Source of the DNA: Escherichia phage N2
Direction: 5' to 3' (one strand)
Sequence record: ON645936.1
Length of the DNA stretch: 64,000 nucleotides
Below are positions 1 to 64,000 of the stretch, piece by piece. How positions within the stretch are numbered: position 1 is the stretch's first letter; the number at the start of each line of letters is the position of its first letter. Under the pieces are notes generated by a model. The model had not been told where the DNA came from. It did no database searches and saw only the letters and a program-made list of their open reading frames with translations. Both the position numbers and the translations under genes were made by a program.

Positions 1-2925
<2,925 letters not shown>

Positions 2926-2953
2926 TATTAAAGCATATTAAAGAGGATTAAAA

Positions 2954-4933
2954 ATGACTTTATTATCTCCGGGCATTGAGCTCAAAGAAACTACGGTTCA
3001 AAGCACTGTGGTTAATAACTCTACTGGTACAGCAGCTTTGGCCGGTAAATTCCAGTGGGGTCCTGCTTTTCAGATCAAACAGGTTACAAATGAAGTAGAT
3101 TTAGTTAATACTTTTGGTCAACCTACAGCTGAAACTGCTGATTATTTTATGTCTGCAATGAATTTCTTACAATATGGAAATGATTTGCGAGTTGTGCGTG
3201 CTGTCGATAGAGATACCGCTAAAAACTCATCTCCGATTGCTGGTAATATTGAATACACTATTTCTACCCCAGGTAGTAACTACGCGGTTGGAGATAAAAT
3301 CACAGTTAAGTATGTTTCAGAAGACATTGAAACGGAAGGTAAAATTACCGAAGTAGATGCTGATGGAAAAATTAAGAAAATTAATATTCCTACCGCAAAA
3401 ATTATCGCTAAAGCGAAAGAAGTCGGTGAATATCCAGCATTAGGTTCTAACTGGACCGCGGAAATTTCTTCGTCTTCCTCTGGTTTAGCTGCAGTAATAA
3501 CTCTTGGAAAAATTATTACTGATTCTGGTATTTTATTAGCTGAGATTGAAAATGCTGAAGCTGCTATGACAGCAGTTGAATTTCAAACAAATCTCGAAAA
3601 ATATGGAATTCCAGGAGTAGTAGCTCTTTATCCAGGCGAGTTGGGCGATAAAATCGAAATCGAAATCGTATCTAAAGCTGACTACGCAAAAGGAGCTTCT
3701 GCATTACTCCCAATTTATCCAGGTGGCGGAACACGCGCATCTACTGCTAAGGCAGTGTTTGGATATGGACCACAAACTGATTCACAATATGCTATTATAG
3801 TTCGCCGTAATGATGCTATTGTTCAAAGTATTGTTCTTTCAACAAAGCGTGGTGAAAAAGACATTTATGACAGTAACATCTATATTGATGACTTTTTCGC
3901 AAAAGGCGGTTCAGAATATATTTTCGCAACTGCACAAAACTGGCCAGAAGGCTTCTCCGGAATTTTAACTCTGTCTGGTGGATTATCATCAAATGCTGAA
4001 GTAACAGCAGGAGATTTGATGGAAGCCTGGGACTTCTTTGCTGACCGTGAATCTGTTGACGTTCAGTTGTTTATTGCGGGTTCTTGCGCCGGCGAATCTT
4101 TAGAAACAGCATCTACTGTCCAAAAACACGTCGTTTCAATTGGGGATGCTCGCCAAGATTGCTTAGTATTGTGCTCACCACCGCGTGAAACTGTAGTTGG
4201 AATTCCTGTAACTCGTGCTGTTGATAACTTAGTCAATTGGAGAACTGCAGCAGGTTCATACACCGATAATAACTTTAATATCAGTTCAACCTACGCAGCA
4301 ATTGATGGTAACTACAAGTATCAGTATGACAAATATAATGATGTGAATCGTTGGGTTCCATTAGCAGCTGATATTGCCGGTTTATGTGCAAGAACCGATA
4401 ACGTTTCTCAGACTTGGATGTCTCCAGCTGGTTATAATCGCGGCCAGATTCTTAACGTTATTAAACTTGCTATTGAAACTCGCCAGGCGCAGCGCGATCG
4501 TTTATACCAAGAAGCTATCAACCCGGTAACCGGTACAGGTGGTGATGGTTACGTATTGTATGGTGATAAAACAGCTACTTCTGTTCCTTCTCCATTTGAT
4601 CGTATTAACGTTCGTCGTCTGTTTAATATGCTGAAAACGAATATCGGACGTAGTTCAAAATATCGTTTGTTCGAATTAAACAACGCGTTTACTCGTTCAT
4701 CATTCCGCACAGAAACTGCCCAATACTTACAGGGAATTAAAGCTCTCGGTGGAATTTATGAATATCGTGTAGTTTGCGATACAACAAATAACACTCCGTC
4801 AGTAATTGATAGAAATGAGTTTGTTGCAACATTCTACATCCAACCGGCTCGTAGTATAAATTATATCCAACTTAATTTCGTCGCAACTGCTACTGGTGCA
4901 GATTTCGATGAGTTAACTGGTCTTGCAGGTTAA
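2954..4933 (+). CDS. 18: tail sheath protein gp18
   Basis: 659-aa ORF matching T4 gp18 length and N-terminus; preceded by TATAAATA late promoter. Confidence 0.95.
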   Translation: MTLLSPGIELKETTVQSTVVNNSTGTAALAGKFQWGPAFQIKQVTNEVDLVNTFGQPTAETADYFMSAMNFLQYGNDLRVVRAVDRDTAKNSSPIAGNIEYTISTPGSNYAVGDKITVKYVSEDIETEGKITEVDADGKIKKINIPTAKIIAKAKEVGEYPALGSNWTAEISSSSSGLAAVITLGKIITDSGILLAEIENAEAAMTAVEFQTNLEKYGIPGVVALYPGELGDKIEIEIVSKADYAKGASALLPIYPGGGTRASTAKAVFGYGPQTDSQYAIIVRRNDAIVQSIVLSTKRGEKDIYDSNIYIDDFFAKGGSEYIFATAQNWPEGFSGILTLSGGLSSNAEVTAGDLMEAWDFFADRESVDVQLFIAGSCAGESLETASTVQKHVVSIGDARQDCLVLCSPPRETVVGIPVTRAVDNLVNWRTAAGSYTDNNFNISSTYAAIDGNYKYQYDKYNDVNRWVPLAADIAGLCARTDNVSQTWMSPAGYNRGQILNVIKLAIETRQAQRDRLYQEAINPVTGTGGDGYVLYGDKTATSVPSPFDRINVRRLFNMLKTNIGRSSKYRLFELNNAFTRSSFRTETAQYLQGIKALGGIYEYRVVCDTTNNTPSVIDRNEFVATFYIQPARSINYIQLNFVATATGADFDELTGLAG

Positions 4934-4945
4934 TTGATTGATTGT

Positions 4946-4959
4946 GGGGCTTCGGCCCC
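4946..4959 (+). terminator. GC hairpin with UUCG tetraloop after gene 18
   Basis: GGGGC-UUCG-GCCCC; weak U tract, so may be a stability element rather than a terminator. Confidence 0.45.
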
Positions 4960-4976
4960 TATTCTCGAGGAAACAA

Positions 4977-5582
4977 GTGATTATTTCTAAGTTTGTTACA
5001 ATAAAACCAAGAAATCATTCAAAAATGTGGTCGACAATTCTAGGATATAAAGTATCATATCATGATACAGTATCTGTTCCAATAGAATTAATGCCAAAGA
5101 ATAGTAATAAAATAGTTGACGCTAAATGTGATTTGTGCGGTATTAAATTTAGTAGAAGCATTCAGCTTTTAAATAGAACACCTACACATGCATGTAGAAA
5201 ATGTAGCATTAAACAAGTTGCTATTAAAAATTCGGAAGTTCAATCCGGAATAAGCAGACCATGGCAAAGAGGCGATAAACACCCTCGATGGACTGGTAAA
5301 AGAAAAGAGTTTGCATTATATGCTAGTAGAGTTCATTCTATAACTAAGTCAGCTAAAATAAGAAAAATTTGGTCAAAATGGCCGAATGCTGATAAAATAG
5401 GAGTGTGCGGTGTAGAAGGTGCTTACCAACTCGATCATAAAGTATCTATCAAATATGGATTTGATAATTTAATTCCGCCGGAAATTATAGCAAGCGTAAA
5501 AAATTTAGAAATAATCACTTGGGAATCTAACCGAGAAAAGTCAAAAAGAAATAGCGTAGATCTTTGGGATTTACTAGAATGA
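4977..5582 (+). CDS. HNH-family homing endonuclease-like protein inserted between genes 18 and 19 (start uncertain: GTG 4977 with GAGGA SD, or ATG 5025)
   Basis: C-terminal HNH-like motif (..YQLDHKVSIKYGFDN..NLEIITWESNREK) plus Cys pairs CDLCG / HACRKC; absent from this position in T4 as I recall it. Confidence 0.7.
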   Translation: MIISKFVTIKPRNHSKMWSTILGYKVSYHDTVSVPIELMPKNSNKIVDAKCDLCGIKFSRSIQLLNRTPTHACRKCSIKQVAIKNSEVQSGISRPWQRGDKHPRWTGKRKEFALYASRVHSITKSAKIRKIWSKWPNADKIGVCGVEGAYQLDHKVSIKYGFDNLIPPEIIASVKNLEIITWESNREKSKRNSVDLWDLLE

Positions 5583-5589
5583 TTCTAAA

Positions 5590-5607
5590 GGCCTGTTTCG
5601 GCAGGCC
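5590..5607 (+). terminator. hairpin after the HNH gene
   Basis: GGCCTG-TTTCGG-CAGGCC. Confidence 0.4.
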
Positions 5608-5608
5608 A

Positions 5609-5616
5609 TATAAATA
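5609..5616 (+). promoter_or_regulatory. late promoter TATAAATA immediately after hairpin
   Basis: Exact octamer. Confidence 0.6.
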
Positions 5617-5667
5617 CACTATATCCTTAATTCTTTAATTCTATATGCCCTAGGTTAAACATAGGGA

Positions 5668-5675
5668 TATAAATA
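5668..5675 (+). promoter_or_regulatory. late promoter TATAAATA (gene 19)
   Basis: Exact octamer 15 nt upstream of gene 19 ATG. Confidence 0.75.
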
Positions 5676-5689
5676 CTACAGAGGCTAAT

Positions 5690-6181
5690 ATGTTTGTAGA
5701 TGATGTAACACGAGCGTTTGAATCTGGTGATTTTGCTCGACCTAACTTATTCCAAGTAGAAATTTCTTATCTTGGACAAAATTTTACGTTTCAATGTAAA
5801 GCCACTGCTTTACCAGCTGGTATTGTAGAAAAAATTCCAGTCGGATTTATGAACCGTAAAATTAACGTAGCAGGCGATCGTACATTCGATGACTGGACTG
5901 TTACAGTAATGAACGATGAGGCACATGATGCTCGCCAGAAGTTCGTTGATTGGCAAAGCATTGCTGCGGGACAAGGAAACGAAATTACTGGTGGAAAACC
6001 TGCAGAGTATAAAAAGAGCGCTATCGTTCGTCAATATGCTCGTGACGCTAAAACAGTAACAAAAGAAATTGAAATTAAAGGTCTGTGGCCTACTAACGTG
6101 GGTGAACTTCAATTAGATTGGGATTCAAACAATGAAATCCAAACATTTGAAGTAACTCTTGCTCTCGATTATTGGGAATAA
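5690..6181 (+). CDS. 19: tail tube protein gp19
   Basis: 163-aa ORF, T4 gp19-like; late promoter and SD upstream. Confidence 0.95.
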   Translation: MFVDDVTRAFESGDFARPNLFQVEISYLGQNFTFQCKATALPAGIVEKIPVGFMNRKINVAGDRTFDDWTVTVMNDEAHDARQKFVDWQSIAAGQGNEITGGKPAEYKKSAIVRQYARDAKTVTKEIEIKGLWPTNVGELQLDWDSNNEIQTFEVTLALDYWE

Positions 6182-6213
6182 AATGAATGGGGAGAAATCC
6201 CCATCCTGCTTAA

Positions 6214-7838
<1,625 letters not shown>

Positions 7839-7839
<1 letters not shown>

Positions 7840-8087
7840 TGGAAGGTTTAATTGAAGCTATTAAATCAAACGACCTCGTAGCCGCTCGTAAATTCTTTGC
7901 TGAAGCCATGGCTGCAAGAACGATTGATTTAATTAAAGAAGAAAAAATCGCTATCGCTCGTAATTTCTTAATCGAAGGTGAAGAACCTGATGATGAGGAT
8001 GATGAAGACGAGGATGATGACGAAGATAGCGATGATAAAGACGACAAAAAAGACAAAGACTCTGACGAAGACGAGGATGATGAATAA
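7839..8087 (+). CDS. 67: prohead core protein gp67 with acidic D/E-rich tail
   Basis: 82-aa ORF; ATGA overlap with gene 20 stop; synteny. Confidence 0.85.
7981..8087 (+). repeat. low-complexity GAT/GAA-rich tract encoding the acidic tail of gp67
   Basis: [32 protein letters not shown]. Confidence 0.6.
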
Positions 8088-8512
8088 TGCTTCTGATCCC
8101 TGAAACTCATGAATTAGTTCTCGAGAATGTCGAAGCACTTATTCCTGAAGCACAGGGTCGCTTTGACGAATTGTCTTCTGCTTTAAATAAAGACGATATA
8201 AATACAATTGTCGAGAATATGCTTGATGATGAAACTGATTTAGCAATTGCATTAGCTTCTATTAATGAAGATATGCCGCTAAATGAATTCATCGTTAAAC
8301 ATGTTTCTGCTCGTGGTGAAATTACACGTACTAAAGACCGCAAGACGCGTGAACGTAATGCATTTCAAACCACCGGGCTGTCTAAAGCAAAACGTAGACA
8401 AATTGCTCGCAAAGCTACCAAAACGAAGATTGCCAATCCAGCAGGTCAATCTCGTGCTCAGCGTAAGCGTAAAAAAGCTCTTAAACGCCGTAAAGCATTA
8501 GGATTAAGCTAA
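8087..8512 (+). CDS. 68: prohead core protein gp68
   Basis: 141-aa ORF; start overlaps gene 67 stop; synteny. Confidence 0.85.
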
Positions 8513-9150
8513 TGAATGAACCCCAATTACTAATTGAAACTTGGGGTCAACCTGGCGAAATTATTGATGGTGTGCCAATGCTTGAATCCCACGATGGAAA
8601 AGACTTAGGTTTAAAACCTGGTTTATACATCGAAGGAATATTCATGCAAGCGGAAGTCGTCAATAGAAATAAACGTCTTTATCCAAAACGCATATTAGAA
8701 AAAGCGGTAAAAGACTATATCAATGAGCAAGTTTTAACTAAACAAGCTCTCGGAGAATTAAATCATCCTCCACGCGCTAATGTTGACCCGATGCAAGCCG
8801 CTATCATTATAGAAGATATGTGGTGGAAAGGAAATGACGTATACGGACGAGCTCGTGTTATTGAAGGTGACCACGGTCCTGGAGATAAATTAGCAGCTAA
8901 TATTCGTGCCGGATGGATTCCAGGAGTTTCTTCTCGTGGATTAGGTTCATTGACTGACACAAATAAAGGTTATCGTATCGTAAACGAAGGATTCAAATTA
9001 ACTGTAGGTGTTGATGCAGTATGGGGTCCAAGTGCTCCAGATGCATGGGTAACTCCTAAGGAAATTACCGAATCACAGACGGCGGAAGCCGATACAAGTG
9101 CCGATGACGCCTATATGGCTCTCGCAGAGGCCATGAAAAAAGCGTTATAA
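8512..9150 (+). CDS. 21: prohead core scaffold protein and protease gp21
   Basis: 212-aa ORF matching T4 gp21 length and position. Confidence 0.93.
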   Translation: MNEPQLLIETWGQPGEIIDGVPMLESHDGKDLGLKPGLYIEGIFMQAEVVNRNKRLYPKRILEKAVKDYINEQVLTKQALGELNHPPRANVDPMQAAIIIEDMWWKGNDVYGRARVIEGDHGPGDKLAANIRAGWIPGVSSRGLGSLTDTNKGYRIVNEGFKLTVGVDAVWGPSAPDAWVTPKEITESQTAEADTSADDAYMALAEAMKKAL

Positions 9151-9153
9151 ATA
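9146..9153 (+). promoter_or_regulatory. late promoter TATAAATA (gene 22)
   Basis: Exact octamer. Confidence 0.7.
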
Positions 9154-9180
9154 TTATTATCTAAACAACAGGACTACAAA

Positions 9181-9990
9181 ATGCTTAAAGAACAACTGAT
9201 TGCCGAAGCGCAGAAAATTGATGCTTCCGTTGCTCTTGATAGTATTTTCGAATCAGTTAATATTTCTCCGGAAGCAAAAGAAACTTTCGGCACTGTATTC
9301 GAAGCTACCGTCAAGCAGCACGCCGTTAAATTAGCTGAATCTCATATCGCTAAAATTGCTGAAAAAGCAGAAGAAGAAGTAGAAAAAAATAAAGAAGAAG
9401 CCGAAGAAAAAGCTGAGAAGAAAATCGCTGAGCAAGCTTCTAAATTCATTGACCATCTTGCAAAAGAATGGCTCGCTGAAAATAAATTAGCAGTTGATAA
9501 AGGCATCAAAGCCGAACTGTTTGAATCCATGCTTGGTGGATTAAAAGAGCTCTTTGTTGAACACAACGTTGTTGTTCCAGAAGAATCAGTTGATATTGTA
9601 GCTGAAATGGAAGAAGAGCTGCAAGAACATAAAGAAGAATCAGCTCGTCTGTTCGAAGAACTCAGCATGCGCGACGCATATATCAATTATGTGCAGCGTG
9701 AAGTGGCATTGAGCGAAAGTACTAAAGATCTGACTGAGTCTCAAAAAGAAAAAGTCTCTGCTCTGGTCGAAGGTATGGATTATTCAGATGAATTCTCAAG
9801 TAAATTGAGTGCCATCGTAGAAATGGTGAAGAAGTCTAATAAAGATGAAAGCACTATTACTGAGGGTATAAATACTCCTGATACTGAAGCAGCCGGACTG
9901 AATTTCGTCACTGAAGCTGTAGAAGATAAAGCTGCACCTGGTGCAGAAGATATTGTAAGTGTATATGCGAAAGTCGCATCTCGTTTCTAA
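9181..9990 (+). CDS. 22: prohead core scaffold protein gp22
   Basis: 269-aa acidic coiled-coil-like protein; late promoter upstream; synteny. Confidence 0.93.
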   Translation: MLKEQLIAEAQKIDASVALDSIFESVNISPEAKETFGTVFEATVKQHAVKLAESHIAKIAEKAEEEVEKNKEEAEEKAEKKIAEQASKFIDHLAKEWLAENKLAVDKGIKAELFESMLGGLKELFVEHNVVVPEESVDIVAEMEEELQEHKEESARLFEELSMRDAYINYVQREVALSESTKDLTESQKEKVSALVEGMDYSDEFSSKLSAIVEMVKKSNKDESTITEGINTPDTEAAGLNFVTEAVEDKAAPGAEDIVSVYAKVASRF

Positions 9991-10008
9991 TTTTAAAGGT
10001 TAACACAA

Positions 10009-11574
10009 ATGACTATCAAAACTAAAGCTGAACTTTTGAACAAATGGAAGCCATTACTGGAAGGTGAAGGCCTGCCGGAAATCGCTAATAGCAAGCAGGC
10101 TATTATCGCTAAAATCTTCGAAAACCAGGAAAAAGATTTCGAAGTATCCCCTGAATATAAAGACGAGAAAATCGCTCAGGCATTTGGTTCTTTCTTGACC
10201 GAAGCTGAAATTGGTGGTGACCACGGTTATAATGCTACCAACATCGCTGCAGGTCAGACTTCTGGCGCAGTAACTCAGATTGGCCCAGCTGTTATGGGTA
10301 TGGTACGTCGTGCCATTCCTAACCTGATTGCTTTCGATATTTGCGGTGTTCAGCCGATGAACAGCCCGACTGGCCAGGTATTCGCACTGCGTGCAGTATA
10401 CGGTAAAGACCCGGTCGCTTCTGGTGCTAAAGAAGCATTCCACCCAATGTATGGTCCAGATGCAATGTTCTCTGGTCAGGGTGCTGCTAAGAAATTCACA
10501 GCTCTGGCTGCTAGCACACAAACCGTTGTAGGTGATATCTATACTCACTTCTTCCAGGACACTGGTACTGTGTATCTGCAAGCTTCCGCTGTAGTAACAA
10601 TCGATCCTAGTGCTAGTGATGCAGCTAAATTAGATGCTGAAATTAAGAAACAAATGGAAGCTGGTGCACTGGTAGAAATCGCTGAAGGTATGGCTACTTC
10701 TATTGCTGAACTTCAGGAAGGTTTCAATGGTTCTACCGATAACCCATGGAATGAAATGGGCTTCCGTATCGATAAACAAGTTATCGAAGCTAAATCTCGC
10801 CAGCTGAAAGCTGCTTACTCTATCGAATTAGCACAAGACCTCCGCGCTGTTCACGGTATGGATGCTGATGCTGAACTGTCTGGCATTCTGGCTACAGAAA
10901 TTATGCTGGAAATCAACCGTGAAGTTGTTGATTGGATTAACTACTCCGCTCAGGTTGGTAAATCTGGTATGACCCTGACTCCAGGTTCTAAAGCTGGTGT
11001 ATTTGACTTCCAGGATCCGATTGATATTCGTGGTGCTCGCTGGGCGGGTGAATCCTTTAAAGCTCTGTTGTTCCAGATTGACAAAGAAGCAGTTGAAATT
11101 GCTCGTCAGACCGGTCGTGGTGAAGGTAACTTCATTATCGCTTCCCGTAACGTAGTTAACGTTCTGGCTTCAGTTGATACCGGCATTTCTTATGCTGCAC
11201 AAGGTCTGGCTACCGGCTTTAACACTGATACTACCAAGTCAGTATTTGCTGGTGTTCTGGGTGGTAAATACCGTGTATATATCGACCAGTATGCTAAACA
11301 GGATTATTTCACTGTAGGTTATAAAGGTCCGAACGAAATGGATGCTGGTATTTACTATGCTCCATATGTAGCTCTGACTCCGCTGCGTGGTTCCGATCCG
11401 AAGAACTTCCAACCAGTAATGGGATTCAAAACTCGTTACGGTATCGGTATCAACCCATTTGCAGAATCCGCTGCTCAGGCTCCGGCTTCTCGCATTCAAA
11501 GCGGTATGCCTTCTATTCTGAATAGCCTTGGTAAAAACGCTTACTTCCGCCGTGTATATGTTAAAGGTATCTAA
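10009..11574 (+). CDS. 23: major capsid protein gp23
   Basis: 521-aa ORF with T4 gp23-like sequence; strongly biased codon usage; followed by terminator hairpin. Confidence 0.97.
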   Translation: MTIKTKAELLNKWKPLLEGEGLPEIANSKQAIIAKIFENQEKDFEVSPEYKDEKIAQAFGSFLTEAEIGGDHGYNATNIAAGQTSGAVTQIGPAVMGMVRRAIPNLIAFDICGVQPMNSPTGQVFALRAVYGKDPVASGAKEAFHPMYGPDAMFSGQGAAKKFTALAASTQTVVGDIYTHFFQDTGTVYLQASAVVTIDPSASDAAKLDAEIKKQMEAGALVEIAEGMATSIAELQEGFNGSTDNPWNEMGFRIDKQVIEAKSRQLKAAYSIELAQDLRAVHGMDADAELSGILATEIMLEINREVVDWINYSAQVGKSGMTLTPGSKAGVFDFQDPIDIRGARWAGESFKALLFQIDKEAVEIARQTGRGEGNFIIASRNVVNVLASVDTGISYAAQGLATGFNTDTTKSVFAGVLGGKYRVYIDQYAKQDYFTVGYKGPNEMDAGIYYAPYVALTPLRGSDPKNFQPVMGFKTRYGIGINPFAESAAQAPASRIQSGMPSILNSLGKNAYFRRVYVKGI

Positions 11575-11588
11575 TCTTTGACGATTTA

Positions 11589-11612
11589 AGGGACCTTCGG
11601 GTCCCTTTAGTT
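11589..11612 (+). terminator. rho-independent terminator after gene 23
   Basis: AGGGACC-UUCG-GGUCCCU followed by T-rich run. Confidence 0.7.
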
Positions 11613-11622
11613 GTTTTTATGG

Positions 11623-11630
11623 TATAAATA
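11623..11630 (+). promoter_or_regulatory. late promoter TATAAATA (gene 24)
   Basis: Exact octamer after gene 23 terminator. Confidence 0.75.
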
Positions 11631-11657
11631 AATCATATAAACCAAAAGGAAAGCGCA

Positions 11658-12941
11658 ATGGCTAAAATCAACGAACTTCTGCGCGAGTCAACCACAACGA
11701 ATAGCAACTCAATCGGTCGCCCAAATCTCGTTGCTTTGACTCGCGCTACCACTAAATTAATATATTCCGACATTGTAGCAACACAAAGAACTAATCAACC
11801 TGTTGCTGCTTTTTATGGTATCAAATACCTTAACCCAGACAATGAATTTACATTTAAAACTGGTGCTACTTACGCTGGCGAAGCTGGGTACGTAGACCGA
11901 GAACAAATCACAGAATTAACAGAAGAGTCTAAATTAACTCTCAATAAAGGCGATTTATTCAAATATAATAATATCGTTTATAAAGTATTAGAAGATACAC
12001 CATTTGCTGATATTGAAGAAAGCGATTTAGAATTAGCTCTTCAGATTGCAATTGTTCTTTTAAAGGTTCGTCTATTTTCTGATGCAGCATCAACAAGCAA
12101 ATTTGAAAGCTCTGATAGCGAAATTGCGGATGCTAGATTCCAGATTAATAAATGGCAAACCGCAGTTAAATCTCGTAAACTTAAAACTGGCATTACAGTT
12201 GAATTAGCACAAGATTTAGAAGCAAATGGATTCGATGCTCCTAATTTCTTGGAAGATTTGCTTGCAACTGAAATGGCGGATGAAATCAATAAAGATATTC
12301 TGCAATCTTTGATTACAGTATCAAAACGCTATAAAGTTACAGGAATTACTGATACTGGATTCATTGATTTGAGTTATGCATCTGCACCTGAAGCTGGTCG
12401 TTCATTATACCGAATGGTGTGTGAAATGGTTTCGCATATCCAAAAAGAATCAACTTATACTGCAACGTTCTGTGTTGCTTCAGCTCGTGCCGCTGCGATT
12501 CTTGCTGCATCAGGTTGGTTAAAACATAAACCAGAAGATGATAAATATCTTTCACAAAATGCCTATGGGTTCTTAGCTAATGGTTTACCGCTTTATTGCG
12601 ATACTAACAGCCCATTAGATTATGTAATCGTTGGCGTAGTAGAAAATATTGGTGAAAAAGAAATTGTCGGATCAATTTTCTATGCTCCGTATACAGAAGG
12701 TCTTGACTTAGATGACCCTGAACATGTAGGTGCATTTAAAGTTGTAGTTGATCCAGAAAGCTTACAACCATCTATCGGTTTATTGGTTAGATATGCTTTA
12801 TCTGCAAATCCTTACACTGTAGCAAAAGATGAAAAAGAAGCAAGAATAATTGATGGTGGAGACATGGATAAAATGGCGGGTCGTTCAGATTTGTCTGTTT
12901 TATTAGGTGTTAAATTACCAAAAATTATCGTTGATGAATAA
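11658..12941 (+). CDS. 24: capsid vertex protein gp24
   Basis: 427-aa ORF; gp23 paralog position; late promoter upstream. Confidence 0.93.
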   Translation: MAKINELLRESTTTNSNSIGRPNLVALTRATTKLIYSDIVATQRTNQPVAAFYGIKYLNPDNEFTFKTGATYAGEAGYVDREQITELTEESKLTLNKGDLFKYNNIVYKVLEDTPFADIEESDLELALQIAIVLLKVRLFSDAASTSKFESSDSEIADARFQINKWQTAVKSRKLKTGITVELAQDLEANGFDAPNFLEDLLATEMADEINKDILQSLITVSKRYKVTGITDTGFIDLSYASAPEAGRSLYRMVCEMVSHIQKESTYTATFCVASARAAAILAASGWLKHKPEDDKYLSQNAYGFLANGLPLYCDTNSPLDYVIVGVVENIGEKEIVGSIFYAPYTEGLDLDDPEHVGAFKVVVDPESLQPSIGLLVRYALSANPYTVAKDEKEARIIDGGDMDKMAGRSDLSVLLGVKLPKIIVDE

Positions 12942-12944
12942 AAC

Positions 12945-12968
12945 AAAGGGACCAAAAGGTCCCTTTTT
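12945..12968. terminator. bidirectional terminator between gene 24 and rnlB
   Basis: AAAGGGACC-AAAA-GGUCCCUUUUU, A/T runs on both sides. Confidence 0.7.
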
Positions 12969-12970
12969 AT

Positions 12971-13975
12971 TTAACTTACCAATTCAATCCAAGCCGGACG
13001 AAGTACATCTTGTACCATTTTAACTAATTCCTTTTTAATCAAAGAAGGATTATCCGCTTGAGTTAGAGTAATACCTTCACGAGAAGTTTCTTCCAAAATA
13101 TCTTGAACAGTTAGCCCCATCACCTTTCCAAAATCTTTTGGACCAATTTCGCCAATTTTAGAAATAACATTATTTACTCGGTTCAGTGTAACGTAGCAAG
13201 CTAAAATTCCCAGCAATTTATTATCAGCTTCTGACAACTCAACTTTAGCTTTAATAGGCTTATCAGACTTTTTCTTTTCGCTAAATTTAGAGTTCTTGCA
13301 TTTAATAGCGACACGATTGCCATTAGGCATCCAAGAAGGATAACAAGGTTTCAATACATATCCTTCAGCAGTAAATACTTCGCCTTTTGCTTCGGCATTC
13401 CAAACGCATTTATTTGCATCAACTAATCCAGCATGGTCTACTGTAAAATTATAATCCTGGACGACAGAATCTAAATCATTTGGCAATTTAATAAGTTCTT
13501 CAAATTTACCACGACCCAAAAGTGGAGCCATTTTAAATTTGAATGTATTACAGAATGATTCCATCATATAATCATCGACATAAGTCACATCACCACTTTC
13601 TGTAGTAACAATAATGTCAAATACATAAAAATCTTTATCACCATAATCGACATTCTTCTGAATGCCAGGTCCAGCGAATTCGCCGAAGACTTGATAAGAT
13701 ACAACTGCCGAAGTTTCCATAATATCTTGTACTGCTTTAATGGAATCAGCGTAATTCTTTAGAATAATTTCATACCCAAAGAAATCTTCAGCAGGAAGAA
13801 TCGGTCCAGTACGTTTAGCACAAGTTGCTTTATCGCGTTCAATAATCAGTGAGAAATTTGTGCCATGAATCTTTTCACGAGCTACCCATTCGCCGCCAGT
13901 CAATCCTAAACTGTAAAGTTTTTCAATGAACTTAGAATTGTAATGATTTTCAAGACTGCTATACTTTTTAAACAT
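12971..13975 (-). CDS. rnlB: RNA ligase 2 (Rnl2)
   Basis: 334-aa ORF; nucleotidyltransferase motif I KIHGTN; T4 rnlB position after gene 24. Confidence 0.93.
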
Positions 13976-13984
13976 AATTAATCC

Positions 13985-14263
13985 TCAAAATGTAATTTCT
14001 AACCAATCACCATCACGCTGATCACTATTGACTTTAAAGCTAAATCCTTCTTTTCTCAGCCAATCACCAATTTCTTCAGTAATCAATTTATCGCGAGCAG
14101 TGCAATAATAACTAAAATATGTTTTACCTTGCTCAGCTGCTTTATTAGCAAGTTCCGAAAAATCTTTAATAAAACACTCTAGTTTAAACTGTTTACTTTT
14201 AAGTGCTTTTTCGCGTAATTGATTAGCGAAAGATTCATTTTCATAAAAATCATACTGTTCCAT
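13985..14263 (-). CDS. hypothetical protein (T4 24.2 position)
   Basis: 92-aa ORF, tight packing with neighbours. Confidence 0.6.
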   Translation of the reverse strand: MEQYDFYENESFANQLREKALKSKQFKLECFIKDFSELANKAAEQGKTYFSYYCTARDKLITEEIGDWLRKEGFSFKVNSDQRDGDWLEITF

Positions 14264-14465
14264 TTTTCACCTTTTTATTAATATGTCTTTTTCTATAGAC
14301 AACTTTTTCTCGAGTCTCAAATTTATTCTTAGCAGTCATAGCTCGAGCCCATAATACAGCCACTTCCTTTGCCTGTAAGTTCAATTCACGAGCAATTTCA
14401 ATGAATGACTTTCCAGACTCATGGAGTGTAAACACCACAACCTCAGTTCTCATAATCAATCTCAT
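14250..14465 (-). CDS. hypothetical protein (T4 24.3 position)
   Basis: 71-aa ORF overlapping start of downstream ORF. Confidence 0.55.
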   Translation of the reverse strand: MRLIMRTEVVVFTLHESGKSFIEIARELNLQAKEVAVLWARAMTAKNKFETREKVVYRKRHINKKVKNGTV

Positions 14466-14553
14466 GTTATCGAGTTAATGCCATTATATACAACGTTTTC
14501 TGATTGTGTTTTGCGTGCTTTCAAAATGAAGAAAGGGGCCGAAGCCCCTAAGA

Positions 14554-15684
14554 TTATGGATAGGTATAGATGATACCAGTTTCTAAAGCAGTTTTATGAA
14601 TGATGTATCCATTACGCGATTCTTGGACATCAACTTCTGGATAATCTTTCATCATCTTCTGGAGAGTGTAACGATGCAGGTAGTATTTACTATCTGGATC
14701 GTCAGTTTTCCAATCTTTACCTTCTTCAGTCATTTTTTGGATTTCATCCATAACCCACCAACCGCACCAGATGTAAGCTGAAGTACGATGTGGAAGAGGA
14801 TGGACATAAGGCAATTCACCTTCTGGTTCTGGAGCAACTTTATCAGTTACCTGAACTTGACCTGTTGCTGTAATAGTTTTGCTATCATAATCAGCAGCAG
14901 TAACAGTTGCAGTAACTTCAATAGTTTGACTTCCAATAGATGAGGTATCAACTGTATATACATTAGTTGACCCTTCTACAGGAGAAGAATCTTTCTTCCA
15001 CGAGTAAGTAATTTGTGCTTCTTCTGGAGCACCCGTAACATTAGCCGTAAATGTAGCCGAAGCATCTTTCTGAACGTTAATAGAAGGAGGAGTCAATGTA
15101 ACCTGTGGATTCATTGTCTTCTTATTAACCGTTAATGACACTTCATTAGAAGTAACGCTTAGTGCATCATAATCTGTCGCGGTTACTTGAGCTATACACT
15201 TGATTTTTTTAACTCCGCTTGTGGTAGGAGTGTAATTGAATGTAGCGCTAGTTGCTTCGTCCACAGGAGAATCATCTACATACCACTGATACGTAGCAGA
15301 TGCTCCATCAGGTTGAGAAGCTAAGGCAGCAGTAAATTGAACTGGGGTTCCGATTACTCCAGCGTCAGGGTTATCAGGAGTTACAGCCAATGTAGTTGAC
15401 TGAGTTTTATTTTTAACTGTGATAGTTGTTGTCGCTTCAGCCGTTTCCGGGCCTCCTTCAGAAAGTGTATTTGTTGCAACAACTTTAATTGTTTTTGTTC
15501 CAGCAGGTCCTTTTAATACATAATTAAAAGTTGCTTCAGCTCCATCTTGTGGAACATTATCTACGCTCCAAGCATATGTAATAGGTCCATCTCCAGTTTG
15601 ACCACTGGGTGTAGCAGTAAACTGCTGAGTCTGATCTATAACTCCAGTAGGTGTTTTAGGAGTTATATCAACTGTAAAAGTCAT
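14554..15684 (-). CDS. hoc: highly immunogenic outer capsid protein Hoc (Ig-like repeats)
   Basis: 376-aa ORF with T4 Hoc-like sequence. Confidence 0.95.
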   Translation of the reverse strand: MTFTVDITPKTPTGVIDQTQQFTATPSGQTGDGPITYAWSVDNVPQDGAEATFNYVLKGPAGTKTIKVVATNTLSEGGPETAEATTTITVKNKTQSTTLAVTPDNPDAGVIGTPVQFTAALASQPDGASATYQWYVDDSPVDEATSATFNYTPTTSGVKKIKCIAQVTATDYDALSVTSNEVSLTVNKKTMNPQVTLTPPSINVQKDASATFTANVTGAPEEAQITYSWKKDSSPVEGSTNVYTVDTSSIGSQTIEVTATVTAADYDSKTITATGQVQVTDKVAPEPEGELPYVHPLPHRTSAYIWCGWWVMDEIQKMTEEGKDWKTDDPDSKYYLHRYTLQKMMKDYPEVDVQESRNGYIIHKTALETGIIYTYP

Positions 15685-15693
15685 AAGTTATCC

Positions 15694-16374
15694 TTATTTT
15701 AATGTTACGAAAGAAGAATTGCGTGTTTCACGAATTAAAACTGATCCATCACGATTAATGTAATAAATTAAGCTAAATAAAGTTTGGTGTGCTGACGCGT
15801 GTTCAAAACTAGTTGGGTGAGATTTCCAATCCGGAGTTTCAGCTATCCATTGATAAATCCACCAAGGAACAGTGCAGAATCCTGGATTTTTTCCAATCAG
15901 CTGAAGATTCGGACTAAAGTTTTCCGGAAGAGTAAATACAGACGGCTTTTCAGATTCAATAATCTCAGCTACAGCCTGTTCAAATTTTTCTTCAACAAAA
16001 GGAGTATCTTCAATCAAAACATCGGTATTTTCGGGAATTTTATCCATTTCTACTACTTCAATTTTAATATCAGATTTAACCGGAGAATCAATCAGAAGTG
16101 CTGCTTCTGGATTGACTTCTTCATCGTCATATTTTAACCCCTCTGCGGCATCAGCAGCATCAATTAAGTCTTTAATAGATAACCCATCAGTCTCTGGCAT
16201 AGGTTCACTAGCGAGCTTCTGGAGGGCTTCTTCAATATCAGCAACGATATTATCAAAAGATTTATTCTTTTTGACCTTTATACCAAACTGTTCAGCGTAT
16301 TCAGCTAATTTAGCTTTAGCTTCTTTGTTATCATCAAGAGCCTTCAGCTCTGCAATATAATCTTTATCTATCAT
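15694..16374 (-). CDS. inh: inhibitor of prohead protease (Inh)-like acidic protein
   Basis: 226-aa ORF between hoc and uvsW as in T4. Confidence 0.75.
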   Translation of the reverse strand: MIDKDYIAELKALDDNKEAKAKLAEYAEQFGIKVKKNKSFDNIVADIEEALQKLASEPMPETDGLSIKDLIDAADAAEGLKYDDEEVNPEAALLIDSPVKSDIKIEVVEMDKIPENTDVLIEDTPFVEEKFEQAVAEIIESEKPSVFTLPENFSPNLQLIGKNPGFCTVPWWIYQWIAETPDWKSHPTSFEHASAHQTLFSLIYYINRDGSVLIRETRNSSFVTLK

Positions 16375-16387
16375 AATATTTCCTCAG

Positions 16388-16395
16388 TATAAATA
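16388..16395 (+). promoter_or_regulatory. late promoter TATAAATA (uvsW)
   Basis: Exact octamer 30 nt upstream of uvsW ATG. Confidence 0.7.
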
Positions 16396-16424
16396 TAGAT
16401 ATATTTATTACATGGTATTTAGAC

Positions 16425-17936
16425 ATGACTGACATTAAAGTACATTTTTATGATTTTAGTCACGTGAGAATTGATTGTGAAGAAAGTACATTTCATGAAC
16501 TCCGTGATTTCTTTAGCTTCGAAGCTGACGGGTATCGGTTTAATCCGAAGTACAGATATGGCAACTGGGATGGACGAATCCGTCTTTTAGATTATAATCG
16601 CCTTCTTCCGTTCGGATTAGTCGGGCAAATTAAAAAGTTCTGTGATAACTTTGGCTATAAAGCCTGGATTGACCCGCAAATTAACGAAAAAGAAGAATTA
16701 TCAAGAAAAGATTTTGATGAATGGCTTTCTAAATTAGAAATCTATTCAGGCAATAAAAGAATTGAACCGCATTGGTATCAAAAAGATGCAGTGTTCGAAG
16801 GATTAGTTAATCGTCGTAGAATTCTTAATCTTCCAACATCCGCAGGTAAATCCTTAATTCAAGCTTTGCTTGCACGTTATTATTTGGAAAATTATGAAGG
16901 TAAAATTCTTATCATTGTTCCAACAACTGCTCTGACAACTCAGATGGCTGATGACTTTGTTGACTATCGTTTATTCAGTCATGCAATGATAAAGAAAATC
17001 GGTGGTGGAGCATCAAAAGATGATAAATATAAAAATGATGCACCAGTCGTTGTTGGTACATGGCAAACTGTAGTTAAACAACCAAAAGAATGGTTCTCAC
17101 AGTTTGGAATGATGATGAATGATGAATGCCATCTTGCTACAGGAAAAAGTATTTCATCTATCATATCAGGTTTAAATAACTGCATGTTCAAATTTGGTTT
17201 GTCTGGTTCATTACGTGATGGCAAAGCCAATATCATGCAGTATGTTGGAATGTTTGGTGAAATATTTAAGCCAGTAACGACTTCTAAATTAATGGAAGAT
17301 GGACAAGTAACTGAGCTAAAAATTAATAGTATTTTTCTTCGCTATCCCGATGAGTTCACTACTAAATTAAAGGGAAAAACTTACCAAGAAGAAATAAAAA
17401 TTATTACTGGGCTCAGTAAAAGAAATAAATGGATCGCTAAATTAGCTATTAAGCTTGCGCAAAAAGATGAAAACGCTTTTGTCATGTTTAAACATGTATC
17501 GCATGGTAAAGCTATTTTCGATTTAATTAAAAATGAATACGATAAAGTTTATTACGTATCAGGGGAAGTTGATACCGAAACCCGCAACGTAATGAAAACC
17601 TTAGCTGAAAATGGTAAAGGAATAATTATAGTAGCGAGTTATGGTGTATTTTCTACTGGTATTTCAGTTAAAAATCTGCATCATGTTGTTTTAGCGCACG
17701 GCGTTAAATCAAAAATCATTGTATTACAAACAATCGGTCGTGTATTACGTAAGCATGGTTCTAAAACAGTCGCAACAGTCTGGGACCTCATAGATGATTG
17801 TGGCGTTAAGCCAAAATCTGCTAATACGAAAAAGAAATATGTCCATTTGAACTATCTTTTAAAACACGGCATTGATCGTATTCAGCGCTACGCAGATGAA
17901 AAATTTAATTACGTAATGAAAACAGTTAATTTATAA
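16425..17936 (+). CDS. uvsW: UvsW RNA-DNA and DNA-DNA helicase
   Basis: 503-aa ORF; helicase motifs PTSAGKS and DECH; late promoter upstream. Confidence 0.95.
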   Translation: MTDIKVHFYDFSHVRIDCEESTFHELRDFFSFEADGYRFNPKYRYGNWDGRIRLLDYNRLLPFGLVGQIKKFCDNFGYKAWIDPQINEKEELSRKDFDEWLSKLEIYSGNKRIEPHWYQKDAVFEGLVNRRRILNLPTSAGKSLIQALLARYYLENYEGKILIIVPTTALTTQMADDFVDYRLFSHAMIKKIGGGASKDDKYKNDAPVVVGTWQTVVKQPKEWFSQFGMMMNDECHLATGKSISSIISGLNNCMFKFGLSGSLRDGKANIMQYVGMFGEIFKPVTTSKLMEDGQVTELKINSIFLRYPDEFTTKLKGKTYQEEIKIITGLSKRNKWIAKLAIKLAQKDENAFVMFKHVSHGKAIFDLIKNEYDKVYYVSGEVDTETRNVMKTLAENGKGIIIVASYGVFSTGISVKNLHHVVLAHGVKSKIIVLQTIGRVLRKHGSKTVATVWDLIDDCGVKPKSANTKKKYVHLNYLLKHGIDRIQRYADEKFNYVMKTVNL

Positions 17937-17950
17937 GGGCTTCGGCCCTT
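17937..17950 (+). terminator. hairpin after uvsW
   Basis: GGGC-UUCG-GCCC followed by TTT. Confidence 0.45.
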
Positions 17951-18192
17951 TGGAGAAAAAGATGTTACTAGGATTTAAACAATTTCTTTATGAAGCTTCT
18001 ATTGATGAATTTATGGGTAAAATTGCCTCTTGCCAAACATTAGAAGGTCTAGAAGAACTTGAAGCTTATTATAAGAAAAGAGTTAAAGAAACTGAATTAA
18101 AAGATACTGATGACATCTCTGTCAGAGATGCTTTGGCAGGAAAAAGAGCTGAATTAGAAGATTCAGACGATGAAGTAGAAGAAAGCTTTTAA
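17950..18192 (+). CDS. uvsW.1: UvsW.1 small acidic protein
   Basis: 80-aa ORF directly after uvsW, preceded by hairpin. Confidence 0.7.
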   Translation: MEKKMLLGFKQFLYEASIDEFMGKIASCQTLEGLEELEAYYKKRVKETELKDTDDISVRDALAGKRAELEDSDDEVEESF

Positions 18193-18247
18193 ATTAAAAA
18201 AGGCCCAACCAAAAAGGAAGGGCCAAAACTATAGACTAAAGGTCACA

Positions 18248-18478
18248 CTATAGCAAAAGTTGAGTTTCATTTAATTGTTCTTCCGAACTTTCTGAAACTG
18301 GTAGTTCTTTAATGTAATTATAGCAAGGCCCAGGATGTACAGGACCTTTGTCTGTTTCAACAACCAATGCAGAATCGATTGGAGTTTTACAGACAACACA
18401 AATCTTATCTGACATGATTGTCTCCTTTTGAATATAGTAATATTTATAAACCCATTTTAATCCGCATTTCTTGTACAC
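18248..18478 (-). CDS. hypothetical protein (T4 uvsY.-2 position), Cys-containing
   Basis: 76-aa ORF. Confidence 0.55.
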   Translation of the reverse strand: MYKKCGLKWVYKYYYIQKETIMSDKICVVCKTPIDSALVVETDKGPVHPGPCYNYIKELPVSESSEEQLNETQLLL

Positions 18479-18538
18479 GGATTAAGCAAGCTTCCATCTC
18501 TGCTAATAGTCGAAATACTTCTTTATAATCTGTCATAT

Positions 18539-18766
18539 TTACCCCATATCTCTCATATGCATATCAATGCCCATATCTTTAGAATAAAAATATTCATCAA
18601 GATATCCGGCAAATTTTCCTTTAATATAAAGGACATCTTCACCACATGGGTGGTCGGCCAGGATACGAATATCCTGACGCTTAAGATTATACTTTTTCAT
18701 TAAGAATTGAATTTCCGTTTCAAATTCTTCTTCATAATTAAAAGCATCATCAATGCTATATCTCAT
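18539..18766 (-). CDS. hypothetical protein (T4 uvsY.-1 position)
   Basis: 75-aa ORF; start overlaps uvsY stop. Confidence 0.6.
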   Translation of the reverse strand: MRYSIDDAFNYEEEFETEIQFLMKKYNLKRQDIRILADHPCGEDVLYIKGKFAGYLDEYFYSKDMGIDMHMRDMG

Positions 18767-19179
18767 TATTTTCCAGCCTCAAATGCCCGCATGTCTTGAA
18801 TATGCTTAATAGCAAATCCTCGTGATTTGATAGCATCAAGAGCTCCGCTACAGAAATCTAATAAAATTCCCCAATACTGTAATGAAGTATCAACTTTTAA
18901 AACATCCTTATCAGCTGATAGAACTGTCTTCATTTCTGATTTCTCATAACGGTCCATACTAAATTCATCACCATCTCCTCGTCCCGAGTAGTAGTCTAAT
19001 CTAGCTTTAAGAGCAACTTTTTTCTGTGCGTCAATTCTAAGCATTTCCTTTTTAATACTTGAATGCTTATTGAGCCATTTACTATATAACATCACATTAT
19101 TAGCTGCTTCATACTGTAATTTAGTCGAATCTATAAACACATCTTTCTTCAATTCTTCTTGAAGATCTTCTAATTTCAT
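18766..19179 (-). CDS. uvsY: recombination mediator UvsY
   Basis: 137-aa ORF with T4 UvsY-like sequence; MotA-box middle promoter upstream. Confidence 0.95.
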   Translation of the reverse strand: MKLEDLQEELKKDVFIDSTKLQYEAANNVMLYSKWLNKHSSIKKEMLRIDAQKKVALKARLDYYSGRGDGDEFSMDRYEKSEMKTVLSADKDVLKVDTSLQYWGILLDFCSGALDAIKSRGFAIKHIQDMRAFEAGK

Positions 19180-19219
19180 ATTGTTCTCTATTCAATTGTT
19201 ATTGGATGGACTTAGATTC

Positions 19220-19247
19220 ATTATACCACGTTTACGCGTGAAGCATT
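19220..19247 (-). promoter_or_regulatory. middle promoter: MotA box AATGCTTCA plus -10 TATAAT (uvsY)
   Basis: MotA-box consensus about 12 nt upstream of TATAAT on minus strand. Confidence 0.6.
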
Positions 19248-19644
19248 ATACTCTATTACTGGAAGCCAGTTGCAGTTTTATCTGCTCAATATCATCAGGG
19301 TTATCGATGACTGAAAAGCGTATTTCTACTATCAGAGTATAATCATCATAAACTGGTATTACATTAACTGCTAATTTATCAATACGCGGCTCATAGTTTC
19401 TTACTGCGCTTTCGATGTTACGCTCAACTGTATCAGCAGTAAGAGGAGTCATATTCTCAAAAAGCTGATCAGATAAATCGCATCCAAATTCTGGGTCAAA
19501 AGGTCTCGACCCTTTTCTGGTTGTAATAATTCCTAAAAGGCTATTTTTAATTGACCTTAATCCAAGAGATCTAGAAACATCTTTGTCCCAATCCATTTTC
19601 ATTTCTGGGTCAATGTCAGAATAAAGCTTATTAATATTTGCCAT
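19246..19644 (-). CDS. 25: baseplate wedge protein gp25
   Basis: 132-aa ORF, T4 gp25-like. Confidence 0.93.
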   Translation of the reverse strand: MANINKLYSDIDPEMKMDWDKDVSRSLGLRSIKNSLLGIITTRKGSRPFDPEFGCDLSDQLFENMTPLTADTVERNIESAVRNYEPRIDKLAVNVIPVYDDYTLIVEIRFSVIDNPDDIEQIKLQLASSNRV

Positions 19645-20270
19645 TACAATAGCTCAAAGAATTCTTTGAGTCCTCTTATTACATGAGCGTGAGATTTTCC
19701 ACACTCTGGACACTTAATTGGAACAGCCAAATACACAGTAGGCTTTAAAAGCATATCTTTTATAGCTACAATATCTGACTCTGTGATGATAGAATATAAA
19801 TCTTCCAACTCTTTTTCATTTAAGTCTTCAACTGGAATGCTTTCCCCGTTAGCATGAATCGTTTCTATGCATGATACTATCATGTGGGCTATATTTTTAT
19901 CATCAAAAATTTTAGGGTAATGGAACTTAATTTTAATGTCACCCAGTGTATACCAGAGGTCTTCTGGTGCATCTATTTGCGTATGTAATAGATTTATATG
20001 GGTTGGTATTTCAGTTCCACAGGTGCACTTCCAGGAGTTTTCGTGATTAACTTCTCCAAGAGAATGCGCCCATAAATGAATCAGCAGTAGTTCTGATTCT
20101 TGGCGGTTTAAATCTTTTGCATTTGTGCAGTCTTTGATTAGCTTTTTAACGATCTCTTCTACTGAACCGTTCTTTTTAGCAGTAATAAGTTCTAGATATT
20201 CTTTAAGAGTAAATGCGCGACAGTTGATTATTTTAGAACCAACTCTCACATCAAATTTGTATTCATACAT
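19644..20270 (-). CDS. 26: baseplate hub protein gp26
   Basis: 208-aa ORF; divergent from gene 51 across a shared late promoter. Confidence 0.88.
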
Positions 20271-20291
20271 ATTTAGCTCCTTTATTTATCA

Positions 20292-20299
20292 TATTTATA
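20292..20299 (-). promoter_or_regulatory. late promoter TATAAATA on minus strand (genes 26/25)
   Basis: Reverse complement of TATTTATA. Confidence 0.7.
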
Positions 20300-20303
20300 A
20301 ATA
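20296..20303 (+). promoter_or_regulatory. late promoter TATAAATA (gene 51)
   Basis: Part of palindromic TATTTATAAATA. Confidence 0.7.
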
Positions 20304-20320
20304 GAATAAAAGGAGCATCT

Positions 20321-21070
20321 ATGGCAAACATTATTCGTTGTAAATTACCAGATGGTGTTCATCGTTTTAAACCATTTACGGTAGAAGATTATCGAGATTT
20401 TTTGTTAGTTCGAAACGATATAGAACATCGGTCACCACAAGAACAAAAAGAAATAATTGCTGATTTAATTGCTGATTATTTTGGAGACTATCCGAAGACT
20501 TGGCAACCATTTATATTTTTACAGGTATTTGTAGGGTCAATAGGTAAAACTAAAGTACCGGTCATATTTGTATGTCCAAAATGTAAAAAAGAAAAGACAG
20601 TTCCATTTGAAATATATCAAAAAGAATTAAAGGAACCTGTTTTTGATGTAGCTAATGTTAAAATTAAATTAAAGTTTCCTTCTAAGTTTTATGAAAATAA
20701 AGCAAAGATGATTACTGAAAATATTCATTCTGTTCAAGTAGATGAAACATGGTATGATTGGAAGGAAATTAGTGAATCAAGTCAAATAGAACTTGTTGAT
20801 GCCATCGAGATAGAAACATTAGAAAAAATTCTCGATGCAATGAATCCTATTAATTTAACATTGCATATGTCCTGCTGTGATAAGTATGTAAAAAAATACA
20901 CTGATATAGTAGATGTGTTTAAGCTATTAGTTAACCCAGATGAGATATTTACTTTTTATCAAATTAATCACACACTCGTAAAAAGTAATTATAGCTTAAA
21001 TTCAATAATGAAAATGATTCCTGCCGAGCGCGGATTCGTATTAAAACTGATTGAGAAGGATAAACAATAA
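20321..21070 (+). CDS. 51: baseplate hub assembly catalyst gp51
   Basis: 249-aa ORF; synteny; late promoter upstream. Confidence 0.88.
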
Positions 21071-22245
21071 TGAGTATGTTGCAACGCCCAGGATATCCAA
21101 ATCTCAGCGTTAAATTATTTGATAGCTACGACGCTTGGAGTAATAATAGATTTGTTGAATTAGCTGCTACTATTACCACGTTAACTATGCGGGATTCTCT
21201 TTATGGCCGAAATGAAGGAATGCTGCAGTTTTATGATTCTAAAAACATCCATACAAAAATGGATGGAAATGAAATAATTCAGATTTCTGTAGCTAATGCA
21301 AACGATATTAATAATGTTAAAACAAGAATTTATGGATGTAAGCATTTTTCTGTGTCAGTAGATTCAAAGGGTGATAACATCATTGCTATTGAATTGGGAA
21401 CTATTCATTCCATAGAAAATCTTAAATTTGGTAGACCGTTTTTCCCTGATGCAGGTGAATCTATAAAGGAAATGCTTGGCGTCATTTATCAAGACCGTAC
21501 GCTATTGACTCCAGCGATAAATGCTATAAATGCTTATGTTCCTGATATTCCGTGGACTAGTACATTTGAAAACTATTTGTCGTATGTTAGAGAAGTTGCT
21601 CTAGCTGTAGGAAGTGACAAATTTGTATTTGTATGGCAAGACATCATGGGAGTTAACATGATGGACTATGACATGATGATAAATCAAGAACCATATCCAA
21701 TGATTGTCGGTGAGCCATCTTTAATAGGTCAATTCATCCAAGAATTAAAATATCCATTAGCATATGATTTCGTTTGGTTGACTAAATCGAATCCTCACAA
21801 ACGTGACCCAATGAAAAATGCTACTATCTATGCTCATTCATTTTTAGATTCTTCATTGCCAATGATTACTACAGGAAAGGGCGAAAACTCTATTGTAGTG
21901 TCAAGGTCAGGTGCTTATTCTGAAATGACTTATAGGAATGGATATGAAGAAGCTATTCGTCTTCAAACTATGGCGCAATACGATGGCTATGCTAAATGTT
22001 CTACTGTCGGTAATTTTAACTTGACACCTGGCGTTAAAATTATTTTTAATGATAGTAAAAACCAATTTAAAACAGAATTTTACGTTGATGAAGTTATTCA
22101 CGAATTATCCAATAATAATTCAGTAACTCATCTTTATATGTTCACTAATGCAACGAAACTGGAAACAATAGATCCAGTTAAGGTTAAAAATGAATTTAAA
22201 TCTGATACTACCACTGAAGAAAGTAGTTCTTCCAATAAGCAATAA
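21070..22245 (+). CDS. 27: baseplate hub protein gp27
   Basis: 391-aa ORF matching T4 gp27. Confidence 0.93.
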
Positions 22246-22723
22246 AGAAATTTCTATTCCTAAAATGGGTCTTAAACATTATAACATTTTAAAAGATGTT
22301 AAAGGACCCGATGAAAATTTAAAACTTTTGATCGATTCTATTTGTCCAAATTTATCACCGGCAGAAGTTGATTTCGTTTCTATTCATTTATTGGAATTTA
22401 ATGGAAAGATTAAATCTCGTAAAGAAATAGATGGTTATACTTATGACATTAATGATGTTTATGTATGCCAAAGATTGGAATTTCAATACCAAGGAAATAC
22501 ATTTTATTTTAGACCTCCTGGAAAATTTGAACAATTTTTAACGGTGAGCGATATGTTATCCAAATGCTTGCTTAAGGTCAATGATGAAGTTAAAGAAATT
22601 AATTTTCTTGAGATGCCAGCATTCGTTTTAAAATGGGCAAATGACATTTTTACAACTTTAGCAATTCCTGGCCCTAATGGTCCAATAACCGGAATTGGCA
22701 ATATTATTGGATTATTTGAATGA
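22190..22723 (+). CDS. 28: baseplate distal hub protein gp28
   Basis: 177-aa ORF overlapping 3' end of gene 27; synteny. Confidence 0.85.
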
Positions 22724-24492
22724 AAAAGCCACAAGAAATGCAAACGATGCGTAGAAAAGTTATTTCAGATAATAAACCAACACAGGAAGCGGCTAAATCC
22801 GCTTCTAACACTTTATCTGGACTTAACGATATATCTACGAAATTGGATGATGCTCAAGCTGCTTCTGAATTAATTGCTCAAACTGTCGAAGAAAAATCGA
22901 ATGAAATAATTGGAGCAATTGACAACGTAGAAAGCGCAGTGAGTGATACTACTGCCGGTTCTGAGTTAATTGCTGAAACTGTCGAAATTGGCAATAATAT
23001 TAATAAAGAAATCGGTGAATCACTCGGGAGCAAATTAGATAAATTAACAAGTTTACTAGAACAAAAAATTCAGACAGCTGGAATTCAACAGACGGGAACT
23101 AGTTTAGCTACGGTTGAAAGCGCTATTCCTGTTAAAGTTGTTGAGGATGATACAGCTGAATCTGTGGGTCCTTTATTACCGGCTCCTGAAGCAGTTAATA
23201 ATGATCCTGATGCTGATTTTTTCCCTACCCCTCAGCCAGTTGAACCTAAACAAGAATCGCCAGAAGAAAAACAGAAAAAAGACGCATTTAACTTAAAATT
23301 ATCTCAAGCTTTAGATAAATTAACGAAGACTGTTGATTTTGGATTTAAGAAATCTATTTCAATTACTGATAAAATATCAAGCATGCTATTTAAGTATACC
23401 GTCAGTGCTGCTATTGAAGCTGCTAAAATGACAGCAATGATATTGGCTGTTGTTGTCGGAATAGACCTGTTGATGGTTCATTTCAAATATTGGTCAGATA
23501 AATTTTCACAGGCTTGGGATTTGTTTAGTTCAAACTTTACTAAATTCTCTAGCGAAACCGGAACATGGGGTCCTTTATTACAGAGCATCTTTAGTTCTAT
23601 TGATGAAATTAAAAAATTCTGGGAAGAGGGAGATTGGGGTGGTTTGACGGTAGCTATTGTAGAAGGGCTTGGAAAGGTTCTTTATAATTTAGGTGAACTT
23701 ATTCAGCTTGGAATGGCTAAATTATCTGCGGCAATTCTTCGAGTTATTCCTGGTATGAAGGATACTGCTGATGAAGTAGAAGGAAGAGCACTAGAAAATT
23801 TCCAAAATACTACAAATGCTTCTCTTAGCAAAGAAGACCAAGAAAAAGTTGCAAATTATCAATATAAAAGAATGAATGGAGACCTTGGTCCGATAGCAAA
23901 AGGGTTAGACAAAATTGCGAACTGGAAAACTCGTGCATCTAACTGGATTCGTGGTGTTGATAATAAAGAAGCACTAACGACTGATGAAGAGAGAGCAGAG
24001 GAAGAAGAAAAATTAAAGCAACTTTCTCCGGAGGAAGCTAAAATTGCTTTAATGAAAGCTAATGAAGCTCGTGCTGCTATGAATCGTTTTGATCAATATG
24101 CCGATTCAGCTGACATGAGTAAAGATTCAACGGTTAAATCAGTTGAAGCTGCCTATGAAGACCTTAAAAAACGGATGGATGACCCGGATTTAAATAATTC
24201 ACCGGCAGTTAAAAAAGAACTTGCTGCTAGATTTTCTAAAATTGATGCTACTTATCAAGAGCTCAAGAAAAATCAGCCTAATGCCAAACCTGAAACTTCT
24301 GCTAAATCGCCAGAAGCAAAACAAGTCCAGGTTATTGAAAAGAACAAAGCACAGCAAGCTCCTGTTCAACAAGCATCTCCTTCGATCAATAATACTAATA
24401 ATGTTATTAAGAAAAATACTGTCGTTCATAATATGACACCCGTAACGAGCACGACTGCTCCTGGTGTATTTGATGCGACTGGAGTTAATTAA
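22720..24492 (+). CDS. 29: baseplate hub / tail length tape-measure protein gp29
   Basis: 590-aa ORF; synteny. Confidence 0.9.
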   Translation: MKKPQEMQTMRRKVISDNKPTQEAAKSASNTLSGLNDISTKLDDAQAASELIAQTVEEKSNEIIGAIDNVESAVSDTTAGSELIAETVEIGNNINKEIGESLGSKLDKLTSLLEQKIQTAGIQQTGTSLATVESAIPVKVVEDDTAESVGPLLPAPEAVNNDPDADFFPTPQPVEPKQESPEEKQKKDAFNLKLSQALDKLTKTVDFGFKKSISITDKISSMLFKYTVSAAIEAAKMTAMILAVVVGIDLLMVHFKYWSDKFSQAWDLFSSNFTKFSSETGTWGPLLQSIFSSIDEIKKFWEEGDWGGLTVAIVEGLGKVLYNLGELIQLGMAKLSAAILRVIPGMKDTADEVEGRALENFQNTTNASLSKEDQEKVANYQYKRMNGDLGPIAKGLDKIANWKTRASNWIRGVDNKEALTTDEERAEEEEKLKQLSPEEAKIALMKANEARAAMNRFDQYADSADMSKDSTVKSVEAAYEDLKKRMDDPDLNNSPAVKKELAARFSKIDATYQELKKNQPNAKPETSAKSPEAKQVQVIEKNKAQQAPVQQASPSINNTNNVIKKNTVVHNMTPVTSTTAPGVFDATGVN

Positions 24493-24500
24493 GGAATAAT

Positions 24501-25595
24501 ATGGCAATTGTTAAAGAAATAACTGCTGATTTAATTAAAAAGTCCGGTGAAAAAATTTCAGCCGGACAGAGTACTAAATCAGAAGTAGGAACTAAAACAT
24601 ACACTGCCCAGTTTCCAACTGGGCGTGCTAGTGGTAATGACACTACAGGGGACTTCCAGGTAACAGATCTATATAAGAATGGATTATTATTTACTGCATA
24701 CAATATGTCATCTAGGGATTCTGGAAGTCTTAGATCGATGAGATCTAACTACTCTTCTTCATCTTCGAGTATTTTACGTACGGCCAGAAACACTATCAGT
24801 AATACAGTATCAAAACTGTCAAATGGATTAATATCAGATAATAATTCAGGAACAATAAGTAAAGCCCCTGTCGCAAACATTCTTTTACCAAGATCTAAAT
24901 CTGATGTTGATACATCATCACATAGATTTAATGATGTTCAAGAAAGTCTTATCAGCAGAGGCGGAGGTACTGCTACTGGTGTGCTAAGTAATATTGCTTC
25001 AACTGCAGTATTTGGGGCACTGGAAAGTATAACGCAAGGTATAATGGCTGATAATAATGAACAGATTTATACGACAGCCAGAAGTATGTATGGCGGTGCT
25101 GAGAATAGAACTAAAGTGTTTACATGGGATTTGACGCCACGTTCAACAGAAGATTTAATGGCTATTATTAATATCTATCAATATTTTAACTATTTTTCTT
25201 ATGGTGAAACGGGTAAATCTCAATACGCTGCTGAAATAAAGGGGTATTTAGATGATTGGTATCGTTCTACTTTAATTGAACCTTTATCTCCGGAAGACGC
25301 AGCTAAAAATAAAACGCTATTTGAGAAAATGACATCGAGTTTAACTAACGTTCTAGTAGTTTCAAACCCGACAATTTGGATGGTGAAAAACTTTGGCGCA
25401 ACATCTAAGTTTGATGGAAAAACGGAAATATTTGGCCCATGCCAAATACAGAGCATCAGATTTGATAAAACACCTAATGGTAACTTTAACGGATTAGCTA
25501 TTGCTCCAAACCTCCCTAGTACATTTACTCTTGAGATTACTATGAGAGAAATTATCACGTTAAACCGTGCTTCTTTATATGCGGGGACTTTTTAA
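24501..25595 (+). CDS. 48: baseplate tail tube cap gp48
   Basis: 364-aa ORF; synteny. Confidence 0.9.
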   Translation: MAIVKEITADLIKKSGEKISAGQSTKSEVGTKTYTAQFPTGRASGNDTTGDFQVTDLYKNGLLFTAYNMSSRDSGSLRSMRSNYSSSSSSILRTARNTISNTVSKLSNGLISDNNSGTISKAPVANILLPRSKSDVDTSSHRFNDVQESLISRGGGTATGVLSNIASTAVFGALESITQGIMADNNEQIYTTARSMYGGAENRTKVFTWDLTPRSTEDLMAIINIYQYFNYFSYGETGKSQYAAEIKGYLDDWYRSTLIEPLSPEDAAKNKTLFEKMTSSLTNVLVVSNPTIWMVKNFGATSKFDGKTEIFGPCQIQSIRFDKTPNGNFNGLAIAPNLPSTFTLEITMREIITLNRASLYAGTF

Positions 25596-26560
25596 TGTAT
25601 TCTTTAGAGGAATTTAATAATCAAGCAATAAACGCAGATTTCCAACGTAATAATATGTTTAGCTGCGTTTTTGCGACAACTCCATCAACTAAAAGCTCTT
25701 CGTTGATAAGTTCAATTAGCAACTTTTCTTATAATAACTTGGGTCTAAATTCAGATTGGTTAGGATTGACTCAAGGCGATATTAATCAGGGAATTACAAC
25801 GCTAATTACTGCTGGCACACAAAAACTGATAAGAAAATCAGGGGTTAGTAAATATCTTATTGGTGCCATGAGTCAACGTACAGTTCAAAGTTTATTAGGC
25901 TCATTTACAGTTGGTACATATTTAATTGACTTCTTTAACATGGCATATAACTCATCTGGATTGATGATATACTCCGTAAAAATGCCAGAGAATAGATTAT
26001 CCTATGAAACTGACTGGAACTATAATTCTCCTAATATTCGTATAACTGGGAGAGAATTAGACCCTTTGGTTATTTCATTTAGAATGGATTCAGAGTCGTG
26101 TAATTATCGTGCAATGCAAGACTGGGTTAACGCTGTTCAAGACCCAGTAACTGGACTGCGTGCGTTGCCACAAGATGTCGAGGCAGACATTCAGGTTAAT
26201 CTTCATGCTCGTAATGGATTACCTCATACTGCAGTGATGTTCACCGGATGCATTCCAGTGTCAGTGAGCGCTCCTGAGTTATCATATGATGGAGATAACC
26301 AAATAACTACATTTGATGTTACTTTTGCGTATAGAGTCATGCAGGCTGGAGCAGTTGATAGACAAGCTGCGCTTGAGTGGCTTGAATCTGCTGCTATAAA
26401 TGGCATTCAAAGCGTTCTCGGAAATAGTGGAGGTGTTACTGGACTATCTAATTCGCTTTCACGACTTAGTAGATTAGGAGGAACTGCGGGAAGCATTTCA
26501 AACATTAATACTATGACGGGAATTGTCAATTCGCAAAGTAAAATATTAGGAGCAATATAA
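25595..26560 (+). CDS. 54: baseplate tail tube initiator gp54
   Basis: 321-aa ORF; gp19/gp48-like sequence; followed by bidirectional terminator. Confidence 0.9.
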   Translation: MYSLEEFNNQAINADFQRNNMFSCVFATTPSTKSSSLISSISNFSYNNLGLNSDWLGLTQGDINQGITTLITAGTQKLIRKSGVSKYLIGAMSQRTVQSLLGSFTVGTYLIDFFNMAYNSSGLMIYSVKMPENRLSYETDWNYNSPNIRITGRELDPLVISFRMDSESCNYRAMQDWVNAVQDPVTGLRALPQDVEADIQVNLHARNGLPHTAVMFTGCIPVSVSAPELSYDGDNQITTFDVTFAYRVMQAGAVDRQAALEWLESAAINGIQSVLGNSGGVTGLSNSLSRLSRLGGTAGSISNINTMTGIVNSQSKILGAI

Positions 26561-26564
26561 CAAT

Positions 26565-26590
26565 GGGGACCTTTCGGTCCCCATATTTTT
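26565..26590. terminator. bidirectional terminator between gene 54 and the minus-strand early block
   Basis: GGGGACC-UUUC-GGUCCCC followed by T-rich run. Confidence 0.65.
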
Positions 26591-26879
26591 ATTTACGGAA
26601 TGAAATAAAAGCAGCAACTGAAGCAACTAAACTGTCTTCAATATAAACTTCAATTTTTACCGGAGCTTCTGACTCAAATTTACCTGTTACTACACCTTGG
26701 AAAATGCTTTCAGTCTGCTCTGGCTTTGAAAAATTTTCAGAAGGAAAAATTCCGAACTTTTTATCTGTTCCAAAAATTTTGATAAATTCATCATAAACTG
26801 CTTCATTAAAAGCATTATCAGCAGGAATAACGCCTTCAACTACAAGTTCTTGACCTAAAAAGCGCAAAGAAGATTTCAT
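26589..26879 (-). CDS. hypothetical protein (alt.-3-like position)
   Basis: 96-aa ORF with GAGGA SD; early promoter upstream. Confidence 0.6.
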   Translation of the reverse strand: MKSSLRFLGQELVVEGVIPADNAFNEAVYDEFIKIFGTDKKFGIFPSENFSKPEQTESIFQGVVTGKFESEAPVKIEVYIEDSLVASVAAFISFRK

Positions 26880-26910
26880 TTTATGTTCCTCATGTTATGT
26901 CAGTAAATCT

Positions 26911-26940
26911 ACTATAACACAACACGAGGGACTTGTAAAC
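26911..26940 (-). promoter_or_regulatory. early promoter (-35 GTTTAC, 17-nt spacer, -10 TATAGT)
   Basis: Motifs on minus strand upstream of ORF 26589..26879. Confidence 0.55.
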
Positions 26941-27298
26941 TACATTTTGAACTTTTTAGTACGCGTAATAGGCATGCGTCGATTTTATACTGTTTCATTG
27001 TTTGAAGAGCAGTATCAAAAACCGCATTAATGACACCAATTGGATTTCCACCCAAGTTTTTAAGTTTAACTAATGATAGTTTCTCATTAACACCTATCAT
27101 TACGATATGCATCATTTTATCGCCTGGCTTAACGTTTTTATTTGTATCACCGCCAGAGGTGTATGTACAAAATCTAAATCCAGGAAGCACGCTTTCTTCG
27201 CCGGCTTGAATAGCAAAAATTTGAGGTATTTTATGCTTAGGATTTAAGTTAACAACCGGCGCCGAAGCGCCGTCAAATAATTCTGTAATAAGTTCCAT
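26912..27298 (-). CDS. paralog of the Alt N-terminal domain
   Basis: 128-aa ORF whose sequence parallels Alt residues 2-125 (MELITELFD..NLNPK.KIPQIF..C.YTSGGDTN..GDKMMHIV..MRQYKIDAC). Confidence 0.7.
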   Translation of the reverse strand: MELITELFDGASAPVVNLNPKHKIPQIFAIQAGEESVLPGFRFCTYTSGGDTNKNVKPGDKMMHIVMIGVNEKLSLVKLKNLGGNPIGVINAVFDTALQTMKQYKIDACLLRVLKSSKCSLQVPRVVL

Positions 27299-27301
27299 GA
27301 T

Positions 27302-29398
27302 TTATCCTTGAACGAACTTGTAAGGCATGTTTGTAATATCTATGCAAGACGCAATAATTCCGAGAGATGATTCTGCTTTCTGTTTAACATTTGATGAAAC
27401 AAATGATGCAAAGTCAACTCTGTCTTCTATTTCAATATCACCTGTCATTGCAACTACTTCGCCGGTTTCCATTAGACGGTCACCGTCATAAATTACTGAT
27501 TCGGTGAGTTCTTCCGTAGTCATAACTTCGGCTTGAATGAGTTTTGTATTATTAAATGTTATTCCGTCATTATTAGAAGCATCAGTTATTTTGTTAACTT
27601 TGACCATCAATCCGCGCGGTAGAATAACTTCAGCTTCTGATGCTATTCCGAGACTTCCTGGATATACAACATTAACTTTATGAGCTCCATCAATTGCCCA
27701 TCCTATTTGAACTTTAACATATTCAGGATTTTCTTTATACGCTCTTATTTCGCTTGGATTAATAGTTATTCCTTCTTCATTTTTATCAACCGTTAATTCA
27801 TTGCGAGCTTCTGGTTCTAAAAGACCGATACCAGCATGTGTAATTCCAAAACGTCCAAAAATGATAGGAGTTAAAGAAGTAGATACAAAATTTCTGAAAT
27901 AGAACACTTTATTTTTAACTAGTGCTTCGTATATAGGAGCAGTCATACTTTGAGCACGATAAACTGTAATGCCTTCTGGTATACGGTCACCATTTTCAAA
28001 GGCTGAATCTAAATTATTTATCGCAGATTCAATTTCTTTTTCACTCATTACCTCATATCGTTCTGGATTGTAGCGGCCTAAAAGAAGATTATTGATGTCA
28101 GTATATCCTGCTCCACAATACTCTCTAATGCCGCGCTTTTGTGATGGAGTATATTTAGAACCATCACGGGCAATAGTAATATCAATCATTGGACCTGCAC
28201 CAACTCCAGAAAAACTATAAATCATTCGTTTGAGGAATACAGTTTTTGCTGCGTTCCAGGAATTTTTAGTTATTTCTTCCCAGACTTCATCTGACTGTCC
28301 TTTGCGGGTTTTATTATGTGTATCAAGCCAATTATCTTTATATTCTTCAAAGAATTGATTAACAGCTGCTGCGTATTTCTCTAAACATTTTATTGAAGTA
28401 GTTGGTTCATTTTTGATCGCATTAAGAATTACATCTTTAATTTTTTCAGAAACCTCATCAACCTCACTTTTTGAAACGAATTTATAGTAATGGCGAAGTT
28501 CATTTGTAGTTCCTTCGGCAATAATTTTTGCTGCCTTAGTTTTAGAAGCTAATGAATTAATTCCAAGCTTCATTTCTTCTGCTTCGGGAATTAAAGGAGC
28601 GGTAGCAGGTTTATTAAAATTGGCTGCGGTAGATTCATACTTCTGGAATAATTCGCTTTCAAATCTAGAAGATTCTAATGATTGACTTTGTGCAATTGCT
28701 CTACGGGAAATTTTAACTTTAACGATTACAGCTTGGTCAGAACGTTTATCATTTTCTTGCGCAATAGATGCTGCAATTGCCTCATTTTTAGTTACTTGAG
28801 CTCCAGTATCTTTGTTGATATAAACATCGCCGACCTTCGATTCAACTTTAGTAAAGAGCTCGGTACTAATTTCCGGAACTCCTGGAATGTCTTCTAATGA
28901 TACATTTTTGCGATGTATAAGAATATATGCATACTTTTTATCGTAATCCCAGATTTCCTTAAGAAGGACGTATCTGCCACCTGAACGACTACGGATAAGT
29001 CTATCAGCAATAACTTGAATTTGTCGAGCTTGACCAGCAGTTTTAGACTTAAGAATACGAAGCATACAAGCATCAATTTTATACTGGCGCATCGTCTGCA
29101 TTGCAACAGTAAAAACTGAATTGATATAATTAATTGGGCTTGGACCGAGACCTTTTAATTTAGCAATTGAACCTTTAGCAGTTAATGTAAAAGGAACAAT
29201 ATGCATCATTTTATCGCCCATCTTTAAATCACGGTTAGTATCACCTCCAGATGTATAGGTACATAAACGAAAGCCCGGTTGTTCAATTGCATCATCAACA
29301 TGAACTGAAAAAATTTGTGGTATTTTCTTCTTTGGATTTAAGTTTGTAATCGGAAGAGTAGTATCTTCGTCAAATAATTCTGTAATAAGTTCCATCAT
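27302..29398 (-). CDS. alt: Alt ADP-ribosyltransferase (packaged into the head)
   Basis: 698-aa ORF, T4 Alt-like; TATAAATA late promoter upstream on minus strand. Confidence 0.9.
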   Translation of the reverse strand: MMELITELFDEDTTLPITNLNPKKKIPQIFSVHVDDAIEQPGFRLCTYTSGGDTNRDLKMGDKMMHIVPFTLTAKGSIAKLKGLGPSPINYINSVFTVAMQTMRQYKIDACMLRILKSKTAGQARQIQVIADRLIRSRSGGRYVLLKEIWDYDKKYAYILIHRKNVSLEDIPGVPEISTELFTKVESKVGDVYINKDTGAQVTKNEAIAASIAQENDKRSDQAVIVKVKISRRAIAQSQSLESSRFESELFQKYESTAANFNKPATAPLIPEAEEMKLGINSLASKTKAAKIIAEGTTNELRHYYKFVSKSEVDEVSEKIKDVILNAIKNEPTTSIKCLEKYAAAVNQFFEEYKDNWLDTHNKTRKGQSDEVWEEITKNSWNAAKTVFLKRMIYSFSGVGAGPMIDITIARDGSKYTPSQKRGIREYCGAGYTDINNLLLGRYNPERYEVMSEKEIESAINNLDSAFENGDRIPEGITVYRAQSMTAPIYEALVKNKVFYFRNFVSTSLTPIIFGRFGITHAGIGLLEPEARNELTVDKNEEGITINPSEIRAYKENPEYVKVQIGWAIDGAHKVNVVYPGSLGIASEAEVILPRGLMVKVNKITDASNNDGITFNNTKLIQAEVMTTEELTESVIYDGDRLMETGEVVAMTGDIEIEDRVDFASFVSSNVKQKAESSLGIIASCIDITNMPYKFVQG

Positions 29399-29418
29399 AT
29401 CCTCTCTAGTGTTTATTC

Positions 29419-29426
29419 TATTTATA
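29419..29426 (-). promoter_or_regulatory. late promoter TATAAATA on minus strand (alt)
   Basis: Reverse complement of TATTTATA about 20 nt upstream of alt ATG. Confidence 0.65.
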
Positions 29427-29447
29427 AAATTAAAGGCCTGAAGGCCT

Positions 29448-29636
29448 TTAATAATCTAGTGGTAAGAGAGTACGATATATTTCAAACTTTGGCCCTTTTT
29501 CATAGGCATCAAATGTTTCTGTGAATTTATTATAAGCATATGCATCTACAAATTCGAGAACGATTTGTGATACAGAAGTAGAAACATCTCCACCTTCTTT
29601 TTGAGCCACGACAATTGTTTCTAAGTAAGCTTTCAT
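29448..29636 (-). CDS. hypothetical small protein
   Basis: 62-aa ORF overlapping ligase gene stop. Confidence 0.5.
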   Translation of the reverse strand: MKAYLETIVVAQKEGGDVSTSVSQIVLEFVDAYAYNKFTETFDAYEKGPKFEIYRTLLPLDY

Positions 29637-31093
29637 AGACCAGTTACCTCATGAAAATCACCAAATACATCCTCGAATGTATTAGCTTTAGTTTTATCTT
29701 CACGTAAACGAATCGCAATCGGAAGAAATAATTTAACGTAATCAGTGCGGCCATCAGATTTTAACCAACCGTTGCATTCGCACTCTAGAATTTTTCCAAT
29801 ATAATAATTTTGGTTTTCCATAATGCGAGTACGGTCAAGTTCATGTGATTTTACACCAGCTTTATCTTTTAAGCCTGAACCTGCATTGACTTTAATTTTT
29901 CCACACTCTGATTCAAGAATAAATCCACCAGCTTTAGTAGGGTCTTTACGGTGAGGATAAATTCCTACAATTTTTAAATCAACATCAATTACTTCTTTAA
30001 ATTTATAGAGATTTTTTGAACGAGCATTTTCCCACAATCCATCTGTATTTTTGAGAATAATACCTTCAAGACCTTGGTCAATATACTTTTTATAAATTAC
30101 CTTAGCTTCATCTAGGTTATTTACTACTTGGTTTTCAATTAAAATTACTTTATCATATCCTGATGTCATTTGTTCTAGTTTAGAAAAACGTACATCATAT
30201 TTTAAACGAAACGTCGGAAGACCGTATATTTCTACTAACGGAACATAATCCCAGACCTGAAACTTCATGCATTTGGCTTCTTTTTCGGAAATGGTTCCTT
30301 TTAAGGATTTATTGGCGATTCCATTAGAAGCAGTACGAGATTCCGCTACTTCGGCGAATTCTTTAGCTTTGCTAATTTCAGGAGTGTCAAAAAGAAAATC
30401 TAGGCCTTCTGGTTCCTTTTCAACTTGCTCATGGTATACCAATTCGCCATCGATTAACACGCCTTCTGGATGAATCTGGCGGGCTTCAGCAGTCATTTTG
30501 ATTAACTCTTCCTTAAGAAGATCTAATCCTAGGTATTCATTGCCAGCTCGCGATAAAAGACGAACATCATCTAATTCATCACCTCGGACTTCAGCAAAAC
30601 ACCGAGCTCCATCTGCTTTTAACTGCGCAAAAGCTGGAAATTTGATATTCTTACTAATGCCTTTTTCATCATAAGAACTTGCAAGCATTTGAGGTTGTTC
30701 AGGAATTAAACCTGGCCAAACTTTGTTTGCAATAGATACTGAAGCACCGCATTCAAGGTCTCGCATCATAACTCGACGTAGTACTTCAACATCATCCTTT
30801 TTACCATCGGTGATATACCCAGTTAATTCCTCAATTGCTGCATTTCCAGTCAATTTCCGAGTAGCTAACGTAAATTCAATAAAGTCAAGCATATCGGTAA
30901 TGGTCAGCATTCCAAAACTCTGGGTAGCAATACCAGGCTTAGGCCATTTCTTGATATAATACTGTAACCCACGAGAATAAGTCAGACGATATACTCGTTT
31001 AAGCAATTCATTATCTTTATTCTTTTCAAGAATTGCTTGCTTCTGCTTAGTTGATCCAATAGATGCTATTTCATTCAGAATTTTAAGAATCAT
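29633..31093 (-). CDS. 30: ATP-dependent DNA ligase gp30
   Basis: 486-aa ORF; adenylation motif KADGAR; T4 DNA ligase-like N-terminus. Confidence 0.97.
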   Translation of the reverse strand: MILKILNEIASIGSTKQKQAILEKNKDNELLKRVYRLTYSRGLQYYIKKWPKPGIATQSFGMLTITDMLDFIEFTLATRKLTGNAAIEELTGYITDGKKDDVEVLRRVMMRDLECGASVSIANKVWPGLIPEQPQMLASSYDEKGISKNIKFPAFAQLKADGARCFAEVRGDELDDVRLLSRAGNEYLGLDLLKEELIKMTAEARQIHPEGVLIDGELVYHEQVEKEPEGLDFLFDTPEISKAKEFAEVAESRTASNGIANKSLKGTISEKEAKCMKFQVWDYVPLVEIYGLPTFRLKYDVRFSKLEQMTSGYDKVILIENQVVNNLDEAKVIYKKYIDQGLEGIILKNTDGLWENARSKNLYKFKEVIDVDLKIVGIYPHRKDPTKAGGFILESECGKIKVNAGSGLKDKAGVKSHELDRTRIMENQNYYIGKILECECNGWLKSDGRTDYVKLFLPIAIRLREDKTKANTFEDVFGDFHEVTGL

Positions 31094-31357
31094 TGCTCAT
31101 CCTTCAAAGTTTGGTTTACAGCTCTATTATAAATCAATTCATCATTAAGCTCAGGCAAAGACTTATGATATGTAGTTCTAACTTTATTTCCTTGCATCCA
31201 GTGCTTGACGTAAATGAAACCTTGCTCTACACATTTTTAAAAATTCGTTCGTCTTTTTGAGCTCGGAATTCTGGATTGCATCTAAAAAATTGATTTACGT
31301 GACCGTAATCACGTGTAGTATTACCTTCATTTTCATAAATAGTGTGAACGACAAACA

Positions 31358-32221
31358 TTAGAATGCTCCTTGGAAAATATTATCACCACTAGTAAATCTA
31401 TTAAAATACCCTGCATCACCAGGCTTAGTATAACTCCACGTATGGAATGGATTCATATGATACGGGTGTGTATAATATGGATTATATGGATGTGTATAAT
31501 ATGGATTATACGGATTAAATCCAGGAGTTCTCCAGGTAGTGTTCCAGCGAAAAGAATCGTTTTTAATCATCTTTTCAATTACATCTTTTATAGCTTTTTC
31601 ACTATCAAAACTTTCTTTATTTTCCTTTGGTGAAAAAAGCTTATTCTCTACATCGTTCCATGTATAAACTCGCTGAGCAGTTTTTGGAATACTGTCACGT
31701 TCCCCTCGAGCCATCCAATAAACTGGAACATTTAATATTTCACTCGCATGATCGCAGTGGTGAGCGAGATCGTCAATATAACAAATTACGTTATATTTCT
31801 CTTTTGCCTTTTTGAACAACTCTTCTTTTGAAGAATCATGGCCACACATCAGTACTTCTGAGAAGGCACCAGGAAAAAGAGCATTCAAATTAAATTGACG
31901 ATTCAGCAGAGCGTCAATAGAATCACCCAGTGCTGTAACAGCTACAAAATTATAATCTTCTTTTAATTTGTTAATTACACACAGAGCATCTTTATATGGA
32001 GACAAGTAACGAATAAAATCCGAACGATTGTATTTTTCAATTAACTTGACGCCAAGTTCTTCATCACAATTAAAAAGTTTACCAGGAGAAATAAATTTTT
32101 CATCTTGGATCATTTTTAAAATATGTTCCAACGGAAGATTATATTTCTGAGCAAAATAAGGAAGGCCTGATTGCCAGCTTAAGCATACTCCATCAATATC
32201 AGTTAAAATAGTAGGCTTCAT
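31358..32221 (-). CDS. 30.2: HAD-like hydrolase fold protein with C-terminal Tyr/Pro-rich tandem repeat (T4 30.2 position)
   Basis: 287-aa ORF; N-terminal DIDGV motif; NPYYTHPY repeated. Confidence 0.7.
   Translation of the reverse strand: MKPTILTDIDGVCLSWQSGLPYFAQKYNLPLEHILKMIQDEKFISPGKLFNCDEELGVKLIEKYNRSDFIRYLSPYKDALCVINKLKEDYNFVAVTALGDSIDALLNRQFNLNALFPGAFSEVLMCGHDSSKEELFKKAKEKYNVICYIDDLAHHCDHASEILNVPVYWMARGERDSIPKTAQRVYTWNDVENKLFSPKENKESFDSEKAIKDVIEKMIKNDSFRWNTTWRTPGFNPYNPYYTHPYNPYYTHPYHMNPFHTWSYTKPGDAGYFNRFTSGDNIFQGAF
31465..31515 (-). repeat. tandem duplication of a 24-bp unit inside the 30.2-like gene, encoding YNPYYTHP twice
   Basis: Direct repeat tgtgtataatatggattata(t/c)gga x2 on plus strand. 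Confidence 0.6.
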
Positions 32222-32682
32222 AGAGAGTCTCTTAATAGGTTTAACACATCAATAAATTCAGCTTCGGTTAGTATTGTATCATCTTTTGTTAGACCACTAG
32301 CCATGCTGTGCTTCAAAACTTTTCCTTTCGAGGCTTGTAATGCATCACGAAAACCCTTGTTTTGAATCGCTGCTTCAAAATATGCATTTGTGTATAATTC
32401 TTTCCACGCCGGAGAGTATCTTGAAAACGGAACTCCAAGCCAGAAGAGGGTCCCACGGTCCTGAGCTCTAGCATAAGACCTTCCAGCTTGTTGAGCGGCA
32501 AGCCCGGATAACCCAAATATACGACGTTGTTGTTCAACATTTTTCACCTTGCATCCTTGGAGGAATCCTTCAAGACCTCCAAATTGAATACCATCCATAA
32601 CGAAAGGCCATTGGGCGAAATTGCTTAATGCACATGATGGCCATCTAAAATTGCTTCTTATCTCTAGCTCAGACATTTTCAA
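32218..32682 (-). CDS. 30.3: NADAR (YbiA/DUF1768-like) domain protein (T4 30.3 position)
   Basis: 154-aa ORF with NADAR-like conserved pattern (LSNF..PF..DG..F...E.F.Q..K). Confidence 0.75.
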   Translation of the reverse strand: MKMSELEIRSNFRWPSCALSNFAQWPFVMDGIQFGGLEGFLQGCKVKNVEQQRRIFGLSGLAAQQAGRSYARAQDRGTLFWLGVPFSRYSPAWKELYTNAYFEAAIQNKGFRDALQASKGKVLKHSMASGLTKDDTILTEAEFIDVLNLLRDSL

Positions 32683-32875
32683 TACTTATAATTTCAACAT
32701 CAGCCCAATGACCATAGCAAGGAAGACGAAATTCAACTGGCCAGTTAGGGTCCTTTTCTAATATAATAGACTTAACTTGCGGTTCTTCGTGTTCATCAGT
32801 ATACGGACCTTTATACGTTACTTTATATGTGACCTTAATGTACTGAATTCCAAAAATCTTATTAATTATATTCAT
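32669..32875 (-). CDS. hypothetical protein
   Basis: 68-aa ORF in tightly packed early operon. Confidence 0.5.
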   Translation of the reverse strand: MNIINKIFGIQYIKVTYKVTYKGPYTDEHEEPQVKSIILEKDPNWPVEFRLPCYGHWADVEIISIENV

Positions 32876-33069
32876 ACTAATTCCTTTAATCCATAGATAG
32901 GAGATAATTCATCACCCATACGAAGGTCTTCATTTCCATCTACCCAAGAAACAATATAAGCCTCTTTTATTTGAATACCACTCCATTTAAATGGAGGTAG
33001 AACCTTAGAAATTAATCCAGGTATACCAACTCCCTTTAATTCAACAGTTTGACCTAAAAAGAATTTCAT
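32872..33069 (-). CDS. hypothetical protein
   Basis: 65-aa ORF; start/stop overlap with neighbours. Confidence 0.5.
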   Translation of the reverse strand: MKFFLGQTVELKGVGIPGLISKVLPPFKWSGIQIKEAYIVSWVDGNEDLRMGDELSPIYGLKELV

Positions 33070-33356
33070 TAAAACCTCATCTGAAACCCGTGTGATTTAA
33101 CATTACCGCCACCAATATCAGAAATGTTAATTTCACGCGCAATTGAAGGGTCAATATCAATTTCACGATTGAGTTTAGTGATAGCTAGGGTATCACGGCC
33201 ATTTACAGTACGGAACTCTAAAGGGCAGACTACATTAACGTAGTTTTTAATCGATTCACTGGTAGGCTGCAAATGAGCAGGAAGGTCTTTAGGTGCCTTT
33301 GAGAAAACCACTTCACAGAAATTTTTGCGGGTATCAAAATAAGTAGTCATAAACAT
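33069..33356 (-). CDS. hypothetical protein
   Basis: 95-aa ORF with SD. Confidence 0.55.
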   Translation of the reverse strand: MFMTTYFDTRKNFCEVVFSKAPKDLPAHLQPTSESIKNYVNVVCPLEFRTVNGRDTLAITKLNREIDIDPSIAREINISDIGGGNVKSHGFQMRF

Positions 33357-33397
33357 AATATTTTCCTCAATAGGGGGCCGAAGCCCCTCATTTTATT

Positions 33398-33775
33398 TTA
33401 AATATCAAATTCGTTAAGAACTACATCAAAGATTGCTTCAAGATGCTCAGGTTTAGCTCTATTACTCAGAATATGACGAATCCAAGTTTTAACCAGAAGC
33501 TTACGATTAACGCCATTCCAGCAAGGATGAGTCCCTAAATCGCGTTGACGAAAATCATCATCTAATGCGATTTTAAAAGAAGAACCTTCTTTCGTGATTG
33601 AAACCGTGATGCCATTTTCAAATCGCATATAAACGTAGTTAGGAGTCATATACTGTTCAATTTCGCATACTGATCCATTTTGATGTTTCCAAAGGCAGAT
33701 AGTATCAATAGAACCTGCAATACCATTAGAAACATATTTACGTTCAAAGTTGATGTAGTTCATTTTATTCTCCAA
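33398..33775 (-). CDS. hypothetical protein
   Basis: 125-aa ORF; early promoter and SD upstream. Confidence 0.55.
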   Translation of the reverse strand: MENKMNYINFERKYVSNGIAGSIDTICLWKHQNGSVCEIEQYMTPNYVYMRFENGITVSITKEGSSFKIALDDDFRQRDLGTHPCWNGVNRKLLVKTWIRHILSNRAKPEHLEAIFDVVLNEFDI

Positions 33776-33799
33776 GGTGTTTAATTGCGGTACAGGTAT

Positions 33800-33828
33800 A
33801 TAATATCATATCCTGTACCAAAGTAAAC
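33800..33828 (-). promoter_or_regulatory. early promoter (GTTTAC-N17-TATTAT)
   Basis: Upstream of ORF 33398..33775. Confidence 0.5.
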
Positions 33829-33830
33829 AA

Positions 33831-34163
33831 TTATTTTACTACTTTCCAATGCTGCATGTCAAGTTTACCAACTTTTTTCATCTTCTCAATTAAGCGTTCG
33901 GCACGTTGGCGAGCTGTAACATAATGCCATTCGCCTAATTCATTTTGTTCAATTTTTCCAACGATTACTGTATTCAATTCATAAATCCAACCAGTAAAGA
34001 AATTATGAACTTGGATTGCAAAGGTGAAATCTGTTCCCATACCTTCTGTTGTTTCTACTTCAATAATATCACCTTCAACTGCCATTAAGAACCACATAGT
34101 TTCATCATATTTACCATTGAAGCATTTAGTTTTAACTGTAGCGTTCAGATTAATCGTTTTCAT
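33831..34163 (-). CDS. hypothetical protein
   Basis: 110-aa ORF; early promoter and SD upstream. Confidence 0.55.
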   Translation of the reverse strand: MKTINLNATVKTKCFNGKYDETMWFLMAVEGDIIEVETTEGMGTDFTFAIQVHNFFTGWIYELNTVIVGKIEQNELGEWHYVTARQRAERLIEKMKKVGKLDMQHWKVVK

Positions 34164-34191
34164 TTTATTCTCCTTTGTTGGTGTAAGATAA

Positions 34192-34220
34192 TACTATCAC
34201 AAAGGAACCATACTGTAAAC
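34192..34220 (-). promoter_or_regulatory. early promoter (GTTTAC-N17-ATAGTA)
   Basis: Upstream of ORF 33831..34163. Confidence 0.5.
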
Positions 34221-34239
34221 AACTTTATGCAATCTTTGG

Positions 34240-34268
34240 AAAATAAAAAAGGACTCCCGAAGGAGTCC
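34240..34268 (-). terminator. rho-independent terminator on minus strand
   Basis: GGACUCC-UUCG-GGAGUCC followed by UUUUUUAUUUU. Confidence 0.65.
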
Positions 34269-34273
34269 TCAAC

Positions 34274-34450
34274 TTATGCTTTCTGCTTACCAAAACGAGA
34301 AGCATCATCTCGAAGAACCGCACGTGCTCGGCGCATGATCTTCTCAACAGTTTGATTGATACGAGAGTTCGACCCACGCTTGTAGCCAGCGCGTTTAGAA
34401 TCACCAACTTTCTTTTCAACTGCTTTCTTTGCTTTAGCTTGTTTTGCCAT
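34274..34450 (-). CDS. small lysine/arginine-rich basic protein
   Basis: ORF from MAKQAKAKK; followed by terminator hairpin. Confidence 0.5.
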   Translation of the reverse strand: MAKQAKAKKAVEKKVGDSKRAGYKRGSNSRINQTVEKIMRRARAVLRDDASRFGKQKA

Positions 34451-34569
34451 TATAAATTCTCTTTTAAATGAAAATGCAGGACTTATTGGCATTGCCTGCG
34501 CAAGCCCTCAAGGGGAACATAGGTTTTGAATATTTACCGACAGGATAACCATAAACCTCGTCAACATAA

Positions 34570-34818
34570 TTACTTCAGTGTTACCACAAAGTGACGAACT
34601 GCTTTTCGTGCAGCAGAAGCCAGAGGCTTAGCATATTTAAGTTCATCTTTTTCCTGAAGCTCAGCAGCTAATGCAGTTTGAGCAGGATTCAGATGTTTGA
34701 AATAACGCAGGATTTCAAGAGCTTCGGCTTCAACATCAATAGATGCGCCATAGTTTTCGTGACCATTATTCCATGCGTTTCGTTGCAGTTCAAGAGCGTG
34801 TTGTAATTGTTTAATCAT
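34570..34818 (-). CDS. rIII: rIII lysis inhibition accessory protein
   Basis: 82-aa ORF with T4 rIII-like sequence and position before gene 31. Confidence 0.88.
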   Translation of the reverse strand: MIKQLQHALELQRNAWNNGHENYGASIDVEAEALEILRYFKHLNPAQTALAAELQEKDELKYAKPLASAARKAVRHFVVTLK

Positions 34819-34965
34819 TTAAAAATTCTCGTTAGAGATTAAAACTCGGTAGTCACGTTCTTCTGAATTTCATCTTCTTTCGACAGATCTCTCAGTTGTA
34901 GACTACCACATAGAATTGTTCGGTTAACTTATTATTCCGACACCCAATTCATATTATTATTTATA

Positions 34966-35301
34966 TCACTTATAAAGACACGGAATAGCTTTATAGTGAC
35001 AGGTAACAAATTTTTGTTTAATTTCTTTTGGCTGCTTAAGACCCAGAGCTACAAAAGGATGTGGAACGTTTCGAATTTGACCAACTGGAAGAGAAGTCAA
35101 ATCACCAACTTCGCAGAAACCTTCAGGAACATCAGGACCAACAGAGTGAATTACACACAGTTCAGGAACTTCACCTTGAACACGTTTACCGATAATAAGT
35201 CCTGATTCTGTAACTTCTTCATCACCGGCTTGTGCAGGTTCAGAAACTAAAATAACATATTCACCGACAGCACGAATTGGTAGCTGTTGTACTTCAGACA
35301 T
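34966..35301 (-). CDS. 31: co-chaperonin gp31 (GroES analogue)
   Basis: 111-aa ORF with T4 gp31-like sequence. Confidence 0.95.
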
Positions 35302-35358
35302 CGTTTTTCCTTTTTTGTTAACAGATAAATTAATAATAACAAATAATTCTTAAAGCAT

Positions 35359-35667
35359 TTATTTACCAATAAATTGGAGCAAATGCTTAACTTTCATACC
35401 ATTAACAGAAATCAATTTGTCAATAGAAAAACCTCGCCAAGCGCCAAGTTCAACATCAAATACTGGAATCATATCCGTAGATTCTTTCCGAGTAGATTCA
35501 GTCAATTTACCAGTTTGCATGGTTGGCATAAAGTCTGCATCACGAGTACCTTTCATAGTACGAATAGTACCATCAGACTTTTCAAAAACTACGTTTGAAA
35601 CACCCATGGACAATTTAGTTTTCAAAATTTCACGAATTGCTACTTTCTGTTCAGTTGTCAATTTCAT
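35359..35667 (-). CDS. hypothetical protein (T4 31.1 position)
   Basis: 102-aa ORF. Confidence 0.6.
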   Translation of the reverse strand: MKLTTEQKVAIREILKTKLSMGVSNVVFEKSDGTIRTMKGTRDADFMPTMQTGKLTESTRKESTDMIPVFDVELGAWRGFSIDKLISVNGMKVKHLLQFIGK

Positions 35668-35904
35668 TTATTTACCTATTACAGTTTTAATATGGGTTGT
35701 TCCACGTTCTTTAAGAGTGGAAAGCAATTTTTGGCATTTTTCTAAATCAGATTTCCAACTATACGGTCTATCAATACAAACCCATTCTGACTTATAATAC
35801 TGCTTCCATTTAGAGAAAAAATATTTCTTATACTCTACAGCAAATGAAATGTTCTCGTTAGAATAAGAACTAATTGCTGTGAGTTGTACCAAACGAAATT
35901 TCAT
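35668..35904 (-). CDS. hypothetical protein (T4 31.2 position)
   Basis: 78-aa ORF. Confidence 0.55.
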   Translation of the reverse strand: MKFRLVQLTAISSYSNENISFAVEYKKYFFSKWKQYYKSEWVCIDRPYSWKSDLEKCQKLLSTLKERGTTHIKTVIGK

Positions 35905-36485
35905 TATTCACCACAGAATTCGTTGATATTTTCCCAGTTTAACTTATTCAAGTTTTTCTTAGGAACATTAAACACTTCAATACCTGCATTTCGCAGAATA
36001 TCATCCCAGCCAGGTTTATTTTTATCGTATGTTTCGCAATAAACTAGCTTTTTAATACCAGATTGAGCTATCGCTTTTGCGCAATCCGGACATGGAGAAA
36101 GTGTTACATACATAGTAGCACCTTCAATTGAAGAACCGTTTCGTGCAGCAAACAAAATTGCATTTAGTTCAGCATGAATTTCATTTTTAGACGACCATTC
36201 AGAGTGAGCGCTACGATGTTCTTTCGCCAAGACAAAACGATCAGTTGAACCAAATGATACGCATTCAGGCTTATGACCTTGAATGATAGTATGTTTAGGC
36301 TTATTCAACAACCAACCTTGCTCAGCAGCATAATCACAACAGTTCACACCCCCTGCGGGTGAACCATTATATCCGGTAGAAATAATACGTCCATTCTTTT
36401 CAATTACTGCTCCTACCTTCCAGGAGCAACATTTTGATTCCTGCGATACTAAATATGCAATTTGAAGTACTGTACTCGCTTTCAT
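35904..36485 (-). CDS. cd: dCMP deaminase
   Basis: 193-aa ORF; zinc-binding HAE / PCxxC deaminase motifs (TLSPCPDCAKAI). Confidence 0.95.
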   Translation of the reverse strand: MKASTVLQIAYLVSQESKCCSWKVGAVIEKNGRIISTGYNGSPAGGVNCCDYAAEQGWLLNKPKHTIIQGHKPECVSFGSTDRFVLAKEHRSAHSEWSSKNEIHAELNAILFAARNGSSIEGATMYVTLSPCPDCAKAIAQSGIKKLVYCETYDKNKPGWDDILRNAGIEVFNVPKKNLNKLNWENINEFCGE

Positions 36486-36820
36486 TTCATAATCACCAGA
36501 TAAGCAGATTTAGTAGTTTCAACACGATAAATTTCGTGACGAAGTTTAGTTATACTTTTAATAACAGAACTAATTATATTCTGCCCATCTTTAAAGCGGT
36601 TTTTCTTATCAATAAAAACTGCGCCAGTCATCTTTTTGTGAAGCTCAACTGGATACTTCGTCACAATAATAGCATCATACACAGAAGGATGAATACTATT
36701 CACCAGAGTGTCATTCATTAAAGTTATTCTAATGAACTGTGCTGTTTCAGAGTCAAGCGCTCTATGATCGCCAGTATCATTTTCAAGACAATTATCAATT
36801 ATATCAGTTAAATTCATCAT
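36482..36820 (-). CDS. hypothetical protein (cd.1 position)
   Basis: 112-aa ORF. Confidence 0.55.
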   Translation of the reverse strand: MMNLTDIIDNCLENDTGDHRALDSETAQFIRITLMNDTLVNSIHPSVYDAIIVTKYPVELHKKMTGAVFIDKKNRFKDGQNIISSVIKSITKLRHEIYRVETTKSAYLVIMK

Positions 36821-37053
36821 AGTACGCCATACACCCTTTGTGCTTCAACTAATCCATCAAAATCCAATTTGAGATGTGTTATTTGATCACCATCACCTGG
36901 ATTCACAATTACTAATACTGAACGAGGAGTTTCGGTAATAACACGAACCGATGTTTCAGGAAATCGTTCAGAAACCTTATTTACCAATTCCTGTGCAAAT
37001 AGTTTAACTTTTTCTTGGAATTCTTTAACAGTAATCGGTTTTTCACTTAGCAT
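36817..37053 (-). CDS. hypothetical protein
   Basis: 78-aa ORF. Confidence 0.55.
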   Translation of the reverse strand: MLSEKPITVKEFQEKVKLFAQELVNKVSERFPETSVRVITETPRSVLVIVNPGDGDQITHLKLDFDGLVEAQRVYGVL

Positions 37054-37574
37054 GTTGATCCCAGCTCCTTACTTTCAACGTTTTTAACTAATTTGACAGA
37101 AACTAATTCAGCATCTTGAGTAATCATTACCGGACCTTCTTCATACTCTTCAAGATATTCTAGAGCTTTCTTTTTAGCTTCTTCCTTCGTATCAGTTTGA
37201 GCATAGATATAAAACATACAACCAGTAATACCTACTACTTTCCACTTAATTTCTTTATCAGTTTTAATTTCAAATTTACTTACAGAATCATCTTTTTGAA
37301 CTTCTTCGAAAAAAGAATATTCTAGCATATAAGCAATTGAAAACAACGGGCTAACTTTATAGGATTCACCCATTACATCAACAGCTTTATACCAACAATC
37401 ATCAATTTCGCGTTTAATGCTAATAACATTTTTCGCAGGATCTATTTTTACTTTAAATGAATTTTCCCCAATAAACTGGGCAATTCGTTTATTAGCCCCG
37501 CAAGTTTCATTAAAAATATCTTTATATCCAGCTTTAAAGCGATAAACCTTATCTTCTTCAAACCATTCGCTCAT
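37047..37574 (-). CDS. hypothetical protein
   Basis: 175-aa ORF with SD; early promoter upstream. Confidence 0.6.
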   Translation of the reverse strand: MSEWFEEDKVYRFKAGYKDIFNETCGANKRIAQFIGENSFKVKIDPAKNVISIKREIDDCWYKAVDVMGESYKVSPLFSIAYMLEYSFFEEVQKDDSVSKFEIKTDKEIKWKVVGITGCMFYIYAQTDTKEEAKKKALEYLEEYEEGPVMITQDAELVSVKLVKNVESKELGSTC

Positions 37575-37603
37575 TTCAATTTCCTCATTTGTTTTGGTAG
37601 AGC

Positions 37604-37634
37604 TATAATATCACAACTCTACCGTAAAGTAAAC
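37604..37634 (-). promoter_or_regulatory. early promoter (GTTTAC-N17-ATATTAT)
   Basis: Upstream of ORF 37047..37574. Confidence 0.5.
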
Positions 37635-37636
37635 TG

Positions 37637-37912
37637 TTAAATTGCTTTGAATTCTGATGTCTGCGATTCAAAACGAATATCGCCTTTGATAACTAACTCA
37701 GCATCAAGACCGAATACGACAATGATATGCGCAGAACTTGGATACAGCGTAATGGCAATAGAATCCACCTGGTCTGGAAGCAAAGTGTTCAATACATGAG
37801 TCACTTGAGCATGAATTCGAAGCTCAGCTGCGTTATCAAGTTTTTCAAACATATTATTAGCGATAATTTGGCTAAACACTACTTCTACGATTTTAGAGTA
37901 AGTCGGAAACAT
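37637..37912 (-). CDS. hypothetical protein
   Basis: 91-aa ORF. Confidence 0.5.
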   Translation of the reverse strand: MFPTYSKIVEVVFSQIIANNMFEKLDNAAELRIHAQVTHVLNTLLPDQVDSIAITLYPSSAHIIVVFGLDAELVIKGDIRFESQTSEFKAI

Positions 37913-37976
37913 ATTTACCTCACATAATTTTCTTCAAGCCAATCAATAATAGACAAAGTTTCATGGTGCCAAGCCA

Positions 37977-39195
<1,219 letters not shown>

Positions 39196-39199
<4 letters not shown>

Positions 39200-39426
39200 T
39201 TATTTTTCTCAACCAATGATTGAATATAATCATGCAGGTCTTTAGATGCTTTACCCCACTTATTTTGGTATTCATTTTTAAGATTAGCACGTGATTGAGC
39301 TAATAAAACATCATTAGTTGGAGGTAAAGATTCTAATCGTTGAATCTGACGTCCATAAATCATTGCAGCCATCTCGGATTCATAAATCAATCCTTTGAGA
39401 TGTTCAAATTGATGCCATGAAATCAT
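39196..39426 (-). CDS. hypothetical protein
   Basis: 76-aa ORF. Confidence 0.5.
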
Positions 39427-39722
39427 TTACATTTATCCTCTTTTAGCTCTTGACGATAATAACATATCATAGTTTTTTGGTCATGTACATATCGTTTTAC
39501 ATCATTAAGCCAAATACGAAATTCCTGGGAATCTTCAAATGGCATACCGACCCAAGCTTTACCATCAATAACTTTAACTTGCCAAGATAGTTTAGCTTCA
39601 TCATATGACTTTATTTGCACAGGCCAATTAGGATGAACTGTTTCTTTCTTTACTTCTAGAGGCTTTGTCGAACAACCAACTAGAAGACCAATAGATAATA
39701 TTACTGCCGATAGTTTAATCAT
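39423..39722 (-). CDS. putative outer-membrane spanin lipoprotein (o-spanin, T4 pseT.2-like)
   Basis: Signal peptide with lipobox LLVGC at residues 13-17; adjacent to i-spanin candidate. Confidence 0.65.
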   Translation of the reverse strand: MIKLSAVILSIGLLVGCSTKPLEVKKETVHPNWPVQIKSYDEAKLSWQVKVIDGKAWVGMPFEDSQEFRIWLNDVKRYVHDQKTMICYYRQELKEDKCK

Positions 39723-40072
39723 TTAGAAAGGTCCTGGATGTCTTCTGCGAACTTGTTGAAGGAGTTGTTGATTTGTTTTTCAACCAATCCTGGCTTATGA
39801 GCCACCACATCCGCCTTCTTTGCGTCTTTGCGCAGTTTTTCATTTTCACGCTCAATAGCAGCAATTGCCTCACGATTTTTATTATTCATCGCATCAATAT
39901 AATTATACTGAATTCGCAAATTATCTAATGCTAAAGCGTTTTCATTGGCTGTTTTTGTAATTTCAGTAACCGATGTTTCTAATCTTTCTACCTTATTTTT
40001 TAAAATAATAGATGTTCCGCCAAATGCTATTACAAGTAATAGCAATCCAGCTGTAAAATTACTTACATGCAT
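39719..40072 (-). CDS. putative inner-membrane spanin (i-spanin, T4 pseT.3-like)
   Basis: N-terminal transmembrane segment GLLLLVIAFGGTSIIL followed by charged coiled-coil-like region; precedes lipoprotein gene. Confidence 0.65.
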   Translation of the reverse strand: MHVSNFTAGLLLLVIAFGGTSIILKNKVERLETSVTEITKTANENALALDNLRIQYNYIDAMNNKNREAIAAIERENEKLRKDAKKADVVAHKPGLVEKQINNSFNKFAEDIQDLSK

Positions 40073-40569
40073 AAAGTTTTAATAACCTCTACAATATCGT
40101 CTTGAGAAAGACCGTTAATTAAAATATGATGTTCAGCCGGAGATTTAGAAATTTTAAAGCATGCCTCAACATCTTCTGCCATATCTGATGCGCTACGATT
40201 TGGATTACTAATTCCAAGACGATGTTTTCCCGTCAAAGGATTAACGATGATGTAGCATTTACAATTATTGATATGAACATTAGGTTGAGTCTGATTAATG
40301 AACACATCACAATCATATTTCGCAAGCTGATTTTCTAAAAAGACTTTCATCTCCTCAACCGCATCAGGAAGCATATCACGGGCTTGCTCAAGACGACGAT
40401 TTCGATATTCTTTAATGGTCGTTTTCCGCTTGACTTGCTTAGCTAAATCTTTCTTAAGATCGGTGATATATCCAACTCGACGATTTCCTTTGAATACAGA
40501 AATCCCATCTGTAGTATCACCATATGCTTCAACGACCATTTCAGTAGTAATAAGCTGTAAATCCATCAT
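40063..40569 (-). CDS. alc: Alc-like protein (inhibitor of host transcription on cytosine DNA)
   Basis: 168-aa ORF between the pseT cluster and rnlA as in T4; early promoter immediately upstream. Confidence 0.7.
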   Translation of the reverse strand: MMDLQLITTEMVVEAYGDTTDGISVFKGNRRVGYITDLKKDLAKQVKRKTTIKEYRNRRLEQARDMLPDAVEEMKVFLENQLAKYDCDVFINQTQPNVHINNCKCYIIVNPLTGKHRLGISNPNRSASDMAEDVEACFKISKSPAEHHILINGLSQDDIVEVIKTLCM

Positions 40570-40597
40570 AAAGTCCTCATGTTATGTCAGTAAAATT

Positions 40598-40627
40598 ACT
40601 ATAACACAACACGAGGGACTTGTAAAC
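40598..40627 (-). promoter_or_regulatory. early promoter (-35 GTTTAC, -10 TATAGT) upstream of alc
   Basis: Near-identical copy of the 26911..26940 promoter. Confidence 0.55.
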
Positions 40628-40630
40628 AGC

Positions 40631-42218
<1,588 letters not shown>

Positions 42219-42226
42219 AATAAAAT

Positions 42227-42240
42227 GGGCCTTGCGGCCC
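42227..42240 (-). promoter_or_regulatory. hairpin bridging a distant SD (GGAG) to the denA start codon
   Basis: TAAGGAGU-GGGCC GCAA GGCCC-AUUUUAUU-AUG on minus strand. Confidence 0.45.
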
Positions 42241-42245
42241 ACTCC

Positions 42246-43424
42246 TTAAAAATATTTTTTAAAACTCATCATAACTTTATCATCAACATCATTATCAATC
42301 TGTGCTACAAGGTAAGATGACAGTTCTACTTCTTGTGGTGCAGATTGAACATTATCAGAATTAAGGTATTCACGAATCCAAGGATATGGATGTTTAACCG
42401 GAGCATCGGTAATTGGACATGGAAGACCACACTGTTTCATACGAGATACAGTTAAGTAATCAATAAAGCTCCACATGCTATTTGTATTTAATCCAGGAAC
42501 ATCGCCATCTTTAAATAAATGAACTGCCCAATCTTTTTCTTGGCGGTTAACTTCCATGAAAATATCAACTGCTTCTTGTTCACACTCTTGAGCAATTTTA
42601 ACCCATTCATCACCATCAGTACCGGATTGAAGTTGACGAATAATATATTGAGTGCCTTTAAGGTGAAGCTGCTCATCACGTGCAATGAACTTCATAATCT
42701 TGGCATTACCTTCCATGATTTCCATGTTCTTATGGAAGTTAAAGGTACATGCAAAAGATACATAAAAACGAATAGCTTCTAAGGCATTAATAACGTGCAA
42801 ACAGAGGTAAAGAGATTTCATTAGTGCTCGTTTAGCTTCGGCTTCTTGTTTAATAGCTCGATTTAAACGAAAAACAGCATCAGGAGATTCTTTAGCTAGT
42901 TCTGTAAATTCTTTAGCATTTTCCCATTCACGGGTTTTAGTCAGAACATCATCATAATAGCGACCGATAGATTCAGCACGTTTCATAATAGCTTTATCTA
43001 GTACAATCTCATCAAATACCTTCGATGGATCAGTATAAAGATTTCGCATGATATGAGTATATGAACGACTGTGAATAGTTTCACTAAAAGTCCATGTAGC
43101 AACCCATGTATCAAGGCTTGGGTCTGAAATTAATGACATAAGTACAGCAGACGGCGCACGACCTTGAATACTATCAAGTAATGATTGATACTTCAGATTA
43201 TTAGTAAAAATATTTTGTTGATACTGAGGAAGCTTATTAAACTGTGCAGCATCCATCATCAAGTTTACTTCTTCCGGACGCCAGAAAAACGAGAGCGAAC
43301 GTTCAATAAGTTCTTCAAATACTCGATGCCGTTGAATATCATAACGCGCAATACCAAGACCTGAACCAAAAAACATAGGTTCTTTTAAAACATCGACCTG
43401 TTTAGTATTAAAAACTGTACTCAT
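42246..43424 (-). CDS. nrdB: ribonucleotide reductase small subunit, uninterrupted
   Basis: 392-aa continuous ORF with di-iron/radical subunit character. Confidence 0.93.
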   Translation of the reverse strand: MSTVFNTKQVDVLKEPMFFGSGLGIARYDIQRHRVFEELIERSLSFFWRPEEVNLMMDAAQFNKLPQYQQNIFTNNLKYQSLLDSIQGRAPSAVLMSLISDPSLDTWVATWTFSETIHSRSYTHIMRNLYTDPSKVFDEIVLDKAIMKRAESIGRYYDDVLTKTREWENAKEFTELAKESPDAVFRLNRAIKQEAEAKRALMKSLYLCLHVINALEAIRFYVSFACTFNFHKNMEIMEGNAKIMKFIARDEQLHLKGTQYIIRQLQSGTDGDEWVKIAQECEQEAVDIFMEVNRQEKDWAVHLFKDGDVPGLNTNSMWSFIDYLTVSRMKQCGLPCPITDAPVKHPYPWIREYLNSDNVQSAPQEVELSSYLVAQIDNDVDDKVMMSFKKYF

Positions 43425-45016
43425 TATTTTGTCCTGTAAACTAAATTTCCACAGTCCCAGATTCTTCTAAGACCATTTGCATAACAATTTTCTACTTCAG
43501 TTATTGTATCATCATAATTTTTAAGCTTGTTTTTAAGCTTATGTTTCATATAGCTTGAGCGGTGAAATACCTCTCCTTTATCGACGTACCAATAACATGG
43601 CTCAGAGATATGACTAAATTCCATGACAGAGTCATAAACATTTGATAATGTACTGCACCATCTTCGATTGCCATAAGATAGACAATTAATTCCTTTTAAT
43701 AATTTTGAGGCTCCTCCTACAACACAAACCCCTAATTTTGAACACATCCTTAAAAGTTCATCACCTGAGCTATATCTAGATTTACCGATAGAAATAATTT
43801 GAACTAACTCATTATTGTAATAAAGTCCTTTATACGTATGAGCTCCTGAGCAAAATCCTTGAAGATGATTCTTATTAATAAATTCTTTTGCCTCATCCTT
43901 ATTAACAAACCGTGCTTTGCATTTTCGGGCTGGTATTCTTTCTGATAATCCTAATTTATGCTTTATAATGGATTTCCAGATCTCTCTTTTTGTATCATCA
44001 ATCCATTCATTTTCGAAGATGTGAAGTAATTGAATTCCTTGTGCTTCACACATCTCTGTCTTCATCAAATGATAAGTTTCTTTAATTTTATCTGTTTCCT
44101 TTGACCCGCTAGAATGCCAATAAATTCCATCGTATTCTATAGCCAATTTTTTCTCAGGAATGTAAATATCTAATTCATACGGAGGAATAATTTTTCTAGT
44201 TTCTACGCAATCAAATCCTAGATCTAAAATGAATTGCTCTATAGAACTTTGAGTATAATGAACGTCAATTAGTCCTTTGGATGAAAGAGCTCTATAAGCC
44301 GTCATCCGAGAACAATTTGCTAATTGTTGTAGTTCTTCTATAGAAATTTTGTAATTGATTTTATCTAGTATATCATGATTAATATGACCGTTATTTTTAA
44401 TAGATTTTCCTATAGATGAATATAACGATGCCTTATATTCTTCAGTCCAATTTAATTTAGTCTTCTTAGATTTTTCGCGAGATTTTCTAGAATGCAGAAT
44501 ATCAACTGATTTACCGTTTTCTATAACTTTTCTCGCTTCTTTCACACTTTCTAATTGTGAATTATGCGTTACCCCATATCGTTCAATTAAAGTTTTTCTA
44601 TTTTTATTTCTTGAAATTTTTTGATGAGTTGTTCCATATTTTTCTAAAGAATTTTTGTGTTGAAGTTCAGACAAATATTTTTTATATTTTTCTTTTCCGC
44701 CAAAATTTGTATCACGGCTTTGAATTCTCTTATCCGCGAAAAATATCCCTGCGCAGGATTTACTACATGTTGCTGGAAATACACGTTTCTTTGCTGTTTT
44801 CAGAGAAATGAAATTTCCACAAACTGCACATTTTAGATCGTTAATGTCAATGCCTTCCATAATTTGGAACACATTGAGCTTAAAATCTATTCCATCAGTT
44901 AGAAGAGCTTTATCTTCTTCTGTTAGTCTAGATTTAAGTTTTTCTTCTCCAAATGGAAGAAACTTTCCGTTTTTGTATATATTATCAAACATAGCGTTAT
45001 TCTTAGTTAACCACAT
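43424..45016 (-). CDS. multidomain putative homing endonuclease: Cys-pair zinc ribbon, Lys-rich linker, Vsr/DUF559-like PD-(D/E)xK motif, unknown C-terminal domain
   Basis: 530-aa ORF between nrdB and nrdA; motifs CAVCGN..CSKSCAG and YELDIYIPEKKLAIEYDGIYWHS. Confidence 0.6.
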   Translation of the reverse strand: MWLTKNNAMFDNIYKNGKFLPFGEEKLKSRLTEEDKALLTDGIDFKLNVFQIMEGIDINDLKCAVCGNFISLKTAKKRVFPATCSKSCAGIFFADKRIQSRDTNFGGKEKYKKYLSELQHKNSLEKYGTTHQKISRNKNRKTLIERYGVTHNSQLESVKEARKVIENGKSVDILHSRKSREKSKKTKLNWTEEYKASLYSSIGKSIKNNGHINHDILDKINYKISIEELQQLANCSRMTAYRALSSKGLIDVHYTQSSIEQFILDLGFDCVETRKIIPPYELDIYIPEKKLAIEYDGIYWHSSGSKETDKIKETYHLMKTEMCEAQGIQLLHIFENEWIDDTKREIWKSIIKHKLGLSERIPARKCKARFVNKDEAKEFINKNHLQGFCSGAHTYKGLYYNNELVQIISIGKSRYSSGDELLRMCSKLGVCVVGGASKLLKGINCLSYGNRRWCSTLSNVYDSVMEFSHISEPCYWYVDKGEVFHRSSYMKHKLKNKLKNYDDTITEVENCYANGLRRIWDCGNLVYRTK

Positions 45017-45032
45017 CCTTGTGGTAATTATA

Positions 45033-47297
45033 TCATAATTTACAGGATGAACAATCTTCAGCTTTTGGAGTTTCTATTTCGTAATCATCAGTACCGGAAC
45101 CGTCGCGGGTATTATGATAATAGAAATTTTTTCCGCCAAAATACCAAAAATACAAAAGGTCATCAATCATTATTGACATTGGAACCTTTCCTTTTGGAAA
45201 AATCTGCGGGTCATAATATGTATTCGCTGAAGCTGATTGACATACCCATTTCAACATAATAGCTACTTGCGTAAGATAAGGTTTATTACCTTTCTTAGCT
45301 AATTTCCACGTATAATCATAGAGGTCTATGTTATGCTCAATATTGGGCACGACTTGATTAAAGGAACCCTCTTTTGATTCTTTAACAGAGACTGGTCCAC
45401 GTGGAGGCTCGATACCGTTTGTACTGTTAGAAACTTGGGAAGATGACTCACATGGCATAAGTGCTGATAATGTGCTATTACGGATGCCAAAGAGCTTAAG
45501 GTCTTCCCGCAGCGACGACCAGTCACAAACGTATTTTGGAGCTGCGATTTGGTCAATCTTTTTATTGTACCAGTCGATAGGTAATTCGCCTCGAGACCAA
45601 CGAGTGTCTGAATAATATTCGCAAGGTCCTTTTTCTTTGGCGAGCTTAATGGATGCTTTAATGAGTCCATACTGTAATCTCTCAAATAGTTCATGTGTTA
45701 AATCGTTAGCATCTTCATAAGAAGCAAAGTTACTTGCCAGCCAAGCTGCATAGTTAGTAACACCTACACCGAGGTTACGACGCTTTTTAGCTTTTTCTGC
45801 TTCAGGAACTGGATATCCTTGGTAATCCAAAAGATTATCAAGAGCACGAACTTGAACTTCTGCCAATTCATTAATTTTATCTTGGTCTTGCCAATCGAAG
45901 TTATCTAATACAAATGCGCTAAGGGTACACAATCCAATTTCAGCATCAGGACTATTCACATCATTTGTTGGAATAGCAATTTCACAGCACAAGTTACTCT
46001 GACGAATAGGTGCCTTTTCACGAATAAACGGAGTATAGTTATTCGTATTATCAATGAACTGCACATAAATCCTTGCTGTTCCTGAACGTTCAGTCATGAG
46101 CAATTCAAATAGTTCACGGGCTTTAATACGCTTTTTGCGAATATTAGGGTCTTTTTCTGCGGCTTCATACAATTCACGGAAACGGTCTTGGTCTTTAAAA
46201 TAAGAATAATAAAGCTCGCCACCCATTTCGTGTGGACTGAACAAAGTAATGTAGTCGTTCTTTCCAAAACGTTCCATCATCAAATCATTCAGTTGAACGC
46301 CATAATCCATATGACGGATACGGTTTTCTTCTACGCCTTTGTTATTTTTCAAAACGAGAAGATTTTCAACTTCCAAATGCCAAATAGGATAATAAGCAGT
46401 AGCAGCGCCGCCACGAATTCCGCCTTGTGAACATGATTTAACAGCAGTCTGAAAATGTTTCCAAAAAGGAATAACGCCAGTATGACGCACTTCACCTGTG
46501 CCAATCTTAGAACCTTCGGCACGAATCATACCAACGTTAATACCAATTCCAGCGCGTTTGGAGATATATTCAACAATTGAAGCAGAAGCCTTATTGATAG
46601 ACTTCAGCGAATCACCTGCTTCAATAACAACGCATGAACTAAACTGTCGAGTTGGAGTACGACAACCAGCCATAATAGGAGTTGGCAATGAAATCTGTCG
46701 AGTAGATACTGCTTCATAAAAACGGATAACGTGTTTTAATCTATCAACAGGTTCATCTTGATGCAATGCCATTCCAATAGTCATAAATGCAAACTGTGGA
46801 GTTTCATAAATTTGACCAGTGGTTTTATCTTTAACGAGATATTTTTCTTTTAATTGCATCGCCCCGGAATAAGTAAATTCCATATCCCGCTCGTGCTTAA
46901 TTTTTGATTCTAAAAATGTAATTTCTTCTGCTGAATATTTTGACAATAATTCAGGGTCATATTTACCTTCATTTACACAGTAAGAAATATGGTCAATAAA
47001 TGAACGGGGCTCATACTGTCCGTACACGTGTTTACGAAGAGCAAACATTAAACAGCGTGCAGCTACGTATTGATAATCAGGCTCTTCAACTGAAATAGAA
47101 TTCGCAGCAGCCTTAATTACAATGGTTTGAATGTCATCAGTGGTCATTCCATCACGGAGATATGATTTAATATTTTCATATAATTCATAAGGATCTACTG
47201 ATGTTCCTTCAGCTGCCCAAGATAAAACTTTAATAATTTTTTGTGGGTCAAAGCTCTGAGAAACACCACTACTTTTGATAACATTAATTAATTGCAT
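45033..47297 (-). CDS. nrdA: ribonucleotide reductase large subunit
   Basis: 754-aa ORF from MQLINVIKSSG with GAGGA SD; the 29-codon upstream extension in the track is rejected. Confidence 0.95.
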   Translation of the reverse strand: MQLINVIKSSGVSQSFDPQKIIKVLSWAAEGTSVDPYELYENIKSYLRDGMTTDDIQTIVIKAAANSISVEEPDYQYVAARCLMFALRKHVYGQYEPRSFIDHISYCVNEGKYDPELLSKYSAEEITFLESKIKHERDMEFTYSGAMQLKEKYLVKDKTTGQIYETPQFAFMTIGMALHQDEPVDRLKHVIRFYEAVSTRQISLPTPIMAGCRTPTRQFSSCVVIEAGDSLKSINKASASIVEYISKRAGIGINVGMIRAEGSKIGTGEVRHTGVIPFWKHFQTAVKSCSQGGIRGGAATAYYPIWHLEVENLLVLKNNKGVEENRIRHMDYGVQLNDLMMERFGKNDYITLFSPHEMGGELYYSYFKDQDRFRELYEAAEKDPNIRKKRIKARELFELLMTERSGTARIYVQFIDNTNNYTPFIREKAPIRQSNLCCEIAIPTNDVNSPDAEIGLCTLSAFVLDNFDWQDQDKINELAEVQVRALDNLLDYQGYPVPEAEKAKKRRNLGVGVTNYAAWLASNFASYEDANDLTHELFERLQYGLIKASIKLAKEKGPCEYYSDTRWSRGELPIDWYNKKIDQIAAPKYVCDWSSLREDLKLFGIRNSTLSALMPCESSSQVSNSTNGIEPPRGPVSVKESKEGSFNQVVPNIEHNIDLYDYTWKLAKKGNKPYLTQVAIMLKWVCQSASANTYYDPQIFPKGKVPMSIMIDDLLYFWYFGGKNFYYHNTRDGSGTDDYEIETPKAEDCSSCKL

Positions 47298-47322
47298 AAG
47301 TCCTCTGTAGTAAGTTACCCCA

Positions 47323-47330
47323 TATAAATA
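47323..47330 (+). promoter_or_regulatory. late promoter TATAAATA driving the free-standing GIY-YIG endonuclease gene
   Basis: Exact octamer 23 nt upstream of ATG, followed by AGGAG SD. Confidence 0.7.
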
Positions 47331-47352
47331 TAATTTTATATAGGAGAATATA

Positions 47353-48084
47353 ATGAAATCTGGAATATATGCTATTATAAACACTAAAACTAATAAGCAC
47401 TATATAGGAAGTGCAATTAATTTTGAAGAACGATGGAAACGACACTTTAAAGATTTAGATAATGGAAATCATCATTCAATAAAGCTGCAGCGTTCTTATA
47501 ATAAGCATGGTAAAGATGCTTTCGTATGTAAAATCATAGAAGAACTTCCATACGAAAAATCTATCATTATTGAACGTGAAAATTATTGGATGCATGAATA
47601 TGACTCAAAGGAAAATGGGTATAATATAGCAGACGCATCGTTTGGGGATACCTTATCTCATCACCCAAGAAAGCAAGAAATCCTTAATAAAATTTCAAAT
47701 GCAATTAAAAATAATAATTCAAAATTATCACCAGAAGAACTTAAGCAAAAACATGGTAGACCTAGAGACATCAAAGGTAAAACTATAGAAGAACACTATG
47801 GGTTAGATCGTGCTATAGAAATAAGCAAAAAGTTCCAAGAAAGAAACGCTGCACTTAATATGAAAGGCATCAATAATCCATATTACGGACAGACGCATAC
47901 CAATGAAGTTAGAAAACGAATTTCTGACTCACAGAGAGGTAAAAAGAAACCCCATCTAAGAGTAAGTATAGATGGGGTAGAATATCCAACAATAGCAGAA
48001 GCTGTGCGTCAAACCGGAATAAGCAGAAAACTTATATCTAAAAGATGCGCTCTAGATTGCTGGGAATCATATTTATACTGCTAA
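47353..48084 (+). CDS. free-standing GIY-YIG homing endonuclease of the I-TevI family
   Basis: 243-aa ORF; N-terminal [46 protein letters not shown] closely parallels I-TevI catalytic domain; TATAAATA late promoter and AGGAG SD upstream. Confidence 0.85.
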
Positions 48085-48330
48085 AGTTCTACATTCGTCA
48101 TATTGTTTTTCCGTTAAAACAGTAATATCATAATAGCAATCAGAAGAAGTTTTAACTGTGGAAATTTTATTATCAAAATACTCACGAGTCATTTTATGAG
48201 TATAATATTTTTTGCCATAAATGATAATAGGCTGTTCTGGTCCTGGAACTTCTAACTCGCTTGGATTAGGAAGTGTAAAAAGAACGATACCAGAAGTATC
48301 TTTAAATCGTAAAATCATATATCCTCGCAA
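48073..48330 (-). CDS. hypothetical small protein downstream of td
   Basis: 85-aa ORF with GAGGA SD; 3' end overlaps the endonuclease ORF on opposite strand. Confidence 0.5.
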
Positions 48331-48341
48331 TTAAATTAAAA

Positions 48342-48653
48342 TTATACCGCCATTTTTCCTTTCAAGACACCGTGGGACTGATAATCTTTGAGAACGAAAT
48401 CTTTAGGCCTGAGTTTAAGAATGTATTCCAATTGTTCTTTAGTAGAAAGATAACGGAATTTATAAGGTAATCCGCCTATTACCAGTTCACAAAGCTCTTT
48501 AGATTCACGACGCAAAATTTCTTTACATTGTTCTACGTGATTCATATAGATATGAGTATTACCACCAGAAAATATCAAATCTCCTGGAATAAGATTACAC
48601 ATCTTAGCTACAATATGAACTAACGCAGCATATGATGCAATATTAAATGGAAG
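48342..48653 (-). CDS. td: thymidylate synthase, exon 2
   Basis: Encodes LPFNIASYA... ThyA C-terminal region; joins in frame to exon 1 after intron removal. Confidence 0.9.
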   Translation of the reverse strand, partial: LPFNIASYAALVHIVAKMCNLIPGDLIFSGGNTHIYMNHVEQCKEILRRESKELCELVIGGLPYKFRYLSTKEQLEYILKLRPKDFVLKDYQSHGVLKGKMAV

Positions 48654-48907
48654 CATTATGTTCAGATAAGGTCGTTAATCTTATCCCGGAATTATATCCA
48701 GCTGCATGTCACCATACAGATCAGACTATATCTCCATCTTGATGAAGCAAGATGTCTATCGTTTCGAGTCACTTGACCCTACTCCCCAAAGGGATAGTCG
48801 TTAGGCATTTAGTTCAAAAGAACATTTAGCACGGGATTGTCTACTAGAGAGGTTCCCCGTTTAGATAGATTACAAGTATAAGTCACCTTATACTCAGGCC
48901 TCAATTA
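48654..48907 (-). ncRNA. group I self-splicing intron in td, ORF-less (about 254 nt)
   Basis: Starts UAAUUGAGGCCUGAGUAUAAGGUGACUUAUACUUGUAAUCUAUCUAAACGGGGAACC after exon-1 ...CUUGGGU, ends ...CUGAACAUAAUG before exon 2, matching remembered T4 td intron ends. Confidence 0.85.
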
Positions 48908-49456
48908 ACCCAAGAACACGTCAACACTTCTTTGATACCACTGCAAATCCAAATAGCCATTACGCACATTAAACTGATAGAACATATGACAAGGCGGTAA
49001 TGCCATTTGCTTGAGTTCAGCTGGATTCCATGCAGAAACAACTTGACGTCTATCATTTGGCAGTTTTTTAATACGATCAATAACTTCTACAATTTGGTCT
49101 ACACCACCAAAATCACGCCACTGTTTTCCATAAATTGGACCAAGTTCACCACTATGATATCCTAAATCTTTTGCTTGATTTTCGTAATTTTCATCCCAGA
49201 CTGTTTTGCCTTGAATTAATGAATCGTGTTGAATTAATCGTAAATCATTGACATTTGTGCTTCCTGATAAAAACCAAAGTAGCTCAGCAATGCAAGCTTT
49301 CCAGGCGAGCTTCTTAGTTGTTACTGCAGGAAAACCTTTAGTTAAATCCCAGCGTAATTTAGTACCGAACAAAGCAATTGTTCCTGTGCCTGTTCGGTCA
49401 TCAGTTTCATAGCCATTTTCAAAAATGTCTTTAATTAAATCTTGGTATTGTTTCAT
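48908..49456 (-). CDS. td: thymidylate synthase, exon 1
   Basis: 183 codons ending ...QRSVDVFLG, followed by in-frame UAA at intron start. Confidence 0.9.
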
Positions 49457-49501
49457 TTAGTACCTTATATAAATTATAATACATTTTATGAAGCTAAATA
49501 A

Positions 49502-49864
49502 TCAATACGGTTTAGCATCAAATTTTCTTTCGATTTCAGGAGTGAAATATAATTCTTTACCACGTTTGGAAAAACGACCAATAATATGATAATTATTCTC
49601 ATCAAACGTGATATTGCCAATATCCATAGCTTTCAACCAAATATCGATATTTCTATCTAGTTTTATATCAAAATTCCAATACGGAGAACTATTACCGAAA
49701 ATACTGCAAGCGGATTCAGTGCAATAACTGCTGCTATAAATCTTGTCTTTGGGAACTACTAATTGATAGACGCCTTTAATAAACTGAGGACCCTGCCATT
49801 TTGGTTGTTTCGCGTCTTTTTCTAATAGAATAGGGTAATAATTAAAGTTCATATTTTCCGCCAC
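49502..49864 (-). CDS. hypothetical protein inserted between frd and td
   Basis: 120-aa ORF with no recognisable motifs. Confidence 0.6.
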   Translation of the reverse strand: MAENMNFNYYPILLEKDAKQPKWQGPQFIKGVYQLVVPKDKIYSSSYCTESACSIFGNSSPYWNFDIKLDRNIDIWLKAMDIGNITFDENNYHIIGRFSKRGKELYFTPEIERKFDAKPY

Positions 49865-49872
49865 GCGTTATT

Positions 49873-50699
<827 letters not shown>

Positions 50700-50709
50700 A
50701 TTATTTTCC

Positions 50710-50952
50710 TTAAACAGACTTTTTCACAATTTTCCAATCAGCTTTAAACTGTTCAACGTCAGAATGGTAAATCCAGAATCCTGCGCTTTCTCCATCCTCA
50801 TAAAGAGGGCATCCATCGCATTCATCTTCCCATCCCATATCACGTAAAAGTTGTTCAGCTTTTTCAACGAGTTCAGAATCTTTACCGATGATATTAAAAT
50901 ACCATTTACCTCTAACTTCTGAATCTTTGATGCTCTGGCGTTGTAATCTCAT
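50710..50952 (-). CDS. hypothetical protein
   Basis: 80-aa ORF; early promoter and GGAGAA SD upstream. Confidence 0.55.
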   Translation of the reverse strand: MRLQRQSIKDSEVRGKWYFNIIGKDSELVEKAEQLLRDMGWEDECDGCPLYEDGESAGFWIYHSDVEQFKADWKIVKKSV

Positions 50953-50978
50953 TTTATTCTCCTTAGTTGATAGGGTAA

Positions 50979-51007
50979 TAGTATCACACTACTACCCTGT
51001 TGTAAAC
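50979..51007 (-). promoter_or_regulatory. early promoter (GTTTAC-N17-ATACTAT)
   Basis: Upstream of ORF 50710..50952. Confidence 0.5.
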
Positions 51008-51387
51008 TACTTTTTGAAAGTTTTTCGCAAAAGTTCAATGATTTCATCTACATTGTTTTCGTCTACAATGCAGTGAATTTTTGTTACGCCAGAAATCTTG
51101 TCTTCGACTTCATCTTCTTCAGAAGTCGGTTCTTTATACTCACGAAAACAATGAAATTCGTCTTCGCAAATTTCTAAAAGTCTATCTTTGAGATAAAAAT
51201 GCTTTCCATTTGCACATTCAATGTGTTTTACTGCTTTGTATCCATTGGCGACTGAAACTTCTTTAACTTCAAACCATCCGCCATTATCTCGAATAGCTTT
51301 AACTATTGATGAATTAGAACGTGGACTATAATTAATAAATGTATCAATAAGTCTTGGAACAAGTTCATACTTTCTACCAGTATACAT
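51007..51387 (-). CDS. hypothetical protein
   Basis: 126-aa ORF with GAGGA SD. Confidence 0.55.
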   Translation of the reverse strand: MYTGRKYELVPRLIDTFINYSPRSNSSIVKAIRDNGGWFEVKEVSVANGYKAVKHIECANGKHFYLKDRLLEICEDEFHCFREYKEPTSEEDEVEDKISGVTKIHCIVDENNVDEIIELLRKTFKK

Positions 51388-51431
51388 TGCGTTTTCCTCA
51401 TTTTAATAGGGGCTTGATAGCCCCTTGATAA

Positions 51432-51659
51432 TTACTGCTCAATAAATCCTGTGTAAAATTCTACATCTTCAGCATCCATACCGTCACAATATTCATTAAC
51501 CATAAATTGTTTAAGACGATTTAAAGGACCTTCAATAACAACTGAAACATTGCAATTAGGATCATTTAGTGCGCTTATGATACGGAGTTCAGGATAACGA
51601 TTACAAATAATTTCTTCAATATATTCAAAATCAACAACATCAATATCAATTTTAGCCAT
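51432..51659 (-). CDS. hypothetical small acidic protein
   Basis: Start MAKIDIDVV with AGAGGA SD; longer track ORF rejected. Confidence 0.5.
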
Positions 51660-51763
51660 GTTATTTTCCTCTTTAATCATCATCAGCAGTATTGCCGATA
51701 GTTGTATAGTACCACAGTATGCTTTGGTTGTAAACCGTTTTGTGAAAAAATTTTTGAAATAAA

Positions 51764-51790
51764 AAAAGGGGACCTCTAGGGTCCCCAATT
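51764..51790 (-). terminator. terminator after gene 32
   Basis: GGGGACC-hairpin followed by U run on minus strand. Confidence 0.65.
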
Positions 51791-51808
51791 AATTAGTAAT
51801 ATAATCTA

Positions 51809-52717
51809 TTAAAGGTCATTCAAAAGGTCATCCAGGTCCGTGTCATCAGCACTAGATGAACTGCCAGAGCTTGAGCTCATAAAATCATCTTCAGTTTTTG
51901 TTTTGAAGTCATCAACATTGAATGCATCCAAATCATCAGCAACTTTATCAGCTTTCTTAGCGGCAGTTGCTGCGGCACCACCCATAGCAGCAGTTCCCAT
52001 AACTTGACTGAACTTAGTGCTCAGTTCTTCAAACGATTTGAATTTATCTTTAGAAGTCATTTCAGAAAGGTCAACCATTTGTTCGAACAGTTCTTTCTGG
52101 AAAGATTCATCATCAATGTTTGGAATCGCAGATTGATTCAGGAATTTAGATTCGTCGTAGTTACTAAAACCAGAAACTTGTTTAACTTTCAGTACAAAGT
52201 TAGCACCTTCCCACGGACAAGTTACATCAACCGGAGTTTCACCCATTTCAACATCAACTGCAATCATCGCGTTGATTTTATCCCAGATTTTCTTACCGAA
52301 ACGGTATTTAAATACTTTACCTTCGTTTTCTGGAGCAGCTGGGTCTTTTACTACAAGAATGTTAGCCCAGTAAGAAGTTTTACGTTTAACAAGACTGTAC
52401 TCTTTATTGTCAGTGTTGTACAGATCATTTTTACTGATGTACTGACATACTGGACAAGAATCGTAATCACCGTAGGTAGATGAGCATGTTTCGATATACC
52501 ATTTACCATTTTTCTTGAAACCGTGATTTACAAGAAGTGCGAATGGTGCTTGTTCATCATTTTTAGACGGAAGAAAACGAATTACTGCTTGACCGTTACC
52601 CGCATTATCGAGTTTCAGTTTCCACTCGCCTTTATCTTCAGAAGAAAAACCACCTTTATTTCCAGCCAGTTTAGCCATTTGCGCAGCGAGTTCAGCAGTA
52701 GATTTACGTTTAAACAT
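51809..52717 (-). CDS. 32: single-stranded DNA-binding protein gp32
   Basis: 302-aa ORF with T4 gp32-like sequence; AU-rich translational operator upstream. Confidence 0.97.
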
Positions 52718-52790
52718 TTTTATTTCCTTTTTAATTTAATTAACAGTTGGTGCTATGACGATGTATGACCTCATAGCTGGTCAGTGAGAT
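52718..52790 (-). promoter_or_regulatory. gene 32 translational operator region
   Basis: ...UUAAUUAAAUUAAAAAGGAAAUAAAAUG immediately upstream of gene 32 start. Confidence 0.6.
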
Positions 52791-52792
52791 AA

Positions 52793-52818
52793 TTATAATC
52801 TATTTATAATAAGCAATT
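52793..52818 (-). promoter_or_regulatory. promoter cluster upstream of gene 32: MotA box AATTGCTTA, -10 TATAAT and overlapping TATAAATA
   Basis: Motifs read on minus strand. Confidence 0.55.
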
Positions 52819-53470
52819 AATACTTGCAAGATTTCACAGTTTCAATGAAAACACTTTTAGCTTTCTGTGAATCAATATTTAAAATTTTTCTATAAGCCTT
52901 TAACTTTATAGAATAATTATTCCAGACTAAATTATCAGTCTGTTCATCATGTTTATCAATTATATTTAAAAACGAATCAAGCAAGATAAACGTCTCAAAC
53001 GAAATTATATTCGATTGAAGCAGTTTAAAAATATAACTTGATTGAACTTTTGGATTATACTCAAAGATTTCTTTAAAAGCAGAAACTTCAACTTTTTTAC
53101 TAAAATAATAAATGTTGCGAATATCTTCTTCAAACTTAAATTTAATTTGCTTTAAGCGTCCGATATATTCACGATAAAACACAAGTGCATCAGCGTCAGA
53201 GATGTCACCAATCCAAGCATCCTGGTTAGCAACAAGATTGCTTATAAAGATTAAAGCAAGTTCCTTTAATTTATATTTTTCTGATAACTTCTGGAAAAAA
53301 TACTTATCCCTTCGCTTTTGATAAGCGGCATCAGACACCCGCATGCACCAATTATACTTAATTACATCATACTTTCCATTCATATGTTGTTTTATCATTA
53401 AGTATAATTTATAAACTGATTTACCATCAATGTATCTTTCACCACCAGCAGGCATGCGGAGTTTAATCAT
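52817..53470 (-). CDS. 59: helicase loader gp59
   Basis: 217-aa ORF matching T4 gp59 length and position. Confidence 0.88.
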   Translation of the reverse strand: MIKLRMPAGGERYIDGKSVYKLYLMIKQHMNGKYDVIKYNWCMRVSDAAYQKRRDKYFFQKLSEKYKLKELALIFISNLVANQDAWIGDISDADALVFYREYIGRLKQIKFKFEEDIRNIYYFSKKVEVSAFKEIFEYNPKVQSSYIFKLLQSNIISFETFILLDSFLNIIDKHDEQTDNLVWNNYSIKLKAYRKILNIDSQKAKSVFIETVKSCKY

Positions 53471-53805
53471 AGTAGAAAATCTAATGTATTAGTTTTTTCA
53501 CAACGAACAACAGAAGGACGTAAAAGATTTTCGTCAATAGCTTCTGACTGAATTTTTTCAATTATACCCGAAGGAATAAATTTAGCAAATTGAGTTTCAG
53601 GAATAGAATTTTCTTCCAAGAATGCTGTTGTAGCTTCAAGATAACTCATTCCAAACTCTTCTACCATTTTTTCAATAATAAATCCATTTTCTTGACGGTC
53701 AAGAAGCTTTGCAATTTCATCCTTTTCTTTCTTAATTGAAAGTTCTTTTTCTGAAAGACCGGTCTCATCGACTGGACGAATATCATTTAGAGAAAACTGT
53801 GTCAT
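53467..53805 (-). CDS. 33: late transcription co-activator gp33
   Basis: 112 aa from MTQFSL; between 59 and dsbA. Confidence 0.8.
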   Translation of the reverse strand: MTQFSLNDIRPVDETGLSEKELSIKKEKDEIAKLLDRQENGFIIEKMVEEFGMSYLEATTAFLEENSIPETQFAKFIPSGIIEKIQSEAIDENLLRPSVVRCEKTNTLDFLL

Positions 53806-54052
53806 AAAGTTCAACTACCTCTTCAGTTTCAGCTTCAAACACATCACGGTTATCTTTATGATACAAAGCTAAAAGACGATTAAACATCTTACCATCAACA
53901 CCAAGTTCATCTTTAGCACGAATTCGAATATCTTTAATCAATTCATTATAACCGGAAATTTTCAGTTTATGATCAGATGCTTCTTTAATAAATTTAGCTA
54001 AGTCTTCGCCATGGATAGCTTCATCAAATTCAACCATTTCTTTTTTAGCCAT
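53783..54052 (-). CDS. dsbA: dsDNA-binding protein DsbA
   Basis: 89-aa ORF at the T4 dsbA position. Confidence 0.8.
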   Translation of the reverse strand: MAKKEMVEFDEAIHGEDLAKFIKEASDHKLKISGYNELIKDIRIRAKDELGVDGKMFNRLLALYHKDNRDVFEAETEEVVELYDTVFSK

Positions 54053-54060
54053 TATTCACC

Positions 54061-54978
54061 TCAAAATTCATTAATGCTATTAGTTAATTTAGAAAGACCC
54101 GCTTTTACAAAATATGAATAAATTTTGCCACGCGGTGGTAATTTATATGAATTATAGTAATTCACAATGTTTGAAGCAATATTATCAGGAATATAATCAA
54201 AATCAATTAGAACTAAATTTTCTTTATATCGATTATATTCAGATTCAGTGAGAAGCACTTTAGCTTGCTCACGGTCATTAGCGATAGCTTCAACAATAGA
54301 GGTTTTCATTGAAGGAGTTCGTTCACCTTCAACTCTGGTAAACCAAAAGTCAGATCGTACTTTAACTGAAGCAACGTTATCCTTTTTATCACCCTTAAGA
54401 ATTTTAGTCATACAGTCAATTTCAGCAGAACCGCTTTTAATTTTAACCCATTTCTTATGCATCGGTGACCATTGCTTAACATTTGGATACTTGTGAAGTT
54501 GAGTAAAGTCACCATCCGATGAAATGATTAAAATCTTGTGTCCTTCTAAAGAGAACTTTTTAACAAGAACAGCGATATGGTCATCTGCTTCATACTTATC
54601 AATATCCATAACAGTGTATGGCATATAAGCTTTCAATTCATCTATAACTTTATGACTGGATTCAAAATAACCTTCCCAGTCCCAAGTAGATTCTTCTCGT
54701 GCTTTTCCACGGTTTTTCTTATAGTAATAAGCAAAATCACGACGCCAATATCCTGATTTTGCGTTATCGATACACAGTACAATTTTAGTGTATCCAAGAG
54801 TTTTTGCTTTTTTGACATTAAACTTAATTGAGTTCAATATCAAATGACGAACCATTGATAAATTAATTTTTTCTTTATCTGGAAAGTTTACTAAAGCAGT
54901 TGAAAGCGCAATCTGACTAAAGTCAATTAAGCAAATTCCTTCTTTGTAATCTTCATCCAGCATCATTTCTAAATCCAT
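54061..54978 (-). CDS. rnh: RNase H (5'-3' exonuclease / flap endonuclease)
   Basis: 305 aa from MDLEMMLDEDY. Confidence 0.9.
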   Translation of the reverse strand: MDLEMMLDEDYKEGICLIDFSQIALSTALVNFPDKEKINLSMVRHLILNSIKFNVKKAKTLGYTKIVLCIDNAKSGYWRRDFAYYYKKNRGKAREESTWDWEGYFESSHKVIDELKAYMPYTVMDIDKYEADDHIAVLVKKFSLEGHKILIISSDGDFTQLHKYPNVKQWSPMHKKWVKIKSGSAEIDCMTKILKGDKKDNVASVKVRSDFWFTRVEGERTPSMKTSIVEAIANDREQAKVLLTESEYNRYKENLVLIDFDYIPDNIASNIVNYYNSYKLPPRGKIYSYFVKAGLSKLTNSINEF

Positions 54979-55040
54979 ATGAACCTCGTTCAATTAGTGA
55001 GATTTCTATTATATACCATCCAAATCTTAAAGTAAACAAG

Positions 55041-55048
55041 TATAAATA
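55041..55048 (+). promoter_or_regulatory. late promoter TATAAATA (gene 34)
   Basis: Exact octamer upstream of gene 34. Confidence 0.75.
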
Positions 55049-55082
55049 CTTATTATTGAAAACACAATAGGAGCCCGGGAGA

Positions 55083-58000
55083 ATGGCCGAGATTAAAAGA
55101 AAGTTCAGAGCAGAAGACGGTCTGGACGCAGGTGGCGATAAAATAATCAACGTAGCTTTAGCTGATCGTACCGTAGGAACTGACGGTGTCAACGTTGATT
55201 ACTTAATTCAAGAAAACACAGTTCAACAATACGATCCAACTCGTGGATATTTAAAAGATTTTGTAATCATTTATGATAACCGCTTTTGGGCTGCTATAAA
55301 TGATATTCCAAAACCAGCAGGAGCTTTTAATAGCGTACGTTGGAGATCATTACGTACTGATGCTAATTGGACAACTGTTTCATCAGGACCTTATCAATTA
55401 AAGTCAGGCGAATCAATTTCAGTTGATACTGCAGCCGGTAATGACATTACATTTACTTTGCCATCTTCTCCAATTGATGGAGATACTATCGTTCTCCAAG
55501 ACATTGGAGGAAAACCTGGTGTTAACCAAGTTTTAATTACAGCTCCGGTGCAAAGCATTGTAAATTTTAGAGGTCAGCAAGTACGATCAGTACTAATGAC
55601 TCATCCAAAATCACAGATAGTTTTAATTTTTAGTAATCGTCTGTGGCAAATGTACGTTGCTGATTATAGCAGAGAAGCTGCAATTGTAACACCGGCAAGT
55701 CTTTATCAGGCGCAATCTAACGATTTTATCGTGCGTAGATTTACTTCCGCTGCGCCGATTAATATTAAACTTCCGAGATTTGCTAATCATGGCGATATTA
55801 TTAATTTCGTCGATTTAGATAAACTAAATCCGCTTTATCATACAATTGTTACTACATACGATGAAACGACTTCAATACAAGAAGTTGGAACTCATTCCAT
55901 TGAAGGCCGTACAACAATTGACGGTTTCTTGATGTTTGATGATAATGAGAAATTGTGGAGATTGTTTGACGGGGATAGTAAAGCACGTTTACGTATTATA
56001 ACAACTAATTCAAATATTCGTCCAAATGAAGAAGTCATGGTATTTGGAGCGAATAACGGAACAACCCAAACAATTGAACTTCAACTTCCAACCGATATTT
56101 CCATTGGTGATACTGTTAAAATTTCCATGAATTACATGAGAAAAGACCAAACAGTTAAAATCAAAGCTGCCGGTGAAGATAAAATTGCTTCTTCAGTTCA
56201 ATTGTTGCAATTCCCAAAACGTTCAGAGTATCCGCCTGAAGCTGAATGGGTGACTGTTCAAGAATTAGTTTTTAACGGCGAAACTAATTATGTTCCAGTT
56301 TTAGAGCTTGCTTATATAGAAGATTCTGACGGAAAATACTGGGTTGTACAACAAAACGTTCCAACCGTAGAAAGAGTTGATTCTTTAAATGATTCTACTA
56401 GAGCAAGATTAGGCGTGATTGCTTTAGCTACACAAGCTCAAGCTAATGTCGATTTAGAAAATTCTCCACAAAAAGAATTAGCAATTACTCCAGAAACATT
56501 AGCTAACCGTACTGCTACAGAAACTCGTAGAGGTATCGCAAGAATAGCAACCACTGCTCAAGTGAATCAGAACACTACATTCTCTTTTGCTGATGATATT
56601 ATCATCACTCCTAAAAAGCTGAATGAAAGAACTGCTACAGAAACTCGTAGAGGTGTTGCTGAAATTGCTACGCAACAGGAAACTAATGCAGGTACTGATG
56701 ATACTACAATCATCACTCCTAAAAAGCTTCAAGCTCGACAAGGTTCTGAATCATTATCTGGTATTGTAACCTTTGTATCTACCGCAGGAGCTACTCCAGC
56801 TTCTAGTCGTGAATTAAATGGTACAAACGTTTATAATAAAAACACTAATAATTTAGTTGTTTCGCCTAAAGCTTTGGATCAGTATAAAGCTACTCCAACG
56901 CAACAAGGTGCAGTAATTTTAGCAGTTGAAAGTGAAGTAATTGCTGGACAAAGCCAAGAAGGATGGGCAAATGCGGTTGTAACGCCAGAAACGTTACATA
57001 AAAAGACATCAACTGATGCAAGAATTGGTTTAATTGAAATTGCTACGCAAAGTGAAGTTAATACAGGAACTGATTATACTCGTGCAGTCACTCCTAAAAC
57101 TTTAAATGACCGTAAAGCAACTGAAAGTTTAAGTGGTATAGCTGAAATTGCTACACAAGTTGAATTCGACGCAGGCGTCGACGATACTCGTATCTCTACA
57201 CCATTAAAAATTAAAACCAGATTTAATAGTACTGATCGTACTTCTGTTGTTGCTCTATCTGGATTAGTTGAATCAGGAACTCTCTGGGACCATTATACCC
57301 TTAATATTCTTGAAGCAAATGAGACACAACGTGGTACACTTCGTGTGGCTACGCAAGTTGAAGCTGCTGCAGGAACATTAGATAATGTTTTAATAACTCC
57401 TAAAAAGCTTTTAGGTACTAAATCTACTGAAGCACAGGAAGGTGTTATTAAAGTTGCAACTCAGTCTGAAACTGTAGTTGGAACGTCAGCAAATACTGCT
57501 GTATCTCCAAAAAATTTAAAATGGATTGTACAGAGTGAACCTACTTGGGCAGCTACTACTCTGGTAAGAGGTTTTGTTAAAACTTCATCTGGTTCAATTA
57601 CATTCGTTGGTAATGATACAGTTGGTTCAACACAGTCATTAGAATTATACGAGAAAAATAGCTATGCAGTATCACCATATGAATTAAACCGTGTATTAGC
57701 AAATTATTTGCCGTTAAAAGCAAAAGCCGTAGATAGTAATTTACTGGATGGTCTAGATTCATCTCAGTTCATTCGTAGGGATATTGCACAAACGGTTAAT
57801 GGTTCACTAACCTTAACCCAACAAACGAATCTGAGTGCCCCTCTTGTATCATCTAGTACTGCTACGTTTGGTGGATCAGTTTCAGCAAATAGTACACTAA
57901 CCATTTCTAATACTGATGGAACAGCAACTCGTCTGATTTTTGAGAAAGGACCTCAAACTGGAACGAACCCGGCTCAAACGATGACAGTCAGCGTGTGGGG

Positions 58001-58955
58001 GAATCAATTTAGTGGGGAATCAAACACAACACGTTCTACCGTATTTGAAGTTAGTGATGAAACATCTTATCACTTTTATTCTCAACGCGATAAAGATGGT
58101 AATATAGCATTTAGCATTAATGGTACTGTAATGCCAATAAATGTGAATGCTTTAGGTTCTTTGAACGCGAACGGCGTTGCAACATTCGGTAGTTCAGTTA
58201 CTGCTAATGGCGAATTTATCAGTAAATCGTCGAATGCTTTTAGAGCAATAAACGGTGATTATGGATTCTTTATTCGTAATGATGCTGCTAACACCTATTT
58301 TATGCTTACTGCATCTGGCGATCAGACTGGTGGATTTAATGGATTACGTCCATTATCAATTAATAATCAATCTGGTCAAGTAACGATTGGTGAAAGCTTA
58401 ATCATTGCCAAAGGTGCTACTATAACTTCAGGTGGTTTAACTGTCAACTCGAGAATTCGTTCTCAGGGTACTAAAACCGCTGATTTATACACCCGTGCAC
58501 CGACATCTGATACTGTAGGATTCTGGTCAATCGATATTAACGATTCAGCTACTTATAACCAATTCCCGGGTTATTTTAAAATGGTTGAAAAAACTAATGA
58601 AGTGACTGGACTTCCATACTTAGAACGTGGCGAAGAGGTTAAATCTCCTGGTACATTGACTCAGTTTGGTAACACACTCGATTCGCTTTACCAAGATTGG
58701 ATTACTTATCCAACGACCCCAGAAGCGCGCACCACTCGCTGGACACGTACATGGCAGAAAACCAAAAATTCTTGGTCAAGCTTTGTTCAGGTATTTGATG
58801 GAGGTAACCCTCCTCAGCCATCTGATATCGGTGCTTTACCATCTGATAATGCTACAATGGGGAATCTTACTATTCGTGATTTCTTACGAATTGGTAATGT
58901 TCGCATTGTTCCTGACCCAGTGAATAAATCTGTTAAATTTGAATGGGTTGAATAA
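55083..58955 (+). CDS. 34: long tail fibre proximal subunit gp34
   Basis: 1290-aa ORF with internal repeats; late promoter upstream. Confidence 0.95.
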   Translation: MAEIKRKFRAEDGLDAGGDKIINVALADRTVGTDGVNVDYLIQENTVQQYDPTRGYLKDFVIIYDNRFWAAINDIPKPAGAFNSVRWRSLRTDANWTTVSSGPYQLKSGESISVDTAAGNDITFTLPSSPIDGDTIVLQDIGGKPGVNQVLITAPVQSIVNFRGQQVRSVLMTHPKSQIVLIFSNRLWQMYVADYSREAAIVTPASLYQAQSNDFIVRRFTSAAPINIKLPRFANHGDIINFVDLDKLNPLYHTIVTTYDETTSIQEVGTHSIEGRTTIDGFLMFDDNEKLWRLFDGDSKARLRIITTNSNIRPNEEVMVFGANNGTTQTIELQLPTDISIGDTVKISMNYMRKDQTVKIKAAGEDKIASSVQLLQFPKRSEYPPEAEWVTVQELVFNGETNYVPVLELAYIEDSDGKYWVVQQNVPTVERVDSLNDSTRARLGVIALATQAQANVDLENSPQKELAITPETLANRTATETRRGIARIATTAQVNQNTTFSFADDIIITPKKLNERTATETRRGVAEIATQQETNAGTDDTTIITPKKLQARQGSESLSGIVTFVSTAGATPASSRELNGTNVYNKNTNNLVVSPKALDQYKATPTQQGAVILAVESEVIAGQSQEGWANAVVTPETLHKKTSTDARIGLIEIATQSEVNTGTDYTRAVTPKTLNDRKATESLSGIAEIATQVEFDAGVDDTRISTPLKIKTRFNSTDRTSVVALSGLVESGTLWDHYTLNILEANETQRGTLRVATQVEAAAGTLDNVLITPKKLLGTKSTEAQEGVIKVATQSETVVGTSANTAVSPKNLKWIVQSEPTWAATTLVRGFVKTSSGSITFVGNDTVGSTQSLELYEKNSYAVSPYELNRVLANYLPLKAKAVDSNLLDGLDSSQFIRRDIAQTVNGSLTLTQQTNLSAPLVSSSTATFGGSVSANSTLTISNTDGTATRLIFEKGPQTGTNPAQTMTVSVWGNQFSGESNTTRSTVFEVSDETSYHFYSQRDKDGNIAFSINGTVMPINVNALGSLNANGVATFGSSVTANGEFISKSSNAFRAINGDYGFFIRNDAANTYFMLTASGDQTGGFNGLRPLSINNQSGQVTIGESLIIAKGATITSGGLTVNSRIRSQGTKTADLYTRAPTSDTVGFWSIDINDSATYNQFPGYFKMVEKTNEVTGLPYLERGEEVKSPGTLTQFGNTLDSLYQDWITYPTTPEARTTRWTRTWQKTKNSWSSFVQVFDGGNPPQPSDIGALPSDNATMGNLTIRDFLRIGNVRIVPDPVNKSVKFEWVE

Positions 58956-58963
58956 GAGGTATT

Positions 58964-60079
58964 ATGGAAAAATTTATGGCAGAGTTTGGACAAGGATATG
59001 TCCAAACGCCATTTTTATCGGAAAGCAATTCAGTAAGATACAAAATAAGCATAGCGGGTTCTTGCCCGCTTTCTACAGCAGGACCATACGTTAAATTTCA
59101 GGATAATCCTATCGGAAGTCAAACATTTAGCGCAGGACTTCATTTAAGAGTTTTTGACCCTTCTACAGGAGCATTAGTTGATAGTAAGTCATATGCTTTT
59201 TCGACTTCAAATGATACTACATCAGCTGCTTTTGTTAGTTTCATGAATTCTTTTTCAAACAACAGACTTGTTGCTATATTAACCAGCGGAAAGGTTAATT
59301 TTCCTCCTGAGGTAGTATCTTGGCTAAGAGCCGCGGGAACGTCTGCTTTTCCATCTGATTCTATATTGTCAAGATTTGACGTATCATATGCTGCTTTTTA
59401 CACTTCTTCTAAAAGAGCTATTGCATTAGAGCATGTTAAACTGAGCAACAGAAAAAGCACAGATGACTATCAAACTATTTTAGATGTGGTGTTTGACAGT
59501 TTAGAAGACGTTGGAGCTACCGGCTTTCCAAGAAGAACGTATGAAAGCGTTGAGCAATTTATGTCAGCGGTTGGTGGAACTAATAACGAAATTGCGCGAT
59601 TGCCAACTTCAGCTGCCATAAGTAAATTATCTGATTATAATTTAATTCCTGGTGATGTTCTTTATCTTAAAACACAGCTATACGCCGATGCTGATTTACT
59701 TGCGCTTGGAACCACAAATATATCTATCCGTTTTTATAATGCATCAAATGGATATATTTCTTCAACACAAGCTGAGTTTACCGGGCAAGCTGGGTCTTGG
59801 GAATTAAAAGAAGATTATGTAGTTGTTCCAGAAAACGCTGTGGGATTTACGATATATGCACAAAGAACTGCACAAGCTGGCCAAGGTGGCATGAGAAATT
59901 TAAGCTTTTCTGAAGTATCAAGAAACGGCGGTATTTCAAAACCTGCTGAATTTGGCGTCAATGGTATTCGTGTTAATTATATCTGTGAATCTGCTTCACC
60001 TCCGGATATAATGGTACTTCCTACACAAGCATCGTCTAAAACTGGTAAAGTGTTTGGGCAAGAATTTAGAGAAGTATAA
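58964..60079 (+). CDS. 35: long tail fibre hinge connector gp35
   Basis: 371-aa ORF; synteny. Confidence 0.9.
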   Translation: MEKFMAEFGQGYVQTPFLSESNSVRYKISIAGSCPLSTAGPYVKFQDNPIGSQTFSAGLHLRVFDPSTGALVDSKSYAFSTSNDTTSAAFVSFMNSFSNNRLVAILTSGKVNFPPEVVSWLRAAGTSAFPSDSILSRFDVSYAAFYTSSKRAIALEHVKLSNRKSTDDYQTILDVVFDSLEDVGATGFPRRTYESVEQFMSAVGGTNNEIARLPTSAAISKLSDYNLIPGDVLYLKTQLYADADLLALGTTNISIRFYNASNGYISSTQAEFTGQAGSWELKEDYVVVPENAVGFTIYAQRTAQAGQGGMRNLSFSEVSRNGGISKPAEFGVNGIRVNYICESASPPDIMVLPTQASSKTGKVFGQEFREV

Positions 60080-60084
60080 ATTGA

Positions 60085-60107
60085 GGGAGCCTTCGGGTTC
60101 CCTTTTT
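60085..60107 (+). terminator. terminator after gene 35
   Basis: GGGAGCC-UUCG-GGUUCCC followed by TTTTT. Confidence 0.65.
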
Positions 60108-60110
60108 CTT

Positions 60111-60118
60111 TATAAATA
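60111..60118 (+). promoter_or_regulatory. late promoter TATAAATA (gene 36)
   Basis: Exact octamer after gene 35 terminator. Confidence 0.75.
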
Positions 60119-60141
60119 CTATTAAAATAAAGGGGCATACA

Positions 60142-60807
60142 ATGGCTGATTTAAAAGTAGGTTCAACAACTGGAGGCTCTGTCATTTGGCATCAAGGAAA
60201 TTTTCCATTGAATCCAGCCGGTGACGATGTACTCTATAAATCATTTAAAATATATTCAGAATATAATAAACCACAAGCTGCTGATAACGATTTCGTTTCT
60301 AAAGCTAATGGTGGTACTTATGCGTCAAAGGTAACATTTAACGGCGGCGTGCAAATACCATATGCTATAAACAATACAAACCAAAGCGGTATTTATCCTG
60401 GCAATGGTGATGCTGCTACTTTTGATACAGCAAATATTGATATTGTTTCATGGTATGGTATTGGTTTTAAATCATCACAGGGTTCAGCAGCCAGAACTGT
60501 AGTAATCAATACACGTAATGGTGATATTAGTACAAAAGGTGTTGTATCCGCTGCAGGTCAAGTAAGAAGTGATATGCCGACGCCAATTGCAGCGAATGAC
60601 CTTACTAGAAAGGACTATGTTGATGGAGCAATAAATACTGTTACGGCAAATGCGAACTCTAGGGTGTTGCGTTCTGGTGACACTATGATTGGTAATTTAA
60701 CCGCACCAAACTTTTTCTCGCAGAATCCTGCATCTCAACCTTCTCACGTTCCACGATTTGACCAAATCGTAATTAAGGATTCTGTTCAAGATTTCGGCTA
60801 TTATTAA
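60142..60807 (+). CDS. 36: long tail fibre distal connector gp36
   Basis: 221-aa ORF; late promoter upstream. Confidence 0.9.
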
Positions 60808-60815
60808 GAGGACTT

Positions 60816-63800
60816 ATGGCTACTTTAAAACAAATACAATTTAAAAGAAGCAAAACCGCAGGTGCACGTCCTGCTGCTTCAGTATTAGCCGAAGGTGAAT
60901 TGGCTATAAACTTAAAAGATAGAACAATTTTTACTAAAGATGATACAGGAAATATCATTGACTTAAGCATTTCTGCTGGTGGTAATATCAGTGGAAATAT
61001 CACTCAAACCGGAGATTATACACAGACTGGAAAATTTAATTTAATTGGTCCGCAAATTGTAGCAAGCGGTGGATATATTGAGTTTAATTATCGTACGACT
61101 GGAAGCGGCTCGTGGTCTGGTCAACACGCTGCAAAAGCTCCAATTTTTGTAGATTTGAGCTCCGCTCTTTCCACATCTGAATATAATCCTATAATTAAAC
61201 AGCGCTTTAAAGATGGAACTTTTTCTGTTGGTACGTTAGTAAATGAAGGAAGTTTTAAGATTCATTATATCAATGAATCGGGAACTTCAAAATACTGGAC
61301 ATTTCGTAGAGATGGTGGATTTGTTGTTGATACAGGAAGTTTGACAGTATCAGATGGTAATATTTCTGCATCAGGCAATATTAACTCGGCAACTGGATTT
61401 GTTTCTGCACCACGCGTCAATACAAAAAATATTAACTTGAGTTCTAAAACCTTTATCACGAATAATGACGCGGGTTATGACATTGTTTCTTTACCTACCT
61501 GGGTTTATAACCCACCGGCCGATGGTTCCGACAATACTACAAATGGATTGAACTATTTGCGTAAATTACGTGCATCAAGTGCAGCAAGTATTTTCCATGA
61601 AATTGCCGATTGCCGAAAAGGTAAGCCACAAGAAATTTCTTGGTGGACAGGCGTAGGCCCGGAATCTTTCCTATGGGCGTTTGATATCTCCGGTCGTATT
61701 ACTGCAGGTAAATCTATTTCAGTAGGTCTTCCTGATAACGGTGCAAATGGACGTTATCCTTTAGATTCTGCCATTTCTATCGGTATTGCAATTGGTGATA
61801 ATGACACCGGTATTAAATGGGTCCGCGATGGCGTTTATGACCTGATGGCTAACGGTATTTCATCCGCTACCATTTTGAACAACGGTATTAATAGTACTAA
61901 AAAATTGATGGTTGGTTATAGCCGCGATTCTGGTACTACTTGGGATTACCCAAATAACAACCAAGCAATGTTTACTGCGCGTACCGATGTTGATGGTAAT
62001 AATAACGGCGATGGTCAGACTCATATCGGTTATAACAGTAATTCTAAAATGTATCACTATTTCCGTGGCACGGGTCGTATGTCTGTTAGCATGGGCGATG
62101 GACTTCTTGTTGAGCCAGGTATTTTAGATATTAAAACTGGGTCTAATAGAGTTGCTATTAGAGCAGATGGTACATTTGACTCAACTCAACGTATTTCAAT
62201 GCGTACGGGCTTGTTTTTAAATGGTGATGATAATACCAATGCTTTGTCATTTAAAGCTCCTTCCGGTGTAGATGGTACCAAAACTATTAACTGGGATGCA
62301 GGCACTCGTAACGGACAGAATAAAAATACTGTTTCAATTAAAGCATGGGGTAATGCCTTTAACTCAGTTCCCGGTATTAGAGAAACTGTATTTGAAGTAT
62401 ATGATTCACAAGGTTATTATTTTTATTCACAACGCCAGCGCCCAGAAGGTTCTGAAACTGTTGGGCCCGTTGTAACCCAGTTCAATGGACCAGTTAATGC
62501 TAACGGCTCTATTAGCACTGCAGGAAATCTTAAAGTTGATGGTTTAAGCACTTTAAACGGTAATGTTACAATGAAGAACGGCTTGTTTGTCCAAGGTGGT
62601 TCTTCTATTACCGGACAAGTAAAAATTGGTGGAACAGCTGATGCATTAAGAATTTGGAATGCCGAATACGGTGCTATTTTCCGTCGCTCAGAAACAGCAT
62701 TACATATTATCCCGACTCCTAAAGATGCTGGTGAAAGTGGTGGAATAAGTAATCTCCGCCCATTAAGTATTAGTCTTAATAATGGTATGGTACAAATGCG
62801 TCATTCGGTTACATTAGGCGACGATGGATTAGGCGGCAATATGGTTACTATTGATAATGATAGTAAACTTGTTGTGATAACTTCTAATACCAGATTAAGC
62901 CCTAATTTCCGCATGCAAATAGGCCACTCGTCTTATATTGATGTTGAATGCACTAACTCTGTTCGCCCGGCAGGTGCTGGTTCGTTTGCTTCACAGAATA
63001 ACGAAAATGTTCGTGCACCGTTCTATATGAATATCGACCGTGGTGATAATAGTACTTATATTCCAATTTTGAAGCAACGTTACGTTCAAGGAGATAGTAC
63101 TTATTCTATTGGCACCTTAATTTCTCAAGGAGACTTCCGCGTACATTATCACCAGGGCACTAGTACTACCGGAACTGATATAAGTTGGGAATTCCGTCGT
63201 ACTGGTGACTTCCGCACACCTGGTAAAATTATTGCCGGTGCTGCTACTCTTGGCACTGATGGCAATATTACGGGTGGTTCTGGTAACTTTGCTAACTTAA
63301 ACAGTACAATTGAATCACTTAAAACTGATATTGTTTCAAGTTATCCTATTGGAGCTCCAATTCCATGGCCAACGGATACTCCTCCTGACGGTTACGCTAT
63401 TATGGAAGGTCAGACTTTTGATAAGTCTGCATATCCAAAGCTAGCTGTTGCATATCCTAGCGGTGTTATTCCAGATATGCGCGGGCAGACTATCAAGGGT
63501 AAACCAAGCGGTCGTGATGTTTTGAGCGCAGAAGCAGATGGTGTTAAGGCTCATAGCCATAGTGCATCTGCTTCAAATACTGACTTAGGCACTAAAACCA
63601 CATCAAGCTTTGACTATGGTACGAAGAACACTAATAGTACTGGTGCTCACACTCACTCTGTAAGTGGTACAACAAGTGCTGCTGGTAACCACGCTCATCA
63701 CTTAGGTCTACTATTAGTTATCGGCGATGATGCTTTGTACGGTTATACAACCATTGGTAACAGTCTACCTAGAACACTTGACTGGCTTGACAAAGAGACA

Positions 63801-63890
63801 ATAAGTTCCCTAACACTAACACAACTGGTAACCATACACACACATGGTCTGGTACTACAAGCGGTGCTGGTGACCATTCCCACTCTGTAG
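60816..63890 (+). CDS. 37: long tail fibre distal subunit gp37; reading frame breaks near 63791-63812 and the His-box tip continues in another frame to the window end
   Basis: 1024-aa ORF; remaining HxH-box sequence ..[58 protein letters not shown] is read in the frame of codon 63791. Confidence 0.85.
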
Positions 63891-64000
63891 GTATTGGTGC
63901 TCATACCCACACGGTAGCGATTGGTTCGCATGGTCATACTATCACTGTAAATAGTACAGGTAATACAGAAAACACGGTTAAAAACATTGCTTTTAACTAT

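Follow-up and report, generated by a model that had tools for sequence, protein, structure and literature searches.

A missing base in gene 37 upstream of the His-box receptor-binding tip in the genome sequence of Escherichia phage N2

The long-tail-fibre operon and the reading frames of gene 37

The stretch of DNA analysed here (64,000 nucleotides of record ON645936.1, hereafter the window) comes from a T4-like phage (Tequatrovirus) and ends with its long-tail-fibre operon, which occupies the last 9 kb and lies entirely on the + strand. Based on the list of open reading frames and on tblastn matches to the proteins of phage sutha (PV245934), gene 34 was assigned to 55083-58955 (95.7% match to sutha gp34), gene 35 to 58964-60079 (97.6% to gp35), gene 36 to 60142-60807 (87.3% to gp36), and the start of gene 37, which encodes the distal subunit of the long tail fibre, to 60816 (87.5% to gp37). 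The location of gene 37 in the late operon, after genes 34, 35 and 36, is that of a T4-type gp37.

The part of gene 37 that is read in the original frame extends from 60816 to 63792 and comprises codons 1-992 and the first base of codon 993. Residues 1-993 of sutha gp37 could be aligned to 60816-63797 in frame 3 with 87.5% identity, and a Collar domain (Pfam PF07484) was detected at residues 846-893. Beyond this point, the open reading frame runs on through an out-of-frame tail (63792-63890) of 32 codons and ends at a TAG (63888-63890) after 1024 codons. The -1 frame is closed upstream by a TGA at 63788-63790, so that any switch between the two frames has to take place at or after 63791, and it is open from 63791 to the end of the window at 64000. 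This frame carries the displaced 3' part of gene 37 (63794-64000, + strand) with the four His-x-His boxes that belong to the needle's descending strand; residues 992-1061 of sutha gp37 were found at 63791-64000 in frame 2 with 98.6% identity (tblastn), and Phage_fiber (PF03335) was recognized in its peptide with 23.8 bits at a cut-off of 20. Since the peptide is the same as that of phage sutha and nearly the same as that of T4 gp37, the open -1 frame reflects homology rather than chance. A sequence-only reading of this DNA had described a main frame stopping at 63888-63890 and a -1 frame, open from codon 63791 to the window end, that encodes the conserved His-box tip; sequence and translation bear out the stop, and translation and homology the second frame. 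The gene itself is cut by the end of the window about five codons short of the stop codon of its relatives, in which the protein ends in NYIVRLA.

Several other features were observed elsewhere in the window. A group I intron is present in the thymidylate synthase gene td (48702-48917, - strand; Rfam RF00028, 72.6 bits), which is short and devoid of a homing-endonuclease ORF, whereas the td introns of T4 and sutha carry I-TevI; the td exons of phage BYEP01 (OR757453) are likewise only about 257 nt apart. An ORF of 530 aa (43424-45016, - strand) is located between nrdB and nrdA, in a stretch of about 1.6 kb left out of the alignment with sutha, which passes from 43430 straight to 45026; a 522-aa hypothetical protein is annotated at the same place in phage LH2. 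Moreover, a 201-aa ORF (4977-5579, + strand) separates the gene for the tail sheath (gene 18) from that for the tail tube (gene 19) and shows a 99% match to the KMB39 protein annotated as 'gp19.1 hypothetical protein', while the T4 reference has no annotated gene between genes 18 and 19.

Position of the missing base and the intact frame in relatives

When 63300-64000 was compared with 50,697 phage records by megablast, two close relatives were identified, sutha (97.7% DNA identity) and BYEP01 (96.6%), each with 702 bases opposite 701 bases of the window. A three-way DNA alignment of the window and these two phages contains only one internal gap, which corresponds to a G between 63792 and 63793 (+ strand), and the gap list of the pairwise blastn comparison likewise gives a one-base deletion in the window at 63793. 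At this site, CTTGACAGAAGAGAC is found in sutha and CTTGACAGACGTGAT in BYEP01, against CTTGACA-AAGAGAC in the window; the shorter context of the relatives is GACAGAAGAGAC versus GACA-AAGAGAC, and the pair of alleles across 63780-63810, distinguished by the presence or absence of the G, is GACAGAAGAG versus GACAAAGAG. Codon 993 is thereby changed from AGA (Arg) in the relatives to AAA in the window, and the frame downstream is shifted by -1. Putting the G back yields one uninterrupted ORF, which continues to the conserved NIAFNY(IVRLA) end. Thus, gene 37 is an ordinary T4-type gene lacking one G between 63792 and 63793.

The sequence-only reading was correct in recognizing a 1-nt deletion, equivalent to a -1 shift, that breaks gene 37 just upstream of the His-box tip, as the alignment confirms. 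The deletion had been placed, however, in the C run at 63808-63810, and TTCCCTAAC, which includes this CCC run, is the same in the window, sutha and BYEP01; the gap lies about 16 nt upstream. This wrong site had entailed a wrong junction peptide and a wrong rationale: the junction does not run through ISS-P-NTNTT but, according to the alignment with the G restored, begins after DWLD, and the missing G falls outside any homopolymer, the intact sequence at the lesion being A-G-AA.

Once the G is put back, the peptide across the junction matches exactly that of sutha, BYEP01, AV122 and Shigella phage SHBML-50-1. Within it, the residues RRDN are encoded by AGA AGA GAC AAT in sutha and by AGA CGT GAT AAC in BYEP01, and these exclusively synonymous differences imply purifying selection on this frame. 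The repaired 72-residue peptide, which covers the head and the junction, was found by tblastn as a single piece in one frame in all 35 phage records that carry the module, including members of both Tequatrovirus and Felixounavirus. The broken frame was therefore seen in the window alone among the sequences compared, and the possibility that gp37 of close relatives might genuinely end at the 63888-63890 stop is excluded by the reading through of all 35 related records. In sutha and BYEP01, gp37 is encoded by one ORF of 1066-1069 aa, from which the window differs by the absence of the G. A T4-type gp38 chaperone gene follows gene 37 in both of these phages as well as in AV122, SHBML-50-1 and T4. 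Downstream of the lesion (from 63793), 208 nt of the window match sutha at 100% identity, indicating no sign of decay.

Larger sequence collections were also searched. In a protein collection of 5.8 billion clusters, no carrier of the out-of-frame 32-residue tail could be detected, and only unrelated His-box fragments were matched. Pattern scans of IMG/VR, JGI metagenomes and GTDB genomes, in which variants with and without the G were both accepted, returned neither the G-lacking nor the intact variant. The closest phage records to the window reach no more than about 98% identity. Exact protein matches to the truncated gp37 ORF and to gp34 were also sought, and none turned up. The exact gp36 of the window was present on two Logan contigs, each of which is 94-96% identical to the window; one of them has a T2-type gp37 and the other ends before the lesion.

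Structure of the tip and its counterparts in other phages

The C-terminal 247 residues of the repaired protein align to the receptor-binding tip of T4 gp37 (PDB 2XGF; E = 6e-109), with full identity over the last 41 aligned residues. Seven HxH motifs were found in the repaired protein, three on the ascending strand (913, 945 and 959) and four on the descending strand (1007, 1021, 1030 and 1039). The Collar domain, the His-x-His needle and the homology to 2XGF are thus all those of a T4-type gp37, whereas the single uninterrupted frame of this family is interrupted in the sequence as written by the break at 63792|63793 and the stop at 63888-63890. As one restored base gives a single frame, the gene belongs to the T4-type gp37 family and is disrupted as written; it represents a known family and no new kind of system.

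By mapping the protein to T4 residues, based on the 2XGF alignment and the numbering of PMC6957217 (H929, H931, I933, G964 and F970), the break was placed where the tip subdomain ends, between the residues equivalent to S952 and Y953 of T4. The lost segment corresponds approximately to T4 residues 953-1026, comprises the needle's entire descending strand with four of the seven HxH motifs, and is replaced by 32 unrelated residues. In T4, seven irons are coordinated along the needle, and the iron sites are built by the pairing of descending and ascending strands of the same chain (PMC6957217; 2XGF alignment). It has been reported that alanine at the iron-binding histidines abolishes plaque formation, the histidines being irreplaceable, and that suppressor strains were used to score the function of gp37 amber mutants (PMC6957217); gene 37 appears as an essential gene in PMC8573959. 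Because the descending strand is lost, the gene is essential and the histidines are irreplaceable, the ORF as written cannot yield a functional fibre. A subunit made from it would have no descending half of the iron-stapled needle and could neither fold nor bind the receptor.

The repaired gene resembles that of T4 in the gene order 34-35-36-37, the Collar domain and the seven iron-binding HxH motifs. On the other hand, T4 has another module as its head (tip) subdomain, located between the third and fourth HxH, and T4 gp37 is uninterrupted, in contrast to the window ORF with its 1-nt deletion. A head module of the same type as that of the window is present in sutha, BYEP01, AV122 and SHBML-50-1. 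One head loop reads VIGDD in the window (63720-63730) and VNGGD or VNGGA in the relatives, with changes of N to I and G to D; these substitutions, in a loop that probably contacts the receptor, might change the host range. In addition, the C-terminus of gp37 in AV122 and SHBML-50-1 contains an extra copy of SSFDYGTKT and an extra GIGAHTHTV His box, both of which are missing in the window, sutha, BYEP01 and T4; duplications of this kind have been reported to widen T4's host range (PMC8573959, citing its ref. 33, Tetart et al. 1996).

Similar tips also occur in tail fibres of the Felixounavirus type, where the 72-aa peptide of head and junction shows 82-96% identity and is read in one frame in each case. 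The Felixounavirus carriers of the head module have genomes of about 88 kb. Both the genus and the fibre architecture upstream of the tip differ, and these phages serve only as independent witnesses of the intact frame. The sharing of the head module (63700-63800) with Felixounavirus tail fibres indicates an exchange of tip modules between genera.

Origin of the lesion and its meaning for annotation

The indel quality of the rest of the window bears on how the missing G may have arisen. When about 90 proteins of sutha and KMB39 were compared with the whole window by tblastn, changes of frame were found in gene 37 and gene 30.1 only. Gene 30.1 (DUF3045; 31358-31093, - strand), located immediately upstream of gene 30 for DNA ligase, has its lesion at 31233-31238, where a run of five T in the window stands opposite six in sutha. 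In a sample of 60 of the 500 matching phage records, all full-length matches to this gene cover 267 nt, compared with 266 nt in the window, which makes the deletion unique to the window; the best match is 99.6% identical and differs only by the one-base gap. Moreover, a one-base insertion in a T run at 35310-35316, in the spacer between genes 31 and 31.1, is unique to the window among six genomes. In a comparison of these six genomes, in which indels unique to one genome were counted where at least three others align, the window had two (the gene 30.1 deletion and the 35310 insertion) over roughly 46 kb of multiple alignment, compared with one to three in four deposited isolate genomes and nine in the T4 reference. 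The assembly is thus clean overall and not unusually noisy. The oddities that remain in it are indels of a single base; two conserved genes are broken in this way, and the pattern formed by the gene 37 and gene 30.1 deletions and the 35310 insertion fits residual indel noise in the consensus, although the six-genome comparison neither proves nor excludes an error.

Consensus error, inactivating mutation and recoding, the alternatives named in the sequence-only reading, were indeed the right ones to weigh, and recoding failed every test run. We infer, with modest confidence, that the missing G is an error of the consensus sequence (base-calling, polishing or assembly) and not a property of the infectious phage. 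This is favoured because gene 37 is essential, the sequence downstream is perfectly preserved and the allele was unseen elsewhere. Homopolymer errors are typical of 454, Ion Torrent and nanopore data, the A-G-AA context is atypical for such errors, and indels are rare in an Illumina consensus. Owing to this non-homopolymer context, unlike that of the commonest class of sequencing error, a genuine, recent and private null frameshift of gene 37 in the sequenced DNA is retained as a possible but less probable explanation. It could correspond to a defective, fibre-less genome from an environmental or mixed population, to a minority variant picked by the assembler, or to a high-multiplicity stock in which the allele is carried through complementation and phenotypic mixing with wild-type siblings; metagenome or mixed-stock DNA could truly sample such a defective genome, which counts against the error reading. 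An assembly otherwise about as clean as deposited isolate genomes also speaks for a genuine change, and the absence of downstream decay is as compatible with a very recent event as with an artefact. T4 stocks do acquire single-base frameshifts, but in diverged stock lines these were found only in one auxiliary and one hypothetical gene, whereas the changes in genes 34 and 37 were all missense (PMC8573959). Further objections are that gene 37 is essential for adsorption, so that a null allele cannot become the consensus of a plaque-purified phage, that needle ambers were assessed on suppressor strains, that the iron-binding histidines are irreplaceable (PMC6957217), and that the allele is absent from the 35 phage records, the protein collection and the scans of IMG/VR, metagenomes and GTDB, the scans being without the intact variant as well. 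Nothing here points to the deletion being real in a viable phage, and it would be surprising if it were.

The remaining explanations accept the sequence as written. Production of full-length gp37 through -1 ribosomal frameshifting or transcriptional slippage within 63791-63887 appears very unlikely. Its geometry is suitable, as the frames share 97 nt, within which a -1 shift restores the conserved C-terminus, and overlapping frames with the downstream one at -1 are shared with programmed sites such as dnaX and the G/GT type of phage tail-assembly chaperones. However, gene 37 differs from these in having no slippery heptamer, stimulatory structure or conservation, and in a break that falls inside an essential structural domain needed stoichiometrically. 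Between 63780 and 63890, neither an in-frame X_XXY_YYZ heptamer nor a homopolymer run of at least four is present, and hence a canonical -1 slippery site is lacking here, as is a template for transcriptional slippage. The RNA of 63786-63905 folds at -23.1 kcal/mol compared with a shuffle mean of -27.2 (z = +1.16), a stability equalled or exceeded by 177 of 200 shuffles. The two-frame arrangement occurs in none of the 35 relatives, a programmed signal cannot arrive with a lineage-specific 1-nt deletion, and no literature on gp37 frameshifts as a biological mechanism was found. Each T4 virion contains 18 copies of gp37, for which background slippage would supply too little to sustain the phage. 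It is even harder to credit that the G is truly absent from the infectious phage and that enough gp37 is supplied by signal-less -1 slippage or transcript editing near GAC-AAA-GAG; if true, an essential virion protein would be maintained via low-level spontaneous recoding. Least plausible of all is a naturally split or short gene, in which gp37 ends at 63890 or the tip is a separate polypeptide. It is suggested by the ORF map only; the -1 frame has no ATG, GTG or TTG in 63791-64000, so that the tip is not translatable separately, the 32 residues before the stop match nothing, and the T4 iron sites need both strands of the same chain (2XGF alignment; PMC6957217). As far as sequence can tell, these comparisons and the single ORF of the relatives (about 1066 aa) refute both of its forms.

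The main consequences concern annotation. The analysis moves the lesion away from the C run and corrects the junction peptide; inserting a single G after 63792 mends the gene, and codon 993 (AGA) pinpoints the target for resequencing. Gene callers applied to the sequence as written give a truncated gp37 of 1024 aa with a meaningless 32-residue tail. The receptor-binding His-box end is then missed, and host-range prediction or fibre engineering that starts from this genome would be misled.
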